Notes: generated from the letters alone by a model not told the origin. DNA of 64,000 bases from Escherichia coli (GCF_044324875.1 NZ_CP172185.1), one strand, 5' to 3'. Shown: positions 1 through 64,000, counted from the stretch's first letter. Made by a program: numbers and translations.

Positions 1-673
1 TGGCAACATCAACTACGTGTGCTGTTACGCCCGGAGGTGCAACCTGGGTGAGCAGTGTCTTACGAACGGTATCCGCAGCCACTTCATCACTAACAACAAT
101 AATACGGGAGACATTGGTTTCTTTGGTCCAGCGGGTGGCGACCTGACCGTGAATCAGACGGTCGTCGATACGCGCAAGGCCAATAACCATGTAGTCGTTT
201 GGTCCCATTGGTTTTGCCGGAGTTGGAGCCGCTTTTGGTGCTGCGGCAGCGGGTGCTGGCGCGGCTTTTTCAACCGGTTTGGCTTTCAGTGCTTTCACGC
301 CTTCACGGCCTGTTTCTACTGCCAGCGCCACCAGTTCATCAAAGCTTGGGTCATCATCACGGGCCATTAACGTTTCCACGAGCATTGGAATGTTAACGCC
401 TGCAATGACTTCATAATGCTCTTTGTCGACGACAATGCGGCTGGCAGCATTGAACGGGCTGCCTCCCCATGTATCAACGAGAAACAGCACGCCTTTAGTG
501 GTGTCGAGTTTTGCCAACTGAGCGTTGTACTTTTCAATCAGCGTTTCGGCATTTTCACCTGGAACGAAATCGATCCAGCCGACGTTTTCCTGCTCGCCTA
601 ACAGCATTTCTGCGGTTTTAAGCAACTGCTCTGCAGCCCAACCATGTGTGCCTATAACAATAGCAATGGTCAC
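1..673 (-). CDS. manX: PTS mannose transporter subunit EIIAB (ManX), N-terminal part; GTG start at 673-671, gene runs past the window start
   Basis: Reverse-strand translation from 673 reads MTIAIVIGTHGWAAEQLLKTAEMLLGEQENVGWIDFVPGENAETL..., recognised as ManX; RBS-like GGAGG upstream on the minus strand; no stop within the window. Confidence 0.9.
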   Translation of the reverse strand, partial: MTIAIVIGTHGWAAEQLLKTAEMLLGEQENVGWIDFVPGENAETLIEKYNAQLAKLDTTKGVLFLVDTWGGSPFNAASRIVVDKEHYEVIAGVNIPMLVETLMARDDDPSFDELVALAVETGREGVKALKAKPVEKAAPAPAAAAPKAAPTPAKPMGPNDYMVIGLARIDDRLIHGQVATRWTKETNVSRIIVVSDEVAADTVRKTLLTQVAPPGVTAHVVDVA

Positions 674-900
674 TTGCTACCTCCTTTATTATCGTTAACA
701 CCTCAACGTGCCAGATGTATTTTTGAATCGTCGTCCACAATCGAATCGATTCAGATAAGGGCTACAACCAAAAACCCCTGCGTTTCGCGATTTATTTTAG
801 ATATCGAAAAAATTATTTTATGTGATGAAGATCCGTAATTTAACTTTCGATTAGCAGAAATTTCGAAAGGTAAAATATCCTTGTCACATTCGTTTGCAAA
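674..900 (-). promoter_or_regulatory. manX promoter and leader region; AT-rich palindromic element with central CG (ttagatatcgaaaaaatt) resembling a NagC/Mlc-type operator
   Basis: Lies directly upstream of the manX start on the minus strand; AT-rich block at about 790-825 seen in sequence; manX is known to be Mlc- and CRP-controlled. Exact sites not verified. Confidence 0.4.
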
Positions 901-1135
901 GGAAGGTAAATCTTTGCCAAATCAGAGGCGTCTCTGATATGTTTAACTCCCGTTTAACAACCATGGAGTATAGGGCAGTAGCCCGCAGTATGGATCGTCA
1001 CCGACGTCATTTCAGCATCAGGCCTTTTAACGCCTGCCTTTCTGGCACTCTATGCCGCACCTTTCGTTTGCATTTTGTCGTTACGCCTGCATTATTTCTG
1101 GCGTCGAATAGCTATTCCTTAAGCAGGAGCTTGTC

Positions 1136-2692
1136 ATGGAATTCTTAATGGACCCCTCAATTTGGGCGGGGCTACTCACGCTTGTTGTTCTCGAAATTGT
1201 GCTGGGTATCGATAACCTGGTCTTCATCGCCATTCTTGCTGACAAACTGCCGCCAAAACAACGCGATAAAGCGCGTTTGCTGGGATTATCACTGGCGCTG
1301 ATTATGCGTCTGGGGCTGCTGTCGCTGATTTCATGGATGGTCACGCTGACCAAACCGCTATTTACCGTCATGGATTTCTCCTTCTCCGGACGCGACCTGA
1401 TTATGTTGTTCGGGGGGATATTCTTGCTGTTCAAAGCAACAACCGAACTGCATGAACGGCTGGAAAACCGCGATCATGATTCCGGCCACGGTAAAGGCTA
1501 CGCCAGTTTCTGGGTGGTCGTCACACAGATTGTCATCCTTGACGCCGTCTTCTCATTGGATGCGGTAATTACGGCAGTAGGGATGGTTAACCATCTGCCA
1601 GTGATGATGGCGGCGGTAGTGATTGCGATGGCGGTTATGCTGCTGGCATCGAAACCGCTGACGCGATTTGTTAACCAGCATCCCACGGTGGTGGTGCTCT
1701 GTCTGAGCTTCCTGTTAATGATAGGTCTGAGTCTGGTGGCAGAAGGTTTCGGTTTCCACATTCCGAAAGGTTACCTGTATGCCGCGATTGGCTTCTCGAT
1801 CATCATCGAAGTGTTTAACCAGATTGCGCGTCGCAACTTTATTCGTCACCAGTCGACTTTGCCGCTGCGAGCGCGTACTGCCGATGCCATCCTGCGTTTG
1901 ATGGGCGGGAAACGTCAGGCCAATGTTCAGCACGATGCCGATAACCCGATGCCGATGCCGATCCCGGAAGGTGCGTTTGCCGAAGAAGAACGTTACATGA
2001 TTAACGGCGTACTCACGCTGGCGTCGCGTTCTCTGCGCGGGATCATGACGCCGCGCGGTGAAATAAGCTGGGTTGACGCTAATCTCGGGGTCGATGAAAT
2101 CCGCGAGCAGCTGCTCTCCTCACCGCACAGCCTGTTCCCGGTATGTCGCGGTGAACTGGATGAAATCATCGGAATCGTACGTGCTAAAGAACTGCTGGTG
2201 GCGCTGGAAGAGGGCGTTGATGTGGCGGCGATTGCTTCGGCGTCTCCGGCGATTATCGTCCCTGAAACCCTCGATCCGATCAACCTGCTGGGCGTGCTGC
2301 GTCGTGCTCGCGGGAGCTTTGTTATCGTGACCAACGAGTTTGGTGTGGTACAAGGCTTGGTCACGCCGCTGGATGTGCTGGAAGCCATTGCGGGTGAATT
2401 CCCGGACGCTGACGAAACGCCGGAAATCATTACTGATGGTGACGGCTGGCTGGTAAAAGGCGGTACAGATTTGCATGCCTTGCAGCAGGCGCTTGATGTT
2501 GAGCACCTTGCCGATGACGATGATATCGCGACGGTCGCGGGCCTCGTGATCTCGGCAAATGGTCACATTCCCCGTGTGGGCGATGTGATTGATGTAGGGC
2601 CACTGCATATCACCATCATTGAAGCCAATGATTATCGTGTTGATCTGGTTCGCATTGTTAAAGAGCAACCGGTGCACGATGAAGATGAGTAA
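1136..2692 (+). CDS. yoaE: TerC-family membrane protein with C-terminal CBS/CorC domains (YoaE)
   Basis: 518-aa [35 protein letters not shown]..., hydrophobic N-terminal half and soluble C-terminal half; divergent from manX as in K-12. Confidence 0.92.
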
Positions 2693-2695
2693 GCG

Positions 2696-4294
2696 TTAAC
2701 GTAACGGCATAATGGGTGTGATATGTCCATTATGCCGGGCGGGCGGCGGTTGGCTGCCCGCCAGCCATTTGGGAAAATCACATAGTGGCATCGGCTGTGC
2801 GTACAAATACCCTTGCAAAATATGGACGCCATGACGGCGCAAATATTTCGCCTGTTCTTGCGTTTCCACACCCTCCGCCACCAGTTCAATATTCAGTCTT
2901 TGCCCCAGTGCGATGATGATATCGGTCACCGTCGAGTTAACCGCGTCAGAACCTATAGCTGCGGTAAATGACTTATCAATTTTCAGCACGTCAGGACGTA
3001 ATGTTTCAAGCCAGGAAAACGAGCTGTTGCCGGTGCCGAAGTCATCAATCGCCAGTTTGACGTTTTTACGATGCAGCTCGCGGGCAATCCGATAATCAAC
3101 ATCCAGTAAGGCATCGCGTTCGGTGATTTCGAGGATCAGTTGCTGAATCGGGTGAGCGCTAAACCAGTACTGATTGAGATCTTTTATCAGCACACCACGG
3201 CGAAAATGGCTGGGTGCGACGTTAATGCCAACATGAAACTGACTACTCATTGGGAAAACATGCCGCTGACGGATGGTTTCTGCCATCACATAGCGGGTCA
3301 GTGGCACAATTAAATGATGTTCTTCCGCGATAGGAATAAACACATCCGGTGAAATCCAGCCCTGACGTGGATTGTTCCAGCGCAGCAAAATCTCTACACC
3401 AATACATTGCTGGCTGCGCGCATTAAGCAAAGGCTGGCAGAACAATTCGAACTCATGTTGCGCCAGGCCCAGATTGATCTCGCGGGAAAAGCTCATTCGG
3501 TAAGCGGTCGCCAGCCAGGCGATGTAGCCCACCAGTAAACTTAGCAGTACCGCCAGCGGTAATTGTGTTGGAAGATAGTGCCATGCCAGCGCCGTAGCCC
3601 CCGGGCCATTAACGTTAATGGTAAAAGGAAAGCGTTGCGAAGAAACCTGATAGTTTTCATTGTTTTCAGGTTGCGGAAGGGAATCTACCAGCCCATTACC
3701 ATAGAGCAAATGCCGACTGTCCACCGTCAGGCTGGCGCTACTGATTTGCGGCAGTTGTGGCTCAAGCAGCATTGCCGTCAGTAAGTCGATGTTAATCATC
3801 TCCATGACCCCAGCATTGCTACTGCTCGCTGCAGGCGTCCATTGAATCAAAACCGGACTGCCTTTAATCAGGACACGGTCGATCGTCAGGCGTAAAAGTG
3901 GTTGCGGTGCAGGAAGTTCAGCCAGAATGTCCACGACGGGCACATTGCGATAACCAAAAATGCTGGAGCAATAAAGTGTGCCGTCTTGCACCAGGCCAAT
4001 GGATCGCACAGTTTGGAGTTTTGCCGCCTGTTTACGTAATGGCAAATGGGCGACAGAGCAGGGCAGACCAATCAGCGGAAGCAAGACTTCGCTACCTGCC
4101 TGTAGGGGAAGCAGTACTTTATCTAATTCCTCTACAGCGTGATTAGCGAATTGTACTACCCGTTGTTGATTTAAGTTACGCTGTGAAATAAATCGCACGC
4201 TCAGGGTCGAAGCGAGCGTAACGAGTGCGCAAATCGTACAAACAATCATTCGATTACGGCGATAGGTTTTAATGATCCGTTGTGCTTTTTGCAT
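2696..4294 (-). CDS. pdeD: c-di-GMP phosphodiesterase PdeD (YoaD), CSS-motif periplasmic domain plus EAL domain
   Basis: ORF 2696-4324; start placed at the internal Met (MQKAQRIIK...) to give 532 aa; CSS motif (LYCSSIFGY) and EAL-domain region visible in translation. Confidence 0.88.
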   Translation of the reverse strand: MQKAQRIIKTYRRNRMIVCTICALVTLASTLSVRFISQRNLNQQRVVQFANHAVEELDKVLLPLQAGSEVLLPLIGLPCSVAHLPLRKQAAKLQTVRSIGLVQDGTLYCSSIFGYRNVPVVDILAELPAPQPLLRLTIDRVLIKGSPVLIQWTPAASSSNAGVMEMINIDLLTAMLLEPQLPQISSASLTVDSRHLLYGNGLVDSLPQPENNENYQVSSQRFPFTINVNGPGATALAWHYLPTQLPLAVLLSLLVGYIAWLATAYRMSFSREINLGLAQHEFELFCQPLLNARSQQCIGVEILLRWNNPRQGWISPDVFIPIAEEHHLIVPLTRYVMAETIRQRHVFPMSSQFHVGINVAPSHFRRGVLIKDLNQYWFSAHPIQQLILEITERDALLDVDYRIARELHRKNVKLAIDDFGTGNSSFSWLETLRPDVLKIDKSFTAAIGSDAVNSTVTDIIIALGQRLNIELVAEGVETQEQAKYLRRHGVHILQGYLYAQPMPLCDFPKWLAGSQPPPARHNGHITPIMPLR

Positions 4295-4424
4295 GCGGGC
4301 CACCCTGTAAGCGTATGGCGACAAACGCCTGACGCAACAGTGGAAGTGTAGTGGGGAAAATTACAGCAGACGAGAAAGCGGGGATAAATTCGCCCATCCG
4401 TTGCAGATGGGCGAGTAAGAAGTA

Positions 4425-5789
4425 TTAGTCACACTGGACTTTGATTGCCAGACCACCGCGTGAGGTTTCGCGGTATTTGGCGTTCATGTCCTTACCGGTT
4501 TCGTACATCGTTTCGATGACCTTATCCAGCGAGACGCGCGGTGCACTGGTGCGGCGCAGAGCCATCCGTGCGGCGTTAATCGCCTTCACAGAGGCAATGG
4601 CATTACGCTCAATGCACGGCACCTGAACCTGCCCTGCAACCGGGTCGCAGGTTAAACCAAGGTTGTGTTCCATGCCAATTTCCGCCGCCACGCAAACCTG
4701 TTCCGGGCTACCGCCCAGCAGTTCTGCAAGACCCGCAGCAGCCATTGAACAGGCAACACCCACTTCGCCCTGGCAACCAACTTCCGCACCGGAAATAGAG
4801 GCGTTCATTTTATACAATGCACCAATCGCGCCCGCTGCCATAACGTAACGGGTATAGATGTCCGGGCTGACCGATTCAATAAAGTGGTCATAGTAAGCCA
4901 GCACTGCCGGAACGATACCGCAGGCACCGTTGGTTGGCGCAGTTACCACACGACCACCGGCGGCGTTTTCTTCGTTAACTGCCAGCGCAAACATGTTTAC
5001 CCAGTCAATGACATTCATCGGATCGTTAGACAGTTTATCGCTGGAAACCAGCATCCGGCGCAGGGCAGACGCACGACGTGGCACGCGCAGCGGGCCTGGC
5101 AGTACACCTTCGGTGTTCATCCCGCGATCGATACATGCCTGCATGGTTTGCCAGACATGAGCGAAATACTCGTCGATCTCTTTCTTGCTGTGCAGCGCCA
5201 GTTCGTTCTGCATGGCGAGACCAGACAGCGAATAGCCGGTTTCATTACAGTACGCGAGCAGTTCGGTGGCAGATTTGAACGGATACGGCACGCTCACTTC
5301 GTTGGCGGCATCCTGACCAAAGTGTTCTTCATCGACGATAAAACCGCCGCCGATGGAATAATAAGTTTTGCTGTAGACGACTTCATCGCCATTATAGGCG
5401 TGGATTTGCATACCGTTTTCATGCAGCGGCAGGTTGCCGTTATGAAAACGCATCCCGTTGTCGCGCGGGAAATCCACTTCATGCCGTCCCTGTGCCAGCA
5501 GCAGACGTTCGCGCTCTTCTACGTCGCGAATAAAACCGGGAATACTGTCGATATCCACGGTGGCAGGTTCGTTACCTGCAAGACCCATAATAATGGCGAT
5601 ATCGGTGTGGTGGCCTTTACCCGTCAGCGACAGTGAACCATAAACGTCCACGGCAACGCGAGTAACGCTATCCAGTAAGCCTTTTTCGACCAGATCATCG
5701 ACGAACTGTTTACCCGCCTTCATAGGCCCTACGGTATGGGAAGATGAGGGACCAATCCCCACCTTAAACATGTCGAATAGACTAATCAC
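4425..5789 (-). CDS. sdaA: L-serine dehydratase 1 (iron-sulfur dependent)
   Basis: 454-aa [32 protein letters not shown]..., recognised as SdaA. Confidence 0.95.
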
Positions 5790-5972
5790 GATAATACTCC
5801 TGACAAGGTGACTGGACTTCCAGTAACGAACTAATAACAGCGCATAGTGTAAGAGGGAACGCGGCGACTGGCTTAACTATTCACATGAATTAAACTAATC
5901 AAAAACCGCGATTTAACTAATATTGCGATGATTGTCTCAAGTAGTGTTTTGTAGATGTAAAGATAAGTATAG

Positions 5973-6551
5973 TCAGGGTTTCACACCAATTTGCAGCGCC
6001 AGCTCACGAATTATGCCTGCGGTCATTCCCCATACAAAATACTGTTCGTACCAGGACAGCCATACCCGATGTGAATCGCCACGGCGGTAGATATCTAAAG
6101 GGTGATAACGACCCAGATGTAATGCCTGGGCGAGCGGCATTTCAAACACCGCCGAGACTTCATCTTCACTGGCGCGATACGGCAGATCGGGCGGGATAAT
6201 GCCGACCACTGGGGTTACCTGGTAGCCAGTTACGCTATCGACGGGCGGCAGCACGCCGATAACTTCAACGGCGGAAGGCGGTATAGCGACCTCTTCTTCA
6301 GCTTCGCGCAGCGCGGCGGCGATAACTGATGCATCCGTGTCATCGACTGCGCCTCCAGGGAATGCCACTTGTCCAGCGTGTTTACGCAGATGAATTGAAC
6401 GCTGAGTCAGCAACAACCCCGGTTGCGGTCGACGGACGATGGGGATTAACACGGCAGCCTGACGATGATTTAGGGTTTCCCGGTTAATTTGCGGGCGCAA
6501 AAGTTGAAAGCGCGATAAAAAATCATCAAGCGTCAGGCTACGGTATTCCAC
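5973..6551 (-). CDS. nudL: CoA pyrophosphatase, Nudix hydrolase NudL (YeaB)
   Basis: 192-aa ORF with Nudix box region ([22 protein letters not shown]); position between sdaA and pabB. Confidence 0.88.
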
Positions 6552-6554
6552 GTA

Positions 6555-7916
6555 TTACTTCTCCAGTTGGCGTAATATCTTATTAACTTTATCAAAAGTT
6601 TCCTGATATTCCGCTTCTTCCTGGCTATCGGCGACAATTCCACCGCCCGCAGAGCAGTATATTTGTCCGTTAATGGCAGTCAGAGTGCGGATAGTAATGC
6701 TGGTATCCATGTTGCCGCAAAAGCTCAAATAGCCAATGCTGCCGCACCAGGCATTGCGTCGCTGCGGTTCCAGTTCGTCGATAATTTCCATAGCCCGTAC
6801 TTTCGGAGCCCCGGTTATTGAGCCACCAGGAAAAGCTGCGCGCAGCAGATCGCTGGTGTGTAACTGTTCTGGTAGCCGCGCCGTTATGGTGCTGACCAGA
6901 TGATGCACGGCAGGGAAAGGTTCGACCACGAACAGCTCTGGTACTTTTACCGAACCGGCTACGGCAACGCGACCGATATCATTACGCATTAAATCGACAA
7001 TCATCAGATTTTCAGCGCGATCTTTGGGGGAGTTCGCCAGTTTCTCTGCTTGTTTGCTATCTTCCTGAGGATCGGGCAGGCGTGGTAGCGTGCCTTTAAT
7101 CGGGCGGGTCTGGATTTCACTATTATCACAAAGGATAAACCGCTCTGGCGAAAGGCTTAAAATCGCGCCCTGTTCAAGGCGTAAAAAAGCGCTAAACGGC
7201 GCGCGGTTGGCCTGATTAAGCTGAAGGAATGCCTGCCATTCATCGCCAGAATAGGCCGCTTGAAAACGCTGGGCGAGATTCACCTGATAGCAATCACCAC
7301 TGTGCAGATATTCCTGTACCTGGCGAAATTTTTCGCCGTACTGCTCGCGGGTCATATTGGATTGCCAGTCGGAAGTGAGCGCGAAATCTTCCTGAGGGGA
7401 GAATTGCTGGCTTTCCAGCCAGGCCAGACGGGTATTGACATCATTATGACTCAGCAAAGAAACTGTTTGACGCTGGTGGTCAACAACCAGCGCCCAGTCG
7501 TAGATACCCACTGCCATATCAGGCAGAACGATATCTTGCTGCGCAATTTCTGGCAGTGACTCAAAACGGCGGCCCAGATCGTAGCCAAACAACCCCAGTG
7601 CGCCGCCCTGAAATGGCAAATCTTCGTTATGCGTTGGGCGAATGTCTGCGCGATCCAGCACCTGCTGGAGCACCTGTAGCGGGTCATCAGTGGTCGTTGT
7701 GCGTTTTTCGCTTTCACTAACAACGGTTTCTTTACCGAAAGTGGTTAAAGTGCAAATCGGCTCGGCGACCACAATATCAAAGCGGCTATATGGATGATCG
7801 GCATAGCCGGAGTGTAAAAGCATCGCCCACGGCAGGTGGCTTAAGCGGGAGAAATAAAATTCAGCGGCGTCCTGACGCCAGGGTAAAGTAATCACAGCGG
7901 GAGATAACGTCTTCAT
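6555..7916 (-). CDS. pabB: Aminodeoxychorismate synthase component I
   Basis: 453-aa ORF with chorismate-binding enzyme motifs (SPERF, GSITGAPK). Confidence 0.93.
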   Translation of the reverse strand: MKTLSPAVITLPWRQDAAEFYFSRLSHLPWAMLLHSGYADHPYSRFDIVVAEPICTLTTFGKETVVSESEKRTTTTDDPLQVLQQVLDRADIRPTHNEDLPFQGGALGLFGYDLGRRFESLPEIAQQDIVLPDMAVGIYDWALVVDHQRQTVSLLSHNDVNTRLAWLESQQFSPQEDFALTSDWQSNMTREQYGEKFRQVQEYLHSGDCYQVNLAQRFQAAYSGDEWQAFLQLNQANRAPFSAFLRLEQGAILSLSPERFILCDNSEIQTRPIKGTLPRLPDPQEDSKQAEKLANSPKDRAENLMIVDLMRNDIGRVAVAGSVKVPELFVVEPFPAVHHLVSTITARLPEQLHTSDLLRAAFPGGSITGAPKVRAMEIIDELEPQRRNAWCGSIGYLSFCGNMDTSITIRTLTAINGQIYCSAGGGIVADSQEEAEYQETFDKVNKILRQLEK

Positions 7917-7989
7917 CAGTCCTGACTCTACTGGCTATGTGCCGGGTAGCATGAAATAATTAGCGCCAACAATTTAGCAGGAGTTAACA

Positions 7990-8169
7990 ATGTTTGCAGG
8001 TTTACCTTCACTCACCCATGAACAGCAGCAAAAAGCCGTCGAGCGGATCCAGGAACTGATGGCACAAGGGATGAGCAGCGGCCAGGCAATCGCGTTGGTG
8101 GCAGAAGAGCTGCGTGCCAACCATTCCGGCGAGCGAATCGTGGCGCGTTTTGAGGATGAAGACGAGTAA
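7990..8169 (+). CDS. yoaH: UPF0181 small protein YoaH (59 aa)
   Basis: ATG at 7990 preceded by AGGAG; translation [59 protein letters not shown]; below the 60-aa cutoff of the ORF track. Confidence 0.8.
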
Positions 8170-8288
8170 CACACTAACCCGTATCGCTTTCGTTATACAA
8201 GCCGATGGTTATTTGATTGTGAGAAAAAGGACGCTTTTCATATGTGATTAAAAGCGTCCTGACCCATTTATGCTGATGTAAATTTTAC

Positions 8289-8588
8289 TCAGACCAGTGC
8301 TTTTAGTTCTTCCTGCATATATGTTGAAAAGTATTCAGGATTTTTAATCACAGAGCGTTCACCAGACTCCATTTTTTTTGCCCATCCAACCATTTTTTCC
8401 GTGAATCCAGGGTTCCAGCCTTCCTGGTCAGCTCGCGCCGTAATATCAGCGGCACTCGCGGGTACTCCCAGTTCTTTTAAATATTTAAAGATTCCCTTCG
8501 CCGTGCTTTCATTCATCGAACTTGGTGTTGGCGCTGATACATCCATGGCACCAATGAAATCCAGGGCTTTATCTATTACAGCAGGCAT
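8289..8588 (-). CDS. yoaC: DUF1889 family protein YoaC
   Basis: ORF 8289-8648; start placed at internal Met (MPAVIDKALDF...) to give 99 aa as recalled for K-12; the upstream Met at 8648 is an alternative. Confidence 0.75.
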   Translation of the reverse strand: MPAVIDKALDFIGAMDVSAPTPSSMNESTAKGIFKYLKELGVPASAADITARADQEGWNPGFTEKMVGWAKKMESGERSVIKNPEYFSTYMQEELKALV

Positions 8589-9009
8589 ATTCTTATCCTT
8601 AAATTTAACCATGTTATCGATAAGGCTATATATGACCTTAATTTGCATCTAATATCAAAGGGATTATAACGATATGGCACGAGTTAACCTGTTGACATTC
8701 AGGTGTTTTAAAGGTAGCAGCTCATGGTGTGTTATCCAGTAAGAGGGAGAAAATTAACGGTCAGTCCGCACGCTATAACCAGATTGTTCAGCTAAGAAAG
8801 AAAACCAGAGTTGCTAATCAAAGGGCGAACACAACGGCATGGTTATGTTTATTTATATAGCTAGTTTTATAGATGAAATTGAAATTATAAAAATAAATAA
8901 TGAATTAGCAGGAGCATCAACAGTAATAACTTAATCTCTGGTCGATTTATGTAAAACCGACCAGTATTATCGATAAATTATCGTCTGACTTATTTTGCTT
9001 CGATAAAGC

Positions 9010-9354
9010 TTACACCGCAGCCACAATCTTAATTTCAACTTTATACTTCGGGTTCATCAAACCCGCTTGTACCGTGCAGCGCACCGGCGCATGACCCGCG
9101 ACAACCCAGGCATCCCACGCTTTATTCATCGCCGCGAAGTCGTTTTTATCGGCCAGGAAAATGGTGGCATCCAGAATGCTCGATTTATTGCTGCCCTGTT
9201 TTTCCAGCACGGCGTCAATCTGCGCCAGCGTGTTGGCAGTTTGCTCGAAAGCATCGGCGTCGAGGTTTTCCGGTACACCAGTGTAGTAGAGCGTGTTGTT
9301 GTGGATCACCACATCAGACCAGCGGGCTTCAGCATCGATACGAACGATAGTCAT
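9010..9354 (-). CDS. yoaB: RidA/YjgF-family protein YoaB
   Basis: ORF 9010-9402; start placed at MTIVRIDAEARW... to give 114 aa. Confidence 0.85.
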   Translation of the reverse strand: MTIVRIDAEARWSDVVIHNNTLYYTGVPENLDADAFEQTANTLAQIDAVLEKQGSNKSSILDATIFLADKNDFAAMNKAWDAWVVAGHAPVRCTVQAGLMNPKYKVEIKIVAAV

Positions 9355-9485
9355 CATTTTGTCCTCATTATACTTCCATTTTCGTGCTGCAAAGACTGCC
9401 ACAATGTGAGGTCGCCGTCATCACTTCAACTGGCGAAAGCGCCCTCATCCTGACATAATCCCTGTTCAAATCAACAGGGGGTAGT

Positions 9486-11396
9486 GTGACGGACGATTTT
9501 GCACCAGACGGTCAGCTGGCGAAAGCGATACCAGGCTTTAAGCCGCGAGAACCACAGCGACAGATGGCGGTAGCCGTCACCCAGGCGATAGAAAAAGGCC
9601 AGCCGCTGGTGGTGGAAGCCGGAACCGGTACGGGCAAAACCTACGCTTACCTGGCCCCTGCGCTGCGGGCGAAAAAGAAAGTTATTATCTCGACCGGTTC
9701 AAAAGCGTTGCAGGATCAGCTCTACAGCCGCGATTTGCCAACAGTCTCAAAGGCATTGAAATATACGGGCAACGTGGCGCTGCTGAAAGGGCGCTCAAAC
9801 TACCTCTGCCTCGAGCGTCTCGAACAGCAGGCGCTGGCGGGGGGCGATCTGCCGGTACAAATCTTAAGCGATGTGATCCTGCTGCGCTCCTGGTCTAATC
9901 AAACAGTCGATGGTGATATCAGCACCTGCGTCAGCGTGGCGGAAGATTCACAGGCGTGGCCGCTGGTCACCAGCACCAACGACAACTGTCTTGGCAGCGA
10001 CTGCCCGATGTATAAAGATTGCTTTGTGGTCAAAGCACGCAAAAAAGCGATGGACGCCGATGTGGTGGTGGTAAACCATCATCTCTTTCTGGCGGATATG
10101 GTGGTGAAAGAGAGTGGATTTGGCGAACTGATCCCGGAAGCTGACGTGATGATCTTCGACGAAGCCCACCAACTGCCCGACATTGCCAGCCAGTATTTTG
10201 GTCAGTCACTCTCCAGTCGACAACTGCTCGACCTGGCAAAAGACATCACCATCGCCTATCGCACCGAATTAAAAGATACTCAGCAGTTACAAAAGTGCGC
10301 CGACCGCCTTGCCCAGAGCGCGCAGGATTTTCGTCTGCAACTCGGTGAGCCTGGTTATCGTGGCAACCTGCGCGAACTGTTAGCTAATCCGCAAATTCAA
10401 CGGGCGTTTTTACTGCTCGATGACACCCTGGAACTTTGTTATGACGTGGCGAAACTGTCGCTGGGGCGTTCCGCCTTGCTGGATGCGGCATTTGAGCGCG
10501 CCACGTTGTATCGTACGCGGCTGAAACGGCTAAAAGAGATCAATCAGCCGGGCTACAGCTACTGGTACGAATGCACTTCGCGCCATTTTACTCTGGCACT
10601 CACGCCGCTCAGCGTGGCGGATAAATTCAAAGAGTTAATGGCGCAAAAGCCAGGTAGCTGGATTTTTACCTCGGCAACGCTGTCGGTGAATGACGATCTG
10701 CATCATTTCACCTCGCGGCTTGGCATTGAACAGGCAGAGTCGTTGCTGTTACCCAGCCCGTTTGATTACAGCCGCCAGGCGTTACTCTGTGTGCCGCGCA
10801 ACCTGCCGCAAACCAATCAACCGGGCTCCGCAAGGCAACTGGCGGCAATGTTGCGACCGATCATCGAGGCTAACAACGGTCGTTGTTTTATGCTTTGTAC
10901 CTCGCACGCCATGATGCGCGATCTGGCCGAGCAGTTCCGCGCTACCATGACGCTTCCCGTTTTGTTGCAGGGAGAAACCAGCAAAGGGCAACTGTTGCAG
11001 CAATTTGTCAGCGCCGGTAACGCGCTTCTTGTGGCAACCAGTAGTTTCTGGGAGGGGGTGGACGTGCGTGGCGATACATTGTCATTGGTGATTATCGACA
11101 AGTTGCCGTTTACCTCACCGGATGATCCACTATTAAAAGCGCGCATGGAAGATTGCCGTTTGCGTGGTGGTGACCCGTTCGATGAAGTACAGCTGCCGGA
11201 TGCGGTGATTACTCTCAAGCAGGGAGTAGGGCGACTGATTCGCGACGCCGACGATCGCGGCGTGCTGGTGATTTGCGATAATCGGCTGGTGATGCGCCCT
11301 TACGGCGCGACGTTTCTCGCCAGTCTGCCGCCAGCGCCGCGCACCCGTGACATTGCCCGTGCGGTTCGTTTCCTTGCGATACCATCCTCCAGGTAA
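9486..11396 (+). CDS. yoaA: DinG-family ATP-dependent DNA helicase YoaA
   Basis: 636-aa ORF with GTG start; Walker A (AGTGTGKT), DEAH-like box (FDEAHQL) and Fe-S cysteine cluster visible. Confidence 0.9.
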   Translation: MTDDFAPDGQLAKAIPGFKPREPQRQMAVAVTQAIEKGQPLVVEAGTGTGKTYAYLAPALRAKKKVIISTGSKALQDQLYSRDLPTVSKALKYTGNVALLKGRSNYLCLERLEQQALAGGDLPVQILSDVILLRSWSNQTVDGDISTCVSVAEDSQAWPLVTSTNDNCLGSDCPMYKDCFVVKARKKAMDADVVVVNHHLFLADMVVKESGFGELIPEADVMIFDEAHQLPDIASQYFGQSLSSRQLLDLAKDITIAYRTELKDTQQLQKCADRLAQSAQDFRLQLGEPGYRGNLRELLANPQIQRAFLLLDDTLELCYDVAKLSLGRSALLDAAFERATLYRTRLKRLKEINQPGYSYWYECTSRHFTLALTPLSVADKFKELMAQKPGSWIFTSATLSVNDDLHHFTSRLGIEQAESLLLPSPFDYSRQALLCVPRNLPQTNQPGSARQLAAMLRPIIEANNGRCFMLCTSHAMMRDLAEQFRATMTLPVLLQGETSKGQLLQQFVSAGNALLVATSSFWEGVDVRGDTLSLVIIDKLPFTSPDDPLLKARMEDCRLRGGDPFDEVQLPDAVITLKQGVGRLIRDADDRGVLVICDNRLVMRPYGATFLASLPPAPRTRDIARAVRFLAIPSSR

Positions 11397-11453
11397 TTTG
11401 TTACGGAGTATGGTATGATGCGCGCCTTTTTATTGATCTAAGCACGAAGACCC

Positions 11454-12149
11454 ATGCGAATTCTGGCTATCGATACCGCGACAGAGGCCTGCTCTGTCGC
11501 CCTGTGGAACGACGGTACTGTCAACGCTCATTTTGAGCTTTGCCCTCGTGAACATACTCAACGAATCTTACCGATGGTGCAGGATATCCTGACCACCAGC
11601 GGAACTTCCCTGACTGATATTAACGCTCTGGCTTACGGGCGCGGCCCTGGTAGCTTTACCGGCGTGCGCATTGGTATTGGTATTGCGCAGGGGCTGGCGC
11701 TTGGCGCGGATCTGCCGATGATTGGCGTTTCCACGCTCATGACCATGGCGCAAGGGGCGTGGCGCAAAAACGGCGTAACCCGCGTGCTGGCAGCCATTGA
11801 CGCGCGAATGGGGGAAGTTTACTGGGCCGAATATCAGCGCGATGAAAACGGCGTCTGGCACGGCGAAGAAACAGAAGCCGTACTGAAACCAGAACTCGTT
11901 CATGAACGGTTGCAACAGCTTTCCGGCGAATGGGTAACCGTGGGTACGGGCTGGCAAGCCTGGCCGGATCTCGGTAAAGAGAGCGGGTTGGCCCTGCGCG
12001 ATGGCGATGTGTTACTGCCTGCCGCCGAAGATATGCTGCCGATTGCCTGCCAGATGTTTGCCGAGGGAAAAACCGTCGCGGTAGAACATGCCGAACCGGT
12101 TTATTTACGTAACAACGTCGCGTGGAAGAAACTTCCTGGCAAAGAATGA
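11454..12149 (+). CDS. tsaB: tRNA threonylcarbamoyladenosine biosynthesis protein TsaB (YeaZ)
   Basis: 231-aa [21 protein letters not shown]..., recognised as TsaB. Confidence 0.93.
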
Positions 12150-12187
12150 ATCTTAAGAGTATGCCCTGAGAAAAAAGGAGTCGCATC

Positions 12188-12769
12188 ATGGCGGTTCAAA
12201 AGAATGTTATCAAAGGCATACTGGCAGGTACGTTTGCGCTAATGCTGAGCGGTTGTGTTACTGTGCCGGACGCCATTAAAGGCAGCAGTCCCACGCCGCA
12301 ACAAGATTTAGTTCGGGTGATGAGTGCGCCGCAGCTGTACGTTGGTCAGGAGGCTCGCTTTGGTGGCAAAGTGGTTGCGGTACAAAACCAGCAAGGGAAA
12401 ACCCGCCTGGAAATTGCCACCGTACCACTGGACAGCGGAGCCAGACCGACGCTGGGAGAACCTTCTCGCGGTCGCATTTATGCTGATGTGAACGGTTTTC
12501 TGGACCCGGTAGATTTCCGTGGACAACTGGTTACGGTAGTCGGGCCAATCACCGGTGCGATTGACGGCAAAATCGGCAACACGCCCTATAAATTTATGGT
12601 GATGCAGGTAACGGGTTACAAACGTTGGCATTTAACCCAGCAGGTGATTATGCCGCCTCAGCCGATTGATCCATGGTTTTATGGCGGTCGTGGCTGGCCC
12701 TATGGCTACGGCGGATGGGGCTGGTATAATCCCGGCCCCGCGAGAGTACAAACAGTTGTAACTGAATAA
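12188..12769 (+). CDS. yeaY: Slp-family outer-membrane lipoprotein YeaY
   Basis: 193-aa ORF with signal peptide and lipobox (LMLSGC). Confidence 0.88.
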
Positions 12770-12792
12770 TTGCTTGTTTTTAAAGAAAAAGA

Positions 12793-12818
12793 AACAGCGG
12801 CTGGTCCGCTGTTTCTGC
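12793..12818 (+). terminator. Hairpin after yeaY (aaacagcgg ctggt ccgctgttt), possibly doubling as a distal FadR-like box
   Basis: Perfect 9-bp inverted repeat seen in sequence immediately 3' of the yeaY stop. Confidence 0.45.
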
Positions 12819-12884
12819 ATTCTTACGGTAAAGATAAAAATAAATAGTGACGCGCTTCGCAACCTTTTCGTTGGGTAATTATCA

Positions 12885-12901
12885 AGCTGGTATGATGAGT
12901 T
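12885..12901 (+). promoter_or_regulatory. Putative FadR operator in the fadD promoter (AGCTGGTATGATGAGTT)
   Basis: About 12 of 17 matches to the FadR consensus AACTGGTCNGACCTGTT, about 75 bp upstream of the fadD TTG start; fadD is a known FadR target. Confidence 0.45.
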
Positions 12902-12973
12902 AATATTATGTTAACGGCATGTATATCATTTGGGGTTGCGATGACGACGAACACGCATTTTAGAGGTGAAGAA

Positions 12974-14659
12974 TTGAAGAAGGTTTGGCTTAACCGTTAT
13001 CCCGCGGACGTTCCGACGGAGATCAACCCTGACCGTTATCAATCTCTGGTAGATATGTTTGAGCAGTCGGTCGCGCGCTACGCCGATCAGCCTGCGTTTG
13101 TGAATATGGGGGAGGTGATGACCTTCCGCAAGCTGGAAGAACGCAGTCGCGCGTTTGCCGCTTATTTGCAACAAGGGTTGGGGCTGAAGAAAGGCGATCG
13201 CGTTGCGTTGATGATGCCTAATTTATTGCAATATCCGGTGGCGCTGTTTGGCATTTTGCGTGCCGGGATGATTGTCGTAAACGTTAACCCGTTGTATACC
13301 CCGCGTGAACTTGAGCATCAGCTTAACGATAGCGGCGCATCGGCGATTGTTATCGTGTCTAACTTTGCCCACACTCTGGAAAAAGTGGTTGATAAAACCG
13401 CCGTTCAGCACGTAATTCTGACCCGTATGGGCGATCAGCTATCTACGGCAAAAGGCACGGTAGTCAATTTCGTTGTTAAATACATCAAGCGTCTGGTGCC
13501 GAAATACCATCTGCCAGATGCCATTTCATTTCGTAGCGCCCTGCACAACGGCTACCGGATGCAGTACGTCAAACCCGAACTGGTGCCGGAAGATTTAGCT
13601 TTCCTGCAATACACCGGCGGCACCACAGGTGTGGCGAAAGGCGCGATGCTGACTCACCGCAATATGCTGGCGAACCTGGAACAGGTTAACGCGACCTATG
13701 GTCCGCTGTTGCATCCGGGCAAAGAGCTGGTGGTGACGGCGCTGCCGCTGTATCACATTTTTGCACTGACCATTAACTGCCTGCTGTTTATCGAACTGGG
13801 TGGGCAGAACCTGCTTATCACTAACCCGCGCGATATTCCAGGGTTGGTAAAAGAGTTAGCGAAATATCCGTTTACCGCTATCACTGGCGTTAACACCTTG
13901 TTCAATGCGTTGCTGAACAATAAAGAGTTCCAGCAGCTGGATTTCTCCAGTCTGCATCTTTCCGCAGGCGGAGGGATGCCTGTTCAGCAAGTGGTGGCAG
14001 AACGTTGGGTGAAACTGACTGGACAGTATCTGCTGGAAGGTTATGGCCTGACCGAGTGTGCGCCGCTGGTCAGCGTTAACCCGTATGATATTGATTATCA
14101 TAGTGGTAGCATCGGTTTGCCGGTGCCGTCGACGGAAGCCAAACTGGTGGATGACGACGACAACGAAGTACCACCGGGTCAACCGGGTGAGCTTTGTGTC
14201 AAAGGACCGCAGGTGATGCTGGGTTACTGGCAGCGTCCGGATGCTACCGATGAGATCATCAAAAATGGCTGGTTACACACCGGCGACATCGCGGTGATGG
14301 ATGAAGAAGGATTCCTGCGCATTGTCGATCGTAAAAAAGACATGATTCTGGTTTCCGGTTTTAACGTCTATCCCAACGAGATTGAAGATGTCGTCATGCA
14401 GCATCCTGGAGTACAGGAAGTCGCGGCTGTTGGCGTACCTTCCGGCTCCAGTGGTGAAGCGGTGAAAATCTTCGTAGTGAAAAAAGATCCATCGCTTACC
14501 GAAGAGTCACTGGTGACTTTTTGCCGCCGTCAGCTCACGGGCTACAAAGTACCGAAGCTGGTGGAGTTTCGTGATGAGTTACCGAAATCTAACGTCGGAA
14601 AAATTTTGCGACGAGAATTACGTGACGAAGCGCGCGGCAAAGTGGACAATAAAGCCTGA
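12974..14659 (+). CDS. fadD: Long-chain-fatty-acid--CoA ligase (acyl-CoA synthetase)
   Basis: ORF 12908-14659; start assigned to TTG at 12974 ([14 protein letters not shown]...) to give 561 aa; AMP-binding motif ([12 protein letters not shown]) present. Confidence 0.93.
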
Positions 14660-14679
14660 GCGTTAAGTCAGTCGTCAGA

Positions 14680-14704
14680 CGCCGGTTAATCCGGCGTTTT
14701 TTTT
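14680..14704 (+). terminator. Rho-independent terminator of fadD (cgccgg ttaat ccggcg followed by T8)
   Basis: GC stem-loop followed by a run of eight T seen in sequence 20 bp after the fadD stop. Confidence 0.7.
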
Positions 14705-14728
14705 GACGCCCACTAAAGAGAATACAAT

Positions 14729-15856
14729 TTGAATTACCAAATGATTACCACGGACGATGCGCTGGCTTCTTTGTGTGAAGCCGTCCGTGCCTTTCCGGCG
14801 ATAGCCCTGGATACTGAATTTGTTCGTACGCGCACCTATTACCCGCAACTGGGTCTAATTCAACTTTTTGATGGTGAGCATCTGGCGCTAATTGATCCTC
14901 TCGGGATCTCCGACTGGTCACCGCTGAAAGCGATCCTGCGCGATCCGTCCATCACAAAATTTCTCCATGCGGGCAGTGAAGATCTGGAAGTGTTCCTCAA
15001 TGTCTTTGGCGAATTACCACAACCCTTGATTGACACGCAAATCCTTGCTGCCTTCTGCGGACGCCCGATGTCATGGGGTTTCGCTTCCATGGTGGAAGAG
15101 TATTCCGGCGTTACGCTGGACAAGAGTGAATCGCGCACCGACTGGCTGGCCAGACCGCTGACCGAACGTCAGTGTGAATACGCAGCGGCGGATGTCTGGT
15201 ATCTGTTACCGATCACCGCAAAGCTTATGGTAGAAACGGAGGCCTCCGGCTGGCTACCTGCGGCGCTGGATGAATGCCGCCTGATGCAAATGCGTCGTCA
15301 GGAAGTCGTTGCACCGGAAGATGCCTGGCGTGATATCACCAATGCCTGGCAGTTACGCACACGCCAACTGGCCTGTCTGCAACTGTTAGCCGACTGGCGA
15401 CTGCGCAAGGCGCGGGAGCGCGATCTGGCGGTGAACTTTGTCGTGCGTGAAGAGCATTTGTGGTCGGTAGCGCGTTATATGCCGGGAAGTTTAGGCGAAC
15501 TGGACAGCCTGGGCTTATCCGGTAGCGAAATCCGCTTTCACGGTAAAACGCTGCTGGCGCTGGTGGAAAAAGCGCAGACATTGCCGGAAGAGGCCTTACC
15601 GCAGCCGATGCTTAACCTGATGGACATGCCGGGTTATCGTAAAGCGTTTAAAGCGATTAAGTCGCTGATTACTGACGTGAGCGAAACGCACAAGATCAGC
15701 GCCGAATTGCTGGCATCGCGTCGGCAAATCAACCAACTGCTGAACTGGCACTGGAAACTGAAACCGCAGAACAATTTGCCGGAGCTGATTTCCGGCTGGC
15801 GTGGTGAGCTGATGGCGGAAGCATTACACAATTTATTGCAGGAATATCCGCAGTAA
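14729..15856 (+). CDS. rnd: Ribonuclease D
   Basis: 375-aa ORF beginning at TTG 14729 (MNYQMITTDDALASL...); 3'-5' exonuclease and HRDC regions. Confidence 0.92.
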   Translation: MNYQMITTDDALASLCEAVRAFPAIALDTEFVRTRTYYPQLGLIQLFDGEHLALIDPLGISDWSPLKAILRDPSITKFLHAGSEDLEVFLNVFGELPQPLIDTQILAAFCGRPMSWGFASMVEEYSGVTLDKSESRTDWLARPLTERQCEYAAADVWYLLPITAKLMVETEASGWLPAALDECRLMQMRRQEVVAPEDAWRDITNAWQLRTRQLACLQLLADWRLRKARERDLAVNFVVREEHLWSVARYMPGSLGELDSLGLSGSEIRFHGKTLLALVEKAQTLPEEALPQPMLNLMDMPGYRKAFKAIKSLITDVSETHKISAELLASRRQINQLLNWHWKLKPQNNLPELISGWRGELMAEALHNLLQEYPQ

Positions 15857-15862
15857 AATCTT

Positions 15863-15898
15863 CCGAAGCCGGACTGGGCGTGCTCAGTCCGGCTTCGG
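15863..15898. terminator. Bidirectional-type hairpin between convergent rnd and yeaX (ccgaagccggactg / cagtccggcttcgg)
   Basis: 14-bp perfect inverted repeat seen in sequence. Confidence 0.6.
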
Positions 15899-15902
15899 CA
15901 AA

Positions 15903-16868
15903 CTACAAATCCAACACCAGGCGTTTACCTTTCGCACGCGAACAACAGATCAACATACTTTGCTGGCTGGCACGCTCTTCATCGCTAAAATACTGATCCC
16001 GATGGTCAGCTTCACCTTCCAGTATTGCCGTTTCGCAGGTTCCGCATACCCCTTCACGACATAAACATTCCACTTTCGCTGCTTTATTATTTTCAATAAC
16101 CTGCAAAATAGTCATCTCTTCCGGCACCACAAACTCTTTACCGGAACGGGCAAGCACCAGGGTAAATGCATCGCCGGTTTTGTCTTCGATAGCAAATTGC
16201 TCAAAGTGCAGCGTATCGGCGGCGATGTCCAGACGCGCAGCTTCACTTCTTACCGCTTCATTTAGCGCCTCGGGGCCACAGGTATAAACATGTGTGCCAG
16301 GTTCGATATCCGCCAATAATCGCGCTAATTCCAGTCGTGTTCCGGTTGATGAATGATGCAAATGGACTTTCTCAGCCTGCGGATGCTGGACTAGCTCATC
16401 ACGAAATGCGCAACTTTCTGGATTTCGCGTGCAGTAATGTAGCTGCCAGTCGACGTCGCTGTGTTGCAACTCTGCCATGTGCGACAGGAAAGGGGTGATA
16501 CCAATGCCGCCCGCGATAAACAGATGCTTTCTGGCCGAGGGAATTAGCGCAAACAGGTTATTAGGCGTTGAAATCGTTAACCGATCGCCCACTTTTACCT
16601 GCTGATGTAAAAAGCGTGAACCGCCGCGCGAGTTTTCTTCCAGCCGAACGGCAATCTGATAACTAGAGGTGTCATGCGGCGAGCTCAGGAGTGAATAAGC
16701 ATTGCTGTACTGGTTATCACCATCGCTCATCTGCACAATGATGTGACTTCCTCCGGTAAACGCAGGTAATGGTTTGCCATCGGTTGCCACCAGCGTGAAG
16801 CGTTTCACCTGTTCGGTAAGCGGTTCAACCTGGCTCACCTGTACTTCAAACATTTGATAGTCTGACAT
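15903..16868 (-). CDS. yeaX: Carnitine monooxygenase reductase subunit (ferredoxin-NAD reductase with 2Fe-2S domain), YeaX
   Basis: 321-aa ORF; flavin/NAD-binding region plus C-terminal 2Fe-2S ferredoxin cysteines (CREGVCGTCE). Confidence 0.9.
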   Translation of the reverse strand: MSDYQMFEVQVSQVEPLTEQVKRFTLVATDGKPLPAFTGGSHIIVQMSDGDNQYSNAYSLLSSPHDTSSYQIAVRLEENSRGGSRFLHQQVKVGDRLTISTPNNLFALIPSARKHLFIAGGIGITPFLSHMAELQHSDVDWQLHYCTRNPESCAFRDELVQHPQAEKVHLHHSSTGTRLELARLLADIEPGTHVYTCGPEALNEAVRSEAARLDIAADTLHFEQFAIEDKTGDAFTLVLARSGKEFVVPEEMTILQVIENNKAAKVECLCREGVCGTCETAILEGEADHRDQYFSDEERASQQSMLICCSRAKGKRLVLDL

Positions 16869-16923
16869 TGCTGTACTCCATCAAAAATCAGCCCAGCGGC
16901 GGAAAATACCGCCGCCGATGTCA

Positions 16924-18048
16924 TTAGTCCTTAAACACCTGCGCCAGCAGATTATGGAAATGGGCGATACCATGTTCGGAAATTCCGCTACCGCTACTGT
17001 CGGCCATGATGCGCCCCTGACCACGATAGCCACGCGATTTCAGCCCTTTCTGTACGCTTTCAACCAGACGTAAATCTTCCGGACGGAACACATCGCGATA
17101 CCATTCAATCAGCGATTTTTGCTCGTCGGTTAACTCTTCATTGGTGAAGTAAATATCGTAGTTTTGCAGGGTAGTTTCAGAATCCACCGGGAATTCATAA
17201 ATGACCGTCATCATCCCTTTGATTGGGGTGACGTTCAGCATCGTGCACGGCCACAGCCAGAAACCGTGGAATGCCGCATCCGTGCCCTCTTCGAATTTGA
17301 AAGACTGTTCTGACGGTTTGGCGAAACCGTATTGCAGCGTCCAGTTACCGTGCATGGTGTGCCAGTAACGATCAACCTGAACGGAGTCGGAGAAACCTGG
17401 ATGCGCCGGACCACAGTGATAGCACTCGAGATAGTTATCGACAATGTTCTTCCAGTTGGCAGGCGTGCGGGTGGTAAAGCGGGCCGCCAGTTTCAGATCG
17501 TGGACTTCCGGGCAGGCTTCCAGCACTTTCGCGCCCAGACCGGGTAACTGATCTTCTACGCTGGTGGCGTTAGGGTCCATGTTGATGAAGACGAATCCGG
17601 CATATTCTTCCAGACGCACCGGAACCAGTTGCGCTTTGTCGCTATCGAAATTGGCGACGTTTTCGCAGTTACGTGCATGGGCCAGGTTGCCATCGAGTTT
17701 GAATGCCCATGCGTGATACGGGCAGGTAATCACATTTTTCGCTTTCCCTTCGCCGCTCAACAACTGATGACCACGGTGCGGACACACGTTATAGAACGCG
17801 CGCAAAACCTTATCACGACCGCGTACCAGCACAATGCTTTCGCCAATGATCTCACGCGTCACATAATCATTGGCATTCGCCAGTTCGCTGCTGTGAGCGA
17901 CGCAAATCCAGCTTTTGGCGAAGACGTTCTCTTTTTCGTGTTCAAAGGCGTTCTGATCGGTATAAAAACGGGCAGGAATGGTCCACGCCTCTTGCGGGTT
18001 AGCGCAAAAATTTTCGGGTAGTACAAAGTCAGGGCTCAGATTGCTCAT
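16924..18048 (-). CDS. yeaW: Carnitine monooxygenase oxygenase subunit (Rieske 2Fe-2S), YeaW
   Basis: ORF 16924-18168; start placed at MSNLSPDFVLPEN... to give 374 aa and avoid overlap with yeaV; Rieske motif CPHRGHQ...CPYHAW present. Confidence 0.9.
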   Translation of the reverse strand: MSNLSPDFVLPENFCANPQEAWTIPARFYTDQNAFEHEKENVFAKSWICVAHSSELANANDYVTREIIGESIVLVRGRDKVLRAFYNVCPHRGHQLLSGEGKAKNVITCPYHAWAFKLDGNLAHARNCENVANFDSDKAQLVPVRLEEYAGFVFINMDPNATSVEDQLPGLGAKVLEACPEVHDLKLAARFTTRTPANWKNIVDNYLECYHCGPAHPGFSDSVQVDRYWHTMHGNWTLQYGFAKPSEQSFKFEEGTDAAFHGFWLWPCTMLNVTPIKGMMTVIYEFPVDSETTLQNYDIYFTNEELTDEQKSLIEWYRDVFRPEDLRLVESVQKGLKSRGYRGQGRIMADSSGSGISEHGIAHFHNLLAQVFKD

Positions 18049-18079
18049 AGGGATACCTTTATCGTTAGGATGATGGCGC

Positions 18080-19690
18080 TCAGTTGTCGCCTTTGAATAC
18101 GGTTCCCGCAGGGAGCACTGGCGTTTTTTCCAGGACTTCAACCGGTGTCTGCGGGAGATAATGTTCAACTTGATGAGCCGGAATGTCGGCGTAATCCTGT
18201 TTCAGCCAGCGAATAAATCCGCCGACTTTCACCAGTAAAATGACGAGGAACGGAAGGGCTGTGAGTACGACGGTGGTTTTCATCGTTTCCAGCGACGCGC
18301 CAGTGAAAAGAATTGAAAGCGGGATCAGGGTAATTACCACGCACCAGAAAAGACGCAGCCCACGGTCAGGATCGTCACCTTCCTGGAGATTACGCGTACT
18401 GGTTGCCGCCATGGTGTAGGCCACCGCATCCATATGCGAGGCAAGGAAAATAATCATCACGCCCAGGTATGCGGCGAGGAACAATTTACCGGCTGGCAAC
18501 GACATCAGAACTTGCTGCACAGCTGTCTCGCCGCCCAGTGTTTCCAGCACCTGTGGGACGTTGATTACACCATTGATAAACTGGTGAATGGCATAGCTTT
18601 CCATTACGCCGAAGAAGAACCAGCAACCGACGGTGCTGCCGAGGATCAGTCCCCAGATAACTTCTTTAATCTTACGACCGCGGGAAACGCGGGTGACAAA
18701 CATTGCTACGCCAGGCGTGTATGAGATCCACCACAGCCAGTAGAAAACGGTCCAGTTGCGGGTAAATGAACCATCGCCAAGCGGATCGGTGAATAAGCTC
18801 ATTTGCAGGAAGTTTTGCGTGGTCAGGCCGATGGCATTGATGATGCTGTTGGTAATAAATTCGGTTGGACCGACAATCAGCACCAGTAATGGCAGCAGGA
18901 ACGCGCCCCAGCCAACCATTTTGCTCAGACGTTGCAAACCGTTGTTGATACCAATCCACGAGCTTAGGCAAAAAATGCCGCCGGAAAGCAGTATCACAAA
19001 TGCCTGCACGGTGAAGTTATCGGGTAAACCGGTCAGCGCGGAAAGCCCACGAGTAAAGGTTGCTGCGGTAACAACAAGGGAAATGGTCAGCGCACCGACA
19101 GTGGCGATCAGGAACATCAAATCGACCAGTTTTCCCCACGGGCCTTGCGGGCGAACGCCGGTAATCGCGGCAATAATGCCGGAAAGGCTCAGACCTTTGT
19201 TTTTCCGCACATGAAAGTGATAAGCCATGATTAATGAGGCCAGCGTATAAGTTGCCCAGGCGCTGATGCCCCAGTGGAAGAAGGAGTAAGGGACGCTAAA
19301 TTCGAGTGCCTGTTGTGAACGCGGTGCGATATTTAATCCAGGTGTTTGATAATAATAGGCCCATTCAGCAACCCCCCAATAAAGCGTAGAAGAACCTAAA
19401 CCGGCACAAATAAACATAAACAGCCAGGAGAGCGTGCTGTATTCCGGTTTTCCTTCGCCAAGACGAATATTGCCGTATTTACTGGTGGCTAAATAAATCA
19501 CCAGTCCCATTGCCAGCAAAACCAATACCTGTACGGCGGAACCTAACGTACGCGTAACAAAAGTGTATATAGCGTTGGCCGCGTCGGCCGATTGTTGTGG
19601 GAAAAGGCTTAATGCAGCTGCGATGAAAAGAATGGCCACCAGGCTGATGCTTATCAACGGCACATCTTTTTTCTTAACATTGCTCATCAT
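18080..19690 (-). CDS. yeaV: BCCT-family transporter YeaV (betaine/carnitine/choline type)
   Basis: 536-aa ORF, multi-pass membrane protein; the N-terminal region resembles the CaiT N-terminus so the long ORF is kept; a shorter TTG-initiated form (481 aa) is possible. Confidence 0.85.
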
Positions 19691-19892
19691 GAGTCATCTC
19701 CTGGGCATAAAAGCCCGTCTCTGGCTTTTGCCAGTTGTAATTATTTGCAGGGTATGAGTTGTATGTTGTGTTTAACAAATTTATTATTTACATGTTACAT
19801 AAATTAAACAATTAAGAATACGGAAAGCCATAAAACACGAAACGGAAACAATAAAAGGTGAAATGACGCAGGTTATTTACTGCAAAGAACGA

Positions 19893-19920
19893 ATAAAAAA
19901 ACCGCGTCAGTGACGCGGTT
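19893..19920 (-). terminator. Rho-independent terminator of dmlA (hairpin accgcgtcagtgacgcggt with T-run on the minus strand)
   Basis: Stem-loop with flanking A7 on the plus strand, directly 3' of the dmlA stop. Confidence 0.6.
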
Positions 19921-19939
19921 CAAATAAACTGGTTTGACC

Positions 19940-21025
19940 TTAACGCAAAATAATTTTGCAAATCGCGTCGGCAACCTGTGGCGTGGTGGCATTGCCTTTC
20001 ATATCAGGTGTTTTCGGCCCGTGAGCAATCACTTCTTCAATCGCGGCCAGAATACCGTTATGCGCTTGCTGGAAACGCTCATCGCCATTGCCGAGAAAAT
20101 CGAGCATCATTGCACCAGCCCAAATTGTGGCGATAGGGTTAGCAATGTTTTTCCCGTAGATATCCGGCGCGGAACCGTGGACTGGCTCGAAGAGCGACGG
20201 GAAAGTGCGTTCCGGATTCAGGTTGGCGGATGGGGCAATGCCAATGGTGCCGGTGCAGGCCGGGCCAAGATCGGAAAGGATATCGCCAAACAAATTGGAC
20301 GCCACTACCACATCGAAGCGTTCCGGCTGCATCACAAAACGTGCGCAAAGAATGTCAATATGCTGCTTGTCCCAGCGGATCTCCGGGTAATTCTCAGCCA
20401 TTGCTTCCACTCGCTCATCCCAGTACGGCATGCTGATGGCTAAACCGTTCGATTTAGTGGCAGAAGTTAGCGTCTTACGTGGGCGGCTTTGCGCAAGTTC
20501 AAAGGCATAGCGCAAAATGCGATCGACACCACGACGCGTAAATACCGATTCCTGAATGACGACTTCATGCTCTGTACCTTCATTCACTCTGCCGCCGAGC
20601 GAGGAATATTCGCCTTCGGTGTTTTCCCTGACCACGTAAAAATCGATGTCGCCAGGCTGTTTTCCCGCCAGCGGGCAGGGAACGCCAGGAAAGAGACGAA
20701 CCGGGCGCAGGTTGACGTACTGGTCGAATTCACGACGAAATTTCAGCAGCGAACCCCACAACGAAATATGGTCCGGAACGGTATCCGGCCAGCCGACGGC
20801 ACCAAAATAGATGGCGTCGAAACGGCTAAGTTGCTCATGCCAGTCGTCCGGCATCATTTTACCGTGATGGCTGTAATACTCGCAGCTCGCCCACTCCACT
20901 TGCTCAAAACTCAAGGCGAAGCCCCAGCGCTCAGCGGCAGCCTGTAACACGCGAATCCCTTCAGGAAGGACTTCTTTGCCAATCCCGTCTCCCGGGATCG
21001 CAGCAATACGCATCGTTTTCATCAT
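19940..21025 (-). CDS. dmlA: D-malate dehydrogenase (decarboxylating)
   Basis: 361-aa ORF of the isocitrate/isopropylmalate dehydrogenase family (MMKTMRIAAIPGDGIGKEV...). Confidence 0.93.
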   Translation of the reverse strand: MMKTMRIAAIPGDGIGKEVLPEGIRVLQAAAERWGFALSFEQVEWASCEYYSHHGKMMPDDWHEQLSRFDAIYFGAVGWPDTVPDHISLWGSLLKFRREFDQYVNLRPVRLFPGVPCPLAGKQPGDIDFYVVRENTEGEYSSLGGRVNEGTEHEVVIQESVFTRRGVDRILRYAFELAQSRPRKTLTSATKSNGLAISMPYWDERVEAMAENYPEIRWDKQHIDILCARFVMQPERFDVVVASNLFGDILSDLGPACTGTIGIAPSANLNPERTFPSLFEPVHGSAPDIYGKNIANPIATIWAGAMMLDFLGNGDERFQQAHNGILAAIEEVIAHGPKTPDMKGNATTPQVADAICKIILR

Positions 21026-21127
21026 TGGGTTCTCACTTCCTGACCATCAAAATTGACAATACCCTCATCCTATAATTGACTGAAAAGGAATTAATCCCCG
21101 TAACTGGTGAAACATAAAACACGAATC

Positions 21128-22051
21128 ATGAATAATTTACCGCTGCTGAACGATTTGCGCGTCTTTATGCTGGTAGCTCGCCGGGCTGGTTTTGCCGCCG
21201 TGGCGGAAGAACTGGGCGTTTCACCGGCGTTCGTCAGCAAGCGCATCGCCTTGCTGGAGCAAACGCTAAACGTGGTGTTGTTACACCGCACCACCCGCCG
21301 CGTCACCATTACCGAAGAAGGAGAGCGGATTTATGAATGGGCGCAGCGGATTTTGCAGGATGTCGGTCAAATGATGGACGAACTTTCTGACGTGCGTCAG
21401 GTGCCGCAGGGGATGCTGCGTATTATCAGCAGCTTTGGTTTTGGACGACAGGTAGTGGCTCCGGCGTTATCAGCGCTGGTGAAGGCGTATCCGCAACTGG
21501 AATTACGTTTTGATGTGGAAGACCGGTTGGTCGATTTGGTCAATGAAGGTGTCGATCTCGATATTCGCATTGGCGATGATATCGCCCCTAATTTAATCGC
21601 CCGCAAACTGGCGACTAATTACCGCATTCTCTGCGCGTCGCCGGAATTTATTGCGCAACATGGCGCGCCGAAACATTTAACCGATCTTTCTGCATTGCCG
21701 TGCCTGGTCATTAAAGAGCGCGATCATCCTTTTGGTGTCTGGCAATTACGCAATAAAGAAGGCCACCATGCGATTAAAGTTACCGGCCCACTGTCGTCTA
21801 ATCATGGAGAAATTGTCCATCAGTGGTGTCTCGATGGGCAGGGGATTGCTCTGCGCTCCTGGTGGGATGTTAGCGAAAACATTGCCAGTGGTCATTTAGT
21901 ACAAGTGCTACCGGAATATTACCAGCCAGCGAACGTCTGGGCCGTTTATGTTTCAAGGCTGGCGACGTCAGCGAAAGTGCGGATAACGGTAGAATTTTTA
22001 CGCCAGTATTTTGCCGAGCACTACCCGAATTTTTCACTGGAGCATGCCTGA
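21128..22051 (+). CDS. dmlR: LysR-family transcriptional regulator DmlR (YeaT)
   Basis: ORF 21107-22051; start placed at MNNLPLLNDLRVF... to give 307 aa; LysR HTH N-terminus; divergent from dmlA. Confidence 0.9.
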   Translation: MNNLPLLNDLRVFMLVARRAGFAAVAEELGVSPAFVSKRIALLEQTLNVVLLHRTTRRVTITEEGERIYEWAQRILQDVGQMMDELSDVRQVPQGMLRIISSFGFGRQVVAPALSALVKAYPQLELRFDVEDRLVDLVNEGVDLDIRIGDDIAPNLIARKLATNYRILCASPEFIAQHGAPKHLTDLSALPCLVIKERDHPFGVWQLRNKEGHHAIKVTGPLSSNHGEIVHQWCLDGQGIALRSWWDVSENIASGHLVQVLPEYYQPANVWAVYVSRLATSAKVRITVEFLRQYFAEHYPNFSLEHA

Positions 22052-22108
22052 TTAATGATTCAATTATCGGGTTGATATCGGGTTAAAACCTGATTTTCTC
22101 CTTTCTAA

Positions 22109-22816
<708 letters not shown>

Positions 22817-22823
22817 TACTTTC

Positions 22824-22843
22824 AGCCCGCGTTGTCGCGGGCT
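22824..22843 (+). terminator. Possible terminator hairpin after leuE (agcccgcg ttgt cgcgggct)
   Basis: 8-bp inverted repeat seen in sequence; weak T tract. Confidence 0.35.
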
Positions 22844-22898
22844 TCCCATCTGTAATCCTCCCTGATTCTTCTCTGATATGGTGCTAAAAAGTAACCAA

Positions 22899-22922
22899 TA
22901 AATGGTATTTAAAATGCAAATT
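22899..22922 (+). promoter_or_regulatory. yeaR-yoaG promoter region with putative NsrR operator (aaatggtatttaaaatgcaaatta)
   Basis: AT-rich imperfect palindrome about 70 bp upstream of the yeaR ATG; yeaR-yoaG is a known NsrR/NarL-regulated operon; site assignment is an inference. Confidence 0.4.
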
Positions 22923-22988
22923 ATCAGGCGTACCCTGAAACGGCTGGAATAAACCATTTTCAGCGCATTCACCGAAGGAGGGAAAAGG

Positions 22989-23046
22989 ATGCTGCAAATC
23001 CCACAGAATTATATTCATACGCGCTCAACGCCTTTCTGGAATAAAC
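22989..23046 (+). pseudogene. yeaR: yeaR 5' fragment (codons 1-19), interrupted by the IS66-family insertion
   Basis: ATG 22989 with GGAGG RBS; MLQIPQNYIHTRSTPFWNK then the frame runs into the IS; the remainder of yeaR resumes in frame at 25496. Confidence 0.85.
23039..23046. repeat. Target-site duplication GAATAAAC (left copy) of the IS66-family insertion
   Basis: Identical 8-mer flanks both IS ends (23039-23046 and 25489-25496). Confidence 0.85.
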
Positions 23047-23083
23047 GTAAGCGTACAGCGAGGGCCGTATTGACGGGGATGTG

Positions 23084-24622
23084 TTATTCAGCTGGCAGTG
23101 CTATGCGCCACGGAAGCAGTTCGCTGACCCGGTTGACCGGCCAGTCTGCTATGACGCCAAGCACATGGCGAAGGTAGCTTTCTGGATCCACGTCATTCAG
23201 TTTGCACGTCCCTATCAGGCTGTACAGTAGCGCTCCCCGCTCACCACCATGGCCAGAGCCGAAGAACAGGAAGTTTTTACGACCCAGACTTACCGCCCGC
23301 AGGGCATTTTCAGCGATGTTGTTGTCGATTTCCACCCAGCCATCGTTCGCATAGTACGTCAGTGCCGGCCACTGGTTAAGTGCGTACGCGAACGCCTTCG
23401 CCAACTCTGAGTGTCGCGACAGGGTCTTCATCTTTTCACGCAACCAGCTTTCCAGGGATTTCAACAGCGGTTTCGTTTTTCGCTGACGTTCAGCAAGCCG
23501 CTGCTCTGCCGGCATTCCCCTTATATCCGCCTCTATGGCGTACAACTGACCGATCTGCTCCAGGGCTTCTTCCGTCAGTGCTGACGGGATGCGGACGTGC
23601 ACATCGTGGATCTTTCGGCGGGCATGAGCCCAGCAGGCAGCTTCCGTTATCCCACCATTGCGATACAGCTCGTTGAACCCGGCGTACGCATCCGCTTGCA
23701 GCACACCGCTGAAGCAAGCAAGATGAGTCTGCGGATGGATGCCTTTTCTGTCCGGGCTGTAAGCGAACCACACTGCAGGTGCCAACGCTGACCCGGCATT
23801 GCGGTCATCACGAACATACGCCCACAACCGCCCGGTCTTCGTCTTCTTATTACCCGGCATCAGTACCTGGACCGGGGTATCATCGGCATGGAGTTTGCCG
23901 TCAGTCATGACATAGCCATGAAGCGCCTCTTCCAGCGGAGACAGCAGCCGGCAGCATGCATCCACCCAGCCCGACAGCAGTGAACGGCTCAGCTCCACAC
24001 CTTGCCGGCCGTATATTTCTGACTGGCGATACAGCGGGGTGTGCTCTGCATACTTCGAGGTCAGCACGCGGGCCAGCAGCCCCGGTCCGGCGATACCCCG
24101 CTCGATGGGCCGCGAAGGTGCAGGTGCCTGCACGATGGCATCGCACTGAGTACAGGCATGTTTTTCCCGTACCGTCCGGATAACCCGGAAGGCGCTACGC
24201 ATCAACTCCAGCTGTTCGGCGGTATCCTCGCCCAGATAGCTCAGTGAACCGCCGCAGTTCGGGCAGCACGGCGCCGCAGGCAACAGTCGCTTTTCGTCAC
24301 GGGGTAGTGATTCAGGGAACGGCTTACGGATGCGGGTCTGACGCAACGGACGCTGTACTGCCGGGTCATACACCCTACCAGTCAGCGTATCGCTCTCTTT
24401 CTGAAGCTGGTTCAGATCGGCTTCCATTTGTGCGATACGGCGGGAGACTTTTTCGGAACGACTGCCGAAGTTCATCCGGCGGAGTTTATCCAGCTGCGCC
24501 TGCAGATGGTCTATTTCGCGCTCCCGGTTGCTCAGCTTTTCCTGCAGGGCGTGGATCAGCGCTTCCTGTTCGGCCAGGCGCTGTTTCAGCAGGAAGATGT
24601 CGTCAGAAGAGATGTCGTTCAT
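23084..24622 (-). CDS. IS66-family transposase TnpC (orf3)
   Basis: 512-aa ORF with N-terminal coiled-coil/leucine zipper, zinc-finger-like CxxC pair and DDE region typical of IS66 TnpC. Confidence 0.9.
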
Positions 24623-24671
24623 AAGCCCGTATTTTACCGGGCTTATTCTGTGACAACCAGGATAAAGAGAT

Positions 24672-25019
24672 TTACAGCATGGTCAGGGAGGTCAGCAGCC
24701 GCTTAGGCTGTCGCCAGTCGATACCTTCCAGCAGCATCGCCAGCTGCGCCTGTGTAAGGAACACTTTGCCATCACGGGCTGACGGCCAGGCGAAGCGCCC
24801 ACGCTCCAGCCGTTTGGTCAGGAGGCACAGTCCGTCACCGGTGGACCACAGCAGTTTAACCTGACTGCCGCTGCGGCCCCGGAAAATGAAAACATGGCCG
24901 GACATGGGATCGTCTTTCAGCGCCGTCTGTACTTTCGCAGCCAGGCCGTTGAAGCCATTTCTCATATCGGTGATACCGGCAACCAGCCAAATTTTGGTCC
25001 CGGAAGGTAAAGGGATCAT
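24672..25019 (-). CDS. IS66-family accessory protein TnpB (orf2)
   Basis: 115-aa [30 protein letters not shown]...; start overlaps the tnpA stop (ATGA) as is typical. Confidence 0.88.
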
Positions 25020-25417
25020 CGCTTCAGTTCCTGTATCAGCAGAGTCAGGAGCTTTTCGCTGACATTGCCATTGAAGCGGAGCGTCCCGTGCCGGAACGTT
25101 ACCTCACAGCTGATACTGAGGGTTTCCGGGTCCTCTGCGAGCGATTCTGGCTGTTCGGCAGCTGCATCGAGAGTCACAGGAAGTAGCTGGGGGCTCTCTG
25201 AAGAAGGTAATAGCAGCTTTCCCTCGCGCCATTGTTGTCGCCATTTGAACAACAGATTGGCGTTAATGCCATTTTCAAGAGCAAGTTTTGAGATGGATAT
25301 CCCGGGTTCACAGGAGGCAGCAACGAGCTGCTGTTTAAATTCGGGAGGATAATTAGGGCAGCCTTTTCGCCTGCCGGGAGTCACATTTTTCTGCATATCT
25401 GACACTTTGGTTCCCAC
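25016..25417 (-). CDS. IS66-family accessory protein TnpA (orf1)
   Basis: 133-aa ORF upstream of tnpB within the same element. Confidence 0.85.
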   Translation of the reverse strand: MGTKVSDMQKNVTPGRRKGCPNYPPEFKQQLVAASCEPGISISKLALENGINANLLFKWRQQWREGKLLLPSSESPQLLPVTLDAAAEQPESLAEDPETLSISCEVTFRHGTLRFNGNVSEKLLTLLIQELKR

Positions 25418-25488
25418 TACTTATTTGGTGGACACCACTTTGTCTAATTCGTCAGATTCTGACCAGACGGTTCAGGCTGTACGCTTAC

Positions 25489-25496
25489 GAATAAAC
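25489..25496. repeat. Target-site duplication GAATAAAC (right copy) of the IS66-family insertion
   Basis: Identical to 23039-23046. Confidence 0.85.
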
Positions 25497-25798
25497 AAAC
25501 TGCGCCTGCCGGAATATTCGAACGTCATCTTGATAAAGGAACGCGCCCGGGAGTTTACCCACGCCTTTCCGTTATGCATGGGGCGGTCAAATATCTCGGC
25601 TACCCTGATGAACACAGTGCAGAGCCTGATCAAGTGATCCTTATCGAAGCGGGGCAGTTTGCGGTGTTCCCTCCAGAAAAGTGGCACAACATTGAAGCCA
25701 TGACTGACGATACTTATTTCAACATTGACTTCTTCGTTGCTCCTGAAGTCCTGATGGAAGGCGCGCAACAACGGAAAGTCATTCATAACGGGAAATGA
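25496..25798 (+). pseudogene. yeaR: yeaR 3' fragment (codons 20-119, DUF1971 protein), separated from its promoter and start by the IS
   Basis: In frame with the 5' fragment once one TSD copy and the IS are removed; translation QTAPAGIFERHLDKGTRPGVYPRLSVMHGAVKYLGYPDEH...HNGK; reconstituted length 119 aa. Confidence 0.85.
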
Positions 25799-25801
25799 AT
25801 C

Positions 25802-25984
25802 ATGGGCAAAGCAACGTATACCGTGACCGTCACCAATAACAGCAATGGCGTTTCTGTCGATTATGAAACAGAGACGCCGATGACTTTGCTGGTGCCAGAA
25901 GTGGCGGCTGAAGTGATAAAAGATCTGGTGAATACCGTGCGTTCTTATGACACGGAAAACGAACATGATGTTTGTGGTTGGTAA
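25802..25984 (+). CDS. yoaG: DUF1869 small protein YoaG (60 aa)
   Basis: ORF MGKATYTVTVTNNSNGVSVDYETETPMTLLVPEVAAEVIKDLVNTVRSYDTENEHDVCGW starting 4 bp after the yeaR stop. Confidence 0.85.
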   Translation: MGKATYTVTVTNNSNGVSVDYETETPMTLLVPEVAAEVIKDLVNTVRSYDTENEHDVCGW

Positions 25985-26131
25985 TTATCTCTGATCGTTG
26001 ATGGCGCAATTTCTGCGCCATCGCAAAAAAATCCTCCGTGATGCTCGTCACAAATCTTGCCCTCCCGATGTTGTGCTATGCTTTTTATCAGCGACTAACC
26101 CGCTAATGCAAAACAGATAAGTGAGGAAACA

Positions 26132-26380
26132 ATGGGCATTCTGTCATGGATTATTTTTGGGCTTATTGCCGGTATTCTGGCGAAGTGGATCATGCCAGGT
26201 AAAGATGGTGGTGGATTCTTTATGACTATCCTGCTGGGGATAGTCGGTGCCGTAGTCGGCGGATGGATCAGCACGCTGTTTGGCTTTGGTAAAGTCGATG
26301 GCTTCAATTTTGGCAGCTTCGTGGTTGCCGTTATTGGCGCGATTGTCGTGCTGTTTATCTACAGAAAGATTAAAAGTTAA
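26132..26380 (+). CDS. yeaQ: GlsB/YeaQ/YmgE-family small membrane stress protein
   Basis: 82-aa ORF with two hydrophobic helices (MGILSWIIFGLIAGILAKWIMPG...). Confidence 0.9.
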   Translation: MGILSWIIFGLIAGILAKWIMPGKDGGGFFMTILLGIVGAVVGGWISTLFGFGKVDGFNFGSFVVAVIGAIVVLFIYRKIKS

Positions 26381-26394
26381 CGCGTAAATTGCAC

Positions 26395-26426
26395 AAAGGC
26401 TGCACACAGGCAGCCTTTGCTATTTT
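26395..26426. terminator. Hairpin terminator between convergent yeaQ and yoaJ (aaaggctgc acacag gcagccttt, then T-rich)
   Basis: 9-bp inverted repeat plus T-rich tail seen in sequence. Confidence 0.5.
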
Positions 26427-26438
26427 CTAGATGTGACG

Positions 26439-26513
26439 TTACCACCATCCCAGCTCAGTGCCGAGTACGACAATAATAGCCACACCCATCATAATAATCG
26501 TTGTTTTTTTCAT
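26439..26513 (-). CDS. yoaJ: Small membrane protein YoaJ (24 aa)
   Basis: Minus-strand ORF MKKTTIIMMGVAIIVVLGTELGWW; start codon 2 nt after the yoaK stop. Confidence 0.75.
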   Translation of the reverse strand: MKKTTIIMMGVAIIVVLGTELGWW

Positions 26514-26515
26514 CT

Positions 26516-26614
26516 TTATGCTCCCGGGGCAGCATAGCCGCCAATAAAAAACCATGCTAAAAATACGACCGCTGTAATAAAGATTACAACCGGAAAAATA
26601 ATACCGATTCGCAT
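26516..26614 (-). CDS. yoaK: Small membrane protein YoaK (32 aa)
   Basis: Minus-strand ORF MRIGIIFPVVIFITAVVFLAWFFIGGYAAPGA. Confidence 0.75.
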   Translation of the reverse strand: MRIGIIFPVVIFITAVVFLAWFFIGGYAAPGA

Positions 26615-26646
26615 GTTATCACCAATCAAAAGGATGTGAATACGCC

Positions 26647-27672
26647 TCAGGAATGTAGCGCTGGATGCGCGACAAAAGGTGTTTTCTGTTTGTGTTTTTT
26701 CTCCTGATACATCGCGATATCGGCAGCATGCAGGGCACTGTCTGCATCGGTCGTTTCAGGATCGACTTCTACTATGCCAAGACTGGCACCGGGATAATAC
26801 AAATCAACATCACCTAAGTGATATTCTCCGCGTATTTGCTGCTGAATACGTTCTCGCAGAGACGAAATATCCGCATTCTCGTTGTTCAGTGAAACAACCA
26901 AAAACTCATCACCGCCGAGACGACCAATAACTTCGCCATTTTGCTGGAGCGTATTAAGGCGCTCGCCAACCTGAATGAGGAACAAATCACCACTATTATG
27001 ACCAAAACGATCGTTGATTAATTTGAAGTTATCCAGATCGATAAACGCGATCATTATCTTATGGTTAAGATGTCGGGCGAGAGAAAACAGCGTCGTCAGG
27101 TTTTCAAAAATCGCCCGCCGATTCGGTAGCCCGGTTAACGAGTCGGTATACGATTGCGCAATCAGCGCAGCATTGGCTTCGCGCAGCTGTTCAACCAGTG
27201 CCTCTTTTTGAATATATTGTGCAATCAGTCCGGCGAATAACTGTAAAACCTGTTCCGCGCGTTCACTCCACTGGCGCTTCTCACTACTGGCGGCGCAAAG
27301 CGTGCCATAGAATGATCCATCCGGTAAGTGAATTGGCGTGCTCAGAAATGTGGTGATGCCAAGATTGCGTGCCGCAATACAGTCGCCCCAACGGTCAGGG
27401 ACTTCATCGCTGAAAAAGCAGTTTTCATCAATGGCGCGTTTGCATAACGAGTAATCCCACGAGACGGTAAAATTCTCCGGGATGTGCATTTTCTGGCTGT
27501 TACGGGCAAACATAATATGCTGCAGGCGCGCTTCGACATCCACTTTGGTCAGGTAGGTTGATTCCATATCAGTGACCATTTCCAGCATCTCCAGAAGCTG
27601 TCGGACCAGACTTTCCAGTGACTGTTCTTTGGCAAGGGATTGTGAGACGCGGGCGATAATCTGATCTGACAC
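26647..27672 (-). CDS. dgcP: Diguanylate cyclase DgcP (YeaP), GAF plus GGDEF domains
   Basis: ORF 26647-27801; start assigned to GTG at 27672 (MSDQIIARVSQ...) to give 341 aa; GGDEF motif (RLGGDEFLVV) present. Confidence 0.88.
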   Translation of the reverse strand: MSDQIIARVSQSLAKEQSLESLVRQLLEMLEMVTDMESTYLTKVDVEARLQHIMFARNSQKMHIPENFTVSWDYSLCKRAIDENCFFSDEVPDRWGDCIAARNLGITTFLSTPIHLPDGSFYGTLCAASSEKRQWSERAEQVLQLFAGLIAQYIQKEALVEQLREANAALIAQSYTDSLTGLPNRRAIFENLTTLFSLARHLNHKIMIAFIDLDNFKLINDRFGHNSGDLFLIQVGERLNTLQQNGEVIGRLGGDEFLVVSLNNENADISSLRERIQQQIRGEYHLGDVDLYYPGASLGIVEVDPETTDADSALHAADIAMYQEKKHKQKTPFVAHPALHS

Positions 27673-27854
27673 GAAACAACTCCAGGATACGGCGGGTAAA
27701 TGCTGATTATTTAATCTTTGCAGGCATGATAAAACATCATCAACAAAGATGAAACAAGGCGTAATATGATTTGAGTGAATGTAATAAAAATAGTGCTGCA
27801 AAACAAAACGATACCGCGATACTCTAAGTCTGGATAAATATGTGAGATCAATAA

Positions 27855-28109
27855 ATGAAAATTATCAGTTTTGTTCTGCCTTGCTTGCTGGTCCTGGCTG
27901 GTTGTTCAACCCCTTCTCAGCCAGAAGCACCCAAACCGCCGCAGATTGGTATGGCAAATCCGGCGTCGGTCTATTGCCAGCAGAAGGGCGGGACGCTCAT
28001 TCCAGTGCAGACAGCGCAAGGGGTCAGCAACAATTGCAAATTACCGGGCGGTGAAACGATTGATGAATGGGCATTGTGGCGACGGGACCATCCGGCTGGT
28101 GAAAAATAA
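27855..28109 (+). CDS. yoaF: DUF333 lipoprotein YoaF
   Basis: 84-aa ORF with signal peptide and lipobox (LVLAGCSTP). Confidence 0.88.
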   Translation: MKIISFVLPCLLVLAGCSTPSQPEAPKPPQIGMANPASVYCQQKGGTLIPVQTAQGVSNNCKLPGGETIDEWALWRRDHPAGEK

Positions 28110-28130
28110 CCGCCGGATGCTGTACTAAAA

Positions 28131-28478
28131 TCATAAGCTACGTAGCCAGTCGGCCAGCACCAGCGCATGGTTCTGCGTGGTGTTTTTGGCTGAGTAGAGC
28201 AGGGTCAGCGGCTGTTTTTTGGCGATGTCCGCCAGCCGCTTTCCTTCTTGCTCGTGTTGCGCCAGTTCTGCAAGATATTGCTCGCGAAAGGTTGCAAAAT
28301 CGACGACTTCGCCGTGAAAGGCTTTGCGCAGTTCCGTTGACGGCGTGATTTCTTTATCCCACTCATCAAGGGCTAAATCGGTTTTTTTGATACCGCGCGG
28401 CCAGAGGCGGTCGACCAGTACGCGATATCCATCGCTCTGTTCAGCCGGATCATAAACGCGTTTGCACTGAATATTCAT
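28131..28478 (-). CDS. yeaO: DUF488 family protein YeaO
   Basis: ORF 28131-28499; start placed at MNIQCKRVYDP... to give 115 aa. Confidence 0.85.
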   Translation of the reverse strand: MNIQCKRVYDPAEQSDGYRVLVDRLWPRGIKKTDLALDEWDKEITPSTELRKAFHGEVVDFATFREQYLAELAQHEQEGKRLADIAKKQPLTLLYSAKNTTQNHALVLADWLRSL

Positions 28479-28532
28479 CGTGTTTGTTCTCCCTTCCACG
28501 CATGATTGGTCACGTCACTATAGCACCGGATA

Positions 28533-29714
28533 TTAGCGAATTTCTTTGTCTCTCCCGGCGCAAAGTCCGAAAATCGCCATCAGTAGTGAAAGTATGGCAA
28601 CACCCATCAATGGTATGGACCAGTCACCGTTAGTATCGTGTATTTTACCCATCAGCGGCGGCCCACAGGCTGCCAGCAAATACCCGACGGATTGTGCCAT
28701 CCCCGAGAGTGCCGCCGCCTGATGCGCAGAACTTGCCCGAAGACCAATGAACGTCAATCCCAGTATCATTGTTGCGCCGGAACCAAAGCCGAAAAGCAGA
28801 GTCCAGGTGATCGCGTGCGCTGGCATAAAGCAGAGCCCAACCGCGCCCACTGCGCACATCAAGGCAACGAACGCTGCAATACCACGCTGATCTTTCACAT
28901 GATGTAAGAAAAGTGGGATCAGCAAACCGGGAGCTGCTGTGGCTAGTTGCAGCAAACCATGCAGTGAACCCGCCTGTGCTTCGCTATAGCCGTGACTGAT
29001 GAGGATCGCCGGAAGCCAGCCAATAATCACGTAATAGACCAGTGAGTTGATCCCAAGAAACAATGTTACCTGCCAGGCAAGCGGAGAACGCCAGATACCC
29101 CGAGTATGTAAGGCGCGTGAGGTACTCAAATTTTCATGTTGTTGACTTCGCCACTGTGGCAGCCATAAAAAAAGAGCCAGCAGAGGAAAACACATCAGCA
29201 TGAGCAACGCGCCTTGCCAGCCAAAACCGTTCAAAGCCAGCGGCACGACCATAGCCGATCCCAGTGCCGCTGCAGCTCCCATTGTCAGGGAATATGCGCC
29301 GGTAAGTCTGGCGACGGAATGAGGGAAATCGCTTTTAATTAATCCTGGCAGTAAGACATTGCCTAATGCAATCCCACCGCCAATGACCGCTGTACCGCCA
29401 AATAAGAAGTAAGGCGAAGGGAGAGAGCGAATTGCGATGCCAGCACAGATCAAAAGTAACGCGGCAAACAGGCTACGTTCCATACCAAAACGTCGCGCCA
29501 CCGGGGCAGCCAGAGGTGAGATTAGCGCAAAGGCTAATAATGGCAGGGTGGTCAATAAGCCGGTTTGCGCCGTCGTCAGCGAGTAAGCGGAACGAATCGT
29601 ATCCAGTAACGGTGCTGCGCCGGTAAAGGTGACGCGTAATGTTGTGGCAATCATCAGAATACCAGCGATAAGGACAATCCTGTTTTTGCCGCTTAATGAA
29701 GTTGAACAGGTCAT
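28533..29714 (-). CDS. nimT: MFS transporter NimT (YeaN), 2-nitroimidazole exporter
   Basis: 393-aa 12-TM ORF; divergent from the AraC-type regulator gene nimR. Confidence 0.88.
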   Translation of the reverse strand: MTCSTSLSGKNRIVLIAGILMIATTLRVTFTGAAPLLDTIRSAYSLTTAQTGLLTTLPLLAFALISPLAAPVARRFGMERSLFAALLLICAGIAIRSLPSPYFLFGGTAVIGGGIALGNVLLPGLIKSDFPHSVARLTGAYSLTMGAAAALGSAMVVPLALNGFGWQGALLMLMCFPLLALFLWLPQWRSQQHENLSTSRALHTRGIWRSPLAWQVTLFLGINSLVYYVIIGWLPAILISHGYSEAQAGSLHGLLQLATAAPGLLIPLFLHHVKDQRGIAAFVALMCAVGAVGLCFMPAHAITWTLLFGFGSGATMILGLTFIGLRASSAHQAAALSGMAQSVGYLLAACGPPLMGKIHDTNGDWSIPLMGVAILSLLMAIFGLCAGRDKEIR

Positions 29715-29810
29715 ATGCTTCTCATTGTTACAAACGAGGCTGTACCTTACCGTTTTTATTGTTATGTTGAATCAAGCTAAAATGACAAATTATCGCTAAA
29801 TTCGGACAAA

Positions 29811-30632
29811 ATGATGCACAGGTTGAATCTCAATGGCTATGAACCCGACCGACACCATGAAGCCGCGGTCGCATTTTGTATTCACGCCGGAACGGATGAG
29901 TTAACCAGTCCTGTACATCAGCACCGCAAAGGACAGCTGATACTGGCGCTACATGGTGCAATTACCTGTACGGTGGAAAATGCTTTGTGGATGGTGCCAC
30001 CGCAATATGCGGTTTGGATACCGGGCGGGGTGGAACATAGCAATCAAGTGACAGCTAACGCTGAACTCTGTTTTCTGTTTATCGAACCCAGCGCAGTGAC
30101 AATGCCGACAACCTGTTGCACATTGAAAATATCGCCCTTATGCCGGGAATTAATTTTAACCCTGGCAAACAGAACGTCGACTCAGCGTGCTGAGCCGATG
30201 ACCCGCAGATTAATTCAGGTCCTGTTTGATGAACTCCCTCAGCAGCCACAACAACAGCTGCACCTACCCGTTTCTTCTCATCCTAAAATTCGCGCGATGG
30301 TGGAGATGATGGCGAAAGAGCCCGTCGAGTGGGGGTCATTGGGGCAATGGGCTCGCTTTTTTGCGATGAGTGAACGCAATCTTGCCCGACTGATAGTGAA
30401 AGAGACGGGGTTGAGTTTTCGCCAGTGGCGTCAGCAGTTACAGCTGATTATGGCGCTTCAGGGATTAGTGAAAGGCGATACTGTACAGAAAGTTGCTCAT
30501 ACGCTGGGGTATGATTCAACAACGGCCTTTATTACTATGTTTAAGAAAGGCCTGGGGCAAACGCCAGGCCGATATATTGCGGGATTAACTACTGTTTCCC
30601 CACAATCAGCGAAACCAGACCCGCGGCAATAA
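29811..30632 (+). CDS. nimR: AraC-family transcriptional regulator NimR (YeaM)
   Basis: 273-aa ORF with cupin-like N-terminus and C-terminal AraC HTH. Confidence 0.88.
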
Positions 30633-31035
30633 GCGGGCCAACCGGTACGCCGCGAAACAGCGCCACGCCCAAAACAGTGCCCACCAGCAGCCCGGCGACC
30701 AGTTGCGGCTGGCTGCCCATTAACGTCACGCCGCGCCCACCTAGCCAGGAGACAATAACGCCTACTGCAATTGCCACCAGCGATTTCCAGTTCAGAAACG
30801 AGTGAATCAGGGTTGAGGGCGGTAGCGTGCCGCTGGCGATGGGGGCCATAACGCCAATCGTCAGAATGATTATCCCGATACTTAGCCCCTGTTTTTCAAT
30901 CCACGGGAAAAAGGTGCTTAACGGTGTGACGCGGACAATGATTAACACCAGAATTGAAACGGCGACAGTGGTGTTATGACTGATAAAGCCCAGCGCAGCT
31001 AACCCGAGCAGGATCAGCAAAGTGACATCAAACAT
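30589..31035 (-). CDS. yeaL: DUF441/UPF0756 inner-membrane protein YeaL
   Basis: 148-aa hydrophobic ORF; its 3' end overlaps the 3' end of nimR by 44 bp (convergent). Confidence 0.88.
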
Positions 31036-31204
31036 CGTGGTTTCCTTGCCAAAAAATAATAAGCCTGCTTACTTTACGCTTGCTGCAGGAAGGAAGTAGA
31101 AAATCTTTACGTTTTTTGCATAAAAAATCAGGCGAACTGTCATCAAACTGCAATTTGTGCACGCTAACAATAACGTGAAAACAGCTATCTCCCGGGGGCA
31201 TACT

Positions 31205-31309
31205 ATGAACGATCAAATGTTCGTCGAGACACTGATTATCACGTCATCGTTTTTTGCCATTGCTGTTGTGCTGGTTTTGTCCGTTCTTCTTATCGAACGG
31301 ACAGGCTAG
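31205..31309 (+). CDS. yoaI: Small membrane protein YoaI (34 aa)
   Basis: [37 protein letters not shown]; its stop codon abuts the stop of convergent yeaK. Confidence 0.75.
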
Positions 31310-31813
31310 TTACGCAGTGCGGCGGAAATTGACCAGTTCTGGTTGCGCAATGCGCAAATAATCCGCGGTTTTCAAAATAACGGATTTATCCAGCATGCCT
31401 GCATTGAAGGCGATTTCATCAAATCGTTCGAAGAGTAGGGGATCGGCAACCAGTTTGAGTTTTGGATGGAAGCTGAAAGGGGTGATCGCGCCGAAGACAC
31501 AGCCTGTGAGTTCATCGACTTCCGCCGGGCTGGCCAACGAAGCGCGTAATCCGCCTATATGGCTGGCGAGTTGGCTCAGATCGGCCTGTTGATCGGCCGC
31601 GAGGATCGCCAGAACATGTTGATTTACACCATTGCCTTTGACTTTACATACCAGTGCCTTAGCCCCCTGGCCTAAAGCGGTGCCACGAATTTCTGACACC
31701 GCTTCACATTTACCTACCGCTTCATGGGTAACGACGCGGAAGTCAGCACCTTCTTGTGATAATAAAGCGATTAACCGCTGATGCGTCACGCTTCCTTTAG
31801 CCATTTCAGTCAT
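31310..31813 (-). CDS. yeaK: YbaK/ProX-type aminoacyl-tRNA deacylase YeaK
   Basis: 167-aa ORF MTEMAKGSVTHQRLIALLSQEGADFRVVTHEAVGKCEAV.... Confidence 0.88.
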   Translation of the reverse strand: MTEMAKGSVTHQRLIALLSQEGADFRVVTHEAVGKCEAVSEIRGTALGQGAKALVCKVKGNGVNQHVLAILAADQQADLSQLASHIGGLRASLASPAEVDELTGCVFGAITPFSFHPKLKLVADPLLFERFDEIAFNAGMLDKSVILKTADYLRIAQPELVNFRRTA

Positions 31814-31855
31814 TTCATGCTCCTGAGATTACAAGCAAACAACCACAGAAGGTTA

Positions 31856-33346
31856 TCATGAACGGCTGTTTTTGTTCTGCTTATTGACATATAAACGCTC
31901 ATCGGAAGCTTTATACGCATCATGTAACGTATCGTTTTCTTTCATCGCGTAAATACCGGAAGAGAAGCCGATCTCTTTCTGCGGCGCGATATGTTGCAGA
32001 CGTTTTTCGATACGTTCAGGCAGTTGTGCTGCAATTTGCGGCGTCGAATCGACTAGAATGATGCAGAATTCATCGCCACCGAGTCGGATGGCATAATCAC
32101 TTTTACGAATCGACTGTTTAATCGCCTGAGCTAATAACGTAATCGCTAAATCCCCCTCCTGATGACCGAGGGTGTCATTTATTTGCTTTAACTTGTCCAT
32201 GTCAATTGCAATAAACATCACCGAAGAACCGGATTGCACCAGTTTTTGCAACCGCTGCTCCAGTTCAGGGGTTAAAATTTTGCGATTATACAGTCCTGTC
32301 ATCGCATCACTAATATTTTCTCGCGACACATTTTGGTATAAACGGAAGTGCATCCGCACCATATTCAGCAAAATTAACGCCGTCAAAATCCAGAACAGAA
32401 CGCTTTTCCACGAAGACGTGATAAAGTAAAGAATATCAATGGATAACGAGACACGAATACCGCCCGGTAAGTCATGGACGTAACTGACATACTGGAACAG
32501 ATTATCTTCGCTCTGGTTGATGATAATGTCGCGCCCCGAATCGGTATCGGTTAGCGTGACATTGAGAAAACGCCAGAGGAGAGGGCGGTCATGAGTGTAA
32601 AAGATATTCCGCAGATTGTTTTTGTTAATATCCAGCAGCACAATCCCTTTTAGCTGCCCTGCGACATATACCGGCGTCAGCAAACTCATCACGTTCTGTT
32701 TAGTACGCTGATCCTGGTAAATGCTCGATAAAACGGTACGCCCGGTAAATACCTTTTCAATATCTTTGCGATCGATGCCAATACTTCCTGACTGCAGGAA
32801 AGACCAGTTATTCATCGCAAAGTATTCAACATTAACCGGCTCATAAAAATAGACATAGCGGTCATTGAGATCGAGATAATAGTGAAATTTCTCTTCGGCC
32901 ATCCCAAGACCTGAACCGTAATCATCCTGGTGGCGGTTGCCTTCCACTGCCTGATCAAAAGCGGGTAATAGTGCTGCAGCTTCCACAATTGTGTCGCAGT
33001 CAGTGGATGCGGTTTGTAGTGTGCCGCGTAAGCCAGGGTATTTATGGGCAGTCAGGTTTAAGCCATGGGTATTATTGGCAGACTCAAAAGCCTCGCAGAT
33101 GGCGCGCCGCTGTTCTGGCGACACTTCCGACTGCTCAGCAGCGAGAGCGCGCATCACATGCGCGGCAATACTCTGATTCTGATACTTATCATAAAGAAAG
33201 GAGGAGTCTGCTCTCTGCACGATATAGCGCAGATAGGCACTCATTGCTCTGTCACTGGCGACAAGTTCAAAAATAAGGAAGGAAGATGTCAGCACAATGA
33301 CACTTGCGGCGATAAAATGCCGGAGCATTCTATGGTGCAATTTCAT
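31856..33346 (-). CDS. dgcJ: Diguanylate cyclase DgcJ (YeaJ), membrane-anchored periplasmic sensor plus GGDEF
   Basis: ORF 31856-33526; start placed at MKLHHRMLRHF... to give 496 aa; GGDEF motif (RLGGDEFCII) present. Confidence 0.88.
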   Translation of the reverse strand: MKLHHRMLRHFIAASVIVLTSSFLIFELVASDRAMSAYLRYIVQRADSSFLYDKYQNQSIAAHVMRALAAEQSEVSPEQRRAICEAFESANNTHGLNLTAHKYPGLRGTLQTASTDCDTIVEAAALLPAFDQAVEGNRHQDDYGSGLGMAEEKFHYYLDLNDRYVYFYEPVNVEYFAMNNWSFLQSGSIGIDRKDIEKVFTGRTVLSSIYQDQRTKQNVMSLLTPVYVAGQLKGIVLLDINKNNLRNIFYTHDRPLLWRFLNVTLTDTDSGRDIIINQSEDNLFQYVSYVHDLPGGIRVSLSIDILYFITSSWKSVLFWILTALILLNMVRMHFRLYQNVSRENISDAMTGLYNRKILTPELEQRLQKLVQSGSSVMFIAIDMDKLKQINDTLGHQEGDLAITLLAQAIKQSIRKSDYAIRLGGDEFCIILVDSTPQIAAQLPERIEKRLQHIAPQKEIGFSSGIYAMKENDTLHDAYKASDERLYVNKQNKNSRS

Positions 33347-33526
33347 GATAAATGGCACTCCTTCGGTTAGTGAAACGAGAAAACCAGATAAAGTTCGATT
33401 GCGGCCTGGCACAGGGGCGCTAATTATACTCATCTCTGCGCCGCTGGGGAGGGGAAATTTAGGGGTAATAGTAATAAATTGTATGCAAAAGCCACGCAAA
33501 AAGCATGGCTCTGAATATTTTTGCAC

Positions 33527-35002
33527 TTAAATATGATGAATAATCACTTTGTTGCCCCCCTCGCTTTTCGCTTCGCGTAAGGCTTTATCTGCTTCCGTCA
33601 TGACAAGCGAGATATTACGTGTGTCACCCGTTGAAAAAACCGTGCCAATACTGATGGTCATTTGCTCAGGAACATCATATCTGTTACTAAAGCCGGTCAG
33701 GAGTTCGACATTTTTACGCATACGTTCCGCAATGATTTTTGCCTGGGCACTATTCAGTTCGGTAAATAGCAAGCCAAACACCTCACCCTCCAGTCGCGCT
33801 AAAATATCATCGGGGCGGATGCTTTGCTGGATAATATCGACAATTGAAACCAGCACTTTATCACCCACACGATGTCCCCATTGGGCATTGATGCGTTTGA
33901 ACTGATTAATATCAACCAGCATGACACAGAAGTCCTTAACAACAGGTCGCGACAATAATGACTCTACGCTGTTGAAAAAGTAGCGCCGATTATAAATATT
34001 GGTCAGCACATCATGAACTGCCAGTTTGCTGGAGAGTTGCAGTTCCTGAAAAATGTTATAAATCAGAAAAGACACAACAAACAGTTTACTGGAGACTTCA
34101 ATCCCGCGACTGATATACCAGATGGTGTAATTATACTCATCCAGAGTTAGTAGAAGTAAGTTGCAGCATAGCGATGCCAGACATAATAATGCTATTAACG
34201 GCCATAGTTCGCTGGCTAATCGTGTACGCATGATAATAAAGAACAGTAAAAATGCCCACAGACAAACCAATATTTTTGTATAGTTGATTCCCCAGGTCGC
34301 AGTATGGTTGTCCGGACAGTAATCGACGACATACAAAGAATAGTCAGCGTTATAACTGCTCAGATTGTGTGCCAGAAGGGGAAAAACTAAAAAAGGAATC
34401 AGCGCCAGTAACAGAATGCCAGTTTTTTTCTTATTGTTGTCAAGGATGTTGTCTTTCCCATAACAAAAGAGCGCCAGCGAGGTTAAACAAATGAAACTGA
34501 GTTGGCGGAAAATATAGAAAATAGAAACATCATTCGACTTTGTCTGGATCAGTGTACTGCCGTTGATTGGTTTATGGATAATTACAATGGTTTCAACTAA
34601 ATAGATAAGGCCACTTAAAAATGCAAGGCTTAAAATGAGTGTTGGTAAAATTTGTTTGTTAGTGAAATACTTCATTAACATGAAAAGAAAAATGACGGCG
34701 TTAAGGAAAAACAAAGCCACAACAACCATCAGGTAATTCATCTGTGGGATGAGTTTTACATTCGTGTTTTCGTTATATAAGGTAGTAATGCAAAATAAAA
34801 TTAACGTCAGCAATAAGCTGAAAATAAAAAAGCCTTGAGCTTTTAATTTTTGTGTACCCATAGAAGCCATAAAAAGGAGAGCAATGTGAGTGCTGGATTT
34901 TATTGATGGCAGAGATATATAGTTTTGACCAGGATCAATTTTCGTTAACGATAAAAAATATTTAAAGAATAACCCCAGGGAAACACGTGTTGACCGAATC
35001 AT
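33527..35002 (-). CDS. dgcI: GGDEF-domain membrane protein DgcI (YeaI) with degenerate active-site motif EGEVF
   Basis: 491-aa ORF, multiple TM segments, C-terminal GGDEF domain with EGEVF in place of GG(D/E)EF (ARLEGEVFGLLF); very AT-rich coding sequence. Confidence 0.88.
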   Translation of the reverse strand: MIRSTRVSLGLFFKYFLSLTKIDPGQNYISLPSIKSSTHIALLFMASMGTQKLKAQGFFIFSLLLTLILFCITTLYNENTNVKLIPQMNYLMVVVALFFLNAVIFLFMLMKYFTNKQILPTLILSLAFLSGLIYLVETIVIIHKPINGSTLIQTKSNDVSIFYIFRQLSFICLTSLALFCYGKDNILDNNKKKTGILLLALIPFLVFPLLAHNLSSYNADYSLYVVDYCPDNHTATWGINYTKILVCLWAFLLFFIIMRTRLASELWPLIALLCLASLCCNLLLLTLDEYNYTIWYISRGIEVSSKLFVVSFLIYNIFQELQLSSKLAVHDVLTNIYNRRYFFNSVESLLSRPVVKDFCVMLVDINQFKRINAQWGHRVGDKVLVSIVDIIQQSIRPDDILARLEGEVFGLLFTELNSAQAKIIAERMRKNVELLTGFSNRYDVPEQMTISIGTVFSTGDTRNISLVMTEADKALREAKSEGGNKVIIHHI

Positions 35003-35148
35003 TTTTCCGAATGATTGTTTTCTGGAACTAAATTGTGTAAAGGTTATGCTGTCATATTTAAAGCGATTGTAAGCTAATGTATGTAATAAATGAGATAATT
35101 TACAGTGAGCTAAAAATCAGCCAGGCGATAATGACCCGGCTGATAGTT

Positions 35149-36444
<1,296 letters not shown>

Positions 36445-36544
36445 CTACATTTGCCAACTGTATGCTACGCCTGTGTTGCCGCTTCTCTGGCCCACGGTTC
36501 GCTGTCGTTGTAGGCCCGGTAGCATGTGTACCGGGCCAGGGTTG

Positions 36545-38479
36545 TTAAGACGATTTACGTACGCGCAAATACCATTCGCACAGTAAACGCACCTGTTTAC
36601 GGGTGTAGCCTTTTTCCATCATACGGTCGACAAAATCGTCGTGTTTCTTCTGCTCGTCGGTTGACGTTTTGGCGTTAAACGAAATAACCGGCAACAGCTC
36701 CTCGGTATTGGAGAACATTTTCTTCTCAATAACCGTGCGCAGTTTTTCATAGCTGGTCCAGTTAGGATTGCGTCCGCTGTTATTCGCTCTGGCGCGCAGT
36801 ACGAAGTTAACAATCTCGTTGCGGAAATCTTTTGGATTACTGATCCCCGCCGGTTTCTCGATTTTCTCCAGCTCGGCGTTAAGAGACTCGCGGTCAAACA
36901 ACTGCCCGGTATCCGGATCGCGATACTCCTGATCCTGAATCCAGAAATCCGCGTAGGTAACATAACGGTCGAAAATGTTTTGCCCATATTCGGAATAGGA
37001 TTCAAGGTAGGCCGTCTGGATCTCTTTGCCGATAAACTCGGCATATTTCGGGATCAGATAACCTTTCAGGAACTCCAGATAGCGTTCTGCCTGCTCTTGC
37101 GGGAACTGCTCGCGCTCGATCTGCTGTTCCAGGACGTAGAACAGATGGACCGGGTTTGCCGCCACTTCTACATGATCGAAGTTGAACACGCGGGAGAGGA
37201 TCTTAAACGCAAAACGCGTCGACAGACCGTTCATCCCTTCATCGACACCGGCGTAGTCACGATATTCCTGATACGACTTGGCTTTGGGATCTGTGTCTTT
37301 CAGACTTTCGCCATCATAAACCCGCATCTTTGAATAAATGCTGGAGTTTTCTGGCTCTTTAAGGCGCGAAAGAATGGAAAAACGTGACAGCGTTTCCAGC
37401 GTGCCAGGGGCGCAGGGGGCGTGAGTCAATTCACTGTGATTAAGCAATTTCTCGTAGATTTTGATCTCTTCGGAAATGCGCAAGCAATACGGCACCTTCA
37501 CGATGTATACACGATCGAGGAAGGCTTCGTTGTTTTTGTTATTACGGAAAGTGACCCATTCGGATTCGTTCGAGTGGGCGAGAATAATCCCGTTGAACGG
37601 CAGGGCGGAGATACCTTCCGTCCCGTTGTAGTTACCTTCCTGAGTGGCGGTTAGCAAGGGATGCAGCACTTTAATCGGTGCTTTAAACATCTCAACGAAT
37701 TCCATGATCCCCTGATTGGCGCGGCACAGCGCACCGGAATAGCCGTAGGCGTCCGGGTCATTCTGCGCGTAGTGTTCGAGTTTACGAATATCGACTTTCC
37801 CAACCAGCGCGGAGATGTCCTGGTTGTTCTCATCACCGGGTTCCGTTTTGGCGATAGCAATTTGTTGCAGAATTGACGGCCAGACCTTCACTACCCGGAA
37901 CTTAGTGATATCGCCACCAAATTCATGCAGGCGTTTTGCCGCCCACGGCGACATGATGGTGCCGAGATAACGGCGAGGAATGCCATACTCTTTTTCCAGA
38001 ATCTGCGCATCTTCCTGCGGATTGAAAAGACAGAACGGATGATCGTTGACCGGGCTACGCTCACCGTTGGCGCTCAATACATAAATCGGTACGAGCTGCA
38101 TTAATGATTTCAGTCGCTCAGCAAGCGATGATTTACCCCCACCCACAGGCCCCAGCAGATACAGGATTTGTTTCTTCTCTTCCAGCCCCTGAGCCGCGTG
38201 TTTCAGATAAGAGACAATCTGTTCAATCGCGTCTTCCATGCCGTAAAACTCTTCAAATGCCGGATAACGTGCAATGACCCGGTTAGAAAAGAGTCGAGAA
38301 AGTCTGGGTTCCTGGGCTGTATCGACCATGACAGGCTCACCGATAGCCATCAATAGCCGCTCAGCCGCGTTGGCATAAGCACTGCGATCTTGCCGACAAG
38401 TGGTAAGAAACTCCTGCAGTGTGAACTCTTCGTCCTTGGCAGCTTCATATCGCTGGCGATAGTGATCGAATATATTCAT
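36545..38479 (-). CDS. yeaG: PrkA-family serine protein kinase YeaG
   Basis: 644-aa ORF with Walker A (GPVGGGKSS) and PrkA-type kinase region. Confidence 0.92.
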   Translation of the reverse strand: MNIFDHYRQRYEAAKDEEFTLQEFLTTCRQDRSAYANAAERLLMAIGEPVMVDTAQEPRLSRLFSNRVIARYPAFEEFYGMEDAIEQIVSYLKHAAQGLEEKKQILYLLGPVGGGKSSLAERLKSLMQLVPIYVLSANGERSPVNDHPFCLFNPQEDAQILEKEYGIPRRYLGTIMSPWAAKRLHEFGGDITKFRVVKVWPSILQQIAIAKTEPGDENNQDISALVGKVDIRKLEHYAQNDPDAYGYSGALCRANQGIMEFVEMFKAPIKVLHPLLTATQEGNYNGTEGISALPFNGIILAHSNESEWVTFRNNKNNEAFLDRVYIVKVPYCLRISEEIKIYEKLLNHSELTHAPCAPGTLETLSRFSILSRLKEPENSSIYSKMRVYDGESLKDTDPKAKSYQEYRDYAGVDEGMNGLSTRFAFKILSRVFNFDHVEVAANPVHLFYVLEQQIEREQFPQEQAERYLEFLKGYLIPKYAEFIGKEIQTAYLESYSEYGQNIFDRYVTYADFWIQDQEYRDPDTGQLFDRESLNAELEKIEKPAGISNPKDFRNEIVNFVLRARANNSGRNPNWTSYEKLRTVIEKKMFSNTEELLPVISFNAKTSTDEQKKHDDFVDRMMEKGYTRKQVRLLCEWYLRVRKSS

Positions 38480-38582
38480 GGTATGCCGTCCTTTCGTTTT
38501 TTAGCACAGGTTAAGAGCCGTTCATATGAATAGTAGAGGCTCCCGGAAGAGGTAAACTGAACGACGTCTCTTGCTAAAACAC

Positions 38583-38598
38583 AGCAACTCTCATGCCA
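38583..38598 (-). promoter_or_regulatory. Putative sigma54 (-24/-12) promoter of yeaG-yeaH: minus-strand TGGCAT-N5-TTGCT
   Basis: Minus-strand sequence TGGCATGAGAGTTGCT matches TGGCAC-N5-TTGCW spacing and core GG/GC, about 105 bp upstream of the yeaG start; yeaGH is reported to be NtrC/nitrogen-starvation induced. Confidence 0.5.
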
Positions 38599-38914
38599 TT
38601 TTATCGACGATGAGAACAACGTGCCCGGTGATACACCTTCAAAATTAAGCGTAGATGGCAAATGGAAAACTTGCCTGCACGGCTTTCTTAATTTCAATGG
38701 CATATCAACAACTCATCCATAAATTTTGCATAATTAATGTAAAGACCAGGGTCGCCAGTAACGCTAAATTCATTTGGCTGTAAGCGCGGTGTCATCCGCG
38801 TCAGGAAAATTAAACAGTTACTTTAAAAAATGAAAACGTAAAAAGGTTGGGTTTCGATGTATTGACGGGTAAACTTTGTCGCCCGCTAAACATTTGTTTA
38901 AGGAATGATTAATT

Positions 38915-39661
38915 GTGACCAAACTCAAACTTCTGGCACTTGGAGTGCTTATCGCAACGTCTGCAGGCGTAGCGCACGCTGAAGGTAAATTTTCCCTGGG
39001 CGCAGGCGTAGGTGTCGTTGAACACCCATATAAAGATTACGATACCGATGTTTACCCAGTACCGGTAATCAACTATGAAGGCGATAACTTCTGGTTCCGT
39101 GGCTTAGGTGGTGGTTACTACCTGTGGAATGACGCAACGGACAAACTTTCAATTACCGCTTACTGGTCGCCGCTTTACTTCAAAGCTAAAGACAGTGGCG
39201 ATCACCAAATGCGTCACCTGGATGACCGTAAGAGCACCATGATGGCTGGTCTGTCTTATGCTCACTTTACCCAGTACGGTTACCTGCGTACCACCCTGGC
39301 TGGCGATACCCTGGATAACAGCAACGGCATTGTCTGGGATATGGCCTGGTTGTATCGTTACACCAACGGCGGCCTGACCGTGACTCCGGGTATTGGTGTG
39401 CAGTGGAACAGCGAAAACCAGAACGAATACTATTATGGCGTATCGCGCAAAGAGTCCGCTCGCAGCGGTCTGCGTGGCTATAACCCGAACGACAGCTGGA
39501 GCCCTTACCTGGAGCTGAGCGCCAGCTACAACTTCCTCGGCGACTGGAGTGTTTACGGTACCGCGCGCTACACCCGTCTGTCTGATGAAGTTACTGACAG
39601 CCCGATGGTGGATAAATCCTGGACTGGCCTGATTTCTACCGGGATCACCTACAAATTCTGA
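38915..39661 (+). CDS. mipA: MltA-interacting outer-membrane protein MipA
   Basis: 248-aa ORF with signal peptide (MTKLKLLALGVLIATSAGVAHA) and C-terminal aromatic residue typical of outer-membrane beta-barrels. Confidence 0.9.
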   Translation: MTKLKLLALGVLIATSAGVAHAEGKFSLGAGVGVVEHPYKDYDTDVYPVPVINYEGDNFWFRGLGGGYYLWNDATDKLSITAYWSPLYFKAKDSGDHQMRHLDDRKSTMMAGLSYAHFTQYGYLRTTLAGDTLDNSNGIVWDMAWLYRYTNGGLTVTPGIGVQWNSENQNEYYYGVSRKESARSGLRGYNPNDSWSPYLELSASYNFLGDWSVYGTARYTRLSDEVTDSPMVDKSWTGLISTGITYKF

Positions 39662-39692
39662 TAATGCATCTTTCCAGGGCATTTTGTGCATA

Positions 39693-39718
39693 AAAACAGG
39701 GCGTCACGCCCTGTTTTG
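39693..39718 (+). terminator. Rho-independent terminator of mipA (aaaacagggcgtcacgccctgtttt)
   Basis: Perfect GC-rich hairpin flanked by A and T runs. Confidence 0.6.
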
Positions 39719-39750
39719 CATTACGGTGGTGCAATACCTGGGAGGAAACA

Positions 39751-40039
39751 ATGCAACAAAAAATGATTCAATTTAGTGGCGATGTCTCACTGCCAGCCAT
39801 AGGGCAGGGAACATGGTATATGGGCGAAGATGCCAGTCAGCGCAAAACAGAAGTAGCTGCACTACGCGCGGGCATTGAACTCGGTTTAACCCTCATTGAT
39901 ACCGCCGAAATGTATGCCGATGGTGGTGCCGAAAAGGTGGTTGGGGAAGCATTAACCGGTCTGCGAGAGAAGGTCTTTCTCGTCTCTAAAGTCTATCCGT
40001 GGAATGCTGGCGGGCAAAAAGCGATAAATGCATGCGAAG
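39751..40039 (+). pseudogene. yeaE: yeaE 5' fragment (aldo-keto reductase, codons 1-96), interrupted by the IS21-family insertion
   Basis: ATG 39751 (MQQKMIQFSGDVSLPAIGQGTWYMGED...NAGGQKAINACE) then IS sequence; the reading frame resumes at 42683 with ASLRRLNTDYLDLYLLHW.... Confidence 0.85.
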
Positions 40040-40165
40040 TGCAAAATGGCATCTGAATCGATCGCAGTTTGGCATTCGAATCGATCATGATTTGGCATCC
40101 ATCTCCGATCACAGTTTGGCATCACAATCGATCACGATTTGGCATGCTTCCGATCATTGATTGGC
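40040..40165 (+). repeat. Left-end multiple terminal repeats of the IS21-family element (5-6 tandem copies of about 22 bp, each with a GATC)
   Basis: Tandem units gatcgcagtttggcattc / gatcatgatttggcatcc / gatcacagtttggcatca / gatcacgatttggcatgc / gatcattgattggcatcc seen in sequence. Confidence 0.65.
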
Positions 40166-40241
40166 ATCCTGCCAGTCACTCCGGGAATTAACTCTTTTCA
40201 CCACAGTCTCCATTGCCGTGTTTAAACCAGTGGAGACGTCA

Positions 40242-41807
40242 ATGTCCAGAAAGAGAAAATCCAGGAGCACTATGGAAACCTGTTTTAAGATCCTTCAGCT
40301 CAAGTTCGACAAGAAGCTGACTAACCGTTGTATCGGACTGACGTTACACATCAGCGCCTCAACCGTTTTTGAGGTTCTTGCCCGCTTCAAAGCCTCTTCT
40401 CTGTCATGGCCATTACCTGCTGATATATCCCATGACACGCTGGAGAAACTCATTTTTCCGCCCAAAGACACCTTTGCATCAGAGCTTGTAATGCCTGACA
40501 TGTTGTACTTCGATACGGAAATGAGAAAACCAGGTGTGACGCGGCAACTGTTGTGGATGGAATACAAGGCACAGGCGGGTAACAAAGCGATGGGATACTC
40601 GCACTTCTGCCGTTGCTACCGGGAGTGGAAAAAAACGCGACGTCTCTCCATGCGCCAGGAGCATCGTGCCGGCGAAAAGCTTTTTATCGACTTCTGTGGT
40701 CCTACGGTTCCTGTTATTAATCCGGACACCGGTGAGATACGCCGCGTGGCAATCTTCGTGGCCGTAATGGGGGCGTCCAACTATACCTACGTTGAAGCGT
40801 GCGAAGGTCAGGACATGATGTCATGGTTAAATGCCCACAGCCGTTGCCTGACCTTCCTGGGCGGCGTACCGAAGCTGCTCATCCCCGATAACCTCAGAAG
40901 CGCAGTGAAAAAGGCCGATCGATATGAGCCTGTCATCAACGACAGTTATCAGGCACTGGCTGAGCACTATGGCACGGTTATCATCCCGGCCCGACCACGC
41001 AAACCTAAAGATAAACCAAAAGCAGAAAACGGCGTCCTCATCGTTGAACGATGGCTTCTTGCCCGCATCCGTAATGAAACCTTCCACACGCTCAGGGCGC
41101 TGAATGCGCGCCTTAGGGAGTTACTGACAGACATGAATAACCGGCCAATGAAGGGGTACGGCAATCAAACCCGTGCAGAACGCTTCCGCATACTGGATGC
41201 GCCAGCACTCTCTCCGCTGCCTCTGGCACCTTATGAATACACGGAATACAAAGCTGTGAAGGTTGGCCCTGACTACCACGTTGAATATGCCCGTCACTGG
41301 TACTCCGTTCCACACGAACTGGTCGGTCAGCGTCTGTCACTGAAGGCGGGGCAGTCGGTGGTACAGCTCTGGCACAAGGGGCAGTGTGTGGCGCAACATC
41401 CGCGCAGCACACATGAATATAAACACACAACCAATCCGCTTCACATGCCAGAGCGCCACCGGCAGCACGGGACATGGACACCGGAACGCCTGATCGAGCA
41501 GGGAAAACGTACGGGCCCGTCCACAGGCCGGGTGGTTGAATCCATGCTGAAGGCAAAACCCCATCCGGAACTGGCTTATCGTGCAGTTCTGGGGCTGCTG
41601 GCACTTCAGAAAAAATACGGCCCGGAACGGCTGGAAAAGGCCTGTTACGTTGCCCTGCACTATAACGCCCCTGACAGACGCTTTATCGACAATCTGCTGC
41701 GTCACCATCGGGAGAACCTGGAGCTTCCATTATCCCGCCAGGGCGAACAACATCCGGCATATGCTTCAGAGCATGAAAACCTGCGTGGTCCGGGCTACTA
41801 CCACTGA
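40242..41807 (+). CDS. istA: IS21-family transposase IstA
   Basis: ORF 40161-41807; start placed at MSRKRKSRSTMETCFKILQLK... (HTH N-terminus followed by a DDE integrase core). Confidence 0.88.
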   Translation: MSRKRKSRSTMETCFKILQLKFDKKLTNRCIGLTLHISASTVFEVLARFKASSLSWPLPADISHDTLEKLIFPPKDTFASELVMPDMLYFDTEMRKPGVTRQLLWMEYKAQAGNKAMGYSHFCRCYREWKKTRRLSMRQEHRAGEKLFIDFCGPTVPVINPDTGEIRRVAIFVAVMGASNYTYVEACEGQDMMSWLNAHSRCLTFLGGVPKLLIPDNLRSAVKKADRYEPVINDSYQALAEHYGTVIIPARPRKPKDKPKAENGVLIVERWLLARIRNETFHTLRALNARLRELLTDMNNRPMKGYGNQTRAERFRILDAPALSPLPLAPYEYTEYKAVKVGPDYHVEYARHWYSVPHELVGQRLSLKAGQSVVQLWHKGQCVAQHPRSTHEYKHTTNPLHMPERHRQHGTWTPERLIEQGKRTGPSTGRVVESMLKAKPHPELAYRAVLGLLALQKKYGPERLEKACYVALHYNAPDRRFIDNLLRHHRENLELPLSRQGEQHPAYASEHENLRGPGYYH

Positions 41808-41823
41808 CAGAAGGAACAACAGT

Positions 41824-42579
41824 ATGAGTGATAACCTGTTAAACAAACTGACCCAACTGAAACTCCCGGCGATGGCCGGGAGCCTGATACGGCAGCGGGA
41901 AACGCCTCAGACCTACGACGAACTGTCGTTCGAGGAAAGGCTGACGCTGCTGGTTGATGACGAGCTTCTGAGCAGGGAAAACAGCCGTGTGGCACGGTTG
42001 AGAAAAAATGCCGGCCTGAAATACCAGGCAACACCGGAAGGGCTGCGCTATCCGGCCTCAAGAGGTCTGCGGGCTGAACAGATGAGAGAACTGCTGAACG
42101 GCCACTACATAACCCACAGGAAAAACCTGCTGATAACCGGTCCGACAGGATGTGGCAAGAGCTGGATAGCCAATGCGCTGGGCGAACAGGCATGTCGACA
42201 GAAACACAGCGTCCGGTACTGTAGAACCGGGCGATTACTGGAACAACTGGCTCAGGGACGTGTTGATGGCAGCTGGCTGAAATATCTGAAACAGTTGCAA
42301 AAAATACAGGTTCTAATCCTGGACGATCTGGGGCTGGAACAGTTAAGTAACGCCCAGTGTAATGACCTTCTGGAGCTCATAGAGGATCGTTACGGACAAA
42401 GCAGCACGATAGTGGTAAGCCAGTTCCCGGTAGATAAATGGCATGGTCTGATGGAGAACCCAACAACAGCAGATGCCATCCTGGACAGACTGGTACATAA
42501 CTCACACCGAGTGGTCCTTCAGGGAGAGTCACTGAGGAAAAATCCCCCGGTAGTGGAAAGCAGCGAAAAAACGCGTTAA
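41824..42579 (+). CDS. istB: IS21-family ATP-binding helper protein IstB
   Basis: Start ATG 41824 (MSDNLLNKLTQLKLPAM...) after an AGGAA-type RBS; Walker A (GPTGCGKS) and Walker B (LILDDLG). Confidence 0.88.
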   Translation: MSDNLLNKLTQLKLPAMAGSLIRQRETPQTYDELSFEERLTLLVDDELLSRENSRVARLRKNAGLKYQATPEGLRYPASRGLRAEQMRELLNGHYITHRKNLLITGPTGCGKSWIANALGEQACRQKHSVRYCRTGRLLEQLAQGRVDGSWLKYLKQLQKIQVLILDDLGLEQLSNAQCNDLLELIEDRYGQSSTIVVSQFPVDKWHGLMENPTTADAILDRLVHNSHRVVLQGESLRKNPPVVESSEKTR

Positions 42580-42678
42580 AAAGCGGTAGAAAAAGTTAAG
42601 TTCCCGGTTGATCGAATGGATGCGAATCGCTGATCGGACTTCGATGCCAATCCGTGATCGAATAGAGCGGAATACGCA

Positions 42679-43249
42679 CGAAGCCAGTTTACGCCGTCTC
42701 AATACTGATTATCTCGATCTCTACTTATTACACTGGTCTGGCAGTTTCGCTCTCGAAGAGACTGTCGCAGCGATGGAAAAATTGATCGCCCAGGGCAAAA
42801 TCCGCCGCTGGGGCGTTTCTAACCTTGATTATGCCGATATGCAGGAACTCTGGCAGCTGCCGGGGGGGAATCAGTGTGCCACTAATCAGGTGCTTTACCA
42901 TCTCGGTTCACGAGGGATTGAGTACGATCTACTTCCCTGGTGCCAGAAACAGCAGATGCCGGTGATGGCTTACAGTCCGTTAGCTCAGGCCGGGCGGTTG
43001 CGCAATGGGCTGCTAAAAAACGCAGTAGTCAACGAAATTGCACATGCTCACAATATCAGCGCGGCACAAGTATTGTTAGCGTGGGTAATCAGCCATCAGG
43101 GTGTGATGGCGATTCCAAAAGCGGCCACGATTGCCCATGTCCAACAAAATGCGGCTGTGCTTGAGGTTGAATTTTCGTCAGCGGAATTAGCTATGCTGGA
43201 TAAGGCATATCCGGCACCAAAAGGAAAAACTGCGCTGGATATGGTGTGA
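42679..43249 (+). pseudogene. yeaE: yeaE 3' fragment (aldo-keto reductase C-terminal part)
   Basis: In-frame continuation ASLRRLNTDYLDLYLLHWSGSFALEETVAAMEKLIAQGKIRRWGVSNL... ending at 43249. Confidence 0.85.
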
Positions 43250-43299
43250 TATTGATACGTGCCGGATGCATCGCACCCGGCACACAACATTAACGCAAA

Positions 43300-44184
43300 T
43301 TAACGTTTCGCAACGCGAATGGATTGCGCCAGATGTGCAGGTTTTTCTTTGGTCACTTTTTGCGTTTCTGAAGCGTAAGCCGTTTCTACACAAACAAAGG
43401 TTTTGTAGCCATCGTCCGGCATATCGCCCATGCTAACTGAAAGCGCCGGTCCTGGGTTCCAGCCAACGACGTTCAGATGATGCTGGTGGCCTACGGCGAT
43501 AATACGATTCAACGCTTCGTCATTAATCACGCTGCAATCTTGCGGATTCAGATACACGCGATCGGTACGGTCAGGGAAGGTCTGAATACCGTCGGTCAGT
43601 ACATCTTCTTTCGCGTCATTCACTTTATCAATGAAGCGATCGCCCAGTCCACTGACGCTTACCTTAGTGATATCACCCACGTTAAAGTAGGTATGCAGGG
43701 CAGAGGTGGTTTCAAATTCGCCGTGTGCTTCAAGATCGATTTCACAGGCTTTACCCACGCGGAAATGCGCTAATAGCGTAAAGTCGTGCGGCCAGAATTT
43801 TTTCGTCTCTTCGCTTTGTGTCAATTCAAAAGTCAGCGCTACGCCATCAGCATCTTCACGATGTGATTTCAGCGTCCACGGCAGGTTGCGGGCAAAACCG
43901 TGCGCAGGCAGACCTTGTTGTGCAGCCGGACCAAACCACGGCCAGCAAACCGGTACGCCACCGCGAATAGCGACGCCATTTTTGAACGGTGTGTTATTGC
44001 TCAACCACAGAACTTCTTCTTCACCTGCAGGTTTCCATGAGAGAAGGTGTGCGCCCTGTAATGCAAAAGAGGCTTTTACCTGGGGATGATCGACCACAAT
44101 GAGGTCCAGTTCATCCAGTTTACGACGGGAGAGGACAGGGGAGATTTGTTCGATGACCGGAAGGGCAAAAATTTTCTTAATCAT
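43300..44184 (-). CDS. yeaD: Putative glucose-6-phosphate 1-epimerase (aldose 1-epimerase family) YeaD
   Basis: ORF 43300-44205; start placed at MIKKIFALPVIEQ... to give 294 aa. Confidence 0.9.
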   Translation of the reverse strand: MIKKIFALPVIEQISPVLSRRKLDELDLIVVDHPQVKASFALQGAHLLSWKPAGEEEVLWLSNNTPFKNGVAIRGGVPVCWPWFGPAAQQGLPAHGFARNLPWTLKSHREDADGVALTFELTQSEETKKFWPHDFTLLAHFRVGKACEIDLEAHGEFETTSALHTYFNVGDITKVSVSGLGDRFIDKVNDAKEDVLTDGIQTFPDRTDRVYLNPQDCSVINDEALNRIIAVGHQHHLNVVGWNPGPALSVSMGDMPDDGYKTFVCVETAYASETQKVTKEKPAHLAQSIRVAKR

Positions 44185-44235
44185 GACGCAGTCCTTTAAC
44201 TTCATTTTATCAGGTAAAAAAAAGAGCGACCGAAG

Positions 44236-44267
44236 TCGCTCTTTTTAGATCACAGTGTCATCTCAAC
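44236..44267 (-). terminator. Rho-independent terminator of gapA (agagcgac cgaa gtcgctct flanked by A8/T5)
   Basis: Perfect 8-bp stem with U-tract on the minus strand, directly after the gapA stop. Confidence 0.65.
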
Positions 44268-45275
<1,008 letters not shown>

Positions 45276-45604
45276 CTATTTGTTAGTGAATAAAAGGTTG
45301 CCTGTAAAATTACAAAAACCTTACGCAGCGTCAAGCGGAATCGTGTCAATCATTGCGACAAATCAATCCTGTGCCTAAGCATTACGCGACTGACTCGCCT
45401 CACTCTTCCTTTGGGCTTGAGACCACATGGGGTCGGCGTCCCGAATTTTAAAGGGCAATTACGATAAAAATGTGACTTTCATCACGATTTAGGTGCAGCC
45501 ATTTCGTCGAGATCAAGTTTAGGACAAAATTTTGCCAGTTGGTGTTAATGTTTTGTTAGAATCAGTCACGTAATGTGAGCACGATTAAAGTGAGATGTGA
45601 GCAA

Positions 45605-46018
45605 ATGGCTAATAAACCTTCGGCAGAAGAACTGAAAAAAAATTTGTCCGAGATGCAGTTCTACGTGACGCAGAATCATGGGACAGAGCCGCCATTTACG
45701 GGTCGTTTACTGCATAACAAGCGTGACGGCGTATATCACTGTTTGATCTGCGATGCCCCGCTGTTTCATTCCCAAACCAAGTATGATTCCGGCTGTGGCT
45801 GGCCCAGTTTCTACGAACCGGTGAGTGAAGAATCCATTCGTTATATCAAAGACTTGTCACATGGAATGCAGCGCATAGAAATTCGTTGCGGTAACTGTGA
45901 TGCCCATCTGGGGCATGTCTTCCCCGACGGGCCGCAGCCAACGGGTGAACGTTATTGTGTTAACTCTGCCTCTTTACGCTTTGCCGATGGCGAAAACGGC
46001 GAAGAAATCAACGGTTGA
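45605..46018 (+). CDS. msrB: Peptide methionine (R)-S-oxide reductase MsrB
   Basis: ORF 45575-46018; start at [12 protein letters not shown]... to give 137 aa; two CxxC zinc motifs and the catalytic Cys region present. Confidence 0.9.
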
Positions 46019-46059
46019 AAAAACGATTCAGCAACTTATTCCACAGGAGCGGAAAAATT

Positions 46060-46332
46060 ATGAATCTTGATGACATTATCAACAGCATGACGCCTGAGGT
46101 ATACCAGCGTTTGTCGACCGCCGTTGAATTGGGGAAATGGCCTGATGGCGTTGCGTTGACCGAGGAACAAAAAGAGAACTGCCTGCAACTGGTGATGCTG
46201 TGGCAAGCCCGCAATAATACCGAAGCACAGCATATGACAATTGACACAAATGGTCAGATGGTCATGAAGAGCAAACAACAGTTAAAAGAAGACTTTGGTA
46301 TCTCAGCAAAGCCTATTGCCATGTTTAAGTAA
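46060..46332 (+). CDS. yeaC: DUF1315 family protein YeaC
   Basis: ORF 46015-46332; start at MNLDDIINSMTPEVYQRL... to give 90 aa. Confidence 0.85.
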   Translation: MNLDDIINSMTPEVYQRLSTAVELGKWPDGVALTEEQKENCLQLVMLWQARNNTEAQHMTIDTNGQMVMKSKQQLKEDFGISAKPIAMFK

Positions 46333-46700
46333 GTGGTTTGTCCCCTTTTTGCCGCGGTTATAAAGGGGATAGCCAACAATAACCCACGACTCATCTCAAT
46401 TATCTCGTCACGACCAGGCTAAGTCCCAGCCCGGTCTCTTGCAGTCGCGTTCACGCCTGAATGACTTCTCCTGAACTTAAGTCTCAGACCTATTTGGCCG
46501 GTAATCCCTCTCAAATTTGCTCATTTTGCGTTCCGCCTTCCATCAACCTGTAACAGATCCAGCCATTTTCTGCGTAATTGTGATCTGAGTTGTAAAACGC
46601 AGATCATTATCTGTGTTCTACAGATTTAATGTTGACCTCAAAAATCATGTGGGTAAGTATGATGACCATCTAAGCAAAACAAAACACAGAGGATGACGCA

Positions 46701-47777
46701 ATGAAAGCACTGGCTCGGTTTGGCAAAGCCTTTGGCGGCTACAAGATGATCGATGTCCCACAACCCATTTGTGGCCCGGAAGATGTAGTGATTGAAATTA
46801 AAGCCGCGGCAATCTGCGGCGCAGACATGAAGCACTACAATGTCGATAGCGGTTCTGATGAGTTTAACTCTATCCGCGGCCATGAGTTCGCAGGTTGTAT
46901 TGCGCAGGTTGGTGAAAAAGTCAAAGACTGGAAAGTGGGGCAACGCGTCGTGTCGGATAACAGCGGTCACGTCTGCGGCGTTTGTCCGGCCTGTGAACAA
47001 GGTGATTTTCTGTGTTGTACAGAAAAAGTAAACCTTGGTCTGGATAACAATACCTGGGGCGGTGGTTTTTCCAAATATTGTCTTGTTCCTGGTGAAATTC
47101 TCAAAATTCATCGTCATGCGTTGTGGGAAATCCCTGATGGTGTTGATTATGAGGACGCAGCCGTACTTGACCCTATCTGTAATGCCTACAAATCCATCGC
47201 GCAGCAATCGAAATTCCTTCCTGGTCAGGATGTGGTCGTCATCGGCACTGGCCCACTCGGGCTGTTCTCCGTACAAATGGCGCGGATTATGGGGGCGGTA
47301 AATATCGTCGTCGTTGGTCTGCAAGAAGATGTGGCGGTCAGCTTTCCGGTTGCAAAAGAACTGGGTGCGACGACTGTAGTAAATGGTTCTACCGAAGATG
47401 TGGTGGCGCGCTGCCAGCAAATTTGTGGCAAAGACAATCTGGGACTGGTGATTGAATGCTCCGGTGCCAATATCGCACTGAAACAAGCCATCGAAATGCT
47501 CCGTCCGAACGGGGAAGTGGTACGCGTTGGAATGGGCTTCAAACCTCTTGATTTCTCGATTAATGACATTACCGCCTGGAACAAAAGCATCATTGGGCAT
47601 ATGGCCTATGACTCCACCTCATGGCGTAACGCTCTCCGGCTATTAGCCAGCGGCGCTATCAACGTCAAACCGATGATCACGCATCGTATCGGCCTGTCGC
47701 AATGGCGCGAAGGGTTTGATGCGATGGTCGATAAAACCGCAATCAAAGTGATCATGACTTACGACTTTGATGAATAA
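46701..47777 (+). CDS. ydjL: Zinc-dependent alcohol/polyol dehydrogenase YdjL (MDR family)
   Basis: 358-aa ORF with zinc-binding Cys/His pattern (GHEFAG; CGVCPACEQGD) and Rossmann GxGxxG. Confidence 0.88.
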   Translation: MKALARFGKAFGGYKMIDVPQPICGPEDVVIEIKAAAICGADMKHYNVDSGSDEFNSIRGHEFAGCIAQVGEKVKDWKVGQRVVSDNSGHVCGVCPACEQGDFLCCTEKVNLGLDNNTWGGGFSKYCLVPGEILKIHRHALWEIPDGVDYEDAAVLDPICNAYKSIAQQSKFLPGQDVVVIGTGPLGLFSVQMARIMGAVNIVVVGLQEDVAVSFPVAKELGATTVVNGSTEDVVARCQQICGKDNLGLVIECSGANIALKQAIEMLRPNGEVVRVGMGFKPLDFSINDITAWNKSIIGHMAYDSTSWRNALRLLASGAINVKPMITHRIGLSQWREGFDAMVDKTAIKVIMTYDFDE

Positions 47778-47803
47778 CTACTCTCCTGAAGGAACGTTAT
47801 CGC

Positions 47804-49183
47804 ATGGAACAGATAACAAAACCGCATTGTGGTGCACGGCTGGATCGCTTACCGGATTGCCGCTGGCATTCGTCAATGTTTGCCATCGTCGCGTTTGGCT
47901 TGCTTGTCTGCTGGAGTAATGCCGTTGGTGGCTTGATCCTCGCGCAGCTGAAAGAGTTGGGCTGGACAGATAATTCCACCACTGCCACATTCTCAGCAAT
48001 CACGACCGCCGGAATGTTTCTCGGTGCGCTGGTTGGCGGCATCATCGGTGACAAAACCGGTCGCAGAAATGCGTTCATCCTCTATGAGGCCATTCATATT
48101 GCCTCGATGGTGGTCGGTGCTTTTTCACCGAATATGGATTTCCTTATTGCCTGCCGTTTTGTGATGGGCGTTGGGCTGGGAGCTTTACTGGTGACGCTGT
48201 TTGCTGGTTTCACCGAATATATGCCCGGTAGAAATCGCGGAACGTGGTCCAGTCGGGTTTCTTTTATTGGCAACTGGTCATATCCGCTCTGTTCATTGAT
48301 TGCGATGGGACTCACGCCGCTGATTAGTGCAGAGTGGAACTGGCGGGTACAACTGCTTATCCCTGCAATATTGTCGCTTATCGCTACGGCGCTGGCCTGG
48401 CGCTACTTTCCTGAATCCCCGCGCTGGCTGGAATCGCGCGGACGGTATCAGGAAGCCGAGAAAGTCATGCGGAGTATAGAAGAAGGCGTCATACGCCAGA
48501 CGGGAAAACCTTTGCCGCCCGTGGTTATTGCTGATGACGGTAAAGCGCCACAAGCGGTGCCGTATTCAGCCTTACTGACAGGAGTATTACTGAAACGCGT
48601 GATATTAGGTTCTTGTGTGCTGATTGCCATGAACGTTGTGCAGTACACACTAATTAACTGGTTGCCAACAATATTCATGACCCAGGGGATTAATTTAAAA
48701 GACTCGATTGTTTTAAATACCATGAGTATGTTTGGTGCGCCATTTGGTATTTTTATTGCCATGCTGGTGATGGATAAAATTCCGCGTAAAACAATGGGTG
48801 TGGGGCTATTAATCCTGATTGCGGTGCTCGGATATATCTATTCACTGCAAACCAGTATGTTGCTCATAACGCTGATTGGTTTCTTCCTGATTACTTTCGT
48901 CTATATGTACGTTTGCTATGCCTCGGCAGTGTATGTCCCTGAGATCTGGCCGACAGAGGCCAAATTACGTGGCTCCGGTCTGGCGAATGCGGTAGGGCGA
49001 ATCAGTGGTATTGCCGCACCTTATGCCGTTGCAGTGCTGCTCAGTAGTTATGGCGTAACGGGAGTCTTTATTCTTCTGGGGGCTGTTTCAATTATTGTCG
49101 CAATTGCTATCGCCACCATTGGAATTGAAACTAAAGGTGTCTCCGTTGAAAGTTTAAGTATTGATGCAGTAGTCAATAAATAA
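47804..49183 (+). CDS. ydjK: MFS transporter YdjK
   Basis: 459-aa 12-TM ORF with MFS signature (GDKTGRR). Confidence 0.88.
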   Translation: MEQITKPHCGARLDRLPDCRWHSSMFAIVAFGLLVCWSNAVGGLILAQLKELGWTDNSTTATFSAITTAGMFLGALVGGIIGDKTGRRNAFILYEAIHIASMVVGAFSPNMDFLIACRFVMGVGLGALLVTLFAGFTEYMPGRNRGTWSSRVSFIGNWSYPLCSLIAMGLTPLISAEWNWRVQLLIPAILSLIATALAWRYFPESPRWLESRGRYQEAEKVMRSIEEGVIRQTGKPLPPVVIADDGKAPQAVPYSALLTGVLLKRVILGSCVLIAMNVVQYTLINWLPTIFMTQGINLKDSIVLNTMSMFGAPFGIFIAMLVMDKIPRKTMGVGLLILIAVLGYIYSLQTSMLLITLIGFFLITFVYMYVCYASAVYVPEIWPTEAKLRGSGLANAVGRISGIAAPYAVAVLLSSYGVTGVFILLGAVSIIVAIAIATIGIETKGVSVESLSIDAVVNK

Positions 49184-49199
49184 TACTGGTGGATTCAAA

Positions 49200-50243
49200 A
49201 TGAAAAATTCAAAAGCAATATTGCAGGTGCCGGGCATAATGAAAATTATTTCAGCAGAAATACCTGTGCCTAAAGAAGATGAAGTTTTGATTAAAGTGGA
49301 ATATGTCGGTATTTGTGGTTCAGATGTACATGGTTTTGAATCAGGCCCGTTTATTCCGCCTAAAGACCCAAATCAAGAAATTGGCCTGGGACATGAATGC
49401 GCCGGGACGGTTGTGGCTGTGGGAAGCCGTGTGCGCAAATTTAAAGCGGGGGATCGGGTAAATATCGAACCTGGCGTTCCTTGCGGTCACTGTCGTTACT
49501 GTCTGGAAGGCAAATATAACATCTGCCCGGACGTTGATTTTATGGCGACACAACCTAACTACCGCGGCGCATTAACGCACTATCTGTGTCATCCGGAGAG
49601 CTTTACTTACAAACTGCCCGACAATATGGACACGATGGAAGGGGCGCTGGTGGAGCCTGCCGCAGTCGGGATGCATGCCGCGATGCTGGCAGATGTTAAA
49701 CCGGGTAAGAAGATAATTATTCTGGGAGCGGGTTGTATTGGTTTGATGACGTTGCAAGCGTGCAAATGCCTGGGAGCTACGGATATTGCCGTCGTTGATG
49801 TACTGGAAAAACGTCTGACAATGGCGGAACAGCTCGGCGCGACAGTGGTTATTAACGGCGCAAAAGAAGACACTATTGCACGCTGTCAGCAATTTACCGA
49901 AGAAATGGGCGCAGATATTGTTTTCGAAACAGCGGGTTCTGCGGTCACCGTTAAACAGGCACCTTATCTGGTAATGCGCGGCGGTAAAATTATGATTGTT
50001 GGTACTGTACCGGGCGATTCGGCAATCAATTTCCTCAAAATCAATCGCGAAGTCACTATTCAGACAGTATTCCGCTATGCCAATCGTTATCCGGTCACGA
50101 TTGAAGCTATTTCCTCAGGGCGATTCGATGTGAAATCGATGGTGACACATATTTACGATTATCAGGATGTACAACAGGCATTTGAAGAGTCGGTTAACAA
50201 CAAACGCGACATTATTAAAGGCGTTATTAAAATTAGCGATTAA
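49200..50243 (+). CDS. ydjJ: Zinc-dependent alcohol/polyol dehydrogenase YdjJ (MDR family)
   Basis: 347-aa ORF with zinc ligands (GHECAG; CGHCRYCLEG) and GAGCIG nucleotide-binding motif. Confidence 0.88.
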   Translation: MKNSKAILQVPGIMKIISAEIPVPKEDEVLIKVEYVGICGSDVHGFESGPFIPPKDPNQEIGLGHECAGTVVAVGSRVRKFKAGDRVNIEPGVPCGHCRYCLEGKYNICPDVDFMATQPNYRGALTHYLCHPESFTYKLPDNMDTMEGALVEPAAVGMHAAMLADVKPGKKIIILGAGCIGLMTLQACKCLGATDIAVVDVLEKRLTMAEQLGATVVINGAKEDTIARCQQFTEEMGADIVFETAGSAVTVKQAPYLVMRGGKIMIVGTVPGDSAINFLKINREVTIQTVFRYANRYPVTIEAISSGRFDVKSMVTHIYDYQDVQQAFEESVNNKRDIIKGVIKISD

Positions 50244-50263
50244 TTAATACGGGAGAACAGAAT

Positions 50264-51100
50264 ATGCTCGCAGATATCAGATATTGGGAAAACGATGCTA
50301 CAAATAAACATTATGCAATTGCCCATTTTAACGTATGGAATGCAGAAATGTTGATGGGCGTTATCGACGCAGCCGAAGAAGCGAAATCACCGGTTATTAT
50401 TTCTTTTGGTACAGGTTTTGTCGGGAACACCTCATTTGAAGATTTCTCTCACATGATGGTATCAATGGCAAAAAAAGCAACGGTGCCGGTAATAACTCAT
50501 TGGGATCATGGTCGGAGTATGGAAATTATTCATAACGCCTGGACTCATGGTATGAATTCATTAATGCGTGATGCTTCCGCATTTGATTTCGAAGAAAATA
50601 TTCGTTTAACCAAAGAGGCTGTTGATTTCTTCCATCCGCTGGGTATTCCGGTAGAGGCAGAATTAGGGCATGTCGGCAATGAAACCGTTTATGAAGAAGC
50701 GCTGGCGGGCTATCACTATACCGATCCTGACCAGGCGGCTGAATTTGTTGAACGTACGGGCTGTGACTCATTGGCTGTCGCCATCGGCAACCAGCATGGG
50801 GTTTATACGTCAGAGCCACAATTGAACTTTGAGGTCGTCAAACGCGTACGCGATGCTGTTTCTGTTCCGCTGGTTTTGCACGGCGCATCGGGGATCAGTG
50901 ATACCGACATTAAAACTGCAATTTCGTTGGGTATCGCGAAAATCAACATTCATACGGAGCTCTGTCAGGCCGCAATGGTAGCAGTGAAAGAAAACCAGGA
51001 TCAGCCTTTCCTGCATTTAGAACGTGAAGTACGTAAAGCTGTAAAAGAACGGGCATTGGAAAAAATTAAACTGTTCGGTTCTGATGGCAAAGCGGAATAA
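50264..51100 (+). CDS. ydjI: Class II (zinc) ketose-bisphosphate aldolase YdjI
   Basis: 278-aa ORF of the FbaA/GatY/KbaY-like aldolase family. Confidence 0.9.
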   Translation: MLADIRYWENDATNKHYAIAHFNVWNAEMLMGVIDAAEEAKSPVIISFGTGFVGNTSFEDFSHMMVSMAKKATVPVITHWDHGRSMEIIHNAWTHGMNSLMRDASAFDFEENIRLTKEAVDFFHPLGIPVEAELGHVGNETVYEEALAGYHYTDPDQAAEFVERTGCDSLAVAIGNQHGVYTSEPQLNFEVVKRVRDAVSVPLVLHGASGISDTDIKTAISLGIAKINIHTELCQAAMVAVKENQDQPFLHLEREVRKAVKERALEKIKLFGSDGKAE

Positions 51101-51104
51101 TGAT

Positions 51105-52052
51105 ATGGATAATCTCGACGTTATTTGTATAGGTGCCGCTATTGTTGATATTCCATTGCAACCGGTCAGTAAAAATATCTTTGATGTGGATTCTTATCCT
51201 CTTGAAAGAATCGCAATGACCACCGGGGGTGATGCAATAAATGAAGCAACAATTATTTCTCGTCTGGGCCATCGCACAGCATTAATGAGTCGTGTTGGTA
51301 AAGATGCCGCAGGACAATTTATTCTCGACCATTGCCGCAAAGAGAATATTGATATTCAAAGCCTGAAGCAGGACGTCAGCATAGATACCTCTATTAACGT
51401 TGGACTGGTGACGGAGGATGGCGAGCGGACGTTTGTCACAAACCGTAACGGCAGTCTGTGGAAATTGAATATTGACGATGTTGATTTTGCGCGGTTTTCT
51501 CAGGCGAAATTATTATCACTGGCCAGTATTTTCAACAGTCCTCTATTGGATGGTAAAGCGCTAACAGAAATTTTTACGCAAGCTAAAGCCCGGCAGATGA
51601 TTATCTGTGCCGATATGATCAAACCACGGTTGAATGAAACGCTGGATGATATTTGCGAAGCATTGAGTTTTGTCGATTATCTATTTCCTAATTTTGCCGA
51701 GGCAAAATTACTCACCGGGAAAGAGACACTGGATGAAATTGCTGACTGCTTTCTTGCGTGCGGCGTAAAAACGGTGGTGATTAAAACGGGTAAAGACGGC
51801 TGCTTTATCAAGCGTGGTGACATGACGATGAAGGTGCCGGCGGTCGCAGGAATAACCGCCATCGACACCATTGGCGCGGGCGATAACTTTGCTTCAGGTT
51901 TTATTGCGGCACTGTTAGAAGGCAAAAATCTGCGTGAATGCGCACGCTTTGCCAATGCAACGGCGGCTATCTCGGTTCTAAGCGTCGGTGCCACCACCGG
52001 CGTAAAAAACAGAAAGCTGGTCGAACAATTGCTGGAAGAATACGAAGGATAA
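51105..52052 (+). CDS. ydjH: PfkB-family sugar kinase YdjH
   Basis: ORF 51084-52052; start at MDNLDVICIGAAIVD... to give 315 aa; ribokinase-like GAGD motif near the C-terminus. Confidence 0.88.
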   Translation: MDNLDVICIGAAIVDIPLQPVSKNIFDVDSYPLERIAMTTGGDAINEATIISRLGHRTALMSRVGKDAAGQFILDHCRKENIDIQSLKQDVSIDTSINVGLVTEDGERTFVTNRNGSLWKLNIDDVDFARFSQAKLLSLASIFNSPLLDGKALTEIFTQAKARQMIICADMIKPRLNETLDDICEALSFVDYLFPNFAEAKLLTGKETLDEIADCFLACGVKTVVIKTGKDGCFIKRGDMTMKVPAVAGITAIDTIGAGDNFASGFIAALLEGKNLRECARFANATAAISVLSVGATTGVKNRKLVEQLLEEYEG

Positions 52053-52061
52053 TGAAGGCAA

Positions 52062-53042
52062 ATGAAAAAGATACCTTTAGGCACAACGGATATTACGCTT
52101 TCGCGAATGGGGTTGGGGACATGGGCCATTGGCGGCGGTCCTGCATGGAATGGCGATCTCGATCAGCAAATATGTATTGATACGATTCTTGAAGCCCATC
52201 GTTGTGGCATTAATCTGATTGATACTGCGCCAGGATATAACTTTGGCAATAGTGAAGTTATCGTCGGTCAGGCGTTAAAAAAACTGCCCCGTGAACAGGT
52301 TGTAGTAGAAACCAAATGCGGCATTGTCTGGGAACGAAAAGGAAGTTTATTCAACAAAGTTGGCGATCGGCAGTTGTATAAAAACCTTTCCCCGGAATCT
52401 ATCCGCGAAGAGGTAGAAGCCAGCTTGCAACGTCTGGGTATTGATTACATCGATATCTACATGACGCACTGGCAGTCGGTGCCGCCATTTTTTACGCCGA
52501 TCGCTGAAACTGTCGCAGTGCTCAATGAGTTAAAGGCCGAAGGGAAAATTCGCGCTATAGGCGCTGCTAACGTCGATGCTGACCATATCCGCGAGTATCT
52601 GCAATATGGTGAACTGGATATTATTCAGGCGAAATACAGTATCCTCGACCGGGCAATGGAAAGCGAACTGCTGCCGCTATGTCGTGATAATGGCATTGTG
52701 GTACAGGTTTATTCCCCGTTAGAGCAGGGATTGTTGACCGGTACCATCACTCGTGATTACGTCCCGGGCGGCGCTCGGGCAAATAAAGTCTGGTTCCAGC
52801 GTGAAAACATGCTGAAAGTGATTGATATGCTTGAACAGTGGCAGCCACTCTGTGCTCGTTATCAGTGCACAATTCCCACTCTGGCACTGGCGTGGATATT
52901 AAAACAGAGTGATTTAATCTCCATTCTTAGTGGGGCTACTGCACCGGAACAGGTACGCGAAAATGTCGCGGCATTGAATATCAACTTATCGGATGCAGAC
53001 GCAACATTGATGAGGGAAATGGCAGAGGCCCTGGAGCGTTAA
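52062..53042 (+). CDS. ydjG: Aldo-keto reductase YdjG
   Basis: 326-aa ORF MKKIPLGTTDITLSRMGLGTWAIGG... with AKR catalytic tetrad context. Confidence 0.9.
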   Translation: MKKIPLGTTDITLSRMGLGTWAIGGGPAWNGDLDQQICIDTILEAHRCGINLIDTAPGYNFGNSEVIVGQALKKLPREQVVVETKCGIVWERKGSLFNKVGDRQLYKNLSPESIREEVEASLQRLGIDYIDIYMTHWQSVPPFFTPIAETVAVLNELKAEGKIRAIGAANVDADHIREYLQYGELDIIQAKYSILDRAMESELLPLCRDNGIVVQVYSPLEQGLLTGTITRDYVPGGARANKVWFQRENMLKVIDMLEQWQPLCARYQCTIPTLALAWILKQSDLISILSGATAPEQVRENVAALNINLSDADATLMREMAEALER

Positions 53043-53178
53043 ATACTCAACACGATTCACCTCTGTTTCTGTGAAAACTGTGATGAAAATCTGTGATTCA
53101 AACAGGTTATTTTGAAAGTAAACATCAATTATGCGATAATCGCGCTAATGTGATGTAAAAAGATACAGGGGTGTAATC

Positions 53179-53937
53179 GTGGCGGCAAAAGACAGGATTC
53201 AGGCAATTAAGCAAATGGTTGCCAACGATAAAAAGGTGACAGTCTCAAATTTGAGTGGGATTTTTCAGGTAACCGAAGAAACCATTCGCCGCGATCTTGA
53301 GAAGCTGGAAGATGAAGGCTTTTTGACCAGAACCTATGGTGGTGCTGTTTTAAATACAGCGATGTTGACGGAGAATATCCATTTTTATAAGCGCGCTTCA
53401 TCGTTTTATGAAGAGAAGCAGCTTATTGCACGCAAGGCACTACCCTTTATCGACAATAAAACCACCATGGCAGCCGATTCCAGTAGTACCGTAATGGAAT
53501 TGCTCAAATTGTTACAGGACCGTAGTGACCTGACGTTGCTAACCAACTCGGCGGAAGCGATTCATGTTCTGGCTCAGTCAGAAATTAAAGTCGTTTCAAC
53601 GGGTGGGGAACTAAACAAAAATACACTTTCCCTGCAAGGAAGAATTACTAAAGAGATCATCAGCCGCTACCATGTCGATATCATGGTAATGAGTTGTAAA
53701 GGTCTAGATATTAACAGTGGCGCGCTGGACTCTAACGAAGCGGAAGCTGAAATCAAAAAGACAATGATCCGTCAGGCGACAGAGGTTGCGTTATTGGTTG
53801 ATCACTCTAAGTTTGATCGCAAAGCTTTTGTCCAGTTAGCTGACTTTAGTCATATTAATTACATAATAACTGATAAATCACCGGGTGCAGAGTGGATAGC
53901 ATTTTGCAAAGACAATAATATCCAGCTGGTGTGGTAA
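53179..53937 (+). CDS. ydjF: DeoR-family transcriptional regulator YdjF
   Basis: 252-aa ORF with GTG start; N-terminal HTH and C-terminal sugar-phosphate-binding (DeoR C) domain. Confidence 0.88.
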   Translation: MAAKDRIQAIKQMVANDKKVTVSNLSGIFQVTEETIRRDLEKLEDEGFLTRTYGGAVLNTAMLTENIHFYKRASSFYEEKQLIARKALPFIDNKTTMAADSSSTVMELLKLLQDRSDLTLLTNSAEAIHVLAQSEIKVVSTGGELNKNTLSLQGRITKEIISRYHVDIMVMSCKGLDINSGALDSNEAEAEIKKTMIRQATEVALLVDHSKFDRKAFVQLADFSHINYIITDKSPGAEWIAFCKDNNIQLVW

Positions 53938-54054
53938 TTTAAGCACACGTTGTCAATATTATTTGTTCCTGCGCCTGGAAAATAAAATGATGGTAAAGAT
54001 GCGGCAAGTGAATTTGCCGCAATTGCTACCTTTTTAGCAAATCCGAGGCACCTA

Positions 54055-55413
54055 ATGGAACAATATGATCAAATTGGCGCAAGACTGGACCGCTTGCCTT
54101 TGGCCCGGTTTCATTATCGTATATTTGGTATTATAAGCTTTAGTCTGTTATTAACGGGTTTTTTGAGTTATTCAGGCAATGTTGTTTTAGCAAAGCTGGT
54201 AAGCAATGGATGGTCAAATAATTTCCTCAATGCCGCCTTTACCTCGGCATTAATGTTTGGTTATTTCATCGGCTCTCTTACCGGTGGGTTCATCGGTGAT
54301 TATTTTGGGCGGCGCAGGGCTTTTCGCATAAATCTTCTCATCGTCGGTATTGCGGCAACAGGGGCCGCTTTTGTCCCTGATATGTACTGGTTCATCTTCT
54401 TTCGCTTCCTGATGGGCACAGGAATGGGGGCGCTGATTATGGTTGGCTATGCTTCGTTTACGGAGTTTATCCCCGCGACGGTGCGTGGAAAATGGTCCGC
54501 GCGACTCTCATTTGTCGGTAACTGGTCGCCCATGTTGTCTGCGGCGATAGGCGTGGTGGTTATCGCTTTTTTTAGTTGGCGGATAATGTTTCTGCTGGGT
54601 GGTATTGGCATACTGTTAGCCTGGTTTCTCTCAGGTAAATACTTTATTGAGTCGCCTCGATGGTTGGCGGGGAAAGGACAAATCGCAGGTGCAGAAAGCC
54701 AACTTCGTGAAGTAGAGCAGCAAATTGAAAGAGAGAAGAGTGTTCGTTTACCCCCGCTTACTTTGAATCAGAGCAACAGCAAGGCTAACGTAATCAATGG
54801 TACTTTCTGGCTGCTGTTTAAAGGGGAAATGTTACGACGTACATTAGTCGCGATTACTGTTTTAATTGCAATGAATATTTCACTTTATACCATCACCGTA
54901 TGGATACCGACCATATTTGTTAACTCCGGCATTGATGTCGATAAATCAATATTAATGACTGCTGTTATTATGATTGGCGCTCCGGTAGGAATATTTATTG
55001 CGGCATTAATTATTGATCATTTTCCTCGTCGATTATTTGGCTCCGCCTTACTTATTATTATTGCCGTGTTAGGCTATATCTATTCAATTCAGACTACAGA
55101 GTGGGCGATTTTAATCTATGGCCTGGTGATGATCTTCTTTTTATACATGTATGTTTGCTTCGCGTCGGCGGTTTATATCCCGGAGCTCTGGCCAACGCAT
55201 TTACGCTTGCGCGGTTCGGGTTTCGTTAATGCCGTCGGACGGATCGTCGCGGTCTTCACGCCTTATGGCGTTGCGGCACTATTAACGCATTATGGGTCAA
55301 TTACGGTGTTTATAGTGCTTGGCGTGATGTTAGTGCTCTGTGCGCTGGTTCTCTCCATTTTTGGCATCGAAACGCGGAAGGTGTCATTGGAAGAGATTTC
55401 TGAGGTGAATTAA
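54055..55413 (+). CDS. ydjE: MFS transporter YdjE
   Basis: 452-aa 12-TM ORF with MFS signature (GDYFGRRR); paralogous to YdjK. Confidence 0.88.
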   Translation: MEQYDQIGARLDRLPLARFHYRIFGIISFSLLLTGFLSYSGNVVLAKLVSNGWSNNFLNAAFTSALMFGYFIGSLTGGFIGDYFGRRRAFRINLLIVGIAATGAAFVPDMYWFIFFRFLMGTGMGALIMVGYASFTEFIPATVRGKWSARLSFVGNWSPMLSAAIGVVVIAFFSWRIMFLLGGIGILLAWFLSGKYFIESPRWLAGKGQIAGAESQLREVEQQIEREKSVRLPPLTLNQSNSKANVINGTFWLLFKGEMLRRTLVAITVLIAMNISLYTITVWIPTIFVNSGIDVDKSILMTAVIMIGAPVGIFIAALIIDHFPRRLFGSALLIIIAVLGYIYSIQTTEWAILIYGLVMIFFLYMYVCFASAVYIPELWPTHLRLRGSGFVNAVGRIVAVFTPYGVAALLTHYGSITVFIVLGVMLVLCALVLSIFGIETRKVSLEEISEVN

Positions 55414-55464
55414 ATCTTTCGTTGATGGCGTCAATTGCCAGATGTACCACTGACGTGTTTTATC

Positions 55465-55498
55465 TGGCCTACAATGGCAGTACAGAATTGTAGGCCAG
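55465..55498. terminator. Hairpin between convergent ydjE and pncA (ctggcctacaat ... attgtaggccag)
   Basis: 12-bp inverted repeat seen in sequence. Confidence 0.4.
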
Positions 55499-55505
55499 CA
55501 TAAAA

Positions 55506-56147
55506 TTACTCCTGCGTCTCTTCCCAGTCTGCCAGCGTATATAGCGTTGCCCCAGCTGCTGACATCTCCATAAACGCGTGCGCACTGTCCTGTGGCTGGA
55601 TATTCACACCACGACAACCATCGGTAATCACATTAACCTTATAACCTAACTGTAACGCGTCCAGTACGGTAAACTTCACGCAATAGTCAGTAGCCAGGCC
55701 CATAATGATCAATTCATCGATTTCATGATCGCGTAACCAGTCATCGAGCGTGGTTTTCTGCCGACGGCCGTTATCAAAAAAGGCACTGTAACTGTCAACT
55801 AAAGGATTTTCGCCTTTATGGAACACCGCTGCGATCGCTTTTTGGTTCAGTAACGGATGTAATTGTGCGCCTTCACTGTTCTGCACACAGTGATCTGGCC
55901 AGAAGGTTTGTGGCAAACCGTCGAGTTGGCCTGGCGTATAAGGCTCTACACCGTGCTGACTGGCAAAACTGCCGTGATTCGCCGGGTGCCAGTCCTGACT
56001 GGCGATAACCGCTTCTCCGCGCGACTGGCACCAGTCAATCAGGCGGTTAGCGACATCCACCGTACTGTCACCTTCCGGCACGGCGAGCGCGCCACCAGCA
56101 CAGAAATCATTTTGTAAATCGACCAGTAACAGGGCGCGAGGGGGCAT
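55506..56147 (-). CDS. pncA: Nicotinamidase/pyrazinamidase PncA
   Basis: ORF 55506-56165; start at MPPRALLLVDLQNDFCAGG... to give 213 aa. Confidence 0.9.
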   Translation of the reverse strand: MPPRALLLVDLQNDFCAGGALAVPEGDSTVDVANRLIDWCQSRGEAVIASQDWHPANHGSFASQHGVEPYTPGQLDGLPQTFWPDHCVQNSEGAQLHPLLNQKAIAAVFHKGENPLVDSYSAFFDNGRRQKTTLDDWLRDHEIDELIIMGLATDYCVKFTVLDALQLGYKVNVITDGCRGVNIQPQDSAHAFMEMSAAGATLYTLADWEETQE

Positions 56148-56157
56148 TGCAGTCTCC

Positions 56158-57174
56158 TTAATCATCCGGCGTCAGTTCGCCGCGCAGGTTTTGGCTCATG
56201 GCCTTGCGAATGGTTTCAGTATCCAGTTCCTGGCTAAGCAGGTAATGCAGTTTGGTTAGTGTGGCTTCTACAGTCATATCTGCACCGCCAATAACGCCGG
56301 CATGGGCGAGGGCGTTACCGGTGGCATAACCACCCATGTTCACTTTACCGGACATACATTGTGTCAGGTTGACCACCACAATACCGCGATCGCTGGCTTC
56401 TTGTAATTCCTGCAGGAAGGCTTTGTTTTGTGGCGCATTACCCACGCCATAGGAGCGCAGAATCAATGCTTTCACCGGTTGGCGCAGAAAATTGCGCACG
56501 ACGTCAGCAGAAATCCCTGGATAAATCGTCACTACGCCAATCGGTTGTGGGGTGATTGGATGAACGATCAATTCCCCTTCACCGTGCGGGGCGGGTGGCG
56601 TATTCAAACGACGAATATGGATACCTGCTTCCAGTAACGGAGGAAGGTTTGGAGAGGCAAACGCATCAAAACCATCGGCATGGGCTTTGGTGGTACGGTT
56701 GCCACGATAAAGTCGATTATTAAAAAAGAGAGTTACTTCGTTGATAGGATAATTCGCCGCAACGTACAACGCATTCAGCAGATTAATTTGTCCGTCAGAG
56801 CGTAACTCAGCTAGCGGGATTTGTGACCCTGTCACAATAACCGGTTTACCGAGATTCTCGAGCATGAACGACAGCGCAGAGGCGGTATACGCCATCGTGT
56901 CGGTACCGTGCAGAATGACAAAACCATCATAGTCGTCATAATGCACTTTAATATCTTCAGCAATATGCTGCCAGTCTTCTGGCGTCATATCTGAAGAGTC
57001 CATCAGCGGCGTATATTCATGAATGGTGAAATCTGGCATCTCCGGGCGATGGAATTCCGGCATCAGCGCCAGTTGGCGCTGTAGATGACCTGACACCGGA
57101 ATATAACCCTGCTCGGAACGCTGCATCCCGATGGTCCCGCCCGTGTAGGCGACGTAAATTGATTTCTTTTGCAT
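56158..57174 (-). CDS. ansA: Cytoplasmic L-asparaginase 1
   Basis: ORF 56158-57327; start at MQKKSIYVAYTGGTIGM... to give 338 aa; asparaginase threonine motif TGGTIG present. Confidence 0.93.
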   Translation of the reverse strand: MQKKSIYVAYTGGTIGMQRSEQGYIPVSGHLQRQLALMPEFHRPEMPDFTIHEYTPLMDSSDMTPEDWQHIAEDIKVHYDDYDGFVILHGTDTMAYTASALSFMLENLGKPVIVTGSQIPLAELRSDGQINLLNALYVAANYPINEVTLFFNNRLYRGNRTTKAHADGFDAFASPNLPPLLEAGIHIRRLNTPPAPHGEGELIVHPITPQPIGVVTIYPGISADVVRNFLRQPVKALILRSYGVGNAPQNKAFLQELQEASDRGIVVVNLTQCMSGKVNMGGYATGNALAHAGVIGGADMTVEATLTKLHYLLSQELDTETIRKAMSQNLRGELTPDD

Positions 57175-57339
57175 GATATTGATATGAATGATATCGAAAG
57201 AGCAAAAGTATATACGTGAGGCAGGGGGAGCGCACCTGATACTATGCGGATAAGGAAATATGGGGCGAGACAGCGGGAAGAGGATTCGTCGAGGTAAAAA
57301 AAATGTGGCCGACGATCTGTCGGCCACTCAGTACAAGAC

Positions 57340-59196
57340 TTAACGCACGTTGGCGCAGGTCAGGCAAAACGCATAACGGTTTTGTGGGTCGTTAAACGCT
57401 GCCAGCTTGTCGCTTTCACTTTTAACGGTAGAGGCTACCGAGGCCAGCGGTGCAGGTAACATGGCCTGGAACGCATCTGGCAACATTGCCCGGACAGAAC
57501 CAGACATGTTGTCCATCACTTTGTCGAAGAAGGTCGGTTCATCAACGTAGTATTCCAGATGCCACTGTTTCACTTTTGCCAGCTCTGCTGCTTTGGCGAC
57601 CGCATCATCGAAATCACCGAGACTATCGACCAGCCCGTTAGCTTTTGCATCCTGACCGGTCCAGACGTGGCCCTGGGCGATTTTATCAATCTGCTCCGGC
57701 GTCGAATGACGCGCATCAGCAACCAGCGTGATAAAGCGTTTATAGCCATTCTCAATGCTTAACTGCATCATCTGCTGCGCTTCCGGCGGCAGTGCCCTGG
57801 TGATGGAAATATCTGCCAGCGGTGAAGTTGAGACGCCATCGGTATGAACACCAATCGAATCCAGACTATTTTCTACGGTAGTGATCACGCCGAAGATACC
57901 GATAGAACCGGTCAGGGTGCTGGGGTTAGCCACAATGTAATTAGCTGGTGTGGAAATCCAGTAACCACCAGATGCCGCCATGCCGCCCATCGATACAACC
58001 ACAGGCTTACCCGCTGCCCGGGCTGCTGCCAGTTCAGCGCGAATCACTTCAGACGCGGTAACGCTGCCGCCTGGGCTATTAACACGCAGGACAATCGCTT
58101 TCACTTTCGGGTCAAGGCGAGCGTCGCGGATTTGTGCCGCAGTGGTATCACCGCCAACATTCCCCTGAGTTTCCTCGCCATCCATAATTGCGCCATTAGC
58201 GAAGACGACACCGATGCTGTCACCGGTATCTGCCGGCGTTTTCAATGCGTAATCGTAATAACTGATGGCGCGATAATTTTTATCAGTCTTGCTCCAGCCG
58301 AACTCTTTGGTCAGAGTTTTTTCGATTTCCGCACTCGATGCCAGTGCATCGACCAGCTTGTTTTCCAGCGCATATTTCGCGGTATCGCCACCGGTTTTGG
58401 TTAAACCCTCAAGCACCCCTTGCGCGCCAGGGAATACCTGCTGAGCAGGGATCTGCCGGTTAGCGGCAACAGTATTCAGATAGTTTTGCCACAGCTCACC
58501 AATCCAGCGGCTGTCAGCTTCGCGGGCTGCCGGTGACATATCATCACGAATAAACGGTTCAACGGCAGATTTATACGTACCCACGCGGAACACATGGGTG
58601 GAAACTTTCAGCTTATCCAGTAACGATTTGTAGTACAGACCGTTGGTGGCAAAGCCGTGCAGATCAACCACGCCTTGCGGAGACAGCCAAATTTTATTGG
58701 CGAAACTGGCGAGATAATATTGCCCCTGGCTGTAGTTCTCGCCTATGGCATAAACTGGTTTCCCGCTGTCACGAAACTCTTTCAGGGCTTTGCCGATGTA
58801 CTGCATAGACGGCTGGTCGCCGCCTGCGAAGTTTTTCAGATCCATCACGATACCGGTGATATTGCGGTCGTCCTTCGCCTGGCGAATGGTGTTGACGATA
58901 TCAAACAGTGAGTTTTCCTGCAGACGATCGGAACTGGCACCAAGTAGTTGGCGGCTTAATTTACTAAACCGCTGAGAACTTTCGGGTTTATCGACGATCA
59001 CACCAGATATGTCCAGCAGCAGCGCGCCACGACTGGCCGTTTCTTTCGAATCACCACCACTGACCTGCATCCAGATCCCCACACCAACCAGCACGAGAAA
59101 AATAAAGAACAGGTTAAGTACCATTTCACGGACGAAATTCAGCAGACGCCACGTCCATTTAAAAAATCCGGCAATAAATCGCCAAAGGGTTCGCAT
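57340..59196 (-). CDS. sppA: Signal peptide peptidase A (protease IV)
   Basis: ORF 57340-59340; start at [14 protein letters not shown]... to give 618 aa; tandem ClpP/crotonase-like S49 domains. Confidence 0.92.
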
Positions 59197-59356
59197 GTAT
59201 TCTCCCAACTTAAGGTCACACCTGTCACAGGCGCAATAGATGTGGTTATCGTAATGACCCAACCGGCACTTGTCAGCAGGAATTGCGGACTGTGCTGTAA
59301 CAAAATCCACTCTCGTGTTAATTTTGTGAATAAATATCATGACAGGAGTTAATCAA

Positions 59357-59908
59357 ATGGATGCACTCGAACTATTGATCAATCGCCGTAGCGCCTCCCG
59401 CCTGGCTGAACCTGCGCCAACGGGTGAACAACTGCAAAACATACTGCGAGCGGGTATGCGTGCGCCGGACCATAAGTCCATGCAACCGTGGCATTTTTTT
59501 GTGATTGAAGGGGAAGGACGCGAGCGTTTCAGCGCATTATTGGAACAGGGGGCCATTGCTGCCGGTAGTGATGACAAAGCTATCGACAAAGCGCGTAATG
59601 CGCCGTTCCGCGCACCGCTCATCATAACGGTGGTGGCAAAATGCGAAGAAAATCATAAAGTCCCGCGCTGGGAACAGGAAATGTCTGCGGGATGCGCGGT
59701 CATGGCGATGCAAATGGCAGCCGTTGCCCAGGGATTTGGCGGCATCTGGCGCAGTGGCGCATTAACTGAAAGTCCGGTAGTGCGTGAAGCATTCGGTTGC
59801 CGTGAGCAGGATAAAATTGTCGGTTTTCTCTACCTTGGTACGCCGCAGCTGAAAGCATCTACGTCGATAAACGTCCCGGACCCGACGCCGTTTGTCACTT
59901 ATTTCTGA
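59357..59908 (+). CDS. ydjA: Nitroreductase-family protein YdjA
   Basis: ORF 59339-59908; start at [19 protein letters not shown]... to give 183 aa. Confidence 0.9.
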
Positions 59909-60024
59909 TAATTGTCGCGAAACTGTCTGGATTGTGAGCAAAGGCGCAGGAATTCAGACACTCTCACTTATCACTTCACGGAATGAGGGTTACCATACCC
60001 GGATTGCATTGACAGGAGATGTCC

Positions 60025-61068
60025 ATGAGCGAGAACTCGATTCGTTTGACCCAATACAGCCACGGAGCTGGTTGCGGCTGTAAAATTTCCCCAAAAGTGT
60101 TGGAAACCATCCTGCACAGTGAGCAGGCGAAGTTTGTTGATCCGAATTTGCTTGTGGGTAATGAAACCCGCGACGATGCGGCGGTGTACGATCTGGGCAA
60201 TGGCACCAGCGTTATCAGTACCACCGACTTCTTTATGCCGATCGTTGATAATCCTTTCGATTTTGGCCGCATTGCGGCGACTAACGCCATCAGTGATATC
60301 TTCGCGATGGGTGGCAAACCGATTATGGCGATTGCGATCCTCGGCTGGCCTATTAACAAACTATCCCCTGAAATTGCCCGCGAAGTAACCGAAGGTGGAC
60401 GCTATGCATGCCGTCAGGCGGGTATTGCGCTGGCTGGCGGTCACTCCATCGATGCGCCGGAGCCGATTTTTGGTCTGGCGGTAACGGGGATCGTACCGAC
60501 CGAGCGGGTGAAGAAAAACAGTACCGCACAAGCCGGATGCAAACTGTTCCTGACGAAACCGCTGGGGATCGGCGTTCTTACCACGGCTGAGAAAAAATCA
60601 CTGCTGAAACCAGAACATCAGGGACTGGCGACGGAAGTGATGTGCCGGATGAACATCGCAGGCGCGTCCTTTGCCAACATCGAAGGCGTAAAAGCGATGA
60701 CCGACGTTACGGGCTTTGGTCTGCTGGGGCATTTAAGCGAAATGTGTCAGGGTGCTGGTGTGCAGGCGCGCGTCGACTATGAAGCGATCCCGAAACTGCC
60801 GGGGGTTGAAGAGTACATTAAGTTGGGCGCAGTGCCTGGCGGCACCGAACGTAACTTTGCCAGCTACGGTCATCTGATGGGTGAAATGCCGCGTGAAGTG
60901 CGCGATCTGCTGTGCGATCCGCAAACTTCTGGCGGTTTGCTGCTTGCGGTCATGCCGGAAGCAGAAAATGAGGTCAAAGCTACAGCCGCCGAGTTTGGCA
61001 TTGAACTGACGGCGATTGGCGAACTGGTGCCAGCGCGCGGCGGTCGTGCCATGGTTGAGATCCGTTAA
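60025..61068 (+). CDS. selD: Selenide, water dikinase (selenophosphate synthetase), Cys-type
   Basis: ORF 60019-61068; start at [24 protein letters not shown]... to give 347 aa; the active site is encoded by a Cys codon, not an in-frame TGA. Confidence 0.93.
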
Positions 61069-61072
61069 TTCA

Positions 61073-63028
61073 ATGCGGTTGTTTATTGCCGAAAAACCGA
61101 GTCTGGCGCGCGCCATTGCTGATGTCCTGCCCAAACCGCACCGGAAAGGCGATGGCTTTATCGAGTGCGGTAATGGTCAGGTGGTGACCTGGTGTATCGG
61201 TCACCTGCTTGAGCAGGCGCAGCCAGACGCCTACGACAGCCGCTATGCGCGCTGGAATCTTGCTGATTTGCCGATTGTCCCGGAAAAGTGGCAATTACAG
61301 CCCCGACCCTCCGTGACCAAACAACTTAATGTCATCAAACGCTTCCTGCATGAAGCCAGCGAAATCGTTCACGCCGGTGACCCGGATCGCGAAGGGCAAT
61401 TACTGGTGGATGAAGTGCTGGACTATCTGCAACTGGCACCGGAAAAGCGCCAGCAGGTGCAGCGTTGCTTGATAAACGACCTGAACCCGCAGGCGGTTGA
61501 GCGGGCGATCGACCGTCTTCGTTCCAACAGTGAGTTTGTGCCGTTGTGCGTTTCTGCACTGGCGCGAGCCCGAGCCGACTGGCTGTACGGCATCAATATG
61601 ACCCGTGCGTATACTATTCTCGGTCGCAATGCCGGTTATCAGGGCGTACTTTCCGTGGGACGCGTGCAGACGCCCGTGCTCGGGCTGGTAGTGCGCCGCG
61701 ACGAAGAGATTGAAAACTTCGTGGCGAAAGATTTCTTTGAAGTCAAAGCGCATATCGTGACACCTGCCGATGAGCGGTTTACCGCTATCTGGCAACCGAG
61801 CGAAGCGTGTGAACCTTATCAGGATGAAGAAGGGCGCTTGTTACATCGTCCGCTGGCGGAGCATGTGGTCAACCGCATCAGCGGCCAACCGGCTATTGTC
61901 ACCAGCTATAACGATAAACGGGAATCAGAATCCGCACCGCTGCCGTTTTCGCTTTCGGCGTTGCAGATTGAAGCGGCAAAACGCTTTGGTCTGAGTGCGC
62001 AGAACGTGCTTGATATCTGCCAGAAGTTGTACGAAACGCACAAGCTAATCACTTATCCGCGTTCCGATTGTCGCTATCTGCCGGAAGAGCATTTTGCCGG
62101 ACGCCACGCAGTGATGAATGCCATCAGCGTTCATGCACCGGACTTGTTACCGCAGCCAGTGGTCGATCCAGATATACGCAACCGCTGCTGGGATGACAAA
62201 AAGGTCGATGCGCACCACGCCATCATCCCGACCGCACGGAGTTCTGCGATCAACCTGACGGAGAACGAAGCGAAGGTCTATAACCTGATTGCCCGTCAGT
62301 ATTTGATGCAGTTCTGCCCGGATGCGGTGTTCCGCAAGTGTGTTATCGAACTGGACATTGCCAAAGGCAAATTTGTCGCTAAAGCCCGTTTTCTTGCTGA
62401 AGCAGGCTGGCGCACACTGTTAGGCAGCAAAGAGCGCGATGAAGAAAACGACGGCACGCCGCTGCCTGTGGTGGCGAAAGGCGATGAGTTGCTGTGTGAA
62501 AAAGGTGAAGTGGTAGAGCGGCAAACCCAGCCGCCGCGCCATTTTACCGATGCAACACTGCTTTCGGCGATGACCGGGATCGCGCGCTTTGTGCAGGACA
62601 AAGATCTGAAAAAGATCCTTCGTGCGACCGATGGCCTGGGGACAGAAGCAACCCGTGCCGGGATTATTGAACTGCTGTTCAAGCGAGGCTTCCTGACCAA
62701 AAAAGGGCGCTATATCCACTCCACCGACGCCGGAAAAGCGCTATTCCATTCGCTGCCAGAAATGGCGACGCGACCGGACATGACCGCGCACTGGGAATCG
62801 GTGCTGACGCAAATCAGTGAAAAGCAGTGTCGCTATCAGGACTTTATGCAGCCGCTGGTGGGGACATTGTACCAGTTGATTGATCAGGCAAAGCGCACGT
62901 CGGTAAGGCAGTTTCGGGGAATAATGGCTCCCGGCGGTGGAGAAGGGAAGAAAAAGGATTCGCCACGCAAGAGAGCGCCGAAAAAAAGCCCGCCATCAGA
63001 AGAGGCGGGCAATGGAGTGATAACATAA
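61073..63028 (+). CDS. topB: DNA topoisomerase III
   Basis: ORF 61016-63028; start at [19 protein letters not shown]... 5 bp after the selD stop; Toprim and topoisomerase IA domains with a basic C-terminal tail. Confidence 0.93.
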
Positions 63029-63062
63029 AGGTTCTTTCAACCATCTGATACTGAAGATTTTT

Positions 63063-63081
63063 ATGGCCGGATAAGGCGTTT
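63063..63081. repeat. Half of a REP palindromic unit (GGCCGGATAAGGCGTT) interrupted by the IS3-family element
   Basis: The sequence immediately 5' of the IS end matches the reverse complement of the 3' half of the E. coli REP consensus (...GAACGCCTTATCCGGCC); the other half would lie beyond the window. Confidence 0.45.

Positions 63082-64000
<919 letters not shown>

Follow-up and report, generated by a model that had tools for sequence, protein, structure and literature searches.

Predicted operators for the DeoR-family regulator YdjF in the Escherichia coli ydjLKJIHG-ydjF-ydjE cluster

What controls the ydj genes of Escherichia coli, and through which DNA sites? The locus (46333-55413 of the window, which is the whole stretch of 64,000 nucleotides that was analysed) contains eight co-oriented + strand ORFs that bear the RefSeq names ydjL, K, J, I, H, G, F and E on matching E. 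coli DNA. It is the previously known ydjLKJIHG-ydjF-ydjE cluster; an earlier note on this DNA had given both the gene content and the cluster name correctly, as ORFs, RefSeq annotation and family models agree. The cluster is carried by 4335 of 5426 complete E. coli genomes. What is new is a predicted set of operators, O1, O2 and OF, for the regulator YdjF. A literature search found nothing published on YdjF, its operators or its inducer, and no binding, footprint, ChIP or ydjF-deletion results for O1, O2 and OF. On balance we judge it probable, from the sequence comparisons set out below, that YdjF represses through these three sites, possibly by a loop between O1 and O2, and that a sugar phosphate relieves the repression.

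The genes and their proposed pathway

The ydjLKJIHG genes appear to form a tight operon, with ydjF separately promoted and ydjE besides (Table 1). The hairpin in the ydjF-ydjE spacer was not called by the terminator scan. YdjE is 44% identical to YdjK, and the model scan of the 64-kb window places no operator motif upstream of ydjE; in Firmicutes the motif also precedes the transporter gene downstream of ydjF.

Table 1. Genes and candidate regulatory features of the ydj locus (window coordinates; scores in bits refer to the operator model described in the text).
Feature	Position	Strand	Basis or remark
Distal yeaC-ydjL spacer	46333-46577	+	C-rich, G-poor, GC skew down to -0.39; unconserved outside E. 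coli
TGTGATC box	46579-46585	+	Most conserved ydjL promoter element; CRP-like left half-site or extra YdjF half-site
Inverted repeat TGATCTG-N12-CAGATCA	46581-46606		Extendable to 11/13 pairs; at most 2.1 bits
Weak auxiliary operator-like site	46585-46605	-	About 22 bp upstream of O1; degenerate in E. coli; 2.1 bits
O1, predicted main YdjF operator	46608-46628	+	TATCTGTGTTCTACAGATTTA, palindrome ATCTGT-N5-ACAGAT; best window match, 20.7 bits
Predicted sigma-70 promoter of ydjLKJIHG	46632-46660	+	-35 TTGACC (46632-46637), 17-nt spacer, -10 AAGTAT (46655-46660); conservation in 13 species
ydjL, Zn-dependent MDR dehydrogenase	46701-47777	+	ORF, family models, RefSeq
O2, predicted intragenic operator	47007-47027	+	TTTCTGTGTTGTACAGAAAAA, 8-bp arms; second-best window match, 17.5 bits
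ydjK, MFS transporter	47804-49183	+	ORF, family models, RefSeq
ydjJ, Zn-dependent MDR dehydrogenase	49200-50243	+	ORF, family models, RefSeq
ydjI, class II ketose-phosphate aldolase	50264-51100	+	TIGR00167, PDB 6OFU match, K-12 product name
ydjH, PfkB-family sugar kinase	51105-52052	+	PDB 3H49/3IN1 match; start and product name from RefSeq
ydjG, aldo-keto reductase	52062-53042	+	NF049922 above cutoff
Upstream half-site	53066-53077	+	TTTCTGTGAAAA, 22 bp upstream of OF left arm; conserved in 6/7 aligned Enterobacterales
OF, predicted YdjF operator	53086-53108		AATCTGTGATTCAAACAGGTT; third and fourth best window matches, 14.4 and 13.2 bits
ydjF promoter	53112-53140	+	TTGAAA-17-GATAAT, 10/12 matches; scan, genomic SELEX
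ydjF, DeoR/GlpR-family regulator	53179-53937	+	GTG start; family models, RefSeq, domains
Hairpin then TTTTT, possible ydjF terminator	53992-54035	+	ydjF-ydjE spacer; z-score -1.82, weak
ydjE, second MFS transporter	54055-55413	+	ORF, family models

YdjI scores 324.5 bits against the class II ketose-bisphosphate aldolase model TIGR00167 (cutoff 215.6) and matches PDB 6OFU ('YdjI aldolase') across 278 residues with E = 7.6e-187. YdjH matches PDB 3H49/3IN1 (E = 1.5e-205) and, with PF00294 recorded in its orthologues, has a PfkB domain that takes up the whole protein; it attains no cutoff of the NCBIfam equivalog models. YdjG scores 628.1 bits against its own equivalog model, NF049922 (cutoff 550). 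Papers on the kinase and the aldolase (Huddleston and Raushel 2019; PDB 6OFU, 3H49) concern the same proteins and deal with enzyme specificity. Both enzymes have been characterised in vitro, and their substrate preferences have been reviewed (PMC9602453, PMC11194214): YdjI prefers 7- to 9-carbon ketose-1-phosphates with a terminal carboxylate, and the best in vitro substrate is L-glycero-L-galacto-octuluronate, whose natural abundance and source are not known (PMC9602453). The earlier note's description of the cluster as an orphan still holds. The K-12 RefSeq record names YdjH (L-glycero-L-galacto-octuluronate kinase) and YdjI (L-glycero-L-galacto-octuluronate-1-phosphate aldolase) after this in vitro substrate, a point on which the earlier note was short. 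The pathway that can be assembled from the literature would have an acidic higher-carbon sugar or polyol imported via YdjK and YdjE, with redox steps by YdjL, YdjJ and YdjG; a 2-ketose would be phosphorylated at C1 by YdjH, and the product would be cleaved by YdjI to DHAP and an aldehyde acid.

YdjF belongs to the DeoR/GlpR family: the annotation of its orthologues, and of a protein 99% identical to it, includes PF08220 (HTH_DeoR) and PF00455 (DeoRC), YdjF aligns at full length to the GlpR, AgaR and SrlR models, and the nearest solved structure to its C-terminal half is the DeoR C-terminal domain (7L6L). Its scores stay under the curated cutoffs of the NCBIfam equivalogs GlpR, AgaR, SrlR, FucR, DeoR, UlaR, YgbI and YciT (for AgaR 152.8 against a cutoff of 260, for SrlR 138.1 against 350). 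The gene order ydjL-K-J-I-H-G-F recurs in Citrobacter, Budvicia, Intestinirhabdus, Salmonella, Phytobacter, Brenneria, Pectobacterium, Serratia, Agarivorans and Enterobacter and is shared by numerous gut Firmicutes, Veillonella, Atopobiaceae and Necropsobacter. Across these carriers YdjF is 44-90% identical, with the recognition-helix segment TEETIRRDLEK invariant, and ydjF is the only regulator gene that is inherited together with the cluster across phyla.

Operator model and the ydjL upstream region

The 21-nt operator model (consensus TTTCTGTGTTTCACAGATTTT) takes its counts only from the ydjL upstream regions of Firmicutes, Actinobacteria and one Pasteurellaceae species with the same gene order; its seed was picked by eye after the E. 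coli sequence had been seen, the counts themselves coming only from other phyla. DNA upstream of ydjL, 7.5 kb in all, contains 13 perfect copies of TCT[GT]T-N5-A[CA]AGA, compared with 0.04 per kb elsewhere in the same loci and 0.06 expected from shuffles, and unseeded k-mer enrichment yields the same words. Scanned over the 127,960 positions of the window, the model ranks O1, O2 and the two OF matches at the top, with the next match at 11.7 bits. Each of the 12 other gammaproteobacterial loci has O1 and O2 among its top matches, at unchanged offsets, and 10 of them have OF as well; these loci are related and some have probably been exchanged horizontally, so that 13 loci do not amount to 13 independent observations. 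A specificity control of 28 loci with more distant DeoR paralogues, lacking the ydj enzymes, gave 4 hits of at least 18 bits in 569 kb. It is very improbable, in our estimate, that another regulator binds the palindromes in place of YdjF, or that they owe their conservation to something unrelated to transcription. The link between YdjF and the motif is predicted from sequence, and O2 lies in coding sequence; against that, ydjF is the sole regulator gene that travels with the cluster, the motif is found at its own promoter (and in Firmicutes before the next transporter gene, as already mentioned), and it is rare near the more distant paralogues.

The earlier note had proposed another candidate operator, a perfect 7-bp inverted repeat in the roughly 370-bp region upstream of ydjL. 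The spacer, from the end of yeaC at 46332 to the ydjL ATG at 46701, is 368 bp long, and the repeat is exactly where it was said to be. As described it is not beyond chance: when the spacer is shuffled with its dinucleotides preserved, 29% of the shuffles contain a perfect inverted repeat of 7 bp whose loop is 20 nt or shorter. It extends to 11-nt arms with 10/11 pairs, or to 11/13 pairs over 26 nt, and because just 0.5% of shuffles reach the latter, it is a real near-palindrome in E. coli. It also lies, as part of the promoter region, inside an approximately 125-bp block that is the sole conserved part of the yeaC-ydjL spacer. The proposal had been staked in part on conservation of the palindrome in other carriers of the cluster, and this conservation is poor: all seven pairs form only in E. 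coli, whereas Citrobacter, Salmonella and Enterobacter have 5-6/7 and the more distant Budvicia, Intestinirhabdus, Phytobacter, Brenneria, Pectobacterium, Serratia and Agarivorans 2-4/7.

What survives of the proposal is a repeat in a conserved promoter block, with a symmetry that decays and with about 2 bits against 20.7 for the adjoining O1. That it is itself the main YdjF operator is quite unlikely, even though its 11/13 pairing is statistically unusual, the sequence is identical in K-12, and each arm holds the operator half-site core (TCTG or CAGA) and matches TCTGTG at five of six positions. Its half-sites are 8 nt apart, whereas those of every strong site are 3 nt apart, which puts them half a helical turn out of register; O1 next door remains strong beyond the closest relatives, where the repeat does not; and there is no equivalent long-spacer palindrome at ydjF or in other phyla. 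The repeat is a composite: its left arm overlaps the invariant TGTGATC box, and its right arm doubles as that of the weak auxiliary site. Homologues of the auxiliary site score 8.6 bits in Intestinirhabdus and 18.8 bits in Serratia fonticola, and Firmicute loci as a rule carry tandem sites with a spacing of 20-23 bp. The repeat, then, is probably accessory rather than the primary operator, and O1 the likelier YdjF site.

O2, OF and the sign of control

O1 ends 3 nt upstream of the ydjL -35, and in the 12 other gammaproteobacterial loci the corresponding site, at -85 to -99 relative to the ATG, reaches 12.8-26.7 bits. Across 13 species the predicted ydjL promoter shows no variation in the GTTGA of its -35 or at -10 positions 2 and 5, and almost none at the final T; it matches 8/12 consensus positions, was not listed by the promoter scan, and could need activation. 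Transcription would start near 46667. The only published construct takes a start inside yeaC (window 46225) as the ydjL 5' end, and the ydjL promoter is reported to be off in culture and to switch on inside the mouse gut (PMC6561318).

O2 lies at +306 of ydjL in all 13 gammaproteobacterial loci (16.0-17.9 bits), its centre 399 bp from that of O1; the same position in Firmicute ydjL scores at most 11 bits. Only 3 of its 21 columns vary, compared with a mean of 7 (so few are seen in just 4% of 21-nt ydjL windows), and all three are motif-neutral. When FLCCTEK is recoded synonymously, only 1.5% of the versions reach the score of O2, and the Thr codon of the right arm is confined to those Gammaproteobacteria that bear the site. 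The site falls in a conserved Cys-rich part of the protein, and coding constraint accounts for part of its conservation. A repression loop would call for like operators both at the promoter and hundreds of bp from it; O1 and O2 are so placed, both score highly, and their offsets are fixed in 13 loci.

OF ends 3 nt before the ydjF -35, the geometry of O1, and its position at the ydjF promoter implies that ydjF would be autoregulated. Its homologues score 12.8-24.9 bits in 10 of the 12 other gammaproteobacterial loci, the model finding no match at this position in Intestinirhabdus and Salmonella. The half-site farther upstream is conserved in all but one (Serratia sp. H1w) of the seven aligned Enterobacterales. 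Genomic SELEX lists the ydjF promoter as a constitutive sigma-70 promoter (PMC3946193).

With a start near 46667, O1 would extend from about -59 to -39 and therefore fits an activator as well as a repressor. It overlaps neither the -35 nor the -10, and the -10 of the weak ydjL promoter is poor. YdjF also scores 137.7 bits against the NCBIfam L-fucose operon activator model (under the cutoff of 259), and the switch of the promoter from silence in culture to activity in the gut is compatible with control of either sign. It is unlikely, all the same, that YdjF at O1 is an activator or dual regulator, activated by its inducer in the manner of FucR of the same family. In Firmicutes and Necropsobacter both the -35 and the spacer are overlapped by the sites, an arrangement that suits a repressor; the ydjF promoter has the same site geometry, yet RNA polymerase uses it factor-free; and a second operator within the gene is a typical mark of a repression loop. 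The DeoR family, moreover, consists mostly of repressors.

YdjF as repressor would bind 21-bp palindromic operators of the type AAATCTKTG-WWW-CAMAGATTT: O1 abutting the ydjL -35, O2 downstream within ydjL, and OF abutting the ydjF -35. Without inducer both promoters would be repressed, and YdjF would probably oligomerise across O1, the weak upstream auxiliary site and O2 to form a repression loop, as in other DeoR-family repressors. The inducer would most likely be a phosphorylated intermediate of the pathway, for instance the product of YdjH; loop and inducer alike are extrapolated from the behaviour of the family.

Further layers of control and known systems

The TGTGATC box may have another partner. 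TGTGA and the final C are invariant in 13 gammaproteobacterial species, all of which possess CRP, and it is possible, if doubtful, that the box serves as the left half-site for cAMP-CRP in a site of class I type, which would place the operon under catabolite control; this is compatible with repression by YdjF. In its favour, AATTGTGATCT is a good match to the consensus left half, a perfect TGTGATCAAAATCACA lies upstream of Necropsobacter ydjL, the operon is catabolic, and the targets found by CRP genomic SELEX include ydjF (PMC3105977), whose promoter is also TGTGA-rich. However, ydjL is absent from that list (PMC3105977), and TGTGA-N6-TCACA as a whole is not found: the left half is perfect, but the right half matches at 2/5 positions in E. 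coli and is unlike TCACA in every one of the 13 species (TTGTA, TTGTG, CTGCG, CTGTG and others). Core matches of 7/10 are expected by chance hundreds of times in 64 kb, and the box resembles TCTGTGAT, the left half of OF, so that it may instead be a YdjF half-site.

The distal spacer, which cannot be aligned in other genera, has no Rfam match and no intrinsic terminator. An excess of C over G was confirmed at 46300-46600, and the spacer is likely to be a Rho-loading zone that stops read-through from msrB-yeaC. Rho termination itself comes from the literature: a termination region (score 20.7) maps inside ydjL at about 46845, a position good to a few hundred nt, and the rho R66S mutation raises expression of a ydjL fusion more than 2-fold. 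The C-rich spacer and Rho would thus constitute a second layer of control, halting msrB-yeaC transcription ahead of the operon.

The ydj cluster shares with the gat/aga tagatose-phosphate pathways a toolkit of MDR dehydrogenase, kinase, DHAP-releasing class II ketose-phosphate aldolase and DeoR-family regulator. The gat/aga counterparts are the class II aldolase GatY/KbaY, a PfkB-type kinase, the MDR dehydrogenase GatD and the DeoR-type repressors GatR and AgaR. The differences are that ydj uptake is by MFS transporters and gat/aga uptake by PTS, that ydj has an extra second dehydrogenase and an aldo-keto reductase, and that YdjI falls short of the tagatose-bisphosphate aldolase models (226-246 bits, under cutoffs of 383-444) and prefers longer carboxylated ketose-1-phosphates in vitro (PMC9602453).

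In regulation the closer likeness is to GlpR/glpD and DeoR/deo, with which YdjF shares its family and domains (HTH_DeoR and DeoRC), a sugar phosphate as the expected effector and, as predicted for ydj, several palindromic operators per promoter, one of them hundreds of bp off, and a regulator that is autoregulated or linked to its targets. GlpR and DeoR of E. coli are DeoR-family repressors that work at a distance, and the distant operators of glpD lie within the structural gene. YdjF differs in reaching no equivalog cutoff for GlpR, AgaR, SrlR, FucR, DeoR or UlaR, and its predicted operator, AAATCTKTG-N3-CAMAGATTT, would have a sequence of its own, unlike those of the GlpR and DeoR systems.

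Gene content, distribution and possible mobility of the cluster

The cluster and its enzymes are already known. Eight open reading frames, all on the plus strand, occupy 46333-55413 of the window; matching DNA carries the RefSeq names ydjL, K, J, I, H, G, F and E, between yeaC and pncA, and the earlier note was right to identify the cluster as ydj. The gene families that it listed are likewise confirmed by family searches: a class II ketose-phosphate aldolase (TIGR00167, 324.5 bits; cutoff 215.6), the aldo-keto reductase YdjG (628 bits; cutoff 550), one PfkB kinase, two MFS transporters, one DeoR/GlpR-type regulator (YdjF), for which these searches reached no named equivalog, and two MDR Zn-dependent dehydrogenases, for which they reached no equivalog cutoff. 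Solved structures were matched for YdjI (6OFU) and YdjH (3H49/3IN1); published work on these two enzymes is cited at second hand, through PMC9602453 and PMC11194214. The genes from ydjL to ydjG are tightly spaced (gaps of 4-26 nt), with 136 bp preceding ydjF and 117 bp preceding ydjE. A stable hairpin lies between ydjF and ydjE, and ydjF transcripts may end there. The window scan with the operator matrix described below found no motif upstream of ydjE, which is therefore perhaps under separate control.

By megablast, the ydj stretch is found in 4335 of 5426 complete E. coli genomes, at up to 99.5% identity; the remaining 1091, about one-fifth, have no match to the cluster. The window strain is not K-12, and its yeaC-ydjL spacer differs from that of K-12.

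An alignment of YdjF orthologues served to fetch loci from species-representative genomes, at least eight of them from Enterobacterales among the matches listed, with seven more added by exact-protein look-up. The order ydjL-K-J-I-H-G-F recurs in Citrobacter, Budvicia, Intestinirhabdus, Salmonella, Phytobacter, Brenneria, Pectobacterium, Serratia and Enterobacter, in the alteromonad Agarivorans, and also in many gut Lachnospiraceae and Oscillospiraceae, Ruminococcus, Anaerostipes, Veillonella, one Atopobiaceae genome and Necropsobacter. Identity between the enterobacterial-type proteins and those of the other phyla and families is unusually high (74-84% for YdjL, up to 86% for YdjI, 44-62% for YdjF). 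The cluster is poorer in G+C (46.3% over 46701-55413) than the rest of the window (50.5%), and its proteins reach 84-86% identity with their Lachnospiraceae counterparts, which suggests that it passed fairly recently from one phylum of gut bacteria to another. In Brenneria corticis the cluster lies away from the yeaC-pncA site and has a SIR2/NTPase gene, small HTH genes and a phage-type integrase within a few kb, surroundings that fit carriage on a mobile island. An insertion of about 2 kb separates yeaC from ydjL in Citrobacter braakii (and, similarly, in loci L002, L004 and L005). Its genes, for a GH18 chitinase-like protein (426 aa) and for an HNH protein of 137 aa, are unrelated and on the opposite strand, and the insertion was set aside as a part of the system.

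Outside E. coli, the cluster usually has two further genes. One, for a sugar-phosphate 3-epimerase of the AlsE/Rpe family, lies between ydjL and ydjK in at least 21 loci, and in Pectobacterium as well; the other, for a DAACS (DctA/GltP-like) transporter, follows ydjF in at least 26. The E. coli cluster has neither, and the MFS gene ydjE instead. These extra genes suggest that the substrate is anionic and that a ketose phosphate is epimerised at one step.

Candidate operators at ydjL and ydjF

The ydjL upstream regions of Firmicutes contain a repeated palindrome, TCT[GT]TG-AAA-CA[CA]AGA, in A/T-rich flanks, copies of which adjoin or overlie the -35 element and the spacer. In 7.5 kb of DNA upstream of ydjL there are 13 copies of its perfect form, TCTKT-N5-AMAGA, where shuffles give an expectation of 0.06; elsewhere in the same loci the rate is 0.04 per kb. 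Unseeded k-mer enrichment recovers the same words, ACAGAAA, CAAAGAA and TGAAACA among them. Where scanned, the DAACS gene is usually preceded by clusters of the same motif. A 21-nt weight matrix, built from non-enterobacterial sites only and from a seed picked by eye, was run over the whole window (127,960 positions). It singles out the predicted operators O1, O2 and OF (see the table), and the next best match anywhere in the window scores 11.7 bits.

Positions of predicted regulatory elements and related features (window positions unless a locus is named; L-numbers are our handles for ydj loci of other genomes, with their own coordinates)
Feature	Position	Sequence	Score (bits)	Remarks
O1, predicted main YdjF operator	46608-46628		20.7	best match in window
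O2, predicted intragenic operator	47007-47027	TTTCTGTGTTGTACAGAAAAA	17.5	inside ydjL
OF, predicted operator	53086-53108		14.4 and 13.2	upstream of ydjF
Auxiliary ydjL site	46585-46605			upstream of O1
ydjF half-site	53066-53077	TTTCTGTGAAAA		upstream of OF
Conserved box	46579-46585	TGTGA.C		invariant positions in alignment
Predicted ydjL -35	46632-46637	TTGACC		GTTGA invariant
Predicted ydjL -10	46655-46660	AAGTAT		positions 2 and 5 invariant; 17-nt spacer from -35
ydjF promoter	53112-53140	TTGAAA-17-GATAAT
Stable hairpin	53992-54035	core GCGGCAA...TTGCCGC, then TTTTT		between ydjF and ydjE
CRP-type palindrome, Necropsobacter	L033 3278-3293	TGTGATCAAAATCACA		upstream of ydjL
3-epimerase gene, Firmicute	L015 3576-4283			example
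DAACS transporter gene	L015 11116-12462			example
Further loci with extra genes	L025, L020, L022, L026, L042, L033, L086 (3897-4589), others
Insertion, Citrobacter braakii	L006 1528-3246			between yeaC and ydjL
ydj cluster, Brenneria corticis	L085 14583-20710

In all 12 other gammaproteobacterial loci O1 recurs, between about -85 and -99 relative to the ydjL ATG, with 12.8-26.7 bits, and ranks among the top three matches in 10 of them (fourth or fifth in Pectobacterium and Agarivorans). OF is found in 10 of the 12, between about -91 and -94 relative to the start of ydjF (12.8-24.9 bits); at that position the matrix scan gave no match in Intestinirhabdus and Salmonella. The specificity control, 28 loci that have more distant DeoR paralogues but lack ydj enzymes, yielded 4 matches of at least 18 bits in 569 kb. 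At 46618, the centre of O1, the window has C and K-12 has T. A pooled 9-nt half-site model was not used: with its halves offset and the sequence AT-rich, it was too blurred. The half-site-like AAACACAGAGGA at the ribosome-binding site (46682-46693) was rejected as an operator, being kept only among the closest relatives.

O2, which has perfect 8-bp arms and lies over codons for the peptide FLCCTEK, stands at +306 in all 12 other gammaproteobacterial loci (16.0-17.9 bits, always among the top three). At third codon positions, E. coli ydjL shares only about 50% identity with ydjL of the other six genera. Within O2 only 3 columns vary, all at motif-neutral positions, against a mean of 7 per 21-nt window (3 or fewer in only 4% of windows), and only 1.5% of synonymous recodings of FLCCTEK, weighted by codon usage, score as high as O2. 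Firmicute YdjL reads FLCCE[SEN]K here, without an operator site; the Thr codon ACA, in the right arm of O2, is specific to the lineage that carries O2. The distance from O1 to O2, centre to centre, is 399 bp.

The ydjL promoter region and its inverted repeat

Only the proximal ~125 bp of the 13 gammaproteobacterial ydjL upstream regions can be aligned, in a block that starts at TTTGTGATC, and does so in Citrobacter despite the insertion. A consensus scan of 46200-46800 found no intrinsic terminator and no plus-strand promoter, and the predicted ydjL promoter was taken from conservation instead; transcription would start near 46667. O1 is separated from the predicted -35 element by 3 nt, exactly as OF is from the -35 element of the ydjF promoter, a constitutive sigma-70 promoter in genomic SELEX (PMC3946193). 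A weaker site or half-site accompanies each of these main operators, 21-22 bp further upstream, and the Firmicute sites are likewise tandem, 20-23 bp apart. The auxiliary site at ydjL is degenerate in E. coli (2.1 bits), visible in Intestinirhabdus (8.6) and clear in Serratia fonticola (18.8).

The TGTGATC box, invariant in the 13 promoters, might be explained by CRP: it is a perfect CRP-like left half, and a perfect CRP-type palindrome lies upstream of ydjL in Necropsobacter. The right half that a CRP site would need is never TCACA-like in these promoters, and the box also resembles the left half of OF.

The earlier note had proposed another ydjL operator, the inverted repeat TGATCTG-N12-CAGATCA. 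The repeat exists, exactly at 46581-46606 and with the same sequence in K-12, but against the operator matrix it scores 2.1 bits vs 20.7 for O1, and its symmetry is not kept in other carriers. As described, it is unremarkable, since 29% of shuffles of the 368-bp spacer contain a perfect 7-bp repeat whose loop is no longer than 20 nt; extended, it has 11 of 13 pairs complementary, a level seen in only 0.5% of shuffles. Conservation in other carriers, by which the note had proposed to judge the repeat, is poor: arm complementarity, 7/7 in E. coli, is 5-6/7 in Citrobacter, Salmonella and Enterobacter and falls to 2-4/7 in Budvicia, Intestinirhabdus, Phytobacter, Brenneria, Pectobacterium, Serratia and Agarivorans. 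The palindrome is a composite, its left arm overlapping the TGTGATC box and its right arm, CAGATCA, being the right arm of the auxiliary site, and the spacing between its TCTG and CAGA cores exceeds that of every strong site by 5 bp. It is probably an accessory element, with better candidates adjacent to it (O1), within ydjL (O2) and before ydjF (OF). Dam methylation through its two GATC sites was dropped, the second GATC being lost in several carriers.

The distal spacer (46333-46577) has a strong excess of C over G without conservation, which fits a Rho-loading zone that shields the operon from read-through out of msrB-yeaC. Rho is reported to terminate transcripts that enter ydjL, with a Rho score of 20.7 at K-12 position 1861188 (about 46845 in the window), and a ydjL fusion is up more than 2-fold in rho R66S. 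A published reporter construct sets the 5' end of the ydjL transcript at 46225, inside yeaC, and the DNA downstream of it (46300-46600) is strongly C-rich and G-poor. Together, this start, the C-rich spacer and the Rho region suggest that msrB-yeaC transcripts are ended by Rho and not at a hairpin terminator. The Rfam scan of 46000-47200 (E up to 1) found nothing and lends no support to a leader RNA or riboswitch within this long spacer.

Proposed control by YdjF

The ydjL promoter is silent in culture and activated in the mouse gut (PMC6561318), and few of the gut-induced triggers found in mice are more consistent. In the literature searched, no paper was found that describes YdjF binding sites or control of ydjL by YdjF. 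YdjF would be the protein that binds the motif, since it is the sole regulator inherited with the cluster, and the motif lies at its own promoter and, in Firmicutes, ahead of the transporter gene downstream of ydjF as well. A role as activator at O1, though less likely, would suit both the predicted place of O1 (about -59 to -39) and the weakness of the ydjL promoter. Repression is argued for by the overlap of Firmicute sites with promoters, by a ydjF promoter that needs no activator, and by the intragenic second operator. DeoR and GlpR form repression loops with distant operators, which the placing of O2 recalls. YdjF, then, would act as a repressor, and its inducer, by analogy with the rest of the DeoR family, may be a phosphorylated intermediate.

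Only tentatively can these observations be assembled into one account: ydj may be a horizontally shared module of the gut microbiome, with a regulator-operator pair recognisable from Lachnospiraceae to E. coli and a common form that includes the 3-epimerase and a co-regulated DAACS acid transporter, both missing from E. coli, a Glu-to-Thr change in gammaproteobacterial YdjL having created the intragenic operator and allowed a 400-bp repression loop. If that is true, the conserved operator offers a direct handle on the gut-derived inducer and substrate. Among the orphan carbohydrate clusters of E. coli, ydj is one of those studied better, with structures and in vitro substrates to hand; with the predicted set O1, O2 and OF, the regulatory side of the ydj problem can be tested directly, and the epimerase and acid transporter of the wider cluster form narrow the substrate chemistry. 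The outcome would be a solid but conventional addition to DeoR-family regulation, with no new principle. YdjF belongs to the DeoR/GlpR family by domain architecture and is equivalent to none of its named members; as judged from its sites, ydj regulation would work in the same repressor-operator manner as the DeoR/GlpR-type systems.
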